Notes under the pieces: generated by a model | Seen by the model: only the letters and a program-made list of their open reading frames with translations | The model's database searches: none | What the model was told of the DNA's origin: nothing | Virus record (IMG/VR): IMGVR_UViG_3300029821_000084 | Coordinates: 1 to 48,729 of that record | Direction: 5' to 3' (one strand) | From: a virus | Lineage: Duplodnaviria > Caudoviricetes | DNA: 48,729 nucleotides | Shown here: positions 1-48,729 of the stretch, in pieces | Layout of the letters: every line of letters starts with the position of its first letter | How positions within the stretch are numbered: the first letter of the stretch is position 1 | Program-made: the position numbers and the translations under genes

Positions 1-104
1 ATTTTTTTTACGAATTACTAAATCATGGCTTAACTAAGCATTTTATCAGTTCAATTATTTTTGTCCAATAAGTAATGTCCATTTTCATTCACTTTTAAGC
101 AAAT

Positions 105-176
105 ATGTTCTCACACACAAGCTGCGTTGAAACGACCGAATTGCTTGCAAAATCAACCTTGTGTGTATTGAAGTAA
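105..176 (+). other. Degenerate copy of the rlmD/rumA 3' end (candidate att-site remnant)
   Basis: Translates MFSHTSCVETTELL, resembling the RlmD C-terminal DMFPxTxHVETvxLL motif. An in-frame TAA at 96-98 shows it is not part of an intact gene. Confidence 0.55.
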
Positions 177-281
177 CATCAAAATCGACTAAAATATGTT
201 TCCCCTTACATGGTTAGATAGGTGGCTAAAATACCAAAGTAACATATTTTTGATGTTTTTGAATCTATAATTGCAAATCAT

Positions 282-537
282 ATTACAATTCTTTAATTTC
301 GGCTACAGAGTGAATAATATGATTTTAGTCTCTTTTATTCAATATTTTCATATTGTCTATTTATTCCATTTTCAAAACGATACTGAGAATAGATAAATTT
401 GCTCAAATTAATTGTTAAGCCTTGCATTTCAAATCTATCAGTTATTGAAAACATTAGAGCAGAAAACTTAAAATACCCAAAAGTAATCCAACGATACCTA
501 AAATTAATCCAATCAAAGCTAACCTCTTTTTCTTCAT
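282..537 (-). pseudogene. Frameshifted small membrane protein gene
   Basis: RBS-like gaaagg, then ATG AAG AAA AGA and an early stop. A hydrophobic run LALIGLILGIVGLLLGILSFSALMF continues in another frame and meets further stops. The 3' limit is approximate. Confidence 0.4.
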
Positions 538-562
538 ACTAATCTGACCTTTCATATATGAT

Positions 563-1309
563 TTATTCATATATTCTTTCTTTGTTTTTAAGGTAAATCT
601 TCACCATCATCTTTTCATAAAATGGAGTGCTTATCACTAGTAGAGCAAACCAACCTATAAGAAGATACATTGCAGGATCTCCTGAAACACCTGTAGGTGT
701 ATCAATGATTCCGTAATAATACATAAATCGTAACCCCAACACTAACCAAATAGCAATGTTTCTAAAGATGAAAATCAGTCGCATTCCAATAAAGAAAAGT
801 GGTCTACTCATAACCATTTTTTTGCTTAAAGCTATTGCTTCTTTAGTAGATACATTTGCATCTATCTTTATAATCGTGGCAAAAGAAAATACTGTTTGAA
901 GGGAAATATAGATTAAAATGGTTATAAATGTGACTATTAATGAAGTTGCTATGTTTTCTGAGATGTCCACAGATAAAATGTTTATTAAAATGTTATCTGT
1001 CACTGGAATTAAAGCTATTAATATAGCATAGATAAAACCTAGAAAAATATAGTGGGACAATACAGTTGATCTACTTGATTTATCCATAAATTTAAAAGCG
1101 TCTTTAATCTTTATTGGCTCGTTTCTGTATAGGGCAAATACTGCGTAATTTATACCAATCAAAATAGGCACTAAAAATAATGCTCCTATCAAAAATGTCG
1201 CCCAACTACCTATAAATAAAGCAATATAACCGAATAGAACCAATAAATGTAGTTTTATGTGCTGCGAATACTTTGTTTGTGCATTATCCATTTGATTTCT
1301 TTCCTCCAT
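563..1309 (-). CDS. Multi-pass membrane protein (DUF975-like)
   Basis: 248-aa ORF with several hydrophobic segments and the pattern 'EAIALSKKMV'. Confidence 0.6.
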   Translation of the reverse strand: MEERNQMDNAQTKYSQHIKLHLLVLFGYIALFIGSWATFLIGALFLVPILIGINYAVFALYRNEPIKIKDAFKFMDKSSRSTVLSHYIFLGFIYAILIALIPVTDNILINILSVDISENIATSLIVTFITILIYISLQTVFSFATIIKIDANVSTKEAIALSKKMVMSRPLFFIGMRLIFIFRNIAIWLVLGLRFMYYYGIIDTPTGVSGDPAMYLLIGWFALLVISTPFYEKMMVKIYLKNKERIYE

Positions 1310-1377
1310 GAAAATCGTTAATCATACAATATAATGAGCTATTAGAAAGCTCTAGTGCCCTCCAAATTGTACGAATC

Positions 1378-1911
1378 TCAGCGATCTGAAATTGATGAAT
1401 TTGAATGAGCCTGTTCCAACTTTTTATATACCCTCTGAACTTGCGGTAACTTTGATTTTTGGATATGTTGCAAGATACCTTTGTGCGAAATTTGAGTATG
1501 ATTTACCAAGAAATCTCTCAACACATCTACTTCTTTTTTCAATGCAAAAAAAACTCCTGCTCCATTCAACTTGAATTTATGATTGATGAAAGCATCATAT
1601 AATGGTAAAAATACTTCATTAGTCGCATCTATATTTAGAATTAGTTTGTAATATAAGATCATCAAATAATTTTCAGGTAATTCAATTTCTCTACTTAACT
1701 CATAAAAATCTTTATCATTTTCCATACATAAAAAAGTATAGCATTTGTATAATTTCACAAGTTCAAGTTTTTTCTTGCTTGATAAAAGCTGAATGTAACT
1801 ATCACATACATGCAAGTTACTGTTATAGTCCATTGTTTCGTGATTTTTTCTATATATCTTTTTAAACCTATTAAAATTTATCATTTCTATTATCAACATT
1901 TTTATATTCAT
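1378..1911 (-). CDS. Hypothetical protein
   Basis: 177-aa ORF with a gaggtg RBS before the ATG. Confidence 0.6.
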   Translation of the reverse strand: MNIKMLIIEMINFNRFKKIYRKNHETMDYNSNLHVCDSYIQLLSSKKKLELVKLYKCYTFLCMENDKDFYELSREIELPENYLMILYYKLILNIDATNEVFLPLYDAFINHKFKLNGAGVFFALKKEVDVLRDFLVNHTQISHKGILQHIQKSKLPQVQRVYKKLEQAHSNSSISDR

Positions 1912-1939
1912 AGAAACACCTCATAAAGCATACGCTTTT

Positions 1940-2343
1940 TCATTTTTTATTTCTTATAGTATCTTTTATTTTTTGTTGCTCTCTGTTAAGTGATATCTTT
2001 AGAATACTACCCATTAACACAATTAAGTTAAAAAACAATATTGAAACCCCTATCCAATAAATCATTTGACTACCTGTTACAAAATGTAGGATTATTAATA
2101 AAAGACCTGTCAAATTGATTACATAATAGATGCCTATGCATACAATGAGAAAATTGATGTATGTCCACCTTTTCGCATAATGCCAGGAATTAATAGTTTA
2201 ATTTTTTGGATATTGACAAATCTTGTTTTGTTTATCCCGATACTACTTAAAAATTGTAGTTCCTTGTCAATAAATAGCAATATAACAAATGTAACAAGTG
2301 ACATAATACTCAATCCAATCAATATTTCATACATTTTCATCAC
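1940..2343 (-). pseudogene. Frameshifted membrane protein gene
   Basis: ORF 2134-2343 stops at TAG, but a shifted frame continues GIYYVINLTGLLLIILHFVTGSQMIYWIGVSILFFNLIVLMGSILKISLNREQQK... to TGA at 1940. Confidence 0.55.
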
Positions 2344-2432
2344 TCCATTTTTAAGAAATTTTTGATAATACTTTCATTCGATTCATTATATATATGCTTT
2401 TATGTCAATAACGTGGACACGATAAGTTAAAA

Positions 2433-2960
2433 TTATCCTGAAAATGTTACCAAAATAATAGTTAACGGAATCAAGATAAACGAATACATCAATGCTTTAT
2501 TGAATTGCTTCATTTTTTGATACGCTATCTTCGAATTAATATTAACTTGTTTTAATATCATTTCACAAATCTCTTTATCAGTTGCCTTTTTAGCTAAATC
2601 GAGATACTCTTGATCAGTCATATTAGAAACAGATATGAAAGAAACAAGGTTAGTATGATCAATTGAAAGACCTGTTTTTAATCTTGCTGTAAAAACTAAT
2701 ATTAAATTGTATATAACTAGAAACAAAACTAATAGATACAAAACAGCTATTATTATACCGAAGGTAATTGATACATTATTCCCATTCAATATAACATCAA
2801 CAATTTTGCTATAGGAGTTTGAAGTTAATCCTACAAGCAAAGCAATAAATGCTAACAATATGGATGATTTACTATCAGCAGCAGTTATCCAAGAGTTGAC
2901 TAGTTCTAGTGTTCTATATGATGTATCTTTATCAAAAGCTTTATCTATTTTATCTCCCAT
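2433..2960 (-). CDS. pycTM: Pycsar transmembrane effector (PycTM-like)
   Basis: 'WITAADSKSSILLAF' N-terminal motif, two TM helices, 'QVNINSKIAYQK' and a C-terminal TM helix; overlaps the cyclase gene. Confidence 0.8.
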   Translation of the reverse strand: MGDKIDKAFDKDTSYRTLELVNSWITAADSKSSILLAFIALLVGLTSNSYSKIVDVILNGNNVSITFGIIIAVLYLLVLFLVIYNLILVFTARLKTGLSIDHTNLVSFISVSNMTDQEYLDLAKKATDKEICEMILKQVNINSKIAYQKMKQFNKALMYSFILIPLTIILVTFSG

Positions 2961-3619
2961 GTTGCCTCCTTGATAATATAAGTGTTTGGTAAATCAGTTA
3001 TGAAATTTTCACAAAAAACTCTATGATGTTGATCTAAGTGCTCATAGGTTTTTGAGTCTAGTATAATTTGCTCTTCTTTCGCTTTGCTACAAAATTTGGA
3101 AGCGTAGTTTGTTATATCACTAGGATATGCAACCTCACTACCATTATCAGTCGTTAGCCTTGTAACATAAACATGTCCTGTTCTAATACCGATACCACAG
3201 CCAATTTTCCAATCCTTGTTTAATAGAGAATTCATTGACTCAGCTATGTAAGTATGAATGGTCAATGCAGCATCAACTGCTCTTTGTCCGGAATTTCCTG
3301 TTGTATCATTTGTGAATCCACATAGGATGCCATCACCAACAATTTGAAGTATTGATCCATTATAATCATTTATAGCTTTCTTGCATAAGTTAGTAAACAT
3401 TTTATAGATCTTGACCATATTCTTTCTGCCTATGCTATCAGTCAGAACAGTTGAACTTCTAATGTCTACAAACATTAGTGATGCTTCGATATTATATACC
3501 TTGCTACCACTGGGAATCTGATTTTTATCCAAAAAACCATCTTGGTTAATAACATTTATATTTTGATCCAGGATTTGCTTTAGCTCATTTTTTAATTGAT
3601 CAATTTGACTCTGTTTCAT
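2945..3619 (-). CDS. pycC: Class III nucleotide cyclase (Pycsar PycC-like)
   Basis: Metal-binding motifs FVDIRSST and VGDGIL, plus GIGIRTG; coupled to a PycTM-like gene. Confidence 0.8.
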   Translation of the reverse strand: MKQSQIDQLKNELKQILDQNINVINQDGFLDKNQIPSGSKVYNIEASLMFVDIRSSTVLTDSIGRKNMVKIYKMFTNLCKKAINDYNGSILQIVGDGILCGFTNDTTGNSGQRAVDAALTIHTYIAESMNSLLNKDWKIGCGIGIRTGHVYVTRLTTDNGSEVAYPSDITNYASKFCSKAKEEQIILDSKTYEHLDQHHRVFCENFITDLPNTYIIKEATWEIK

Positions 3620-3664
3620 ATTATAACCTCACATTCATTCAATTATTATTGATGAAATATCATT

Positions 3665-4018
3665 CTATACCATTTTTATAAAATGAATAGCTAAAGCTGG
3701 ATGTGACAATCTATTCTCAACAGAATAATATGTGGTATCATCAACAACAGCTTGTGGATCTTTGTATCTCGATTTAAAATCTCTTTCAAAGGTTTCTGTA
3801 TACATTTCTAGTAAATTATTAAATACCTTTAGATCAGTTACAATGCATCTAACAAAATCGTTCTTATTTGATGCTTTCTTAAAAATGATAGTGTCTCCAA
3901 TACTGACTTTCTTTCTTTTCTCATCTAAAAGACGGTATTCAATAGTTTTCTTGCCTTTATTGGTTTCTTCGAAATACTCATCTAATAAAGTCATATGATG
4001 TTCCATAAATACCTCCAC
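3665..4018 (-). CDS. ASCH/PUA-like domain protein
   Basis: GKKTIEYRLLDEKR...IGDTIIF matches the ASCH GxKxxExR motif; true start probably at MEHHM. Confidence 0.8.
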   Translation of the reverse strand: MEVFMEHHMTLLDEYFEETNKGKKTIEYRLLDEKRKKVSIGDTIIFKKASNKNDFVRCIVTDLKVFNNLLEMYTETFERDFKSRYKDPQAVVDDTTYYSVENRLSHPALAIHFIKMV

Positions 4019-4057
4019 AATATATTCTAAATCACTTTCTTTATCGTTTATATAAAC

Positions 4058-4528
4058 TTAGAGATAACTATCGGCAGTTTTATAGTTACTCCACCAAATC
4101 GGCTTTGAATCTCTTGGTTTTAGGAATGAAACAATAGATTTCTCTCCTCTAAAACCTAAACTTCTTAGTAAACTATACATTGGAAAGTTATCATTGTTAA
4201 CACGGCACTCAATTTTAGGGTACAACTCGAGCACATCGTTCATGATTTTGGCACCTATTCCCTGATTTCTATGTTCTCTAGTAACATAAAGTGCACGAAT
4301 AAAAATCACGCTTTCTTCTCTCTCAACAAAAGTAACAAATCCTACAAGCCTATCACCATTTATATAAACCCAAATGTGAAAATCCCTATTTTTAATAGGC
4401 ATTTCTGAAACAATATTTGATGAGTTGATTCCTATAAGTTTCTTTATGAGGTCAGTCTCAGTGAGCATGATTTGTCTTATTCTCTTAATAAGGATTGAAT
4501 TTACATCAGTATCTTTAATGATCTCCAT
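4058..4528 (-). CDS. GNAT family acetyltransferase
   Basis: Acetyl-CoA motif LYVTREHRNQGIG and N-x-x-M-x-x-L-x-x-x-GF. Confidence 0.8.
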   Translation of the reverse strand: MEIIKDTDVNSILIKRIRQIMLTETDLIKKLIGINSSNIVSEMPIKNRDFHIWVYINGDRLVGFVTFVEREESVIFIRALYVTREHRNQGIGAKIMNDVLELYPKIECRVNNDNFPMYSLLRSLGFRGEKSIVSFLKPRDSKPIWWSNYKTADSYL

Positions 4529-4600
4529 AATTGAAACCTCATTTTTTCATAAAAGTATAAACTCCAATTTTAATTTCGTTATAACATCATTAAATAGTAT

Positions 4601-5284
4601 TTAATTCAATTCTAACTCCTTATAGTTTTCAGAAGTGAATGTATCTACAAAAATTTCGTTTAACTTGTTTATTATTTTTTCCAAGAGTTCTTTCTTTTCC
4701 TTTGTTATACTGCTTCTTTCTTTCATTTCTTTCAATATATGTCTCTGTTTTATTATTTTATCAAGCAAAAAATTAACTTGGTGTCTTTTTAGATAAAGTT
4801 TCAACTCGACATACATGTATCTGCCTAAATCCGTTTTATAAATAATTGATCCATAATCATTTCTAGCTAAATGATTATCGTATTCATCTGTGCATGGATT
4901 AACAAAGCCTTTATTATCGTTAAAAGATATTAATGGATCATTAGTAATCCATTTATTCGACTTTGCTCTATTGCAATATGGACATGAATAGAATAGATTT
5001 GAAAATTTAAATTCATATTCTGCAAACTTCGACCTTGGTGCAAAATGTTCTATATGATAATTGTCAAAGCCTCCTGCATAAGTATCTCTATCATTACAAT
5101 AAGCACAATTATATGTGAAATCATTCTGTAGAATTTTCTTTAAATCTGCATTGAGATGTCTTATCTCATAATCTATTTTTTTATATGGAACCTGACTTCT
5201 AAGCTTATTCATGATTATCAATCTTTCGTAGTAATTCATCAATTTCTGTTGCAATTTTTTCAAGCTTTGAAATACTATTATCAC
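4601..5284 (-). CDS. HNH endonuclease (probable start at MNKLRS, 5212)
   Basis: CAYC...HIEHFAPRSK...NLFYSCPYCNRAK is a zinc-binding HNH motif. Confidence 0.85.
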   Translation of the reverse strand: MIIVFQSLKKLQQKLMNYYERLIIMNKLRSQVPYKKIDYEIRHLNADLKKILQNDFTYNCAYCNDRDTYAGGFDNYHIEHFAPRSKFAEYEFKFSNLFYSCPYCNRAKSNKWITNDPLISFNDNKGFVNPCTDEYDNHLARNDYGSIIYKTDLGRYMYVELKLYLKRHQVNFLLDKIIKQRHILKEMKERSSITKEKKELLEKIINKLNEIFVDTFTSENYKELELN

Positions 5285-5906
5285 TTCTTTGCTCTTCAGT
5301 CATTCTCGTTTTAGTGAATAGATATGATTCTATTTGTCTATCAAGATATAAAACTCTTTCACGTTGATGTTGATTAGGATTCTTTGTTTCCAAAAGAGAA
5401 AGTAGCTCACTTTCCCAATTCTCTATATTCGTTAGATGATATTTAACATCTTGAATAATCTTGGCATGGACATCTGCTCTCTCAGTAGGATCATCCAAAT
5501 ATCTACTTGTGTCAAGAACTCTATTAGCCGGAAACAACTCATCTCTATACAATGCATCTTCATATGCTGTCATTAAATAGTATGGGAAGAACTCGTATCT
5601 CTCCTTAATAAACTCTGCGATTTTCACTCCGTTTAATGTTGTATTCGCATAGGTAGACAGACGATAATCAATAAAAACAGCATCCATTTCACCCTTTGAT
5701 ATCATATCTGATAAAACAACTAACACAGCATCTCTATTATCCTTAATTTTAAGATCGATAGGTATAAGTTGAATATTCGAGTACATCTGTATCTTATCTG
5801 GTTTAGCATCTTCAAATCCCTCTTTAATATTTGCCTTAATACTAATTAGTTTATTGTCATCATCTTCAATTAAACCAATTCTAATAATTTTATAATCAGC
5901 ACTCAT
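5205..5906 (-). CDS. Response-regulator receiver domain protein with helical C-terminus
   Basis: Acidic pocket IEDDD, phospho-acceptor region FIDYRL, NGVKIA and MTAY; no obvious DNA-binding output domain. Confidence 0.75.
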   Translation of the reverse strand: MSADYKIIRIGLIEDDDNKLISIKANIKEGFEDAKPDKIQMYSNIQLIPIDLKIKDNRDAVLVVLSDMISKGEMDAVFIDYRLSTYANTTLNGVKIAEFIKERYEFFPYYLMTAYEDALYRDELFPANRVLDTSRYLDDPTERADVHAKIIQDVKYHLTNIENWESELLSLLETKNPNQHQRERVLYLDRQIESYLFTKTRMTEEQRSDNSISKLEKIATEIDELLRKIDNHE

Positions 5907-8203
5907 TGTCTTACCTCACTAGGAATCAATATGCTAAGTTTGAATCCATTTTTGTGTTCATCAATAATATATTCTCCATTATATTCAGATATTGTAGAAG
6001 AAACTATATACATCCCCATGCCAGTGCCTATTTTCTTACCACTATTGTCCACTTTGCTTGTTTCTCCATAAATAAAAATATCGTATGGATCTTTGAAAAC
6101 ATTAGAGATACCAGGTCCGTTATCTGCATATTTTATCTGTATCTTATCACTTTTCTCTTCAAGTGATATCTCTATTCTTCTCTTGTCGATTGAAATGTTA
6201 TTTCTCTCAAATGCTTCGATGGAGTTTATAAGCAGATTATATAGTATTGCGTCAAAATCTGACTCTAGTGCTCTTTTGTTGATTTGATATCGAGGTTTAT
6301 TATACTGAACATCAATTTGTTTAAACTCAAAAATAGGTTTCATTAAATTAATCAAATTTCCTATAACGTCAGCAACATTGAATTTTTTCCTTCTTCGTTT
6401 ATCACTTTTTTGTTGTTCTGTAATAACCGAGATCCATGAATGTAATAACAAATCATTGTTTCTTAAAGCTTCAATCATTTCATCTCTTAACTCAATATCA
6501 TTTCTTTTAATCAAACCCTTTAATTTCTGTGCTCTTGATTTCAATGTAGATTGTATACTCTTCAGATCATGTACAATTGAAGTCGTTATCAATCCATTTG
6601 TAGCAAGAGTCCTATATGAATTTATTTCAGCAATCAATTCTTTTTCTTTTTCAGCCTGTATTTGCACGGTCTTTGCAAGTGTTGCTTCTGGAGTTGATAC
6701 AGTCTCCATTTTCTTGGTTGCTGTCTTATTAATCTCTTTTGCTATTCTGCGACCTTCAGCCTTCACAACTTCATTTTGATTAATCTTATCATCATACAGT
6801 TTTAAGTTGTACCCTATGTAAGCACGGTCTTTTTCAAACAAACTTATAATTGCGATGATTACTGACTTTAGTGACTGAAAAACCTTATTTTCTATAATAC
6901 CTTCTCTACTTGATTTATCAAGAATATCGCTATTAAATACTCTCGAGATGAACAACGTTCCTTGTCCTTGTAAGTTTCTAACTTTCCATTGTTGAGTTGG
7001 ATGGCTCACCCCTGCTGGATTTTCAGCTCTTCTTGCATCTAAATTAAGCCAATCGAATGATTCTGAATCTTTATCCCCATATGGTTTAACCCAAAAATTA
7101 TCTCTATAAATTTTAACACCCGAATAGCTATTCATCCAAATTTGTCTTTTATCACTAATATCTTTGTACTTGAAAACTTCTTTATCAGATTTGTTTGCAA
7201 GTAACTTCATGAATATATAACTAAACTTAAATCTACCTATTCGTTTTACATTATTAATTAAGTCTATATCGTTTGAGTTTAGAAGTTTTTCGATACTATA
7301 TTCAGACACAAACGTTCCCTTTTCAAAATCCTCTTTAGTAAAACGTTCTTTTTTGAATCCCTTTTGCTCAAAAATATCGTCAGTAAATTTTCGTAAGTTA
7401 TACTCGTTTCTAACTAAAACTATGTTGAACTTTTCTCCATCAAATTTAGCGCTAATCTTATAATCAAATTCATCGCCAATTGGATTAGCGATTTTCTCAG
7501 GTTCAATAATCGGATTAGGTTGAAAATATATATCAAAAGTGGAATCATCTTGTTCATTTGGAGGTATTAAAAACCCCAATGATTTTGAAATGTTATCGAT
7601 ATCATTTTGACTCCAAACTTGTCTTAATTCTTTTATTCGGATTATGGTTCCGGTATTAAACTCTTTTTTTTCATTTAATAGAATTTGTTCGAGATAATTC
7701 TCAAGATATTTTGGAACATAATCAATGATATTTTTATCATTAAATAGTTCATAATCTGCCTCAATCTCATCAATAGTTTTATCACTTTGCTCAAATGTAT
7801 TCCAGTCGTTTAACCAATGAACAGTATTCTCACTATCTTTGTGTTTGGTAAATATTTCGCATTTATTCCCCAGTTTATCTAAAGCAAACCGTCCTATACC
7901 TTTTTCTCCAGCTTTTATACGAGATTTTTCGGATTTAAAGTCTGATTTCTTTTTGTCTGTTCCAATCAACATCCACTCATTAAGGATTGTCTCTTCTGTC
8001 ATCCCAATACCATTATCGATAATTATGATTTCATCATTGTCAACGTCAAAAGAAACTAAACACAAATCTGCGTCTGCATCATAAGTATTTTTAATTAACT
8101 CATTTATTGCGCTATCAACTCTTGCTATGCTTTCTCTACCAAGAAGGATTGTAGTTCTCGATGCAATCCCAAATTTAGCTTTTTTCATAATTTTCTCCTT
8201 CAA
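5903..8203 (-). CDS. GHKL (MORC/MutL-like) ATPase fused to histidine kinase
   Basis: N-terminal ELIKNTYDADA / DNGIGM / GEKGIGRFA. C-terminal H-box HDLKS, N-box NLLINSIEA, G1 DNGPGI and G2 GTGMGM. Confidence 0.85.
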   Translation of the reverse strand: MKEKIMKKAKFGIASRTTILLGRESIARVDSAINELIKNTYDADADLCLVSFDVDNDEIIIIDNGIGMTEETILNEWMLIGTDKKKSDFKSEKSRIKAGEKGIGRFALDKLGNKCEIFTKHKDSENTVHWLNDWNTFEQSDKTIDEIEADYELFNDKNIIDYVPKYLENYLEQILLNEKKEFNTGTIIRIKELRQVWSQNDIDNISKSLGFLIPPNEQDDSTFDIYFQPNPIIEPEKIANPIGDEFDYKISAKFDGEKFNIVLVRNEYNLRKFTDDIFEQKGFKKERFTKEDFEKGTFVSEYSIEKLLNSNDIDLINNVKRIGRFKFSYIFMKLLANKSDKEVFKYKDISDKRQIWMNSYSGVKIYRDNFWVKPYGDKDSESFDWLNLDARRAENPAGVSHPTQQWKVRNLQGQGTLFISRVFNSDILDKSSREGIIENKVFQSLKSVIIAIISLFEKDRAYIGYNLKLYDDKINQNEVVKAEGRRIAKEINKTATKKMETVSTPEATLAKTVQIQAEKEKELIAEINSYRTLATNGLITTSIVHDLKSIQSTLKSRAQKLKGLIKRNDIELRDEMIEALRNNDLLLHSWISVITEQQKSDKRRRKKFNVADVIGNLINLMKPIFEFKQIDVQYNKPRYQINKRALESDFDAILYNLLINSIEAFERNNISIDKRRIEISLEEKSDKIQIKYADNGPGISNVFKDPYDIFIYGETSKVDNSGKKIGTGMGMYIVSSTISEYNGEYIIDEHKNGFKLSILIPSEVRQ

Positions 8204-9642
8204 AACATGTAATTTTTTATATCAATAACTTTGATGCGTACGGAATTACCATCGACCAATATACCAACTGACATTGCATAATTTATAAATTCTTGAGATC
8301 GTAAAATTTCAATAGCTTCATCCAACGAATATTCATTACTTTTTTCACTAATAAAAATACCAGAATATGGAACACTATTCTCATCCAACAAATAGCAATG
8401 AACTCTATTTGTAATAATTGTAGACATCACTATCTTACTTTGACCTATGATATTATTAATAGCCTGAGATCTACCATACTCAAACCAATGAGCATTTTCA
8501 TCATGTTTTCTTAATTTCAGTTTCTCTTTAAACTGATTTAAGTAAGATAAAAGCCCAGGATATTGCTCAATGTTTTCTATCCTCTTCAATTGTTTTTCTT
8601 GGTCTATAATATAGGGAAAAATGATTTTTTCCTCTTTGCTTGATCTTAAAGAATTGGGTTTCCCTGCATCTCTAATAAACTGGTCTTCAATATAGAAGCT
8701 TCCAATTTTATAGTGTTTATCAAGCTTTGTATAAGGTTTATTAATAACGAAGGCTTTATTCAATTGAGTAGCCACTGAGATTTGGACATCAAAGAAATCT
8801 CCAAAACGGTTTTTTCTTCTTGGAGTATTATTAAATACCCATGGACCACTCAAAGTATTTTTATCGATGTATTTTGATTTTATATGCTTTTTACTGATAT
8901 CTAAATACTCAATGTTTTTAAAATCGCTTCCTTTTTGGAACATGATTATTGTTGACGTCACACTCATATATACAGTCTTGCTGTTTTTTCTAAGAAAAAG
9001 TCTCTTATCTCTATAATCGATTATTTTAACTAAACCCTTCTTTACAATTTCACGTAATTTTTCTGCATGCGTATTTTTAAAAATACCTGAAGGTATAAGA
9101 TATACAAGAATACCTTTATCTTCTAATCTGGTAATAGCATCTTCAATGAAAGCGTAATAATAATCTGGTTTACCTTCTCGACATGATTCATATTTACTTT
9201 TGATTAATGCTCTATTTTCTGAGCTTAAACCACTATATTTAATATATGGAGGATTACCAATTACGATATCAAACTTAATTTTTAAATCATCCATGAGAGA
9301 GTCTTTCAAAAATAGATTCCATTTAACATTAACTATGTCGTTATCATTTAAAATCTCATTTAGTTCAAGCAGAGTCTGGTTATAATATTTCTCATCAATT
9401 TCGTATCCGTATAGATTGTTCTCTATTTTTAAAGCTATCTCGGAATTAGAGAGTCCAATTTCACGTCCAATTCTTATATACTCATTTATTATGGACTTCA
9501 GAAAAACACCTTCTCCAAATGAGTTTTCAAGAATTCTCTTGCTAAATATATTCTCATCCAGACAAGCTAATCCTAACATATATTCAGCCACTTTTTCAGG
9601 CGTGAAAATTTGACATGTATCGTATTTTTGCATTATATTCAC
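8200..9642 (-). CDS. N6-adenine DNA methyltransferase (gamma class, Eco57I/TaqI-like)
   Basis: Motif X FTP, motif I LENSFGEGVF, motif IV GNPPY, and a C-terminal TRD with WFEYGRSQ. Confidence 0.9.
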   Translation of the reverse strand: MNIMQKYDTCQIFTPEKVAEYMLGLACLDENIFSKRILENSFGEGVFLKSIINEYIRIGREIGLSNSEIALKIENNLYGYEIDEKYYNQTLLELNEILNDNDIVNVKWNLFLKDSLMDDLKIKFDIVIGNPPYIKYSGLSSENRALIKSKYESCREGKPDYYYAFIEDAITRLEDKGILVYLIPSGIFKNTHAEKLREIVKKGLVKIIDYRDKRLFLRKNSKTVYMSVTSTIIMFQKGSDFKNIEYLDISKKHIKSKYIDKNTLSGPWVFNNTPRRKNRFGDFFDVQISVATQLNKAFVINKPYTKLDKHYKIGSFYIEDQFIRDAGKPNSLRSSKEEKIIFPYIIDQEKQLKRIENIEQYPGLLSYLNQFKEKLKLRKHDENAHWFEYGRSQAINNIIGQSKIVMSTIITNRVHCYLLDENSVPYSGIFISEKSNEYSLDEAIEILRSQEFINYAMSVGILVDGNSVRIKVIDIKNYMF

Positions 9643-9889
9643 CTTTGTATTTGTATTAGATCAATTTTTCAGATTAGACTGTATATTATTTATATCAGAT
9701 TAAATCAACTCAAAATCTTCTACATCACGCTTTGCACTTTAGTCATCTCATCTAGGTATTCTTCCTGAAGTAATTTTAATCTGTTTACTATATTATAACC
9801 TTTTTTATTGTATAAAAATAGTTCATAATGAAAATCAAAATAGTGAAGTTGTTAGATTAATGATGTTTTATAAAATACCGCAACCGCTC

Positions 9890-9926
9890 GATTGTAATAT
9901 ATATATATATTAAATGTATTACAATC
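9890..9926. repeat. 10-bp inverted repeat enclosing an (AT)7 run
   Basis: gattgtaata (9890-9899) / tattacaatc (9917-9926), just downstream of the peptidase stop. Confidence 0.5.
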
Positions 9927-9944
9927 ATTCTAAATGAATATGAT

Positions 9945-10448
9945 CTAAAATTGATAATGCCTTCTTTTTATTGCACTCTTTATTGAATCTGGCAATAACG
10001 TTTTAACCTCAAAATACTTAAACATCATTTTATGGGCAAATGCAATTGCATCTATTTCTATCTCTTGTTTAAGATACAATTCGTCATCTATTTCATTGTT
10101 TTTTCCTGAAGGCATTATGTAATTTAGTGTTTCATACTCCCACTTATCTAACGTCTCTTGAGATTCTCTGCTTTTGGTACGTATACAATAACCTTGATAT
10201 GCGTGTCTCATCTCATGAAAAGCTGTAATGATAACTTCTGTCCAATCACTTCTTAAAAGCCAATCTTCATTAAAAATAATCTCATTGTCATCAAATTTAT
10301 ACATGCCTGTTATTTCACTATTAGGCAGTTGGTTCTGTCTGATTATAAATAATTCAGGCGATGGAAAGTTAAGTATTTTTTCTACGATTCTTGTAGCTGA
10401 AATTATGACATCAAAATTATCCATTTTATCTCCTATTTTTAAAACCAA
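9945..10448 (-). CDS. Zincin-like metallopeptidase (HExxH)
   Basis: HEMRHAYQ and a downstream EIDA glutamate; start probably at MDNFD. Confidence 0.7.
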   Translation of the reverse strand: MVLKIGDKMDNFDVIISATRIVEKILNFPSPELFIIRQNQLPNSEITGMYKFDDNEIIFNEDWLLRSDWTEVIITAFHEMRHAYQGYCIRTKSRESQETLDKWEYETLNYIMPSGKNNEIDDELYLKQEIEIDAIAFAHKMMFKYFEVKTLLPDSIKSAIKRRHYQF

Positions 10449-10665
10449 TTATCAAACTGTCTCGATTTGTAGTTAATTAAATTATAGCATTTTTATTCTA
10501 TCCCTAAAAACTCAATCTCACAAAATAAGCAGAATGAGTTACAGGTTTACAACTGATATTAGATGAAAAGTACTTAATTTACTTTTAATTAGTCTCTTAT
10601 TTTTCCCGTTATTGAATCTAAAAGTGATGTTTTCATTTCTATGAACACAGCTGTTAAGATGCCCT

Positions 10666-10718
10666 AAAACAAAAATAGTAGCATAACAAGCGGAATGGTT
10701 ACCAACATGTTATGCTAC
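10666..10718 (-). ncRNA. Candidate ~50-nt hairpin RNA or attenuator
   Basis: Perfect 11-bp stem gtagcataaca (10678-88) / tgttatgctac (10708-18) with a 19-nt loop, followed by UAUUUUUGUUUU. It begins at the predicted +1 of the adjacent promoter. Confidence 0.45.
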
Positions 10719-10724
10719 ATATTT

Positions 10725-10753
10725 ATTATATCAAATTTATGCGTTTTAGTCAA
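10725..10753 (-). promoter_or_regulatory. Sigma-70/SigA promoter
   Basis: TTGACT-17 bp-TATAAT with extended TG. Confidence 0.75.
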
Positions 10754-10785
10754 TGTTAAATGGCTTAATATGGCTGTAAAAGTCA

Positions 10786-11121
10786 CTATTTATTTGAATT
10801 ATTAATTTGCTTAGAAACATCTATAATCGATTCAATAATATCGTCAATAGTACCTAGATCAATTGTAATCTTCTGATCAAGCAGGAACTGATTTATATTT
10901 GAGATCACGTATTTCTTCTTTTGATCGCCTTTGGTATAATTTTTTTCTGCATCAATACAAAGCTTTCTAATTTGGTCTTCAACTTTGATAAACGTTTCAT
11001 AGTAAACTTTTGCTTTCGAGTTTCTCTTTGACCAGTAACCTAGACCAATAGATACAAGAGAAAGTATCACACTGATGATGGTCGTTATTAATTCTGTATT
11101 ATTCATCTTTCTTATCCTCAC
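10786..11121 (-). CDS. Holin-like protein (LL-H type)
   Basis: One N-terminal TM helix, then 'AEKNY..GDQKKKYV....I..IIES'. Confidence 0.6.
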   Translation of the reverse strand: MRIRKMNNTELITTIISVILSLVSIGLGYWSKRNSKAKVYYETFIKVEDQIRKLCIDAEKNYTKGDQKKKYVISNINQFLLDQKITIDLGTIDDIIESIIDVSKQINNSNK

Positions 11122-11527
11122 CTTTACTTAGCACTTCAAGTGCATTTTTAATCATTCTAGGAACAGGCAATCCTGCAAGCGTTGAATTCTCTAAGATACT
11201 TACACCCTCCATCGATATGAAGGCTATCACTGCTCCATCTCTTACAAGATTCGTACCTAATACAATATCTAGCTGTTCAGCTAAAGCAACTAAAAACAGA
11301 ATGAATATTTTCTTAGCTAGTCCTTTAATACCAGCTTCACTACTCACTCTGCCATTTTTTGTTTTACTACTCTTCTTAAATACGATTGCTAAGATTAAAC
11401 CAGATAGGAAATCAATAATCATGAAGATTATGAGTGCGATTAACAATTTATCAAATCCTCCAAATAGGTATGAGGCTAAGGAACCTAAGGATCCTACAAT
11501 TGTTAATATAAAGTATTTAACTTTCAC
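11099..11527 (-). CDS. Phage holin (toxin secretion/phage lysis holin family)
   Basis: LFGGFD..L..L..FM.IDF.SG, G.KGLAKK and EG.SILEN...G.PVP motifs. Confidence 0.9.
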   Translation of the reverse strand: MKVKYFILTIVGSLGSLASYLFGGFDKLLIALIIFMIIDFLSGLILAIVFKKSSKTKNGRVSSEAGIKGLAKKIFILFLVALAEQLDIVLGTNLVRDGAVIAFISMEGVSILENSTLAGLPVPRMIKNALEVLSKGEDKKDE

Positions 11528-12177
11528 GTTCTCAAACCTTCTCTAATTGTAATTATTTCATCAAGATATGTTTTTAACTGGTTTAAGTGCTCAGGTGTAT
11601 TCAACTCTTTATCCCAGTTTTTCTTATGTTCAAACACTTTGTTCAACCACACCTCATTTAGGTTTACATCGTATTTTCCTGTTTCTAAGTATTTCTCTAA
11701 AATACCTCTAATTCTAATAATGTGATAGCTTCTTTTGACGATCACCTTTTCAATATTAACGAGTTGATTGAAATACTCAATGACTGCATCTAAGTATAGA
11801 GGTAATACATCTTCAAACTTCAAGGCTGTGATACTGTTATATTCCGTCTGATAACTTGGATTTAGATAGATCAGATTATCTGCCATGTTGATCACATCAT
11901 CCGAATGAATCAGGTTGTAAAGTGGCAATGTGTCATTCATAGACTGTCTTTGTAAAAAGTTCTCATATCCATAAGCGAATATATCAACGCCTTCAATTGA
12001 GGCGTGAATGATGCCATTGAAGTTACTGAGAACTACCGTTAAGTCTGTGTCAGACTTTTTTTGTTTTGTTTTGTAGTTATCTGAGCCACAGTAATAAATG
12101 AACATGACCTCATTCATAGCAAACATGTTCACTACGATTTCTGTTAGCTTGCTGTTGGTAAACTTTCTAGGCATCAT
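11524..12177 (-). CDS. Pol-beta superfamily nucleotidyltransferase
   Basis: GS-x10-SDTD motif (YYCGSDNYKTKQKKSDTDLTVV), a later acidic residue (VDIF) and a helical C-terminus. Confidence 0.7.
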   Translation of the reverse strand: MMPRKFTNSKLTEIVVNMFAMNEVMFIYYCGSDNYKTKQKKSDTDLTVVLSNFNGIIHASIEGVDIFAYGYENFLQRQSMNDTLPLYNLIHSDDVINMADNLIYLNPSYQTEYNSITALKFEDVLPLYLDAVIEYFNQLVNIEKVIVKRSYHIIRIRGILEKYLETGKYDVNLNEVWLNKVFEHKKNWDKELNTPEHLNQLKTYLDEIITIREGLRT

Positions 12178-12476
12178 ACGTCCTCCTCTACATCTAAATC
12201 ATCTGTTGATTGTTCAAAACCCTCAACGTTTTCTTTTAGCCAAAGATACGCAATACCTCTTGGATCTTCGTTGATGAATAAATCAAAATCAACATCAGGT
12301 ACTTCGATATCTACAACTTCTAAGGGTTCACAATGATCGAACCTTTTATCCTTTGAAATGTAGGATGCGACACAAAGTACAATTTTTCTGCTTCGATAGT
12401 TCATATTGATACCGATGATGCGATGATAACTAACATCAACCCCTACCCTTGATTGTAAGTTTTTAATTATTGCCAT
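12174..12476 (-). CDS. Tail-associated hypothetical protein
   Basis: 100-aa ORF with a gaggagg RBS, located after the tail fibre genes. Confidence 0.6.
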   Translation of the reverse strand: MAIIKNLQSRVGVDVSYHRIIGINMNYRSRKIVLCVASYISKDKRFDHCEPLEVVDIEVPDVDFDLFINEDPRGIAYLWLKENVEGFEQSTDDLDVEEDV

Positions 12477-12494
12477 TTTATATTCCTCCTCTTA

Positions 12495-12917
12495 TTAAGA
12501 GCCATATACTTTGACTCCATTGACTGTTTCATTTATAATTTGACTCCCATTTAGCGAGTTTGATGTGACTTTACTTCCATTTAATGTAATCAGTTCAGTA
12601 GTTCCAGATGAACCTGTAATTGTAATTGCTCTTCTAGTTGAGCCAGGTGCTTTAAAGAATACTTCAACATAATAGGTTCCTGGACTAACCCCTGAAAATG
12701 AAACAGTATTAGCCATGCCACTTTGTAAATCATTGATGTCATCATAATATAAAGACTTTACATAAGTTCCACCAGTTAATGCGTCATACAAACTTAAAGA
12801 AAAACCAGGGAGTGAAAACCCACTGCCTGATAAAGTGAAATTGATGACTAATCCGACATTCCCTGTGTTTGCTGCACTTGTAGGACTTATACTATGGATG
12901 GTTAATGTATAAGCCAT
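12495..12917 (-). CDS. Ig-like (IPT/TIG-like) beta-sandwich protein, putative tail adhesin
   Basis: TIHSISPTS...FTLSGSGF...PGTYYVEV pattern; Ser/Thr/Gly rich. Confidence 0.55.
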   Translation of the reverse strand: MAYTLTIHSISPTSAANTGNVGLVINFTLSGSGFSLPGFSLSLYDALTGGTYVKSLYYDDINDLQSGMANTVSFSGVSPGTYYVEVFFKAPGSTRRAITITGSSGTTELITLNGSKVTSNSLNGSQIINETVNGVKVYGS

Positions 12918-12918
12918 A

Positions 12919-13464
12919 CTAGTTAACCAACCAAATACGTTCTAAGTAAACAGTTGTTGATGTGTTCGTAGTCCATGCGATTGATGTGCCATTAAAGTTT
13001 CCAATCAAATGTCTTAAATATCCAATCGTCATCGTATTTGAGATTGAGTTTGAAACATATGCTTTGAATGAATGTGTTTTGAAATATTGGCCATCGAAGG
13101 TAGTCCATGAATATAGTCTATCGTATGTTGGACTTGCTGATGTTGTACTATTCGTACCCATCCTACCGTAAACAATATGTGTTTCATAAGAATCTGTGGC
13201 TGTAACGGCTCTAACCTCAAACGCTAGGATCTTATCATATAGATTAATCGATCTATTGAGCGTAATGTTATTAGCTATAATGGTCGTAGGTATCGAAAGA
13301 TTACCCTCATATAGCAATGAGAATCCACCACCTATTTTAATAACACTACTATTACCTCTAATATATAGTTCATTATTTGATGTGTCGAAGCCCATCTCAC
13401 CAACTTGGGTCAAATGGCTTGTGGTTGGAACCGATGTGCCTCTTTTAACTCTGATGATGGCCAT
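12919..13464 (-). CDS. Tail fibre / receptor-binding protein (Mtd_N/HylP-like N-terminus)
   Basis: MAIIRVKRGT...GEMGFDTSNNELYI N-terminus. Confidence 0.65.
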   Translation of the reverse strand: MAIIRVKRGTSVPTTSHLTQVGEMGFDTSNNELYIRGNSSVIKIGGGFSLLYEGNLSIPTTIIANNITLNRSINLYDKILAFEVRAVTATDSYETHIVYGRMGTNSTTSASPTYDRLYSWTTFDGQYFKTHSFKAYVSNSISNTMTIGYLRHLIGNFNGTSIAWTTNTSTTVYLERIWLVN

Positions 13465-14150
13465 TAGTATGTCCCACCATCAATGACTGATGTTGGTGTA
13501 AGTACTTTTGTTTTATCAATACCGATGTAATAAAAAGTTTTAACTGGATTATAGTTTGTATCCTGAATACTATGGAGTACTAATCCATTATCAAGAACTG
13601 ATGCATCGAATGATACCTTTGTCGTATCGAACTTAGCACCTACACCTTGCATCAAGGCAACATTTTTCACATTAGCAATCTTGGTTCGTTGATCGTCCGT
13701 TAAATGAAGGTTGCTTGATTCATGGGCATTATATGTACTTGCTGCAACACCACCAAGTTCAGCCAAAGTAATAACAACTGCACCTGTTTTAGAGTTAACA
13801 CTTGTTACAGGGCTTACAGCTGGAATAATCGATGTTGGAAGTTTACCATCTGCACCAATTAGAGGCACTGTACCATTTGTAGTTCCTGTATTCTTTTTGG
13901 ATGCTGTTCCAAGACCAAGTGCTGTAATCTTTGAATCCATCGTGGCTTCAGCATTTGCTTTACTTGCAAACTCAATATAGTCATTGGTTGTTAGTGGATT
14001 GGCACTTGATCCTGTTTTATCTGCTTTTGAGATATATAAATTCGTGCCGTTTAAGTCAATTAATGGTTCACCGGCTTTAATCGTACCTGCTGTTCCCACA
14101 ATGGGTCCTGTGCCAGCAGACGTTCTTCTTTTAATTTGTATAACTGCCAT
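13464..14150 (-). CDS. Tail fibre protein (Mtd_N/HylP-like N-terminus)
   Basis: MAVIQIKRRT...GEPLIDLNGTNLYI, fibre motifs LGLGTAS and VTSVNSKTGAV, and C-terminal IDGGTY. Confidence 0.75.
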   Translation of the reverse strand: MAVIQIKRRTSAGTGPIVGTAGTIKAGEPLIDLNGTNLYISKADKTGSSANPLTTNDYIEFASKANAEATMDSKITALGLGTASKKNTGTTNGTVPLIGADGKLPTSIIPAVSPVTSVNSKTGAVVITLAELGGVAASTYNAHESSNLHLTDDQRTKIANVKNVALMQGVGAKFDTTKVSFDASVLDNGLVLHSIQDTNYNPVKTFYYIGIDKTKVLTPTSVIDGGTY

Positions 14151-14164
14151 TTTTTATTTCCTCC

Positions 14165-14944
14165 TTAGAAACGATATATGATGACTCGATTGATTGTGTG
14201 AGTCGTTGAGCCGCATGTAAATGTTGTATTACCATTTTGATATGAAACAAACATCGAATATGTAATACCGTTGTACGTGTATGCTACCGAAGTACTCGAT
14301 CCAATGATTTCAAAAATCAACGGTCCTGGTAAATTCACAACCGTTCCATTACTTAAAACAATCATGAAAAATGCACGCATTAAATCATTTGAATAATAGT
14401 TACTTATTCGATAAACACCTTGAGAAACATATGTCGGATTAATGATGATTGGCGTAGTTTGATTTCTAATCTTTTGTTCAAGGTTATAGACCAAACTATC
14501 TGCATTTAGCAACGTTTGTCTATTAAACTGGTTATTAAGTGTTACTGAAGTGGTTGTTTTTGAATAGGCACATAGTGCAAACTCATACTGACCTTGACCA
14601 CTACTTAAATCATTTTGAACTAAGTTGGGATAAGTAGAGGCTTGTTCTTTCACATAGATTGAAACATCGTTATTCGTTAAATCTACATTTAAAACGACAT
14701 ATCCTAAGCGACTAGCGTTTGGTGTAACGATGACTTGAGTATTATTTTCTATATAGATTAACCTACCTTGAATCATGACATAGCCATCTTCAAATGTGAT
14801 TGTATTATTGGCAAGTGTATAAAACACGCTACCTCTACTTCCTAAAAGCACACCTGTTCCAACTGAAAATATGAAGTTATTTAAATCAGCATCATGTTTT
14901 GATGTGACGCTTGAACCATCAAAGGTTATTTTTTGTATACCCAT
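14165..14944 (-). CDS. Baseplate upper / minor tail protein
   Basis: Follows the hub gene; GYVMIQGR and LVQNDL...YEFALC motifs are typical of siphophage baseplate proteins. Confidence 0.65.
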   Translation of the reverse strand: MGIQKITFDGSSVTSKHDADLNNFIFSVGTGVLLGSRGSVFYTLANNTITFEDGYVMIQGRLIYIENNTQVIVTPNASRLGYVVLNVDLTNNDVSIYVKEQASTYPNLVQNDLSSGQGQYEFALCAYSKTTTSVTLNNQFNRQTLLNADSLVYNLEQKIRNQTTPIIINPTYVSQGVYRISNYYSNDLMRAFFMIVLSNGTVVNLPGPLIFEIIGSSTSVAYTYNGITYSMFVSYQNGNTTFTCGSTTHTINRVIIYRF

Positions 14945-16071
14945 TAAAACTCTCCTCCATCTAAATCAGAATAACCACTATTGTTTACTGTGACATTTCC
15001 GACCTTACTGTTTACGTTCTTGCTCAATATTTGAATCTTCTCAGTGAGCTTTAAACGATACTCACCAAGTGTGATGGTTGCTACTTCAAAAGTGTTCACA
15101 TACTTAATGCCAGTAACCAATGAATCATAGCGTTTGCCCTTATGAATAAATTCAACAAAATCACCAATATCCAATGTTCTTAAGATATCTAAAGAGTGAT
15201 TCTTTTTTTGGATCATAAAACTAATTTGATGATCTGTTTTATCAACACTGAGAACTGAGCGTACTTTCGTATCCAAATCTAAGTATTCATTATCTGAATA
15301 TGTTTCAACTTTTGATATGACTTTTGGATATCTTAGATTACTCGTATTATCTTTTGTTATCGTGCCATCGGTTAATAGGTAATAAATTACTGTATCCTTA
15401 AAGAATAAGTTACTTGTCTTTGGATAATAGATGGCCTTATTCGTGCTTTCTTTGCTTGAATCGTTGATGATTAAGTCTTCTAAGATGAGGCTATCTGCTT
15501 TAATTTTTAAACCTCTTGTCACATTAACGATTCTTATTAAAATACCACTAAAACTTCCATCATTAAATATCACTTCATGTTTGATATAAACACCATACAT
15601 CCGGTTAGCCAGTTCCAATAATTCATAAATTGTCATAACTTTATCAGCATCAAAAACAAAACTACCCAGCTTCGATGTTTCCACACTGATGCTTAGGTAG
15701 TTTAAGTTTTGCTTGATATCACTATTTTGAAGAAATGTTTTTCTAATAATTTCTTCGATATATGTTGCCACATTACCATTGAAGCTTTCGACTAACACTT
15801 CAACTTTAAATAACTCTTTAAAATCAACACTAGCGACAAACAAGTGTGTTTTTTCATCTTCGATGTTTTCTACGATGCCAAAGTAGCCATTTTCCTCTTT
15901 CACATAGACATAATCACCTACTGCAACATTAAGCTTGCTTTTGTTTATCTTGAAATGTGTTTTTTGCGTAATGACGATGTCATGTATAATTTCAAACTCA
16001 TCACCTATATAAGCATGATCTTTATATGTGAAATTCAAGTGATTTAATATAATCAAGTCCATCAGAATCAC
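14944..16071 (-). CDS. Tail hub/spike (Tal-like) minor tail protein
   Basis: Follows Dit; C-terminal LDIGDFVEF...VTGI...ITLG. Confidence 0.7.
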   Translation of the reverse strand: MILMDLIILNHLNFTYKDHAYIGDEFEIIHDIVITQKTHFKINKSKLNVAVGDYVYVKEENGYFGIVENIEDEKTHLFVASVDFKELFKVEVLVESFNGNVATYIEEIIRKTFLQNSDIKQNLNYLSISVETSKLGSFVFDADKVMTIYELLELANRMYGVYIKHEVIFNDGSFSGILIRIVNVTRGLKIKADSLILEDLIINDSSKESTNKAIYYPKTSNLFFKDTVIYYLLTDGTITKDNTSNLRYPKVISKVETYSDNEYLDLDTKVRSVLSVDKTDHQISFMIQKKNHSLDILRTLDIGDFVEFIHKGKRYDSLVTGIKYVNTFEVATITLGEYRLKLTEKIQILSKNVNSKVGNVTVNNSGYSDLDGGEF

Positions 16072-16892
16072 CCCAGATGGTATTCAAAGATATGAACTTT
16101 ACAAAACGTATCTTCCATCACACCAGATTTAAACTCTAATGTATTCCTACCTGGTTTTAACTCGATAAAATTATCTTTTTCAAAGTCCTGGTATGCATAG
16201 ATATCTGTTTCAATGTCATTCTTAATCATCTTTAAATACTTATTGTCAGCTACTGATGATATTCGTATTTTGACATCATCCTCAACCAAGTTTAATCGTA
16301 GACTTGAGACCAATATCCCATTTTGGATCACATTAATTTCAGGATGATCAACTGACCCTTCCATCTCAATAATAACATTCGCACTAAATGAACCGCCTAC
16401 ATCAATCGTGGTTCGTCCTTCTTGTGTGATTTGATACGTGTAAGCATATGGGTAAGGATAGACTTTGCCATCAAGGACTTCAGTTATATCAATGATGATT
16501 TGTCTTTCTTTAATCCAATAGCTCTTTTTATTCAACGTAATTTCACAGCTTAGTAATCCAGCTTTAATCTCTGCTTTGCTTAATGAAACCACATCAACAT
16601 GAACATACTTTATGTCATTGGAAACATAGTATAGTTTTAAATTATCTCGCCCTTGATTTAAGTAATCGATAAATCTTTGATAACCTTGATACCCATCCAT
16701 GAAATTGAGTAGTCCACTTATTTCTGATAAAGGCGTTTCTCTTTTGACAGTTTTATGGATGTGTCCATATTTCAAATAAGTCATATTGAGCTGAAAACCT
16801 AATCCTAAAACATTAGATAGTAAGACACCACTATGATACTTAAAATGGAATTGTTGGCCGTGTTCATTTTCTAAGTAGAATCTTCTTGTCAT
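16068..16892 (-). CDS. Distal tail protein (Dit)
   Basis: Immediately after the tape measure gene; C-terminal FIELKPGRNTLEF. Confidence 0.8.
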   Translation of the reverse strand: MTRRFYLENEHGQQFHFKYHSGVLLSNVLGLGFQLNMTYLKYGHIHKTVKRETPLSEISGLLNFMDGYQGYQRFIDYLNQGRDNLKLYYVSNDIKYVHVDVVSLSKAEIKAGLLSCEITLNKKSYWIKERQIIIDITEVLDGKVYPYPYAYTYQITQEGRTTIDVGGSFSANVIIEMEGSVDHPEINVIQNGILVSSLRLNLVEDDVKIRISSVADNKYLKMIKNDIETDIYAYQDFEKDNFIELKPGRNTLEFKSGVMEDTFCKVHIFEYHLG

Positions 16893-19036
16893 ATATACTT
16901 ACCACCTAACGCTCTATTAATCGAATCAATATCGAAGGTAGCCGATGATGTATTGATAGTGATTGCATTATTGGTTGTGCTCTTATTAGACGTTTGGTTA
17001 CTTGTATTTGAAGTCTTTTTCAGATTAAATGTATCGCTGAACCATCCACCAACCTTACCAAATATACCACCAACTTTTTCTTTAGTATTATTTGCAAAGT
17101 TTGAAACGCCATCGACTATATTATTTGCGACATCTGTTACACCTTTTACTGCACCACCAGCAAAGTTTGATACAGTATCAACAACATTTGAAGCGATACC
17201 TGTGACTTTATCGGCTACTCCGCCAACGAAGTCACCAACTTTACCAGCAACATCTCCGATAAAACTACCAATACCACCGACAACATTTCCAATCGTATCA
17301 CCAATACCACCTAAGACACCACCAACAACATCACCAACACTACCTGCAAAATCAAATATCTTTGTGAAGAAACCGATAATCGTTTCTAGTATCTTTAAAA
17401 TTGGATTCAATATGAATTCTAATGCTTTAAATGCAGGTACAAGTATGGCTTGTAAAACATTACCTACAATTTCAATCAGCGGTGAAATCATCTCAAAAAT
17501 ATCACCTAAAAATTCCAGCTGTTTAATCATTGGAGCTAAGATCATATCGATGATCGGCACTAATATGTCAATAAGTCTTGTAAATATATTGATAACTATC
17601 TCAACGATAGGCATTAATGCATCCATTAAAACTTCAACAATCTTCATGATAGGTTCTAGGAGTCTCATAAAAGTTTCCATGAGTTTTTCTAATAGTTCTT
17701 TGAACTTTTCACTTCGCATCAAAGCCATAACTACAATCGCAATCAAAGCACCAATACCTAAGGTTGCAGCATTAATACCAATACCAGCGATAGCACCAGC
17801 TGCACCTACACCTTTTAAAGCAACTGCTACTATCTTTAATATCGGACCAACTTTACCTATGATGGTTAACACGGGTCCAACAGCAGCCGCAAGTCCAACT
17901 AAGAAACTAATCAGTTGTTGTGTGCCACTACTAAGATTCGTCCACCATGAAATCATGTTACTTACTGCAGGAATGAGTTTATTGGTGATTGCTTCAACGA
18001 CATTTTGCATAGCAGGTACAAGTGCAACTGCAAGTTCGACTGAAAGTGCTGTTGTTGATACTTTTAGTCTATCCAGAGAGTCGTTAAATGCACCAGTTGT
18101 TTCAGCTTGTTCACTTGTAATGATACCGAGTGCTCTTGCTTGTTCTCTTAATTCATTTATGGCTTCTGACTCCATATTAAGCATCGGTAGTAACTCAGAG
18201 CCTAATTTATCACCAAATAAATGGTTAGCAAGTGCAGTCTTTAATGATTGATCCTCTACTTTAGATAAAGCATCTCTCATAATCTCAAAAGCTCCACTTG
18301 TATCTTTGCCTTCTAAGTCTTCCATTGAAATGCCAAGCGCATGAAGCGGACCTGCGATATTCTTAACATCACCTAAGGCTATGTCAGCGAGTATTGAGTT
18401 AACCTTTACAAAAGCACGCTCTAAACTACCGGTTTCTGTTCCAGCGATAGTTGCGACATGATTCCATTCTTGTAATGCTTCGATGGACATCCCTATTTTT
18501 TGAGCAGTATCATTTAAGGCATCTGCAGTATCAGCACCTTTTTTAGCAAGTGCACCTAAAGCAGTAACGGCACCTAAAATAGGAACCGTCAGACTTTTGG
18601 TTAAGGTACTACCAACCTTTGCGATATTATCAAACTTAGCATTACCTAAATCTTTAATCTTAGATTTTGTTCTATCAAGTTCGTTATTAAGTCGCTTTAC
18701 TTCCGATTCGCTGTATGAAACATTGCGTTGAACTTTTCTAAATTCAGCGTCTGAAGTTGTACCAAGTTTGAGACCTTGTTTAGCTTTTTCTAACGCTTTA
18801 TTTTGCGTATCTAAGCGTTTTTTAGTGGTTTCAAGCATCTCATTCAACTGTGTTTGCTTTTTACGCCAAAGCTCAACGTTAGAGCTGTCATACTTTAGGT
18901 TTGTATTAATGGCACGCAGGTCTTTTTGTTGTTCCTTGAGTTCCTTGTTAATCTCTTTTAACTCATTGTCAAGATCCTTACCATCAAGACTCAACTTAAT
19001 ATTTATACCTTTAATCGTCTCTGCCATGATACTCAC
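16889..19036 (-). CDS. Tail tape measure protein (probable start MAETIKG, 19027)
   Basis: IKGINIKL N-terminus, coiled coil, hydrophobic and periodic Gly-rich repeats; position in the tail operon. Confidence 0.9.
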   Translation of the reverse strand: MSIMAETIKGINIKLSLDGKDLDNELKEINKELKEQQKDLRAINTNLKYDSSNVELWRKKQTQLNEMLETTKKRLDTQNKALEKAKQGLKLGTTSDAEFRKVQRNVSYSESEVKRLNNELDRTKSKIKDLGNAKFDNIAKVGSTLTKSLTVPILGAVTALGALAKKGADTADALNDTAQKIGMSIEALQEWNHVATIAGTETGSLERAFVKVNSILADIALGDVKNIAGPLHALGISMEDLEGKDTSGAFEIMRDALSKVEDQSLKTALANHLFGDKLGSELLPMLNMESEAINELREQARALGIITSEQAETTGAFNDSLDRLKVSTTALSVELAVALVPAMQNVVEAITNKLIPAVSNMISWWTNLSSGTQQLISFLVGLAAAVGPVLTIIGKVGPILKIVAVALKGVGAAGAIAGIGINAATLGIGALIAIVVMALMRSEKFKELLEKLMETFMRLLEPIMKIVEVLMDALMPIVEIVINIFTRLIDILVPIIDMILAPMIKQLEFLGDIFEMISPLIEIVGNVLQAILVPAFKALEFILNPILKILETIIGFFTKIFDFAGSVGDVVGGVLGGIGDTIGNVVGGIGSFIGDVAGKVGDFVGGVADKVTGIASNVVDTVSNFAGGAVKGVTDVANNIVDGVSNFANNTKEKVGGIFGKVGGWFSDTFNLKKTSNTSNQTSNKSTTNNAITINTSSATFDIDSINRALGGKYI

Positions 19037-19052
19037 CTACCTTTCGATCAAT

Positions 19053-19078
19053 AAAAAAGAGACTTTTTGGAGTCCCTT
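19053..19078 (-). terminator. Intrinsic terminator closing the moron
   Basis: AAGGGACU-ccaaaa-AGUCUCUU followed by a U run. Confidence 0.6.
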
Positions 19079-19174
19079 GTTTAAAAGTTATAATTCTAGA
19101 AATTCGCCGTCTTCAGGAATAAAATCATAATATTTTAAAAGAAATAACTGAAATTCAGTTTAATTAGCATACTA

Positions 19175-19918
19175 TTATTCTACTATCTTAATTTTATAAA
19201 ATTTGTCCGAAAACGTACTTAAAGTAAATTCTATTTTTTGTAATAAGTCCTCAAGATTAGATTTATCATTAAAGTAATACTCTTCTTGATTTAAGGTCTT
19301 CATTAAAATTTCATCAAAATTTTTTTTATCTACCATCAAATTTAAAACGAAATTCTGTGCGAATACCCGATATTTATAATTCTTTATTTCATTTTCATCA
19401 TCGTATCTTGAAACAGTGTAAGGAGAAAAAATAATGTATATCTCAAAAATGCTTTCAGATATGGATTTTATTTCAGAAATAACATCATTATAATTAACTG
19501 TTTTTATATTAACTAATCCTCCTTCAAGTTTGTAAGGTTTACGCAAAATATCTTGTGATTGCATCACACATACTTTAAGATTTTTTAATTTTTCCTCAAG
19601 TGTATTACCTTTTCTAATAATATCTGCTAAATCAGTGTTAAGATCAAGCTTCCTATTGCCAGAATCGTTATAATTAATTGTGTTATTTTGTTGGTTTATA
19701 TACGTATTAATTTTAGTATTAATACTCTCATTTAGATTTAAAGTGTAACTATTAAAAACTACAGAAAATGCTGCAGAAACAGTCAATGAAGCTGTCAAAG
19801 TAATACTAATACTTTTTATTAAAATATCTAAATCAAAAATGAATACTAGTAAAGTACCCAAAACGACTACAGATAATAATGCGAAAATCACTTTTTTTAT
19901 TTTATTTATGATCCCCAT
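19175..19918 (-). CDS. Moron: two N-terminal TM helices plus a soluble helical domain
   Basis: Very AT-rich, with its own promoter and terminator; inserted between the chaperone and tape measure genes. Confidence 0.7.
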   Translation of the reverse strand: MGIINKIKKVIFALLSVVVLGTLLVFIFDLDILIKSISITLTASLTVSAAFSVVFNSYTLNLNESINTKINTYINQQNNTINYNDSGNRKLDLNTDLADIIRKGNTLEEKLKNLKVCVMQSQDILRKPYKLEGGLVNIKTVNYNDVISEIKSISESIFEIYIIFSPYTVSRYDDENEIKNYKYRVFAQNFVLNLMVDKKNFDEILMKTLNQEEYYFNDKSNLEDLLQKIEFTLSTFSDKFYKIKIVE

Positions 19919-19948
19919 TTTTCAAACCCTCTCAATATCTTTGACATA

Positions 19949-19977
19949 ATTATATCAAATTTTATCATTTATATCAA
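19949..19977 (-). promoter_or_regulatory. SigA promoter of the moron
   Basis: TTGATA-17 bp-TATAAT with extended TG. Confidence 0.75.
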
Positions 19978-20172
19978 AAATAGGTCAATATCCCTTTGAG
20001 TTGCTCTTTTTGTTTGTGGCTCATTGGATAGTGTTTTGACCTCGAGTTCAATAAGCATTGCATATATATCAATATCAAAATATTCTGTATCCTTAATTGA
20101 GATGCCGAGATGAGCAAGATTATAAATGATATTAGCGGTTGTGTTTTGCTCATCTTGTATATCTACTTTGGG
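19969..20172 (-). CDS. Tail assembly chaperone GT extension (-1 frameshift product)
   Basis: Slippery C CCA AAG at 20166-20172. The -1 frame reads PKVDIQDEQNTTANIIYNLAHLGISIKD...KRATQRDIDLFLI*. Confidence 0.8.
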   Translation of the reverse strand, partial: PKVDIQDEQNTTANIIYNLAHLGISIKDTEYFDIDIYAMLIELEVKTLSNEPQTKRATQRDIDLFLI

Positions 20173-20498
20173 TCCTGTGTACCTTCATTACCACCTAGCA
20201 TTAGGGTGATTGTATTTGAAATGTTTTCAAGTTCCTTCACATCAGATAATACGCTAAAATCCAAGTCCGTCAAGAACTCATCATAGCTCTTTTTGGTATA
20301 AGGCTTATGCAGAATATAGATGATTCTAAAAAGAATATCAATAACTAGTGCTGCATCCGTTTCATCTTTATTCAAGTTTTCAAGCTTCTTAATGTCACTG
20401 AATAGCTCAGTTCCAAATACACTACGATACGAAATAATAGTAAAAAGTGAAGACCTTAGTTTAAGATCCTCACCTCTTAGATTTATTGTTTTTTCCAT
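20163..20498 (-). CDS. Tail assembly chaperone (G-like)
   Basis: Start MEKTINL directly after the major tail protein stop; ends at the slippery site. Confidence 0.8.
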   Translation of the reverse strand: MEKTINLRGEDLKLRSSLFTIISYRSVFGTELFSDIKKLENLNKDETDAALVIDILFRIIYILHKPYTKKSYDEFLTDLDFSVLSDVKELENISNTITLMLGGNEGTQDPK

Positions 20499-20499
20499 A

Positions 20500-21069
20500 C
20501 TACACACCAAACACTGGTAAGTCAGGAACTTGTGCAAAAAACTGTTGATAGTTTGTATCCCCAAATTTTGCAATCGTTCTAATCACAGATACATTGCCAA
20601 CCTCAATAGGTCTTGCTGTAATTGTAATACTAACCGCATTCGGTTCGATTGATTCTGCTTTTGTTTTAGTCGCATCACTCACTGGGCTTGCTGTACACAA
20701 GAAATACCAGATACGTCTTGATTTCACATCACCTTGAATCTCATATCCTAGTGCGAATGTTTTAGTTCTATGATTAACAATCTCTACAAGGTTGCCATTA
20801 GAATCTCTTGCAAACCCTAAAATATCCACTTTGAAATCATCGTCAAGTTCAGTTAACTTTAAGGTGATATTAGATCCGCTACTTGATGCTAGTGTTGCGA
20901 CAATTTTATCATCTGCATAAACATCTGTTTTACCTGCAATGACTTCTGCACTAAGTTCTTGAGCTCCGTGTAGTTTCTTAGGTGTACCAAAATCCCATGT
21001 ATCATCTTCGGTTGGTGTTGCAATTGCATAATGGACGTTCTTAAGTCCAAATGTTACTTTATTGCTCAT
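20500..21069 (-). CDS. Major tail (tube) protein, phi13-like
   Basis: KVTFGLKNVHYA, YADD and FALGYEIQGD motifs. Confidence 0.9.
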   Translation of the reverse strand: MSNKVTFGLKNVHYAIATPTEDDTWDFGTPKKLHGAQELSAEVIAGKTDVYADDKIVATLASSSGSNITLKLTELDDDFKVDILGFARDSNGNLVEIVNHRTKTFALGYEIQGDVKSRRIWYFLCTASPVSDATKTKAESIEPNAVSITITARPIEVGNVSVIRTIAKFGDTNYQQFFAQVPDLPVFGV

Positions 21070-21460
21070 TTTTATATTCCTCCATCTTTATTTCATAAAT
21101 TCGATAAATACCAATATCAATTAGTGAATATTCGCTAATCATTCTAAAATCAATACCAGCATTTTGTAATACTTCTTCTAAACTAGATTCAATTGTTGTA
21201 TCTTTTGTTTTGGTAACAAGTGTGATTTGAATAGTAACTTGCTTAATTAAATATGAATCATCTGCATAGACCTTTGGATTTTTATTCAATTCCTGGTAGA
21301 CAATAAAAGGTGGTTCAGCGTTATCATTTACATAAAGCGCATAATGAACATTACCAGGTAGTACGTCATTAAGGAGTCCATAAACGTATGTTAATCTTTC
21401 TTTAGTTTCCACGTATAATCCTCCTAATATCATCCAGCATTTTAGGTGTAAAGTAGTCAA
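21059..21460 (-). CDS. Tail completion/terminator protein
   Basis: PPFIVY and YAD motifs; position. Real start probably the GTG at 21412. Confidence 0.7.
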   Translation of the reverse strand: MTTLHLKCWMILGGLYVETKERLTYVYGLLNDVLPGNVHYALYVNDNAEPPFIVYQELNKNPKVYADDSYLIKQVTIQITLVTKTKDTTIESSLEEVLQNAGIDFRMISEYSLIDIGIYRIYEIKMEEYKNEQ

Positions 21461-21788
21461 ATGCAGGTCTCATGAAAGGTCTTGCAGCGACATACTTTCC
21501 ACTCTTATGTTGAAAACCAAATTCAATCAAATGAACCAACCTACCCTTTTCTTTTGCATGGATAACAATTGTTTTCGTGTGACCTTCACCAATGTCAGTC
21601 TTTATAAACTCATCTGCCATCGCACCTTTTCTACCGCTTCTAGGTGTATTAGAAATAACATACTCTAATATCAAAGCTGCCGTTTCATCAAGTTTCTGTT
21701 CTAGTTCCTTTTTAACTGACTCAGCGTATTCTGATATTTCATGATTAATTTCATCAACAAAATCATTCAATGTAGCCATGAATATCAC
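21402..21788 (-). CDS. HK97 gp10-like neck/tail component
   Basis: HLIEFG...G.YVAARPFMRPAF. Confidence 0.85.
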   Translation of the reverse strand: MIFMATLNDFVDEINHEISEYAESVKKELEQKLDETAALILEYVISNTPRSGRKGAMADEFIKTDIGEGHTKTIVIHAKEKGRLVHLIEFGFQHKSGKYVAARPFMRPAFDYFTPKMLDDIRRIIRGN

Positions 21789-22113
21789 TCACCTTCATTT
21801 TTATTTCCATCAAGTAAAGTTCTAAAAACTGTCCTTGTAAATATGTTCGTTCAATTTGATAAATCAAGTCATCAATGATTGCATACTTGCTTCCGTCATA
21901 CAAGAAGCTTTGAATCTTTAATGCCATGTCTACTTTGTATTCATTCTTTTTACTTTCATAATACTCTTTAGACGTTACTGACTTTGAAATACCAATGACT
22001 TCTTTTTTGGAAATGAAACCATAACCTTGATTACCGATCTCATCTTTCATTAATGTGATCTTTAATAAAGTCAGTCGAATATTAGGACTACTCGGAAACA
22101 TGATAATCACCAC
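21763..22113 (-). CDS. Head closure protein (SPP1 gp16-like)
   Basis: DEIGNQ, SVTSKEYY and YQIERTY motifs; position. Confidence 0.75.
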   Translation of the reverse strand: MVIIMFPSSPNIRLTLLKITLMKDEIGNQGYGFISKKEVIGISKSVTSKEYYESKKNEYKVDMALKIQSFLYDGSKYAIIDDLIYQIERTYLQGQFLELYLMEIKMKVSDIHGYIE

Positions 22114-22378
22114 TTGATAATGCTAATTGATTCAAGAGCATGTCAAAACTCTTTGGTAAATCTTTAACAGAACCATCTGCCTTAAAACCAAAAAAGGTCT
22201 TGCAGTATATAACCACTAACGAATGAGCTAATGGGTGGTTCTCAACGACATTTGATGTAATGCCTGTAGATACGAGTAAGTTTTTACATGCACTGATATG
22301 ATTATTTAATTCATCGTCAGCATAGGTTTCACTGATAGGAATTAATAATGATTTCTTTACTGTTTCAAGTAGTCCCAT
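22088..22378 (-). CDS. Head-tail connector (gp6/gp15-like)
   Basis: LLETVKKSL...DDEL...YCK..FG; follows the capsid gene. Confidence 0.8.
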   Translation of the reverse strand: MGLLETVKKSLLIPISETYADDELNNHISACKNLLVSTGITSNVVENHPLAHSLVVIYCKTFFGFKADGSVKDLPKSFDMLLNQLALSSGDYHVSE

Positions 22379-22403
22379 ATTCTAACCTCTATTCTAGTCT
22401 TGC

Positions 22404-23531
22404 TTAGGCTTTCTTTTTAACTCTTAGGAAGCCTTTATAACCGACAACGTTACCGCCTGTAAATACGGACGCTTTGTAGCAGATGATGCCATCTTTAAAC
22501 TTGTAATCATTAGACTTGCTAATCTCAACAGGTGAGAACACAGGTACTTCATAATTGAGTAAGGATCCATATGCAAGACCATATTCTCCGGCTGCAGTAT
22601 TTGTATCTGAAATAGCCTTACAATGAGAATTAATAATATATGGAATTCCATCAATCGTGTTGTTGATGTAGTCAATCGTGTGTACTTTTCTACCTTCTGC
22701 AGTACGTAAGCCAGCAAATGCTCTTAAGTCATTCTTGTTAAGGATTAAGTATGCTCCACCCTCGACTTCTTCATCACCACCATAAGCAAAGATGATGTCA
22801 TCTAATGTTGAGTCAGTAATCGATGTGATTTCTAAATCAGCAGTATCAGATAGAGCGATTGCCTTATCACTAAAGATTCCTGTGAATGTATTGGATGTAC
22901 CTGGACCTCTTAGGATTTGTTCACTAATCTTCTTTTTAAGGGATAGATTAATGTTTTTTAAGACTTCAGCTTGATATGGTAAGTTAGGTAATTTTTCTAA
23001 CTCTTCAGTGATTTCTGTATAAGCGGTTACTTTTACTTTGGTAATGGTTAAATAACCATACTCAGGTTCTGTTTCCGAATATGGTTCACCTTCTCCAGTT
23101 AAACCAGCAATACCGCTACCTTTAACAAATGACTTCTTGTAAGTTTCACCACCATTTAGGTTTACAACTTTTACCTTGTCAACTAAGGCAGATACTTGTG
23201 CGAATGGATGTGGTGCAATGCCATCAGCAATGTGTTCAGGTAATAGAATCTCTTCACTTGAAACTTGAATAACTCTGCTTTCTCTTAGGTTCTTACCACG
23301 AGTTTCTAATTGATCTTTATCCACTGGATTCGATCTTTCAATAACGACTGGATTGATTTTCGTCTTGTTTTGAATCGCAAGTTTTCTTTCAATCGTGTCC
23401 TTTTCTTTATTGAGTTCATCAACTTCAGCTTCCAATTGTTCTAACACTTCGAGTGTAACTTCCGCACCAATCAAACCTTTGATTTCAGTGATGCGTGCTT
23501 TAATTTCATTACTTCTTTTTTCTAAATTCAT
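22404..23531 (-). CDS. Major capsid protein, HK97 fold
   Basis: N-terminal coiled-coil delta domain, TEITEEL, ILRGPGT and IDGIP motifs; follows the protease. Confidence 0.9.
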   Translation of the reverse strand: MNLEKRSNEIKARITEIKGLIGAEVTLEVLEQLEAEVDELNKEKDTIERKLAIQNKTKINPVVIERSNPVDKDQLETRGKNLRESRVIQVSSEEILLPEHIADGIAPHPFAQVSALVDKVKVVNLNGGETYKKSFVKGSGIAGLTGEGEPYSETEPEYGYLTITKVKVTAYTEITEELEKLPNLPYQAEVLKNINLSLKKKISEQILRGPGTSNTFTGIFSDKAIALSDTADLEITSITDSTLDDIIFAYGGDEEVEGGAYLILNKNDLRAFAGLRTAEGRKVHTIDYINNTIDGIPYIINSHCKAISDTNTAAGEYGLAYGSLLNYEVPVFSPVEISKSNDYKFKDGIICYKASVFTGGNVVGYKGFLRVKKKA

Positions 23532-23535
23532 CTTC

Positions 23536-24132
23536 TTATTCTCCTATTTTTATTTTCAAATTTAGTTTTTTTCTTATAAGTTCAGCCTTCATATTTTTCT
23601 CTGCTAAATCCATAGTCATTAGTTCTAAGTCCATAGCCTCTAAAGAACGAGCATAAATCGAAGTCTTATCATAAGCAGGTGTGTCAACTATTGAAACATC
23701 ATATAAACGTTCAATCTTTCTGATATGTCTTTTTGGAATATCACCATCACGATTCCATTCCTGTTCACTCACAACAAATGCAAAGCTCATCTTATCCAAT
23801 AAGCCTGATTTGACCATCTTAAAAATATCTTGATTGCTTTGTGTATCTAGTAACTCTGCTCTAACCTTTAATCCGACGTCATCACTCGTTAAGGTGAGTG
23901 AGCCGTTTTTAGTTCGAGCAATGATTAAAAATGAGTCCATGTGGTTATACTTCATTGGCACATCTTTAATTGCTGCATCGGTGATTGCACTTCTACTAAT
24001 ACTTTCGATAAATCCATAGGATTCATCACCAATTAAAGTAGGCTCATCATAAACGATTGCATAACCTTCTAAGATCATCTTGTCATCAGTTTCTTCTAGT
24101 CTGACTTCTGCTATTCTGGTTTCTTTGTTCAT
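23536..24132 (-). CDS. HK97-family prohead protease
   Basis: LEGYAIVY, YNH, KMSFAF and LYDVSIVDTPAY. Confidence 0.92.
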   Translation of the reverse strand: MNKETRIAEVRLEETDDKMILEGYAIVYDEPTLIGDESYGFIESISRSAITDAAIKDVPMKYNHMDSFLIIARTKNGSLTLTSDDVGLKVRAELLDTQSNQDIFKMVKSGLLDKMSFAFVVSEQEWNRDGDIPKRHIRKIERLYDVSIVDTPAYDKTSIYARSLEAMDLELMTMDLAEKNMKAELIRKKLNLKIKIGE

Positions 24133-24323
24133 CGCTTTTCAACCTCCTTAGGTTTTGCAGCTTGTTTTTCATACACATATTCAAGTTCATTGTCCTTGTA
24201 TGAAAACTCACTAATCTTGTGTGTCTTACAAAAGGTTTCAATCGTATTAATCTTTTCTTTTTGTTCTTCTAGGACTGTGTTTAATACATCTTTTGAAACC
24301 TTACCGTTAATTGTTACCTTCAT
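24129..24323 (-). CDS. Small hypothetical protein
   Basis: 64 aa; overlaps both the portal and protease genes. Confidence 0.6.
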   Translation of the reverse strand: MKVTINGKVSKDVLNTVLEEQKEKINTIETFCKTHKISEFSYKDNELEYVYEKQAAKPKEVEKR

Positions 24324-25521
24324 TTAAATCATCCTTCCCTACTTGATATTCGTTTGCCTTTGTAGCATCGACATAATTAAGTGATTGTAATCTTCTATCC
24401 CCGTTTTCTACTGGTTCAAGCCCTAACAGCCCTCTTGATTCATTCAGCGACATAATGCCCAAACCCATGAGCTTTTCAATCGCAGTAACTTTTGTGTTCC
24501 AAGATGCGTATTGAAGTCTTTCGCTATAAAAGATAATCTCTTCACCACGCATGATTTCATTTTGAGTAAGCAAGCCTAATGAAAAAGCCTCAGACATTTG
24601 AATGGCTAAAGGCTCGATGGTTTGTTCATAAAATGAGTTAAACTCATCTTCAGTATATTTGGAATGAAAGATTGGAACTGATACACCAAAGTAATCTAGG
24701 ATTTTTGATTGTAAGAATTCTAAGGTATCCTTATCGATTAACTTTGGATCTGTTGTTAAAGGCACATAATCACCTTTCAAATCTACCGGAATAATAGAAC
24801 TACCCTTATTCCTAATGGACTCTTTAAGTATTTCATTAAATGAATCAAGTTGCTTCTTTTTATCAGTTTCACTTAACATAGCACTCATTTTAAGGAGTCC
24901 TTTGATCTGCATGGAACTCTTAAGTGCATTATCAATACCTTGAAGTACGTTCTCATTTATTTGAATAGTTTTTAAGAGTGCTTCTTGGTCACCTTTGGAA
25001 CTTGATCCACCAAAGATCTGATTCGTATGATAAAACCTTTTTATATGAATGATATTTTCATACGGGATTATGAAGGATTCCTGGCTATCAAAGCTAAACT
25101 TCATGTAATAACTACCACCTGAATCAATGATTGGTTCAACAATAGATGGTTTAAGTGGATAAAGAGCTTTGATTTCACCAGTTGAACTATCAAACATCGG
25201 ATAGATAAATGCATTGTCGTTCATGAGTAACGTCGTAATCACCATATAGATAAACTGATAAGGCGTCATGAGTTCATTTGGCTGGTGCTTTAAAATAAAA
25301 GACAGTTTGCCAGATTTCTCTGTAACTGTCTTATCGTTTGATTTTTTTATGTATCTTGGTTTAAGTTTTGCACACTGACTTGCTATCCTATCAATCGCAA
25401 TCTTTACGACATCCGATTTTGAGATGTTATTTCCAAAGTTTGTAAGTGGTAGATTGATTTCATTTACAAATTTAAAGGACTCAGCTGAGCCTTGTTTTTT
25501 CTTACGTTTAAATATGGCCAT
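24307..25521 (-). CDS. Portal protein, HK97 family
   Basis: PNELMTPYQF, IIHIKR, YFGV, FYEQTIEP and MSLNESRGLLGLEPVENGD. Confidence 0.92.
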   Translation of the reverse strand: MAIFKRKKKQGSAESFKFVNEINLPLTNFGNNISKSDVVKIAIDRIASQCAKLKPRYIKKSNDKTVTEKSGKLSFILKHQPNELMTPYQFIYMVITTLLMNDNAFIYPMFDSSTGEIKALYPLKPSIVEPIIDSGGSYYMKFSFDSQESFIIPYENIIHIKRFYHTNQIFGGSSSKGDQEALLKTIQINENVLQGIDNALKSSMQIKGLLKMSAMLSETDKKKQLDSFNEILKESIRNKGSSIIPVDLKGDYVPLTTDPKLIDKDTLEFLQSKILDYFGVSVPIFHSKYTEDEFNSFYEQTIEPLAIQMSEAFSLGLLTQNEIMRGEEIIFYSERLQYASWNTKVTAIEKLMGLGIMSLNESRGLLGLEPVENGDRRLQSLNYVDATKANEYQVGKDDLNEGNN

Positions 25522-25533
25522 TGAGACCTCCTA

Positions 25534-26409
25534 TTATAGTCCGATACTTTTTAGCATTTCTTCATCTTTCATAATGAAATCTAAGAACACATGTTTTTCA
25601 CCATCTTTGTCAAACAATTGATTCAAAGATATTAGTGTATCAACCTTAACCTGATTTAGTTCTTTATTAATATTATGTTCTTTTCCACTCACATACTTTA
25701 TGAGATCAACAATTTTGTTTGCTAATTTATTAAAAAGTGCCACTGCTTTTTCGATATTTATATTTCTAAATTTATCACCCACATAAAAGTTGATATCTTT
25801 ATGTGCCACATAACTATCTCTTAAATCATTTATTTCTCTAACAAAAGAATCATTATTGTCTAAACTCTTTGAATATTCTTTCATTAATTGTTTGAAAGCA
25901 ACAGTCGATTCACCGTATGTTTCTAGTAGTTTGAGTACATCTCTTGTTAGAATTTCATGCTTATACTTAACATTACTCCCACCATCAATCAAGAAGTGAT
26001 TAATTCCCAAGCAAATAGTTGATAAGGCATTATCAATAAATGTTTGTATGATTTTCTTTTCAATACTAAATTTGACATAAATAGCATTTAGAACTATTAC
26101 CAAAATGCTGTTAGAATATAGTTTATATACATAATTTAACGAGTCTAGAAGACGAACATATATTTCCATCAACTTTACATAGTCATCAAATGAATCATAT
26201 ATTAATATTTTATTGTCTTCATATTTCAAGTAACCATTATCATGTAAGAATCGAATTTCTTTGTTATAATGTTCAATTTCATCAGAACGTCTAACCTTCA
26301 TTATTTCAAGAATATCAAAGTTCAAATTACTATTTTTTGGTAATTTTTTTATTTCATTGAGAACATTTTTTGTATCGTATCCTAGATAAATTTTCACACT
26401 TAGCACCAT
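25534..26409 (-). CDS. HEPN-like (AbiU2-type) protein inserted between terminase and portal
   Basis: All-helical, with INDLRDSYVAHKD (R-x5-H); AT-rich insertion. Confidence 0.6.
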   Translation of the reverse strand: MVLSVKIYLGYDTKNVLNEIKKLPKNSNLNFDILEIMKVRRSDEIEHYNKEIRFLHDNGYLKYEDNKILIYDSFDDYVKLMEIYVRLLDSLNYVYKLYSNSILVIVLNAIYVKFSIEKKIIQTFIDNALSTICLGINHFLIDGGSNVKYKHEILTRDVLKLLETYGESTVAFKQLMKEYSKSLDNNDSFVREINDLRDSYVAHKDINFYVGDKFRNINIEKAVALFNKLANKIVDLIKYVSGKEHNINKELNQVKVDTLISLNQLFDKDGEKHVFLDFIMKDEEMLKSIGL

Positions 26410-26420
26410 CCTTAGAATAA

Positions 26421-28058
26421 TTATAACATGTTCTCATATTCAATCTTATATCTATTAAGTACTGCATAAGCAATAATGAGTGCTACAGCTCCGTCAATTC
26501 TTTTATATTTACTACCAAGTTTTGATGGTTGAATATTCCCATTGATATCAATCTTAGCTTGAGTGTTCGATAAGTTCCATTTCATAATCGGATTATTATT
26601 ATAGATAACATTTCCGTTTTTCAAATCTGCTTCAAGCTGTTTCATTGGTTCAGAAAGAGAGTAGATTCCTTGTCTGACCTTTTCCATTTCAAACCCTAAA
26701 TCTTCCATTTCTTTAGTCCAGTACTGACTATTCCACGGATCATAACCTACCCATAGAGGTCTAATCTCATAGGTTCTAATCATCATTAGAAACCACTGTG
26801 TAACAAGTGTGAAATCATTTTGGTTACCTTCAGTTACTGTAATTAGACCTCGTTGAACCCAGATATCATAAGGAACATTATCCTCTTCTTTTCTGCGCTT
26901 TATAACTTCACTTGGCATAAAGAACTGTGGAATTACATACTTTTTACCATCTTTTATTAACAGCAAGAGTGCAACGGTAAGGTCGGTGGTAGATGATAAA
27001 TCAACTCCGCCAATAGCATAACTGTTTCTTAACTCATTGATATCATAGGTTGATTCATTGTTTAGATCATTATAAGTTAGCCATGATCCTTGTTCTAATT
27101 GCTTAATGTTAAAATCTTTACAAAGCATCGTAACTCGTGTTGCTAAGTCATGTCTGGATTTATTCATTAAGTCTTCAAGATATGAATATGTTTTAACAGT
27201 TCCTAAACTTGGATTACTTTTCTGCCATGTATTCTTATCTTCGTAGATTTCATTAATCGAGTCTTGAGTATATAACCAAGGAAGCACACGTTCATCGTTG
27301 ATCTCCCCTTTGATCATCTTTCTAACATAATCAAGTTTACTATCTAGGAAACCACCAACTGTATTACCTTCTGTTGTAATGATAAAAATAAGTGGTTCTT
27401 CTTTAGTTGATTGGCTTTGTTTAATAGCATCATAAACTTTTGAATCAGTCATTTCGTGGACTTCATCGATACAACCAACCTCTATGTTATAACCATCCTT
27501 GTTTCTTGATTGTGCTGAAAGCTTCTTTATTTTGTTCTTAGTTTTTGGCGAGTAAATATGAAAAATATTCTTCTTACTTCTTTTTTCATTTGATAATGCT
27601 TTTGAACCTTCTCTCATATTGTTAATTTCATCAAACAATATATTAGCCTGCTCCGATGTGTTTGAAGCACATACGATATCAACACCACCCTTAGATAAGA
27701 AAAACTCTGCTAAGTCAATACCTGCAATGAATGTAGTCTTACCATTCTTTCTAGCAATAAGTAGAATTACCTCATTAAACCTTCTGAGATTGGTATCAGC
27801 AATTTTGAATCCATAGGCAGCTTGAAGAATCGCCTTCTCCCATAACTCTAATATGAACGGTTCACCATTAAACGGACTTTTAGTATGTTTACAGAATGTT
27901 TCTATAAATTCAATCCGAATGTTTCCTGGCTTTTCATCAAATGTATATCTTGGGTTATTCATATCTCGAACTAGCGTTTCTAGAACTGTTAGTAATTCTT
28001 TACCAACAATGACATTCCCTTTTTGAATCTCGTTATAATATTTAATTAAGTAGTTCAT
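26421..28058 (-). CDS. terL: Terminase large subunit
   Basis: Walker A ARKNGKT, Walker B IDEVHE, nuclease GVDLSSTTDLT and RIDGAVA. Confidence 0.95.
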   Translation of the reverse strand: MNYLIKYYNEIQKGNVIVGKELLTVLETLVRDMNNPRYTFDEKPGNIRIEFIETFCKHTKSPFNGEPFILELWEKAILQAAYGFKIADTNLRRFNEVILLIARKNGKTTFIAGIDLAEFFLSKGGVDIVCASNTSEQANILFDEINNMREGSKALSNEKRSKKNIFHIYSPKTKNKIKKLSAQSRNKDGYNIEVGCIDEVHEMTDSKVYDAIKQSQSTKEEPLIFIITTEGNTVGGFLDSKLDYVRKMIKGEINDERVLPWLYTQDSINEIYEDKNTWQKSNPSLGTVKTYSYLEDLMNKSRHDLATRVTMLCKDFNIKQLEQGSWLTYNDLNNESTYDINELRNSYAIGGVDLSSTTDLTVALLLLIKDGKKYVIPQFFMPSEVIKRRKEEDNVPYDIWVQRGLITVTEGNQNDFTLVTQWFLMMIRTYEIRPLWVGYDPWNSQYWTKEMEDLGFEMEKVRQGIYSLSEPMKQLEADLKNGNVIYNNNPIMKWNLSNTQAKIDINGNIQPSKLGSKYKRIDGAVALIIAYAVLNRYKIEYENML

Positions 28059-28384
28059 TCAGCCATTCTACCTATAAACTTGTCAAATTCATCGTCTTCA
28101 TCGATTATATTTTTACCAATTATTGAGTTGAGTGTTTTTATTACGGTTCCATATGAATTTACTAACTTAGTGTAATACTTTGCTGCTTCAGTTTGTCTTT
28201 GTGCTCCTCTATTAGATACTTGAACAGCTCCATGCTTTTGTATTTGATCCTGTAGAATTCCAAGTTCAACCTTCATAAAAGCTGCTTGTTGGATTAAGTT
28301 ATCTACTAGTTCTGTTTTGGTTTCATCAACCGATGAAAAAAGCGATTTTAATCGCTTATATTCATTATCAATTGTTTTTTTCAT
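28055..28384 (-). CDS. terS: Terminase small subunit (cos/P27-like)
   Basis: Overlaps the terL start; LIQQAAFM..L..L...I...G pattern and acidic DEFDKF tail. Confidence 0.8.
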   Translation of the reverse strand: MKKTIDNEYKRLKSLFSSVDETKTELVDNLIQQAAFMKVELGILQDQIQKHGAVQVSNRGAQRQTEAAKYYTKLVNSYGTVIKTLNSIIGKNIIDEDDEFDKFIGRMAE

Positions 28385-28953
28385 TTTCTCAGTTTTTCCA
28401 TTATCTCTTCAAGTTCTGACATGTATGAAAATGTATAGAATCTTGTATGATGATATTTATAATAAGCTAAATTATGAACTGTTTCAAAGAACTTATCTAG
28501 TGGTTTCTTCAGTTCTGATAGCTCAATAATTTTATCAAATGAATTTTTATCAATGTGTGCAATATTTCTTGATCTGTAATCAGTTATAAGTTTCCTATAA
28601 CTATTTAACTCTTTCTTATCGTTTAATAAAATTCTCTTTACATCTGCATAACTTTCATTTGACATATAACCTTCATGTACTTTTGTAACATCTATTTCTT
28701 TTGTATAATTGTTTAAATAATTGAAAAAATGATATTTACTTCTGTTATCATTTTCAAAAATCAAAGAAAGGTTTAAAACTAATTCATTATAACCATCAAC
28801 AAAATAATAATTAAAGAATAGTTCATAATCGGTTTCATACGAAGGATCATTCATTTTATCTTGAACATATTTTAATTGATCGAAGCTCGTTTTTAATTGC
28901 AGACTAAGTCCTACAAAAAATGCCAAATTATCATCTAGTTCATATTCAATCAT
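28381..28953 (-). CDS. HEPN-like (AbiU2-type) protein
   Basis: LNLSLIFEND and ITDYRSRNIAHID (R-x5-H); overlaps the terS start. Confidence 0.65.
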   Translation of the reverse strand: MIEYELDDNLAFFVGLSLQLKTSFDQLKYVQDKMNDPSYETDYELFFNYYFVDGYNELVLNLSLIFENDNRSKYHFFNYLNNYTKEIDVTKVHEGYMSNESYADVKRILLNDKKELNSYRKLITDYRSRNIAHIDKNSFDKIIELSELKKPLDKFFETVHNLAYYKYHHTRFYTFSYMSELEEIMEKLRK

Positions 28954-28989
28954 ATTTCAAAATCCTTTCTTGATATTTTCAAAAATAAT

Positions 28990-29062
28990 GGCTCGTGTTT
29001 TTTAATTGCCCACCCATGCGGTACCCTAGCAAGGGGACTATTAATAGAATGGGGGGGATCAT
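28990..29062 (-). other. Probable cos (cohesive end) region
   Basis: GC-rich island cccccc...ctagggtaccgcatgggtgggcaattaaaaaacacgag between the packaging HNH gene and terS, the usual cos location in HK97-like cos phages. Confidence 0.65.
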
Positions 29063-29064
29063 AA

Positions 29065-29823
29065 TTACTTGTAATACTTGCTCAGTTCGTTCAAGAACTC
29101 AGTAAAGTGTTTTTTGATTTTTTCATCTAAAGTTTGAGAATAATCAAATGTTTCCATTTTGACTACGTTATTCCAGTAATACATTAAGTTCCTATGTTGA
29201 TCCTGAATCAATGATATTACTTCAACTAATTCACTAAGTTCTTTGTCATAAAGAAAGACCTCATTATTATATTCCCATTTTTCTATACTACTACTTGGAA
29301 TGGAATGTGCTACATACTTGCTTGCGTAGTTATACACACGTGTTCTTAGTGGATGTGTTGTATTTACACCATCATTTATTATAGTTTTATCATTATTAAC
29401 CTTTTCAAATCTCTGCAAAGCTTTTTTAAAATTAAGAAGAGAAATTCTTATGTTAGAAATGTTATTTTCAGAAAATGAAGTCTTGGTTCTTAATGTGTCA
29501 TACATTTTGTAAAAGTTATTTATCCACTGTAAAAAATTCAGCTGATAATCAAATTTGAGAGGTCTTGCTTCAACTGGATTTTCATTAATCGAAATTGAAC
29601 TCTCCATTTTCGGTTCAAATAATTTTCTAAGACTTATCATTGTAAGATTGTAATAATCAACTCCAATTAAGGAATTTCGATTATTAGATAAACCAGAATG
29701 TATAGAGTAAAATCTGATAGTATCTGTTATTGATTGTTCAAAAACTTCTTCAAAGTATCGAAAAAGATCATGTGCAGTCTCTAATTTAATACTAATATCT
29801 ATTTTCAATGTATTAGTACTCAT
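29065..29823 (-). CDS. Divergent HEPN-like (AbiU2-type) protein
   Basis: ISLRKLFEP and YNYASKYVAHS (Ala at the usual Arg position); extended -10 TGATATAAT at 29862-29870. Confidence 0.55.
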   Translation of the reverse strand: MSTNTLKIDISIKLETAHDLFRYFEEVFEQSITDTIRFYSIHSGLSNNRNSLIGVDYYNLTMISLRKLFEPKMESSISINENPVEARPLKFDYQLNFLQWINNFYKMYDTLRTKTSFSENNISNIRISLLNFKKALQRFEKVNNDKTIINDGVNTTHPLRTRVYNYASKYVAHSIPSSSIEKWEYNNEVFLYDKELSELVEVISLIQDQHRNLMYYWNNVVKMETFDYSQTLDEKIKKHFTEFLNELSKYYK

Positions 29824-29871
29824 GCCGTCACTCCTAAATTGTTAAATCTATTATTGTTATAATTATATCAT

Positions 29872-30165
29872 TTAACCTACATAATTCCCATTCTCATCAA
29901 AGAGCACTTCTTTTTTCTTGAATCGTCCATGCTCTTTATTGTGACAGTCCTTACATAATAACTCCAAGTTATCTTGATTCAAACTAATATTGGTATCATT
30001 AACATTATCAACTGTTAACCTAATCTTATGGTGAACCTCTTCACCAATCGAACCACACCGTTCACACTTGCCTTGTGTGGCGTTTGTTTTGATATTGCGA
30101 GCAACGAGCCAAGCCTGCGACTTATAGAACCTGTGTAGCGCTTTTGGTTTGCTCATAAGATTCAC
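29872..30165 (-). CDS. Packaging-associated HNH endonuclease (HK97 gp74-like)
   Basis: FYKSQAW, CERC, VHHK and NLELLCKDCHNKEH. Confidence 0.9.
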   Translation of the reverse strand: MNLMSKPKALHRFYKSQAWLVARNIKTNATQGKCERCGSIGEEVHHKIRLTVDNVNDTNISLNQDNLELLCKDCHNKEHGRFKKKEVLFDENGNYVG

Positions 30166-31270
30166 TTAGTTGTTTGGCTTTAGCATCTACTTGTTCCCAA
30201 GCAACATCAAGATCCACACGACCAATATGCCCATAAGATGCTAAAGCTTTATATTTCACTTTGTCCAGGTTTAATTCCTTGATAATACTTGATGGCGTAA
30301 AGTTGAAGTTCTCTTTAATCAACTTCAATAGAACTTCATCCGAAGTAACCCCTGTTCCAAAGGTATCAACCGATACACTCACAGGATTTGCTACTCCGAT
30401 GGAATAGGAAACACTAACTTCGCACCTGTCCGCTAAATTTGCCGCCACAAGGGCTTTTGCTACAAATCTGGCATAGTAAGCCGCACTACGGTCTACCTTG
30501 CTCACATCCTTGCCAGAGAATGCGCCACCGCCATGTTTTGCATAACCACCATAGGTATCAACGATAATCTTTCTACCTGTTAATCCAGAATCACCATAAG
30601 GACCACCAACGACAAATGCACCTGTTGGATTGATTAAGACTTGAATGTGTGAAAGGTCTGCTCCGATGAGTGGTCTCAATACTTCGTTTAGAATAATCTC
30701 TTTAGCATAATCTAATTGAATGCCATGTTTTGTTTGAGCAGACACTACGATTGTTTCATAAGCAATCGGTTCATTATTCTCATAGACTACAGAAACTTGA
30801 CACTTACCATCTGGACCAAACACGTGTCCATACTTTGCCTTTCTAAGCTCGTCAATGCTTCTTGCGATGTCATGTGCCACTACGATTGGTAAAGGCATTA
30901 ATTCGGGCGTTTCTTTACAAGCGTAGCCAAACATTAAGCCCTGATCACCTGCACCTTGTTCATGATCATTCGTATGATTCACACCAAGTGCAATATCATC
31001 TGACTGCTTGGATATCTTTTCAATCACATCGAATGGATCATCGTATCCGATTTCTTTTAATGTGTTTAGTGCCACTTCTTTGTAATTCACTGAAGCCTTA
31101 GATGTGACCTCACCAAAGATAAAAACAACGTCATCTTTGATAGCTGTTTCTACTGCTACTCTTGCATTTCTATCTTGTTCTAAATGCGCATCTAAGATTG
31201 CATCACTGATTTGGTCACATATTTTATCTGGGTGTCCCTTAAAGACAGATTCACTTGTTATAATTTTCAT
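30122..31270 (-). CDS. metK: S-adenosylmethionine synthetase
   Basis: TSESV..GHPDK.CDQISD, GAGDQG, GLTGRKIIVDTYGG and GGGAFSGKD signatures. Confidence 0.97.
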   Translation of the reverse strand: MKIITSESVFKGHPDKICDQISDAILDAHLEQDRNARVAVETAIKDDVVFIFGEVTSKASVNYKEVALNTLKEIGYDDPFDVIEKISKQSDDIALGVNHTNDHEQGAGDQGLMFGYACKETPELMPLPIVVAHDIARSIDELRKAKYGHVFGPDGKCQVSVVYENNEPIAYETIVVSAQTKHGIQLDYAKEIILNEVLRPLIGADLSHIQVLINPTGAFVVGGPYGDSGLTGRKIIVDTYGGYAKHGGGAFSGKDVSKVDRSAAYYARFVAKALVAANLADRCEVSVSYSIGVANPVSVSVDTFGTGVTSDEVLLKLIKENFNFTPSSIIKELNLDKVKYKALASYGHIGRVDLDVAWEQVDAKAKQLSESYEQTKSATQVL

Positions 31271-31294
31271 TTGTTATCCTCGCTTTAAATAGTT

Positions 31295-31319
31295 AAAAAG
31301 GAAGCTTGCTCGCTTCCTT
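31295..31319 (-). terminator. Intrinsic terminator upstream of metK
   Basis: AAGGAAGC-gagcaa-GCUUCCUU followed by Us. Confidence 0.7.
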
Positions 31320-31623
31320 AGTTTTCTGTTTTGGTTTTAATAAGTGGTATGAATGCTGCATACCTTGCGTAATGATATCCTTCACTTTCAACCAGGATAC
31401 CAAAGTCATGTTTATCCGATGTGACTAACAAGCAGTGAAATATACCTTCCTTATCGCAATACATCAGTTTTAGATGTTCTTTGATGAAATCATAATCATT
31501 TAATGGTTCTCTGATGAATCCTTCAAATACATCACTATCTAGGATTATGGTTTTTTCGACTATAAACTCATCTTGAGGGATAAGTTCCTCTGGTGTTGGT
31601 TTTCTAATAAAATTTACTTTCAT
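31318..31623 (-). CDS. DUF6329-like protein (paralog 1)
   Basis: DYDFIKEH...MY.D..GIFHCLLV...GILVESEGYHYARYAA. Confidence 0.6.
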   Translation of the reverse strand: MKVNFIRKPTPEELIPQDEFIVEKTIILDSDVFEGFIREPLNDYDFIKEHLKLMYCDKEGIFHCLLVTSDKHDFGILVESEGYHYARYAAFIPLIKTKTEN

Positions 31624-32006
31624 AATGTTTCCTCGTCAATTCTCCATGCTGTGTAAACACTTCTATAGGTGCAGTCCCAAGTATCTTGAATAACACCATC
31701 TTTACAAACACTAATATGTCCTGCCATTTTTAAGATGAACATTCCATTCGGATGTAGCTGTGCAAAATCTGTACCCTTAATCCTAGGTTCACCTTTAACC
31801 GCTTTAAAAATGTATCTTGGGCGATTCTCTAAATACTTATAAATAAACTCTGTATCCTTGTAACTGGTGAAACTCCATTCACGTTTTTTCTGATTGAGTT
31901 CTCTTCTTGTTTCCATGTAGTCTTTATCAAATGCTGTTGAAATCGCTCTAACCACACAGTCACCAGTTTTGATGCCTTTGGGATGTCTGTTGTAATAGTT
32001 ATACAT
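31620..32006 (-). CDS. Conserved phage protein with possible papain-like Cys/His/Asp triad
   Basis: GDCVVRAIS...GHISVCKDGVIQDTWD. Confidence 0.5.
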   Translation of the reverse strand: MYNYYNRHPKGIKTGDCVVRAISTAFDKDYMETRRELNQKKREWSFTSYKDTEFIYKYLENRPRYIFKAVKGEPRIKGTDFAQLHPNGMFILKMAGHISVCKDGVIQDTWDCTYRSVYTAWRIDEETL

Positions 32007-32436
32007 GTGTTTCCCACCCTTCGTTTAACCACTTAACAAGTTCTTTAACTGAGTCCGTTGAAAATACAACTTTTTCATAGTGTGTTAATCGTTCATAAAC
32101 TGTGTACGTCTTATCATGCCATGGTGAGTTCAGTTGAACGACGATTAGTGTTACATTGGATTCTAAATCCGTAATTCTAAAATCATCATAAAGATTACCT
32201 TGAAGTGGACAATTGTTTTTGAACCACACATAACTGTTTTCTATATCAACCTTGCCACCTGGTTTAATTTGCTTGATGATGTTGCCCATGCGTTTGGTTT
32301 TATTCTTTAAACTTGAATCTTTACAAAACCAATCGTACCAGCCAGCTTCGATTTGAACTCTTACATCATTTGATTCAAAGCTTCCACTATTGAACGTTTG
32401 AATCCAGCTCTTAAGCGATAGTTGATTTTCCATCAC
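31999..32436 (-). CDS. Conserved phage hypothetical protein
   Basis: QIEAGWYDWFC and YVWFKNNCP.G.LYDDFRI; overlaps its neighbours. Confidence 0.65.
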   Translation of the reverse strand: MMENQLSLKSWIQTFNSGSFESNDVRVQIEAGWYDWFCKDSSLKNKTKRMGNIIKQIKPGGKVDIENSYVWFKNNCPLQGNLYDDFRITDLESNVTLIVVQLNSPWHDKTYTVYERLTHYEKVVFSTDSVKELVKWLNEGWETHV

Positions 32437-32737
32437 CCAGTCCTCCTATCTCACTTTTTCTAATAAATGCGGAGTATCTAGCATAACTTGAACCATCTGC
32501 TTGTACTAGGATTCCATAATCTAATTCTTTAACTGTTACTAAAATTGCGTGCCATACGTTGTTGCTGTCTGTATACATTAAATCCTTGTGAGCTTTTATG
32601 AAATCATAATCACCGAGCATATCATCTAAGAACTTATTAAACTGTCTTTGTGATATCTCAACAACTTTCTCAATTACAAAATCATCCTGTGGAATAATCT
32701 GTTCTTTGAATGCTCTCGTTTCAAATTTGACTTTCAT
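32411..32737 (-). CDS. DUF6329-like protein (paralog 2)
   Basis: DYDFIKAH...MY.D..VWHAILV...GILVQADGSSYARYSA; clearly similar to 31318-31623. Confidence 0.6.
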   Translation of the reverse strand: MKVKFETRAFKEQIIPQDDFVIEKVVEISQRQFNKFLDDMLGDYDFIKAHKDLMYTDSNNVWHAILVTVKELDYGILVQADGSSYARYSAFIRKSEIGGLGDGKSTIA

Positions 32738-32774
32738 CGCTTTTGCCTCTTTCCTAACCTTTTTTGGTTACTAC

Positions 32775-32809
32775 TATATATCACTCTAAAGGCATTAAAT
32801 AGCAAGTCA
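32775..32809 (-). promoter_or_regulatory. 35-bp upstream motif, copy 1 (shared with the integrase)
   Basis: tgacttgctatttaatgcctttagagtgatatata is 30/35 identical to 46647-46681. Confidence 0.7.
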
Positions 32810-32828
32810 ATTCGACAAGATTTGCTCA

Positions 32829-34058
32829 CTAAAGTGACAATATCTGAAAGTCGTTGATATGACTAAGCGGTATCTCTTTTCCATTGCGAATGAGATAACA
32901 ATCATCAAGCGATACTTTGTACTTTAAATAGCGTTTTACAATCACATCCACAAATCTTTCATCCAGTTCCATGATTCTTGCTCTTCTTTGAAGCTGATCA
33001 GATGCGATCATGGTTGATCCAGACCCACCAAACAAATCTAAGACTATATCATTTACTCTGGATGAATTAGCGATAGCTTTACCGACGAGTTCTAATGGTT
33101 TCATCGTTGGATGTTCTTCATTTCGTTTTGGTTTGTTATATTCCCATATCGTATCTTGAGTACGGTCATCCACAAAGTAATGAGCAGCACCTTCTCTCCA
33201 ACCATAAAGAATAGGTTCATGTCGCCAGTGATAATCTTGTCTACCTAAGACTAGTGCATTTTTTACCCAAATGAGACACTCTGCGAGTTTATACCCAGCA
33301 TTCTTGAAAGCATTTCTAAAGTTGAGTCCTTCAGTGTCTGCATGACACACATAAATAGCACCACCTGGCTTTGTATGTTCAAACATATTCTCAAAGGCTT
33401 TATAAAGAAAAAGATAGAAGTTATTATCTTCCATCTTATCGTTCATTATTTTTCCAGCTGTGCCTTCATAATCGACATTGTATGGTGGATCTGTAAAAAC
33501 TAAATCTATCCGATCATCTTGGATCAGCTTCTTTACATCAGTTTTTTCTGTAGAATCACCACACATCACTCGGTGATTACCTAAAATATAAATATCGCCC
33601 TTTTGTGTATACGGTGCATCTGATAGATCATCTGTTGGATCAAAGTCATCGTCGGTCGCATTATCTGGTACATTTGCTTCTAGTTCCTCAAATCCAAAGA
33701 GTGACATATCCATTTCAATGTTTGCTAGTTCTTCTTCGAGTTTTGCAAAATCCCAGGTCGCAAGCTCTGCAGTTTTATTATCTGCAAGTCTGAATGCTTT
33801 GATTTGCTCTTCTGTTAAGTCATCAGCAATAATACAAGGCACTTCATCTAGTCCAAGCTTAAGGCTTGCTTTTAGTCTCGTATGTCCTGCAATAATGACA
33901 TGATCTTTGGTGATCACAATTGGAACTTTAAATCCAAACTCCTCTATACTTTTAGCAACAGCCTCAACTGCAGCATCATTGTTTCTTGGATTGTTTTCGT
34001 ACTCTTGGAGTGCTGATACTTTCTTCATCACGATATTCATTGATCCATACCTCTTCAC
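32829..34058 (-). CDS. ParB-like N-terminal domain fused to N6/N4 DNA methyltransferase
   Basis: NPR.N...IIAGHTRL...RLADNK (ParB); TDPPYNV, HPTMKP and LDLFGGSGST (beta-class MTase). Start probably at MNIVM. Confidence 0.92.
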   Translation of the reverse strand: MKRYGSMNIVMKKVSALQEYENNPRNNDAAVEAVAKSIEEFGFKVPIVITKDHVIIAGHTRLKASLKLGLDEVPCIIADDLTEEQIKAFRLADNKTAELATWDFAKLEEELANIEMDMSLFGFEELEANVPDNATDDDFDPTDDLSDAPYTQKGDIYILGNHRVMCGDSTEKTDVKKLIQDDRIDLVFTDPPYNVDYEGTAGKIMNDKMEDNNFYLFLYKAFENMFEHTKPGGAIYVCHADTEGLNFRNAFKNAGYKLAECLIWVKNALVLGRQDYHWRHEPILYGWREGAAHYFVDDRTQDTIWEYNKPKRNEEHPTMKPLELVGKAIANSSRVNDIVLDLFGGSGSTMIASDQLQRRARIMELDERFVDVIVKRYLKYKVSLDDCYLIRNGKEIPLSHINDFQILSL

Positions 34059-34500
34059 CTTTTTCTAATCGTTTGGTCATCAGTTCGATTTCTGCTTTTT
34101 TCTCGTTATACTCAATACCGAACTTTGTAATGAGTAAATATTTAATCGCTGTGATTTCAGGAAGCGACTGCTTCTTATACTTAGTGATACGTTTTTTAGT
34201 CCCCGATTTAGTTTCTTCAATCACAGTTTGTGTTTCTTCGTATTCAAATCCAACAGCTCGTTGATACATTGCATCGACGAGTTTTTCTTTTAACTCCTCA
34301 TCCCCGTATTGAAAAGCTTTATTCAATTTAGGATGAGCTTTTCTTAACTTAATGAGTGTTTTTTCTGTTATACCTAAGTATTCAGCAACCTGTCTTTGTG
34401 TTGCTCGCTTAGATATCATTTCAGATATGGCTTTTAATCTACTATTTAGATGTCCAGATTCTTCCCAACGCTCATACAGATCTAACATTTTCCCTTTCAT
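33976..34500 (-). CDS. HTH protein resembling a second small-terminase-like DNA-packaging protein
   Basis: TQRQVAEYLGITEKTL HTH, then AMYQRAVGFEYEE...TAIKYLL. Confidence 0.55.
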   Translation of the reverse strand: MKGKMLDLYERWEESGHLNSRLKAISEMISKRATQRQVAEYLGITEKTLIKLRKAHPKLNKAFQYGDEELKEKLVDAMYQRAVGFEYEETQTVIEETKSGTKKRITKYKKQSLPEITAIKYLLITKFGIEYNEKKAEIELMTKRLEKGEEVWINEYRDEESISTPRVRKQSKKQ

Positions 34501-34584
34501 TCAATCACTCCAACTGTACAACTGTCATTGTATAAAACTGTAATAGTTTACCAGTTGGAATACTACAAGTATCTCTGCAAAAAC

Positions 34585-34610
34585 AAAAAGGAACTCATTT
34601 CTGAATTCCC
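34585..34610 (-). terminator. Intrinsic terminator in the late-operon leader
   Basis: GGAAUUCA-GAAA-UGAGUUCC-UUUUU with a GNRA loop. Confidence 0.7.
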
Positions 34611-34777
34611 ATTATTTCTAGGCTGGTTTTAAAGCCAGTATTCCATGTTATTTATAGCATATCAAAATAGTCAACTTTTATCTATATGCTTAAAGCATAA
34701 TCGAACCCGTGTATCATTCTTGGTCTTTTCCAACTAACAACAACCTTTAGTTGCTTACTGAATTGCTTTTCTTTTCG

Positions 34778-34822
34778 TTTCCATTTTGTTAGCCCACATA
34801 CACAGATTATCGGCGTAATAAA
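34778..34822 (-). repeat. 45-bp dispersed motif, copy 1
   Basis: tttccattttgttagcccacatacacagattatcggcgtaataaa is 40/45 identical to 43155-43199. Confidence 0.9.
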
Positions 34823-34828
34823 ATAAAA

Positions 34829-35815
34829 TTATTCTTGAATTTCTTTCAATTCTTGTTCAATCATGTATTCTTCTCTAATTTCAGACAATGTTTTATTGCT
34901 TTCTTTATGAATTGCAAAAACATAGGTCTGAATACTTGACCATCCGTAAAGATTTTTAAGCCATACTTGCATTGATAACTCTTTACCATCTACTTTAACA
35001 TTCCCATTTTTCAGAAGAACAGCTTCATCTTCTCTATCTTTTGCTCGTATAATATCGCCTGCTTTAACAACACCCCATGAAAGCATGGTGTCAATTTTAG
35101 GTAAAGTTCTTCTCGTTATTCCTTTTGAAACTCTTTGAGCAGGCTCTGATTTATCAAGTAAGTTCACGTAGAAATCATCATAATTTGCCACAGGTAATAA
35201 TTTTTCCGTATCCAAATAAATCTCCGAACCTAATTTATACGGAATTAGCTTAAAGCAACTCATATCGACTTTGTTTTTATTGAGCCAAGCAACTGCTGAC
35301 AAAGTCTGTTCGTCAAATTCAGAAGCAACTAATATAATTCGTTGGTTTTCATTGAATTTGTCTATAGCATTATTAACTTTCAAGAACTCTTTTATTTTTC
35401 TAAGTCCAAGTTCGTATGATGTTAGTTCATTTAATGTAAATTCTTCTTTATATTTTTCAATATAAGGAGCGTAGACAATTTTCACAATTTCTTCTACAGA
35501 TTTTATAGTTGCATAACTAGCAGCATACCTGATTGCTTGAAATTCAAAAGCTTCTTTTCTGCCTTCGATATCTTTTCTATCACGTTTAATTTCGATTAAT
35601 ACCACAGATCCATTATTATCAATTGCGGTTAAGTCACTTCTGCCATTTTTTTCATTCTTAACTTGTCTGCCAATAATGAGCAACGACTCTTCATCATCAC
35701 AAACCATATCAATATTAGTTCTTAGAACTTCTTCAATGTCACTTTCTAGCAAACCTAGGTCATAAAACGTAACCTTTTCAATTTTTGTTGCTTTTTTACT
35801 TTTAAGATTATACAT
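34829..35815 (-). CDS. NucS-like PD-(D/E)XK nuclease with C-terminal RAMA-like domain
   Basis: LLESDIE, IIGRQV, SDLTAID, IEIKRD and QAIRYA; C-terminal GVVKAGD...LLKNGNV.VDG...KTLSEIR. Confidence 0.7.
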   Translation of the reverse strand: MYNLKSKKATKIEKVTFYDLGLLESDIEEVLRTNIDMVCDDEESLLIIGRQVKNEKNGRSDLTAIDNNGSVVLIEIKRDRKDIEGRKEAFEFQAIRYAASYATIKSVEEIVKIVYAPYIEKYKEEFTLNELTSYELGLRKIKEFLKVNNAIDKFNENQRIILVASEFDEQTLSAVAWLNKNKVDMSCFKLIPYKLGSEIYLDTEKLLPVANYDDFYVNLLDKSEPAQRVSKGITRRTLPKIDTMLSWGVVKAGDIIRAKDREDEAVLLKNGNVKVDGKELSMQVWLKNLYGWSSIQTYVFAIHKESNKTLSEIREEYMIEQELKEIQE

Positions 35816-35846
35816 AAAATCCTCCCATGATCAATGGTTATACTAC

Positions 35847-38800
35847 CTATTGATACTTCTTGAAGTTCTCAGCTTGTAAGAATATTTCTTTAAACACTTC
35901 ATCTTGTACAACAGGAGGATACCCATAATCTGCCATAGTAAGTATGATTGACACTTTTAGATCCGCCTTAATATCTTCCTTTTTAGCCCAATCTGTGTAA
36001 CGCGACTTATCATCAACAATCTTCTTCATTTCTTTAGACAATTCTATTAACTTTTGTTCACCATGTTGCTTGATATAATCCTCATAAAAATCATGCTGTT
36101 TTGCAATTTCAACTAAAATATCAAAAAATGCCTTTTCTTCAAAATCAATACCGAGATCCTTAAATGATTCCTTGTCAGCTTCTAGTTCTTTTAGTAATTT
36201 GGTTAATTCTTCAGCAACATTATCTAATATTTCTTCAGCGTACACTTTATCACCGTGGCGATTATTATACGAATCAATCATTTTCTGAAGTTTCTCTGAA
36301 AACTGAATGCCTTTGATTCTATTAACTTTTTTATAAGCTTCTATTGCATCCTTAAGTAGTTTAGTCAAAACTTTTATCTTTGTATTCTTTAAAGGGATTT
36401 TATTGATTCTTTCTAAATACTCATCGGAGAATATATCAACACTTCTTGATCCAACAATTTTACTTCTAGTGAAAACCTCTTCAACACCCTCACTTAATAT
36501 TGCTTCTTGAATCATCTTTCTTACATAATCATTCATTTGAGCAGTATCAGGAGCATCGCCTTTAGTAAGTTTGAAAATTATTGATCTAACCGCACCATAG
36601 AAGTATATTTTATCTCTCTCTAGTTTGGAAATATTTTCACTGGAACTACAAAGATCATATGCTGACTTCATTCTTTTTACAGATGCCATGAACCTTTTTT
36701 CTAAATCGTCAGTTAATTGAACATATTCTGACGCATGTTTTAGACAGTTTAATTTTTGTACAGGTGATCCAGTAAAAAACATTGCATCATCAAAGTTTTT
36801 AAATACTCGTCTTAGTATATCTAGTTCATCTTTTACTATCTTGATAGCTTCATCAATACCTTCAAATACCTCACTATCAGCTCTATTGAATTTCTTGAGT
36901 GCTAAATTCATATGAGATTTAAAGCCAAAATAATCAACGATTAGTCCCTTTTCTTTTCCCGGATAAACCCTATTCACTCTTGAAATAGTCTGAATCAGAG
37001 TATGCTCTTGAAGTGGTTTATCTATGTACATTGTATCTAAAGAAGGAACATCAAACCCCGTCAGCCACATATCGACTACGATAGCAATCTTGAAATTTGA
37101 TTTCTCGTTCTTAAATTGTCTATCTAGCTCAGTCCTATATTGCTTGTTTCCTGCAATTTCATATAGTTGCTCTTCATCATCCTTTGCCCTAGTTATTACT
37201 AGATTTATAAATGGCAACTCAGTTAATTGGCGATTTTCGCTTTCTGTTAACTCTACACCATCTGGAGCCTTTTTATTAATTGCCCATTCTGGTCTTTTGT
37301 CGATTATTCTCTTATATAAATTAAAAGCAATTTCTCGAGTCATACAAACAATCATCGCTTTACCATTGACTGTTGATTTTTCAAATACTCTGCGTTCATA
37401 ATGTTCGATTAAGTCATTGGCAACAGCATCAAGTCTTTGCTCATCACCGATAATAACATCTAGTTTTGAAACTGCTTTTTGACTCTCCTCTATTTGATAC
37501 TCATTTGTTCCTTCATTTGCGCATTTTTCATAATACTCTTCAATTTCTTTTGCTTTATTTTGATCTAGTATCACTTTGGCTGCTCTACCTTCGTAAACAA
37601 TATTAACAGTTATGCCATCTTCTACTGATTCCTTCATTGTATAAGAATCTACTATCTTACCAAAGACATCTAATGTTGAATCAACCGGAGTTCCTGTAAA
37701 ACCAACATATGTAGCATTTGGTAATGAATCATGAAGATACTTTGCAAAACCATATCTTTTATGTACTCCAACATCATTAATAATAATCTTTTGGTTGACA
37801 TTTGTTTGTGTTCTATGTGCTTCATCAGATATACAAATAATATTTGTTCTATCACTTAATAAATCTGTATTTTCAGTGAATTTCTGAATAGTAGTAAGAT
37901 ATACTCCTCCGCTATTCCTACTACAAAGTTTTTCCTTTAAATGCTCTCTATCCGTTATTTTAATAACTTCTTTATCACCAATAAATTTTTTGGACTCAAC
38001 AAATTGCTCAGACAATTGTTTGTCAAGATCATTTCTATCAGTTATTAATAAAATCGTCGGACTGTTGAGTTTTTTGTCCCGCATTAAAAGTCTAGTTAAA
38101 AACAGCATTGTATAACTTTTACCTGAACCTGTAGCACCAAAATAGGTTCCTCCTTTACCGGAACCTTGTGGTTTTATGTTCTGTAATATACTATCGTGAA
38201 GTTTCTTTGCAGCGAAAAATTGAGGATATCTGCAAACGACTTTTAAATCTGTTGTAGATTCATCTGGAAAATATATGAAATTTTTGATAACATCCAATAG
38301 CCTTTCTTTCTCAAAAAGCCCATCTATTAATGTATTGAATGTATCTATTCCATCCTTATCACCTGATTCATCATTCACCCTTCTCCACGCATAAAAATAA
38401 TCATACGGAGCAAATAAAGATCCATATTTTGTGCTAACACCATCACTAATAACGAGAAATGCGTTGTATTTAAATAAATCTGGAATATCTCGCTTATATC
38501 GTACAGTGAGCTGTTTGTAAGCATCAAAAATGGTTGCATTTTCTCTAACGGCAGACTTAAACTCAAAAACAACTAATGGTAGTCCGTTAATATATAAAAT
38601 CAGGTCCGGTATTCTTTTTTCATTCCCTTTTATTTCTATCTGATTAACTAGTTTAAACTCATTGTTTGATATATTTTCAAAATCTAAAAGAGTTATCCAA
38701 ATGTCTTTATTTTGATTGTTCTTTCTTTTCAATAAAAATCCATCGATAACATACTTGAATAACTCTTTATTCCCCTCGTATAAAGACTTTCTCTTTATGT

Positions 38801-39008
38801 TAAGAACAGTAGATACAATCTGCTCGATTTCATCATTTTGAATTGATTCATTTCGATATTTATTAAACAAGTAATTCTTAAAATCATCAACAAGTAAAAC
38901 TTCTGAGATATCTTTGTGAATATTCGAGCCATGATTATATTGATATCCTTTTTCTATTAATCTATCAATAAAACCTATCTCGATTGAAGATTCATTAAAC
39001 AGACTCAT
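35847..39008 (-). CDS. hsdR: Type I restriction enzyme subunit R
   Basis: PDLILYINGLPLVVFEFK, ATGSGKS, DEAH, GFTGTP, MWLTGFD and QTISRVNR. Confidence 0.97.
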   Translation of the reverse strand: MSLFNESSIEIGFIDRLIEKGYQYNHGSNIHKDISEVLLVDDFKNYLFNKYRNESIQNDEIEQIVSTVLNIKRKSLYEGNKELFKYVIDGFLLKRKNNQNKDIWITLLDFENISNNEFKLVNQIEIKGNEKRIPDLILYINGLPLVVFEFKSAVRENATIFDAYKQLTVRYKRDIPDLFKYNAFLVISDGVSTKYGSLFAPYDYFYAWRRVNDESGDKDGIDTFNTLIDGLFEKERLLDVIKNFIYFPDESTTDLKVVCRYPQFFAAKKLHDSILQNIKPQGSGKGGTYFGATGSGKSYTMLFLTRLLMRDKKLNSPTILLITDRNDLDKQLSEQFVESKKFIGDKEVIKITDREHLKEKLCSRNSGGVYLTTIQKFTENTDLLSDRTNIICISDEAHRTQTNVNQKIIINDVGVHKRYGFAKYLHDSLPNATYVGFTGTPVDSTLDVFGKIVDSYTMKESVEDGITVNIVYEGRAAKVILDQNKAKEIEEYYEKCANEGTNEYQIEESQKAVSKLDVIIGDEQRLDAVANDLIEHYERRVFEKSTVNGKAMIVCMTREIAFNLYKRIIDKRPEWAINKKAPDGVELTESENRQLTELPFINLVITRAKDDEEQLYEIAGNKQYRTELDRQFKNEKSNFKIAIVVDMWLTGFDVPSLDTMYIDKPLQEHTLIQTISRVNRVYPGKEKGLIVDYFGFKSHMNLALKKFNRADSEVFEGIDEAIKIVKDELDILRRVFKNFDDAMFFTGSPVQKLNCLKHASEYVQLTDDLEKRFMASVKRMKSAYDLCSSSENISKLERDKIYFYGAVRSIIFKLTKGDAPDTAQMNDYVRKMIQEAILSEGVEEVFTRSKIVGSRSVDIFSDEYLERINKIPLKNTKIKVLTKLLKDAIEAYKKVNRIKGIQFSEKLQKMIDSYNNRHGDKVYAEEILDNVAEELTKLLKELEADKESFKDLGIDFEEKAFFDILVEIAKQHDFYEDYIKQHGEQKLIELSKEMKKIVDDKSRYTDWAKKEDIKADLKVSIILTMADYGYPPVVQDEVFKEIFLQAENFKKYQ

Positions 39009-40083
39009 AATTTCCCCCTAGTAAATTAAAATTAATATAGTTCGAATAATTCACGGTTAGAGATAGTTGAATTGCTTCATTGTATAGCATTTTATTCCAA
39101 ATCGGCTTTAAGTATCTATCTATTGCACTGATTATGGTATCATCTGATGGCAAATCCACTAGTAATCTTTCTATATTTTGAATTGTAATCTGAGGCTGAG
39201 CTGATCCAGTGACTGATTTCTTCAGATCTGTGTAATCTAACAACCCCTTAAGAAAGAACTGATTTCCTTTGCTACTTTTAAATTTAAATACTAAAGAGTT
39301 ACTCGTTATAAATGATTTTCGATGTGTAATGTAATTATTGCCTGATTTTTCCCCTCGGCAAGATACAATATTAACGGATTCTTCATATAAATATTTTGAA
39401 TATTTGCCAATTATCCCATTTCCTCCATAAACATAATACCCATCACTCTTTAGTTTGGAAACAGGTAATCCTTTGCCATATACAATATCTACAAAATCGG
39501 AAAAGGTTTTTTGTTCTTTTGCTATATTCGAGTAAGCAAAACTAAATATTAGATTAGATAGCTTTGAGAGTAACTCGTTTTGACTCTTATACTTAATAAT
39601 CATTTTTTCATAAATAGTAATTTTTCTAACAATATCCATTTGAATTTTTAAATCAGGAATCGGTAGAATAACGTTACACATCTTCTCCCAATCAAATATC
39701 TCCCTAACACTCCCATGAGACATGAATCTAGCATATCTGTCAAACTCGGGTCTTTTAAACCATAAAATTAAGTATTCTGGAAGCAGTAAGTTTTGATCTA
39801 TAATCTCAAAAACAGTGTAAGCTTGAGAAACAAGCGCTTTTTCTCTATCTAGCAAGAGTGCTATGCCCATTTTATCTCCTCTTCTAGATGTATCAGGGAT
39901 ATAGCAAAATTGACCGTGCATAATTACTTTATACTTTTTCCAGTCTGTTCCATTGGTGTTTGCAACAGAAGGAATAAACTCTTTTGTTACAGAAACACCA
40001 AGTAAGTTTTCCTGTATATTTTCTTTATTACGTATATTGACTTCTTTAATGTAGTCTCCTAATCTTTTATAATTCAATCTCAT
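38995..40083 (-). CDS. hsdS: Type I specificity subunit S
   Basis: Two TRDs (GSVRE...ILPIPD..Q; TGSAQPQI) between hsdM and hsdR. Confidence 0.9.
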   Translation of the reverse strand: MRLNYKRLGDYIKEVNIRNKENIQENLLGVSVTKEFIPSVANTNGTDWKKYKVIMHGQFCYIPDTSRRGDKMGIALLLDREKALVSQAYTVFEIIDQNLLLPEYLILWFKRPEFDRYARFMSHGSVREIFDWEKMCNVILPIPDLKIQMDIVRKITIYEKMIIKYKSQNELLSKLSNLIFSFAYSNIAKEQKTFSDFVDIVYGKGLPVSKLKSDGYYVYGGNGIIGKYSKYLYEESVNIVSCRGEKSGNNYITHRKSFITSNSLVFKFKSSKGNQFFLKGLLDYTDLKKSVTGSAQPQITIQNIERLLVDLPSDDTIISAIDRYLKPIWNKMLYNEAIQLSLTVNYSNYINFNLLGGNYESV

Positions 40084-41635
40084 AACCTAGTTCCTTCAAA
40101 ACATCTAATAATTCTTCTTTTGACTGTTCTTCTTCCATCATTAAATCTCTTAAGTCGAGAGTTAGTTTTTCCATTAATTTATGGTAGTTTATATTTTCAT
40201 CATTATTAATAAACTCAATATATTCATTAGGTGCAAGTGAAAAGTTTTTATTAACAATTTCTTCTGTTGTCGCAGAATAACAAAATTCAGGTATATTGTT
40301 GTAATGTTTGAAACCATCTTTACTTTGCCAGTTATGATATATTGTTGAAATTTCCTTTAAATTTTTAGGACTAAATTCAATATATTTTTTTTCAAAAGGA
40401 ACACCTGTTTGTCTTAAATCTACAAAGAGAACCTCATTCTTACGATCTCTCAATACTATTTTTTCTTTATCTACTTCAATAGTTCGTTCATTCTTATTAT
40501 TCGATATAATCCATAATGAAACACCTATATCAGTTGTGTAAAAAAGGTTTCTTGGTAAATAGAAAACTGCGTCAACTAGATTATTTTCTATGAGTTTCTT
40601 ACGTATTTCTAATTCTGATCCACCACCGCTAAGTGATCCGTTGGCTAATAAGAATGCCGCAACACCGTTTGAACTCAATTTAGATACCATGGTGAGAATC
40701 CAACCATAATTTGCATTACCGGTCGGTGGAACATCATATCCTAACCACCTATCATCATCGGTTAGTTCATTTTCCTTTCTCCATTTACTTTGATTGAAAG
40801 GCGGATTAGCAAGAATATAATCAGCCTTTAAATCTTTGTGTTGGTCTTGAGAGAATGTGTTGGCAGGCTTCTCACCTAGATTAGCTAATATTCCTCTAAT
40901 AGCAAGGTTCATCTTAGCTAGTTTATAAGTGGTTGAACTCATCTCTTGACCATAAATTGATACATCCTTTGTGTTACCGTGATGAGCCTCAACAAATTTC
41001 ATTGATTGAACAAACATACCTCCTGAACCACAGGCTGGATCATATATTTTACCTTTATATGGTTGTATCAATTCGGTCATCAATGTAACTACAGTCTTAG
41101 GCGTATAAAACTCACCTTTACCTTTACCTTCTTTTAATGCGAATTTCTTTAAAAAATATTCATAAACTCTTCCTATAATATCTTCATTTGAATCCTTTAT
41201 AGTATCTAAATTATTAACAATATCAATCAAAGATGATAGATTATTCACTTCTAAACTAAGTCTAGAATAATAGTTATCCGGTAGTGCTCCTTTTAATGAG
41301 TCATTGTTTTCTTCTAGCTTAGATAATGCTGTGTCTACAATTAAAGAAATATTAGGTTGTTTTGAATTTTCAACTATATAGTCCCATCTAGACTCTTTAG
41401 GGACATAAAACACACGTTCACGCGTATAAAATGGCACCATGTCTATGTATTGTGCTCTTCCTTCTAAAACAAGTTTTTCCTTAACAACATTAAATTTATC
41501 ATTTGCAAATTTTAGAAATATTAACGAAAGTACAACATGTTTATATTCTGAGCTCTCTACAGTGCCCCTTAAATTGTTTGCTGCTTCCCAAAGTAATTCT
41601 TCAAATCCTTTATTATTTTTGATATTTTTAGCCAT
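40067..41635 (-). CDS. hsdM: Type I methyltransferase subunit M
   Basis: LWEAANNLRG, GEFYTP, YDPACGSGGMF and ANPPFN. Confidence 0.97.
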   Translation of the reverse strand: MAKNIKNNKGFEELLWEAANNLRGTVESSEYKHVVLSLIFLKFANDKFNVVKEKLVLEGRAQYIDMVPFYTRERVFYVPKESRWDYIVENSKQPNISLIVDTALSKLEENNDSLKGALPDNYYSRLSLEVNNLSSLIDIVNNLDTIKDSNEDIIGRVYEYFLKKFALKEGKGKGEFYTPKTVVTLMTELIQPYKGKIYDPACGSGGMFVQSMKFVEAHHGNTKDVSIYGQEMSSTTYKLAKMNLAIRGILANLGEKPANTFSQDQHKDLKADYILANPPFNQSKWRKENELTDDDRWLGYDVPPTGNANYGWILTMVSKLSSNGVAAFLLANGSLSGGGSELEIRKKLIENNLVDAVFYLPRNLFYTTDIGVSLWIISNNKNERTIEVDKEKIVLRDRKNEVLFVDLRQTGVPFEKKYIEFSPKNLKEISTIYHNWQSKDGFKHYNNIPEFCYSATTEEIVNKNFSLAPNEYIEFINNDENINYHKLMEKLTLDLRDLMMEEEQSKEELLDVLKELGYEIEL

Positions 41636-41731
41636 TTTATCGCCCCATTCATTACAAAGTCTTATTTTAATTATTATACACTATTTATATACAAAAAACG
41701 ACATCTTGTTGCAATTAAAGGCTATCTAGTG

Positions 41732-42211
41732 TCAGTTTTGAGAAAACTCTTTATTATCATAAACTAGCCACAATCTAATGATTTCTTCCTTTTTTTGGTT
41801 GTACGAACCTCTTTTTAACCCTAAATCTTTAAGAATTACTAGAACATTGCTTCTTTCAACAAATGCTGTAATGATAATCTTAAGTTCATCTTTAAGTGAG
41901 TTTTTGAAATTTTCATACTTCCTTAGTACTTCATTGTTTATTTCTATTTCATCTTCAACCTGATTAATCTTATCAATCCAGTAAAGAAGGTTCTCATCAC
42001 CATTTTTATTTGAAGATCCTGATCCAATCTGATCGTATGAGATTCCATGGTAACCTATGAGTTTAACTTTGTAATATTCAAGCTTTTCTTGAAGTTCAGG
42101 TAGTTTTCTTTTAGATCGTCTAACTTTATCTATCCATTTATAAAACGAGTCGTTTAAACCAGTCTTCGATTGATTCATGACTATGCTCCCTTCTTCTTTG
42201 GAACATCTCAA
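41732..42211 (-). CDS. ArpU/RinA-like late transcriptional regulator (start probably MNQSK, 42178)
   Basis: Helical N-terminus, ISYD.IGSGS linker, C-terminal HTH-like segment; last gene of the early operon. Confidence 0.6.
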   Translation of the reverse strand: MRCSKEEGSIVMNQSKTGLNDSFYKWIDKVRRSKRKLPELQEKLEYYKVKLIGYHGISYDQIGSGSSNKNGDENLLYWIDKINQVEDEIEINNEVLRKYENFKNSLKDELKIIITAFVERSNVLVILKDLGLKRGSYNQKKEEIIRLWLVYDNKEFSQN

Positions 42212-43061
42212 GATTATTCATTAAAGACTTACGCATGAAGCTAAATTTATCTTCGATAGGTGTTTCAGTTCTTTTTGAATAACTTACTATATAGTCTACT
42301 GCAGCTAAGACATCATCAAATCCATAAATAGATACTGCTTCATCAAAAAGCTTATTGTATTTTCCAATTTCTAATGTTCCATCCTCAATATATTGGCTTC
42401 TAATTATTGCTTTTGTGATGTAGTGATAATTAGGTAATGAATATACCCCTTTATCCTTTTTATCCTCTTTATCTCTTTCTTTTTTCTTTTCTTTTTCTTT
42501 TTGTGTACTTTTGTATGCAATAACCTCAGTTGAAGTGTCATTATTGCTATCAATAACATCACTTGAAGTATCATTACTGTTATCAATAACTACGGTTGAA
42601 CTCGGGTTATTGTCCACATTAACTTGTGGTGTCTTTTTGTAGAAATTATTAAGCTCTAGCATCGTATGTTGATCCAATAACCAGTACTTCTGATGCTCAA
42701 TCCCACGTCTACGCCTTGTAGAAAGCGTAAACTGCCGCTGTATCGCTTTTGAAGTGAACACACCTACACTAAGTAGTTCTTTATCAAATAGCCCGTTAGA
42801 ACCGGCTCTTAAAATAATTTTTTCTATTTCATTCACACTTGGAGCCCAGGCATTACCAATACTCTTTATGAGTGCTTTTGCTGCTTGCTCCGTTGTCATT
42901 TCTAAATAATAACCATGCGCATAAATCATGGTTAAAAGGCGGATGTATACCATCTCGCCCATCACACCATACATTAAATTTAAATCCGTTATCTTTTCAT
43001 CTTCAAAAAAATTCACATCAAGTGGGAAGTATTGCAGTCCCATTTTGAACGGTCTCGCCAT
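42138..43061 (-). CDS. Phage replication initiator (DUF4373/Lin1244-like)
   Basis: MARP.K.GL.YFPLDV.FFED.KI, GLFD and TSKAIQR; internal repeats and a KE-rich linker. Confidence 0.85.
   Translation of the reverse strand: MARPFKMGLQYFPLDVNFFEDEKITDLNLMYGVMGEMVYIRLLTMIYAHGYYLEMTTEQAAKALIKSIGNAWAPSVNEIEKIILRAGSNGLFDKELLSVGVFTSKAIQRQFTLSTRRRRGIEHQKYWLLDQHTMLELNNFYKKTPQVNVDNNPSSTVVIDNSNDTSSDVIDSNNDTSTEVIAYKSTQKEKEKKKERDKEDKKDKGVYSLPNYHYITKAIIRSQYIEDGTLEIGKYNKLFDEAVSIYGFDDVLAAVDYIVSYSKRTETPIEDKFSFMRKSLMNNLEMFQRRREHSHESIEDWFKRLVL
42519..42614. repeat. Three ~33-bp tandem repeats (probable iterons/ori)
   Basis: aataacctcagttgaagtgtcattattgctatc / aataacatcacttgaagtatcattactgttatc / aataactacggttgaactcgggttattgtc, next to a T-rich tract at about 42447-42502. 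Confidence 0.75.
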
Positions 43062-43083
43062 TATTTTAGTCCTTTCACATCAC

Positions 43084-43124
43084 AAAAAGCATGCCATTTT
43101 TAGGTTTCTATATATAGCATGCTT
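43084..43124 (-). terminator. Terminator-like hairpin in front of the replication gene
   Basis: AAGCAUGCUAU...AUGGCAUGCUU followed by Us; long (16-nt) loop. Confidence 0.55.
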
Positions 43125-43154
43125 CTGTAAGTCATTATCTTTTGTTTCCTGCAT

Positions 43155-43199
43155 TTTCCATTTTCATAGCCCTGATACACACATTATCGGCGTAATAAA
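43155..43199 (-). repeat. 45-bp dispersed motif, copy 2
   Basis: tttccattttcatagccctgatacacacattatcggcgtaataaa is 40/45 identical to 34778-34822. Confidence 0.9.
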
Positions 43200-43202
43200 T
43201 CA

Positions 43203-43415
43203 TTATTTATTTTTGCTTGTTTTATGAAGCTCATCAATAAACTTTACGAGATTTTCTTTCGATACTCTCCACCCTGGTCCTATCTTAAATGCGTGTAGTT
43301 TTCCTTTTTTGATATAGGTTGATAACGTTCTTCTTGATACTCTTAATATGTCTGCTACTTCTTCTAGTTTGTAATAATCTCGTGTTGGTTCTTGACGCTT
43401 AGTTTCGTTTATCAT
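43203..43415 (-). CDS. Excisionase-like HTH_17 protein
   Basis: YKLEEVADILRVSRRTL...GKLHAFKIGPGWRV. Confidence 0.85.
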   Translation of the reverse strand: MINETKRQEPTRDYYKLEEVADILRVSRRTLSTYIKKGKLHAFKIGPGWRVSKENLVKFIDELHKTSKNK

Positions 43416-44145
43416 CTTTTGCTCCTTGATATTCTTTTAGTATGCGTTCAATAAATGTAATACCACTTCGGTATACATAGGTTCTTTGTGAGGTTACAGT
43501 ACTCCCACCACTTACAACTTTAGCTTCAACAACTCTAAAATACTTCTTGTCACAATACTCCTGGTGTGGAACATTGGAATCATCTAGGATGCGTTTAGCT
43601 CTAAGTATTTTTAAGAGTTCAGTACTTTTTAGTCCATGGTACCTAATAACTTCATGAACCATATCTAAGTCTGTTGTACTACCAGTACCTAGTAGACGAT
43701 CAATATATTTAATTTTTGGTGCATTGAGTTTGAGTTGTGTTTCAACAACACTATGCCTAACCCTTAAATCCTCAAACTCTTCTAAAAATTTTAATGCGAC
43801 ATCTGGATCCTTAAATTCATCGACATTGTATTTTTGGTATTTAATCAAATTTGGTAAAACAGTACGATATAACCAATCACTGATTGCTTCAGCTTCAGTT
43901 TTGGTTGATTGAAACATACAACTACTTAAATAGTCAGCGATTATGAAATACTTATTCTTAGATGCTCCGTTTAAGTCTTTTACCTCAAGGGTTTTAACTG
44001 CATTTGATGGAATTCTAGAGCGAAAATCGTTGATATTTTTTATACCGTAAATATGGGTTAAATCTTTTAAGTTAAAACAGGGTTGATCATCAATGATCGC
44101 TGTTCGAACTTTCCCATACCGGTTGTTGTGAAATTCTTTGATCAT
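43399..44145 (-). CDS. Antirepressor (BRO-N plus KilA-C/ANT)
   Basis: FHNNRYGKVRT, WLYRTVLP, PKIKY.D, PHQEY..KKYF and GITFI. Confidence 0.85.
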   Translation of the reverse strand: MIKEFHNNRYGKVRTAIIDDQPCFNLKDLTHIYGIKNINDFRSRIPSNAVKTLEVKDLNGASKNKYFIIADYLSSCMFQSTKTEAEAISDWLYRTVLPNLIKYQKYNVDEFKDPDVALKFLEEFEDLRVRHSVVETQLKLNAPKIKYIDRLLGTGSTTDLDMVHEVIRYHGLKSTELLKILRAKRILDDSNVPHQEYCDKKYFRVVEAKVVSGGSTVTSQRTYVYRSGITFIERILKEYQGAKDDKRN

Positions 44146-44174
44146 AACTTATCCTTTCATTTCTTTTTCAATTT

Positions 44175-45122
44175 TTAGTTGTCTTCATCTTCTTCTTGAT
44201 TGAGCAGCTTTTGTGCAATAACATGTTCATAAACATGCTGACTTTTGATTTCCGCATGCATATAAATCTCTGTTGTTGCTGGATCTGAATGACGCATAAT
44301 CTTTTGAGTGTCATCCTTGTTTGCTCCATATTGTCTTGCTAATGTTGCAGTTGTATGTCTTAAGCTATGTGCTGTATGTTTATCATCATCAAATCCGATA
44401 TCTCTGAGTAGATCCTTGATAATACGTCTAATGTTTCTGGTTTTCATTCTTTGGCCTAAATACTTAGGTTTATGGTCAATAAATAACGGTTCATACTGGT
44501 CGCTTCTTTTCATGATGTATGTTTCAATTGCTTTATTCACTAAAGGCGAGAGTCGAACGAATGAACTCTTCGATGTTTTGCCTTTTCCATGAACATAGAG
44601 TATTTCACCATCATCAATCACATTTAAATCACTAACATCTGCACGTTCGACTTCAACAGTTCGCATCCCAGTTGTTAGCATAAGTAAAACCATAACATAA
44701 TCTCTGTATTTAATGATGTTTTTATCTGAATTGATTTGAGCAAGTTTTAATAACTGTCTGGATTCACTTTCAGATAAATGCGCACGTTTAAACTTCTTTT
44801 CAATTTTTGGACTTTTAATCCCTTCCGATGGATTTGCTCCATGACCGTTCGTGTGATACCAACGATAGAAATTTCGTACCACTACCAGGTGATACTTAAT
44901 GGTTGTCTCTTCTAGCTTGCGTTTAAAAAGATAGTCTCGATAAGCCATAACGTCACTGCGAGTTGGTAAATCAGACAGTGTGTTGGCGTAATCTACAAAT
45001 TGCTGAAGGATCCTTTCATAGGATTGCTTAGTCGTCATACTTACATCGGCATCATCTAGATACTTTTTTGTAAGTAGCTTAAACCCTTCTTTTGATGACA
45101 TCTTTTCACCTTTCTGTATCAA
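44175..45122 (-). CDS. Tyrosine recombinase (XerC/D-like)
   Basis: TGMRTVE, GKGK, HSLRHT, MRHSDPATTEIY; the catalytic R-K-H-R-H-Y set is intact. Confidence 0.93.
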   Translation of the reverse strand: MIQKGEKMSSKEGFKLLTKKYLDDADVSMTTKQSYERILQQFVDYANTLSDLPTRSDVMAYRDYLFKRKLEETTIKYHLVVVRNFYRWYHTNGHGANPSEGIKSPKIEKKFKRAHLSESESRQLLKLAQINSDKNIIKYRDYVMVLLMLTTGMRTVEVERADVSDLNVIDDGEILYVHGKGKTSKSSFVRLSPLVNKAIETYIMKRSDQYEPLFIDHKPKYLGQRMKTRNIRRIIKDLLRDIGFDDDKHTAHSLRHTTATLARQYGANKDDTQKIMRHSDPATTEIYMHAEIKSQHVYEHVIAQKLLNQEEDEDN

Positions 45123-45169
45123 ATTTATGATTCTAAGTTTTTTGAAAAATAAGATAAATGGCGATTATG

Positions 45170-45481
45170 TTACCATCTAATCTTTTTGTATTTCTTAATG
45201 CCGTTTAGTTCTTCATATGAACTTAAATACGAGGCTTCTGCTTTTAGAAACTCTAGTGGTTCCACATGAAGCAATATAATCAGTTTAATAACCAATTCAA
45301 TAGGTAGCCTTTTTCCTCTTTGTCCCCCTTCAATTTGCCTGTAATAAACTGCAGAAACATCAAGTTCCCTGGACAGGTACTCAGCTGAATAACCCATTTT
45401 GTTGCGATAAACTTTAAGATATTCACGGACTAATGGCACATGTGATTTCTGTTTTAAGTGCATGGAATCCCCTTCATACAT
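45170..45481 (-). CDS. Xre/Cro-like HTH regulator
   Basis: LKVYRNKMGYSAEYLSRELDVSAVYYRQIEGG; divergent from the repressor. Confidence 0.8.
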   Translation of the reverse strand: MYEGDSMHLKQKSHVPLVREYLKVYRNKMGYSAEYLSRELDVSAVYYRQIEGGQRGKRLPIELVIKLIILLHVEPLEFLKAEASYLSSYEELNGIKKYKKIRW

Positions 45482-45659
45482 TCGTTAATGATTCCTCCTT
45501 TCTTGCACATTTCACCTGGTGCCTATGATTATAAGTAAAGAAAAGCATTCAAAAAATGACTTATCTACTTATTTGATGAGTTGCAACAAAGAGAGTTATA
45601 ACTTTCCTATGTTTGCATATTAAAGACGCATGCCGTGTTAATTATTGTATACAAAAATC

Positions 45660-45689
45660 TTGACCAAGCCACATTTGTTGCTCTATAAT
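45660..45689 (+). promoter_or_regulatory. Repressor promoter
   Basis: TTGACC-18 bp-TATAAT upstream of 45718. Confidence 0.65.
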
Positions 45690-45717
45690 ATAAATAGAAA
45701 GGTTAAACAGGTGAATA

Positions 45718-46317
45718 ATGAACTATCAACTATTATCTGATGATGATTTTAATAATCTTTTCATTAGTGAAAACTTAAAAAGACTAAGACTTGCGAATAA
45801 TTTATCTACTGTTCAAGTTGCACAAATAATAGGTAAATCTAGACAAGGTTATGTTAACTATGAGTCAGGTGCTAGAGAAATTAGTATTCATGATCTAATA
45901 ACTCTGTCAGGTTTTTATAATGTCCGAGTAGATGACATTATTGGTAATCCCTATTCAAACAGAAATGAAAAGGCTCTAACATTTAGAACCTTTGAACATA
46001 TAGAAGGAAAAATTGTACCATCAGTGCAAATCTCTGTATCAACCATAAATGATGATATGATCGCATATAAGAAAAGCGATCTTGAAATCGACTTCTTTTG
46101 GAGAACTCAAAAGAATCAAAAGAATCGTGTAATGTTATTTGAGTACTACGATCGAGTTTATGTCTCAAAAGTATATTTTAACAAAGACCATGGGGGTTTC
46201 TTTTTCATCAATGAGGAGCCTCTATACTTTACAAAAGCTAATGCTGAAAATCTAATCTTTAAAGGTGTATATGCTTCAACACTTAAAAAAGATTTAGTCA
46301 TTGAAAACTTCTTCTAA
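45718..46317 (+). CDS. CI-like repressor (Xre HTH plus C-terminal domain)
   Basis: NLKRLRLANNLSTVQVAQIIGKSRQGYVNYESGARE. Confidence 0.85.
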   Translation: MNYQLLSDDDFNNLFISENLKRLRLANNLSTVQVAQIIGKSRQGYVNYESGAREISIHDLITLSGFYNVRVDDIIGNPYSNRNEKALTFRTFEHIEGKIVPSVQISVSTINDDMIAYKKSDLEIDFFWRTQKNQKNRVMLFEYYDRVYVSKVYFNKDHGGFFFINEEPLYFTKANAENLIFKGVYASTLKKDLVIENFF

Positions 46318-46422
46318 CGATTATGCACTAAGCATATAGTATTGATTTTTCAAATGTGATAAACTGATGTTGGTAAATCAGACGGTTGTTGTCATATGAT
46401 CAAATTGACGATAGATCCTTTT

Positions 46423-46451
46423 AAAGGAATTGCTTAGGCGATTCCTTTTTT
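46423..46451 (+). terminator. Intrinsic terminator after the repressor
   Basis: GGAAUUGC-UUAG-GCGAUUCC-UUUUUU. Confidence 0.8.
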
Positions 46452-46473
46452 CTTTGCATCTATATCAATAAAA

Positions 46474-46638
46474 ATGAGTATAATTATTAGTTCAGAAATG
46501 AAGTTCAATATAGCTAAGTCAATCATAGTGAAGCTATTTAATCAAAAACTTATCACAATCGATGAATTCAGTATTATCATCAATAAGTTAGCGTCAGCCT
46601 ATGGTATTACAAGTGATATTAGAAAAAGCAATGATTAA
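46474..46638 (+). CDS. Small SHOCT-like protein (54 aa, not in the ORF track)
   Basis: MSIIISSEMKFNIAKSIIVKLFNQKLITIDEFSIIINKL...; has the LIT.DEF motif and sits directly upstream of a serine recombinase. Confidence 0.6.
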   Translation: MSIIISSEMKFNIAKSIIVKLFNQKLITIDEFSIIINKLASAYGITSDIRKSND

Positions 46639-46646
46639 GTCACTAA

Positions 46647-46681
46647 TGACTTGCTATTCATTGCTTTTTGAGTGATGTATA
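46647..46681 (+). promoter_or_regulatory. 35-bp upstream motif, copy 2 (integrase)
   Basis: tgacttgctattcattgctttttgagtgatgtata is 30/35 identical to 32775-32809. Confidence 0.7.
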
Positions 46682-46706
46682 TACTAACGAAAGGAGCGGT
46701 CAAAAT

Positions 46707-48425
46707 ATGAAAAACAAAACCGTAAGAATCATCCAACCAAAGACACATTACACTTTGGATCAAATCAATAATCCAATTACCAAAAAACGAGTGTGTGCCT
46801 ATGTACGAGTATCAACAGACAACTTAGAACAAAAAACAAGTTATGAAGCTCAACGAGATGAATATACACAACGAATTACAAAGAATCCAGATTGGATATT
46901 TGATGGCATTTATGCAGACGAGGGCATCAGTGGGACTAGCACAAAGAACAGAAAACAGTTTAATTTAATGATTGATAAAGCACGTGCTGGCCAAATCGAT
47001 ATTATACTTACCAAGTCAATATCCAGGTTTGCAAGAAACACTGTGGATGCACTTAACTACATTAGAGAGTTAAGACAAATCAATGTAGAGATTATTTTTG
47101 AAAAAGAAAACATTAGTTCCCTAGATCCTAAAGTAGAGTTTCTTCTCACCATCATGTCATCAATGGCACAGGAGGAAGCAAGAAACGTGTCAGAAAACGT
47201 CAAATGGAATGTTCAACGTCGTTTTAGAGAGGGTGTGCCTATTATCAACCACCAACGCTTCCTTGGTTATACGAAGGATAAAAAAGGTGGAAACTTAGTG
47301 GTTGTACCTGAGGAAGCACAGATTGTTAAACTCATATTCAATTTATACATTAGTGGTGTTGGTCCAGCTAAAATTGCAGAGCAACTTATAGAGATGGGTG
47401 CAAAGACAGGTGCTGGTAAAACAGAATGGCGACTTTCAACAATTACAACCATTTTAAAAAATGAAAAATACATGGGTGATATGCTGCAGCAAAAAACAAT
47501 AGGCATCGATTATTTGAGTCACACAAGAGTTAAGAATAAAAATCATGCACCTACTTATTATACAGAAAACAGTCATGAAGCAATCATCGATAGAGATACT
47601 TTTGAACTTGCACAACGCATTAGAAAAGATAGAGCTAAGGTTAGAATTGGCGAGGATAAAAACCTCTCAAAATATAGTAGAACATATCCTTTAACAGCAA
47701 TGATTATATGTAGTGAATGTGGTCGAACATTAAAAAGACGTTACTGGAACTACGGTAAACCATCACAAAGGGTGATGCAACAGTGTGGTAGCTACATTGA
47801 GGGTAAGGCAAATTGTAATGCAAAGGCAAGTCGTCAAGATCTTATTGAAGCTACAACAATCCATATGCTAAACAAAGTCTTCTTAAAAGATCTAGATATC
47901 ATGTCAACCATTCAAAGGGTAATTAAATCAACCATCAAAGTCGATGATGTCCAAGGTATCATTGAAAAGTTAACATTAGAAAGAGACGAAAACGAAATAG
48001 CATTATCAAACTTAATTGATACAAAAGTAAAGACACCAGATATTCCAGAATCAATATTTAATGCAAAGTATAGAGAATATTCCGATCGACTTAAAGTTCT
48101 AACAGCAGAGATTAACAAGCTTGAACTTGAACACGTAAAAAATTATGACACCAGAAAACGTATGAATAAAATCAATGAAGTTCTAGGTAAAAAGAATCTA
48201 GTCATCGATGAGCTAGATTCTGAGATATTGAGTACATTCATCTATAAAATGATATCCGTAAGTCCAAATGAGATCGTATACTGTATTGCTGGAACCAAGA
48301 ATTATTCAGACAATGAGTTCAAAGAACGACGTTTTGAGTTCTTAAAAACTGAACCAATCATTGTGGAAACATATCACACACCCGATGGCTTAGATAAGAT
48401 GTTATATCGGGTTGTAGTGATATAA
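46707..48425 (+). CDS. Large serine recombinase (integrase)
   Basis: AYVRVST, DEGISG, TKSISRFARN, recombinase domain, zinc ribbon CSECG...C...C and coiled coil. The aaggag RBS favours ATG 46707 over the track start at 46668. Confidence 0.96.
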   Translation: MKNKTVRIIQPKTHYTLDQINNPITKKRVCAYVRVSTDNLEQKTSYEAQRDEYTQRITKNPDWIFDGIYADEGISGTSTKNRKQFNLMIDKARAGQIDIILTKSISRFARNTVDALNYIRELRQINVEIIFEKENISSLDPKVEFLLTIMSSMAQEEARNVSENVKWNVQRRFREGVPIINHQRFLGYTKDKKGGNLVVVPEEAQIVKLIFNLYISGVGPAKIAEQLIEMGAKTGAGKTEWRLSTITTILKNEKYMGDMLQQKTIGIDYLSHTRVKNKNHAPTYYTENSHEAIIDRDTFELAQRIRKDRAKVRIGEDKNLSKYSRTYPLTAMIICSECGRTLKRRYWNYGKPSQRVMQQCGSYIEGKANCNAKASRQDLIEATTIHMLNKVFLKDLDIMSTIQRVIKSTIKVDDVQGIIEKLTLERDENEIALSNLIDTKVKTPDIPESIFNAKYREYSDRLKVLTAEINKLELEHVKNYDTRKRMNKINEVLGKKNLVIDELDSEILSTFIYKMISVSPNEIVYCIAGTKNYSDNEFKERRFEFLKTEPIIVETYHTPDGLDKMLYRVVVI

Positions 48426-48483
48426 TTTTTTACAAAATAGATGTTCTCACACTCAAGAAAATATATGCTTAGAGCATAGTTTG

Positions 48484-48519
48484 ATGTTTCCACATTGATT
48501 TCGATATGTTTCCACATTG
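48484..48519 (+). repeat. 14-bp direct repeat atgtttccacattg x2
   Basis: Copies at 48484-48497 and 48506-48519; the second reads GAT ATG TTT CCA CAT (DMFPH). Confidence 0.8.
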
Positions 48520-48530
48520 GGCAAAAAGTA

Positions 48531-48574
48531 AAAAAGAAGCATTTAACCCAGTTTTAAAGGGGTAAATGCTTCTT
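48531..48574. terminator. Terminator between the integrase and the rlmD-like 3' end
   Basis: aagaagcattta (48534-45) / taaatgcttctt (48563-74), with a U run on the minus strand. Confidence 0.75.
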
Positions 48575-48597
48575 GTTCTATTATACGAACGGCTTTG

Positions 48598-48648
48598 TTA
48601 AGCGGTTTTTAGAGAAAGCAATGTGATAGTTTCAACGTGCGTGGTGTA
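48598..48648 (-). other. Displaced 3' end of rlmD/rumA (att junction)
   Basis: Reads YTTHVETITLLSLKTA*. An upstream in-frame TAG shows the 5' part of the gene is not contiguous here. Confidence 0.75.
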
Positions 48649-48729
48649 TATCTAATTGCTCGAAAATATGTCGTTTCGTGTACGTCGGAAACATATTTTT
48701 AGCCATTTTATGTTCCCCCATTCCAGACT

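Follow-up and report, generated by a model that had tools for sequence, protein, structure and literature searches.

The 45-bp repeat that occurs twice in the viral record IMGVR_UViG_3300029821_000084 (Duplodnaviria; Caudoviricetes) probably marks two recombination sites, A and B, of the prophage's own Xer-type recombinase, which would join like with like and thereby control multimers. The record, analysed over its full length of 48,729 nt, is called the window below. What is conserved is a dif-like site of 28 bp (11-6-11), followed on one side by an array phased at 11 bp and found in Acholeplasma-type prophages and satellites; the repeat itself recurs in many related prophages. A search of the literature outside subscription papers and supplements revealed no description of this site-recombinase system.

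The repeat pair and its gene neighbourhood

The two copies of the repeat (34778-34822 and 43155-43199) are in direct orientation and identical at 40/45 positions, as the first-pass annotation of this DNA had reported, and are 8377 bp apart; the number of such 45-bp pairs expected from composition is 3.8e-8, i.e., a chance of about 4e-8. Its observation that each copy starts 3-6 nt past a stop codon was borne out by measurement (3 nt past the xis-like gene and 6 nt past the gene of a 328-aa protein), and the four differences described as compensatory on the minus strand do allow the pairs to form in these two copies. The fifth difference, which had been skipped, lies at position 2 of the core (G in A, C in B) and recurs across the family. 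Site A (43167..43194, minus strand), placed from the sequence using the family profile and the dyad axis, consists of a left arm (43194-43184), the 6-bp core TGTGTG (43183-43178) and a right arm (43177-43167). The 11-bp-phased words of array A (43101..43166, minus strand) begin at the first base past the right arm; this array is weak in the window copy, clear in relatives, and overlaps the start of a terminator-like hairpin. Site B (34790..34817, minus strand), delimited in the same way, is composed of a left arm (34817-34807), the core TCTGTG (34806-34801) and a right arm (34800-34790), past which the 11-bp-phased words of array B are located (34724..34789, minus strand).

The genes around the sites are all encoded on the minus strand. 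The predicted cognate enzyme is an Xer-type tyrosine recombinase of 315 aa (44175..45122), whose catalytic residues R-K-H-R-H-Y are intact. Integration of the prophage is accomplished by a separate serine recombinase, not by the Xer-type enzyme. An excisionase-like HTH_17 protein of 70 aa (43203..43415) is the predicted binder of the phased arrays. Between A and B lie the gene of the replication initiator (Lin1244_N; 42138..43061), with an internal 33-nt tandem repeat (42518-42583) as possible origin; the gene of a 159-aa protein (41732..42211), which resembles DUF722/DUF1492 clusters and is late-activator-like as a lead only; and the variable defence cargo (34829..41635), which comprises type I hsdM, hsdS and hsdR and the PDC-S11-like 328-aa protein. 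The terminase small subunit gene terS (33976..34500), the first late gene, follows ~290 bp beyond site B. The site positions are fixed, with A after xis and B before terS. In close relatives, the defence cargo is swapped for other genes. Its left border is found inside the 159-aa gene or just past its end, and its right border is the outer left edge of site B: close relatives become homologous again at 34815-34822 once the unrelated cargo ends, and a contig joint identified independently falls at 34818. Site A does not border the variable cargo; only B does.

Site architecture and covariation with the recombinase

The Watson-Crick symmetry of the sites is highest for a spacer of 6 bp (0.63 versus 0.11-0.35 for eight other spacers), and the inner dyads are perfect in L122, L186 and L191. 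G-U and A-C departures from the dyad are about equal in number (48 and 62), which favours neither RNA strand. The orientation of 126/128 sites is alike, the remaining two being near-palindromes. A chromosomal dif was found in 5/5 host genomes examined; it has the inner signature in common with the phage sites, a near-identical left arm and a different right arm. Downstream of the core, the trimer autocorrelation reaches maxima at lags 11, 22 and 33 (2.0-, 2.5- and 2.0-fold for A sites) and the array words peak at site positions 29, 40, 51 and 73; no phasing is seen upstream, and the array of B sites is flat at lags 22 and 33. A periodogram of word frequency gave no clean 11-bp peak, with broad peaks at 11-12.5 and 8.5-9, and the array is therefore defined by the autocorrelation and the word positions. 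Site and array move as a unit of ~94 bp, extra copies of which are present within the cargo of L452, L453, L404, L405 and L201. The arms contain words similar to those of the array, and perfect dyads are also found next to no evident array (L122 group, L191). Many elements possess B and lack A (L118, L119, L124, L188, L193, L219 and others). The profile used for these assignments was trained on the same loci that it scored. Exact-pattern scans returned 9 viral and 65 genome matches, only 6 and 3 of which are relatives, the others being due to chance; no A/B hybrid site was among them. No close related plasmid or cultured phage was found, the best full-length plasmid cover being 58%. Rep and the 159-aa protein were rejected as binders, since the sites persist alongside a rep of another family or in elements lacking the 159-aa gene.

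Core position 2 differs in 24/24 A/B combinations and is the sole core difference in 20. All sites of a multi-site element differ at this position in 34/36 cases, one 9-bit in-gene match having been dropped, and the three-site genomes L452, L453 and L467 carry G, A and C, one at each site. Exceptions are L201, with three identical cores, and L424/L447, with two. Core positions 3-6 match more within than between elements (5/9 distinct core pairs, permutation mean 1.8, P ~0.01).

The recombinase is nearest to XerA by sequence and fold, and XerA is also its best NCBIfam match, below the cut-off of that model. The six catalytic residues are invariant in 81/81 site-bearing recombinases. Residues 228-233, a predicted outer-arm helix, covary with the arms: a 5-residue window aligned to the TRQT segment of XerD had the top partial correlation (r=0.45, rank 1/309 windows), the helix-J column having been inspected by eye before the covariation test. 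This window ranked 1-14 in nine reruns on both arms, 260 against the core and 87 against the array. With single arms it ranked 5 and 19 (19/309 for the right arm alone). The covariation favours a possible recognition of both arms by the same enzyme. Shared ancestry inflates the Mantel P values, and recombinase windows near the N-terminus (residues 16-21) rank as high as the predicted helix window. The AlphaFold model of the recombinase has low confidence at residues 216-229, and the helix was therefore assigned from the XerD alignment. That helix of XerD recognises bases. In XerH, the matching helix region contacts the outer arm, according to the part of the XerH paper that was available (PMC5241119). 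The partial correlation with the arms is 0.43 for the recombinase versus 0.18 for xis; between xis and the array, controlling for the recombinase, it is weak (r=0.21).

An xis-like gene is located within 1.5 kb of the recombinase gene in 126/133 loci. Among 64 rep-anchored loci with upstream room, 23 have both recombinase and site, 35 have neither, 5 have a recombinase without a site and 1 has a marginal site without a recombinase. Twenty records with the same late module contain neither a recombinase nor a pattern match; 5 of them are at least 90% complete, and those that were mapped carry another replication module. Since recombinase, xis and cro belong to one module, this co-occurrence cannot single out the recombinase. 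No detectable site was present in the recombinase-bearing L120, L123, L183, L504 and L506, and among more distant recombinase loci the profile matched in 3/71. The terminase-anchored loci are the best 80, and recombinase loci were analysed with a 10 kb flank, 18 regions being extended; these limits place some B sites beyond reach.

Alternative readings of the repeat

In the first-pass annotation, the repeat was proposed to encode an undescribed put- or nut-like antitermination RNA. Terminator-like hairpins do lie downstream of both copies (~43130-43080 and 34610-34589), with others at ~31295 and ~19053, and the two copies are on the transcribed strand upstream of them; 126/128 family sites are located on the sense strand. 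Base pairs of the proposed hairpins are also more frequent than in column shuffles (48.1% vs 43.8%), an excess that relatedness alone can yield. However, the hairpins, one of which had been described as invariant, are not conserved: among 96 distinct homologous sites, 8 retain an intact hairpin 1 and 11 an intact hairpin 2, their pairs are formed in 47.5% and 48.9% of cells (about 48% overall), and relatives with 98-99% identical recombinase already break both. Shuffled sequences fold as well as the 45-mers of the window (z -0.30 and +0.43), whose predicted structures differ from the proposed ones, and no folding signal was detected on either strand across homologous sites (median z -0.18 and -0.38). 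The supposed tie to guarded terminators also failed, as a terminator separates A from rep in only 3/23 distinct A sites and the pre-terS terminator is retained in 49 distinct leaders lacking a strong site at a distance of up to 450 nt. A check for a known Rfam family gave 0 hits at the gathering score and only sub-threshold, unrelated matches. Among the sequencing datasets listed as containing the sequence, none was of RNA. Furthermore, put is described in the accessible text as an element of ~70 nt with two long stems (PMC9378689). Taken together, the unconserved hairpins, the missing folding signal and the independence of the terminator from the motif make an antitermination RNA extremely improbable. 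An integron attC-like reading was ruled out by the lack of a single-strand hairpin signal.

The second proposal of the annotation, sites for a tyrosine recombinase that bound the segment between them, stood as far as the sites are concerned; as a cargo edge, only B qualifies, and the 8.4-kb circle was not seen. In a stronger form of this proposal, the main job of the sites would be the programmed A-by-B excision of an 8377-bp circle with rep, origin and cargo; such a circle might then insert at A or B of another phage. A and B are indeed direct repeats around rep and a possible origin, recombination in Tn4430 is biased by accessory motifs on one side towards deletion between direct repeats (PMC2847244, as far as its accessible text goes), and the agreement of core positions 3-6 within elements, the tolerance of one mismatch reported for pdif and the extra units inside the cargo point in the same direction. 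In addition, the complete A. laidlawii chromosome L180 contains a decayed prophage in which xis is followed by a non-G-core site plus array, rep and the 159-aa gene being missing; the 7 nearest neighbours of its array are B-type or cargo-internal and 0 are A-type. This element may be an A-by-B deletion and is a candidate product; however, it is a single decayed element with no known parent. Many elements have B without A, neither a circle junction nor a related plasmid was found, and a systematic mismatch at position 2 would be unexpected if excision were the purpose. We therefore regard programmed excision as unlikely. It also appears improbable that the units are purely regulatory operators, at which the Xis-like protein, or the recombinase as a DNA binder, would cover head and array much as 186 Apl or P2 Cox do, regulating the transcription that enters rep and the late operon but exchanging no strands. 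Direct repeats phased at 11 bp fit the binding mode of RDFs as presented in the available part of PMC7498355, both units precede regulated genes, and the likeness of arm and array words and the xis-array correlation are in line with such a function. It would leave unexplained, however, the 11-6-11 dyad and its likeness to host dif, the array-less perfect dyads, the position-2 rule and the invariant catalytic residues, and the arms covary with the recombinase rather than with xis. Very unlikely are pdif-like sites for host XerC/XerD, or for host XerC together with the phage enzyme. The hosts do have two strong Xer-like genes next to their own canonical dif, and L114-B and L115-B have left arms similar to that of the host, but the right arm does not contain the conserved host right-arm sequence, the arms drift with the phage enzyme while host dif is constant, and the uniform orientation of the phage sites differs from the alternating one described for pdif.

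Proposed function and relation to known systems

For recombination by the prophage's own enzyme, the following course can be envisaged. After induction, recombinase and Xis from the early operon would build a synapse of core and accessory sequences comparable to that of Tn4430 IRS and cer/psi, in which the Xis-like protein is predicted to coat the arrays. The basic job would be B x B and A x A recombination between replicating circular genome copies, i.e., multimer control; deletion of the A-B segment cannot be the ancestral job, as many elements are B-only. The position-2 mismatch might damp the A-by-B deletion of rep and origin. This damping is uncertain, since Acinetobacter pdif sites with one mismatch in the spacer could still recombine according to the available part of that study (PMC13141974). 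Against the proposed recombination stands that no excised-circle or deletion joint was found among the joints listed in 8 contig sets, in which contigs drop rare forms and the four best-matching of which may come from the sample of the window itself, or among 80 rep-anchored loci. As a by-product, B crossovers between co-resident phages could fix the right end of the swapped defence cargo. More tentatively, and with a lower likelihood, the system could be a natural cassette exchange of tailed prophages of wall-less bacteria, in which a single core base (G, C or A) is the address of each site for the phage Xer and an Xis filament. Co-resident phages would in this way exchange or stack replication and defence modules without losing them, and further site-plus-array cassettes could be added in tandem.

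To our knowledge, many temperate phages carry a second, Xer-like recombinase that has no known target. In a culturable host species, the family combines a defined predicted enzyme with a defined site of 94 bp, a candidate accessory protein and a rule that concerns a single base. Should the sites address module exchange, they would constitute a phage-encoded route for shuffling anti-phage systems, for which the accessible text of a survey of P2/P4 defence hotspots gives only candidate mechanisms (PMC13586616), and small orthogonal recombinase-site pairs could be drawn from the family. If the sites serve multimer resolution only, the outcome is a modest, clean function assignment and the removal of a false RNA candidate.

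The closest parallels, drawn here from the available parts of the cited papers, are the single-recombinase Xer systems (archaeal XerA/dif, XerH/difH and XerS/difSL; PMC5357621, PMC5241119), which also combine one Xer-type enzyme with an imperfect 11-6-11 dyad whose inner arm bases are most conserved; the nearest solved structures are those of XerA. In contrast to these systems, the enzyme is encoded here in the early operon of a tailed prophage with 2-3 sites per element; the phased array lies on one side of the site, an Xis-like gene is linked, and the host keeps its own dif/Xer. The sites also differ from those for chromosome-dimer resolution at the terminus in that they lie inside mobile elements whose hosts have a separate canonical dif. 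A tyrosine-recombinase core with one-sided accessory sequence in direct repeats is shared with TnpI/IRS of Tn4430 and with cer/psi (PMC2847244, PMC5357621); their accessory sequences are described as two recombinase-bound repeats or PepA/ArgR sites, whereas about six 11-bp-phased words, reminiscent of an RDF filament, are present here and the cores of one element are mismatched. The pdif/dif modules of Acinetobacter plasmids (PMC13141974) likewise have variable 6-bp spacers and bound a rep backbone and accessory modules that are replaced between relatives, but they depend on host XerC/XerD, alternate in orientation and lack an array in the account available, whereas all sites are direct here, the right arm is not that of the host and the enzyme is element-encoded. 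Direct repeats at helical-turn spacing beside a recombination core and a small excisionase-like gene are also known from the 186 Apl and lambda Xis operators (PMC7498355, in part), whose core serves as att site for the phage integrase; in the present family, the core is internal to the genome and the Xer-like enzyme (315 aa) has no arm-binding domain. HK022 putL/putR (PMC9378689, in part) resemble A and B in occurring twice per phage, as similar copies on the transcribed strand, but act as a two-stem RNA, and no conserved RNA fold exists here. Finally, gp50 of Tyrovirus (PMC9703825) is an Xer-like gene of a temperate tailed phage for which an 11-6-11 site has been predicted; that site is a single perfect dyad directly after the gene in the structural module, and the accessible text mentions no array, paired cores or cargo border.

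Gene order and family of the repeat

The window is a siphovirus-type prophage whose minus strand encodes, in this order, cro, a Xer-type tyrosine recombinase (44175..45122 (-), 315 aa), an antirepressor, an excisionase-like xis gene (43203..43415 (-)), copy A of a 45-bp repeat (43155-43199), rep, a 159-aa gene, a type I R-M system, a PDC-S11-like gene, copy B (34778-34822), terS and the late genes. The serine integrase and the repressor are encoded on the plus strand. The nearest named protein to the tyrosine recombinase is from Acholeplasma laidlawii (98%), and relatives derive mainly from Acholeplasmatales, Izemoplasmatales and related Bacilli bins. The tailed-phage gene set is complete and includes two holin-like genes; Pfam and PHROGs yielded no endolysin match in the whole window, and the host is likely wall-less. 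A Pycsar-like effector and cyclase pair lies near the left end (2433-3619), and an AbiU2/HEPN-like gene (25534-26409) between terL and portal. An inverted 35-bp repeat (86%; 32775-32809 and 46647-46681), located ahead of a DUF6329 gene and the serine integrase, is also paired in L107 and L183 and looks like a shared promoter element.

The two 45-bp copies are direct, 40/45 identical and 8377 bp apart (chance expectation 3.8e-8), and, as described in the first-pass annotation, each starts 3-6 nt after a stop codon and is followed by a hairpin. Homologous loci were collected by three anchors (recombinase, terS and rep), and self-comparison revealed a paired repeat in these two positions even in relatives whose recombinases are just 42-48% identical. 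The resulting profile consists of CCGATAA, a 6-bp core T-x-x-x-T-G and T(G/T)AACGG. Run on 3.49 Mb of sequence from 256 loci, which were also the training loci, it detects 128 distinct sites scoring 17 bits or more, compared to 4 in shuffles; 126 of the 128 are in sense-strand orientation and almost all are intergenic. Divergent sites of 4-17 bits were included by position. Eight satellite-like elements (L118, L119, L122, L194, L198, L202, L207, L428) keep integrases, cI, cro, recombinase, xis, rep, site B and terS; no terL was seen in their flanks, and some carry a perfect dyad upstream of cro.

RNA element or dif-like DNA site

The repeat had been proposed to be an antitermination RNA with two hairpins maintained by compensatory changes. 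Among eight close relatives, however, L082-A and L079-B disrupt hairpin 1, L076-A and L082-B disrupt hairpin 2, and L081-B has a change in the supposedly invariant loop; across the family, hairpin 1 is intact in 8 and hairpin 2 in 11 of 96 distinct sites. The 45-mers fold no better than shuffles and have no match in Rfam, and the median folding z of the family-wide sites is -0.18 (sense) and -0.38 (antisense). In a 60-site subset, around 48% of cells pair versus 43.8% in column shuffles, an excess that relatedness alone can produce. Of 23 distinct A sites, 3 have a terminator before rep. The antitermination RNA was rejected, and an RNA signal in the repeat is most improbable. The put element of HK022 is an RNA with two stems and a length of about 70 nt (passages of PMC9378689), and the repeat fell outside this class in membership tests.

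A structured leader before terS (34510-34646 (-)) comprises an outer stem, a small hairpin, an invariant purine-rich word and a terminator hairpin. Most of the 85 distinct pre-terS regions conserve it, whether or not a dif-like site is present: leader and U-tract are kept without a strong site within 450 nt in 49 regions, a few of which carry a divergent or more distant site, and with one in 29. RNAalifold predicts 19 pairs, 4 with double changes and most of the rest invariant; Rfam has no match for this leader. The operon downstream encodes a DNA methylase and a SAM synthetase. The leader, not the 45-bp repeat, is the candidate for RNA control of late read-through.

Judged by its sequence, the object conserved across the family is a dif-like DNA site, located at 43167..43194 (-) in copy A and 34790..34817 (-) in copy B. 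Its dyad symmetry has a sharp maximum with a spacer of 6 bp; Xer sites are defined by an 11-6-11 layout (passages of PMC5357621). G-U and A-C departures are about equal, the dyad taken as an RNA stem would have two fixed inner mismatches, and in L122, L186 and L191 the inner dyad is perfect. All five host genomes contain one exact canonical dif each (e.g., ACTTCCTATAA TATATA TTATGTTAACC), and Xer-like genes were found in 4/4 host genomes tested. The phage left arm can come within one base of the host left arm (as in L114-B); the right arm differs from the host's, and use of the sites by host Xer is very unlikely.

Recombinase, core and phased array

Both sequence and predicted fold place the phage enzyme nearest to archaeal XerA, and none of its six catalytic residues varies among the 81/81 site-bearing proteins that have them. 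Twenty records with the same late module (5 of them at least 90% complete) have neither such an enzyme nor a strict-pattern match, and the mapped ones use another replication module; in five enzyme-bearing records the strict pattern also overlooked a divergent site located after rep, so weak sites in the 20 are possible. Of 64 loci anchored on rep and with enough sequence upstream, 23 carry both enzyme and site and 35 (most of them distant) carry neither; 5 have the enzyme alone and 1 has just a marginal site. Lineages deviating from T-R-x-I-R at residues 228-232, a segment aligning with XerD TRQT, have altered arms, often on both sides. Of 309 windows, this segment correlates best with arm distance (partial r=0.45; 39 recombinase clusters, whole-enzyme and xis distance controlled). 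Nine reruns place it at ranks 1-14, but it ranks only 260 when compared with the core and 87 with the array. The covariation is strong but not blind: the pattern was spotted by eye beforehand, and windows at residues 16-21 rank equally high.

The cores differ at position 2 in all 24 distinct A/B combinations, in 20 of them nowhere else; only 9 distinct core pairs underlie these combinations, which leaves few independent cases. Position 2 is G in 20/23 A sites and 0/39 B sites. All sites of an element are distinct at this position in 34/36 multi-site elements (one spurious hit removed), among them three three-site genomes that carry G, A and C; the exceptions are L201 and L424/L447. In L201, three identical cores (6975, 8219, 10102) surround a terS-leader-fused gene and an AbiEi/AbiEii pair, resembling a row of cassettes. 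Recombination at pdif sites was not precluded by a single spacer mismatch (passages of PMC13141974), so the difference at position 2 may weaken or redirect A-by-B recombination instead of blocking it.

In the 100 nt past the sites, trimer autocorrelation occurs at lags 11, 22 and 33 (2.0, 2.5 and 2.0-fold) for A sites and at lags 10-11 only for B sites; the upstream side is flat. The array word peaks at site positions 29, 40, 51 and 73, the first starting directly after the right arm. Displaced copies retain around 66 bp of array, which indicates a unit of around 94 bp. In 126/133 loci, no more than 1.5 kb separates the enzyme from a xis-like gene. A purely operator function of the sites is improbable. 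Xis and Apl bind helically phased direct repeats (passages of PMC7498355) and one-sided accessory motifs direct Tn4430 resolution (passages of PMC2847244); core and array therefore fit as a single recombination site.

Cargo border and comparison with known systems

Homology between the window and six close relatives ends in or just past the 159-aa gene (41630-41906). Four of the six carry unrelated cargo beyond this point and become homologous again at 34815-34822, where B's left arm has its outer edge; the remaining two have the last cargo gene in common with the window. A contig from another study has its joint at 34818. The sharp edge fits crossovers at B, and also selection to keep B intact. 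The first-pass annotation had alternatively proposed tyrosine recombinase sites bounding the rep and R-M segment. Copies A and B are indeed very probably recombination sites of some kind, whereas A is not a cargo border. No circle or deletion joint is listed for eight contig sets or for 80 rep loci, and programmed excision through the sites is unlikely. L180 (11831 onward), a decayed element within a complete A. laidlawii chromosome, lacks rep and the 159-aa gene; its xis is followed by a site whose core is non-G, and the array there is B-like (nearest-neighbour assignment of arrays was correct in 93/102 cases). This single, only suggestive case may be an A-by-B deletion product. In L110 (1927-1996), the recombinase gene directly joins a truncated terS, a deletion without bounding sites.

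The analysis establishes the layout of the sites and their distribution, together with the arm covariation, the position-2 rule and the cargo border at B. We infer binding, strand exchange and a purpose for the sites; on balance, like sites would recombine with like, and cargo exchange would be a by-product. No description of such a system was found in the passages of papers covered. The window's sites fell outside chromosomal single-Xer systems and pdif in membership tests, although modules in the family are similar to those of pdif. They would work like the Tn4430 IRS or cer/psi, with an accessory part of the Xis type.
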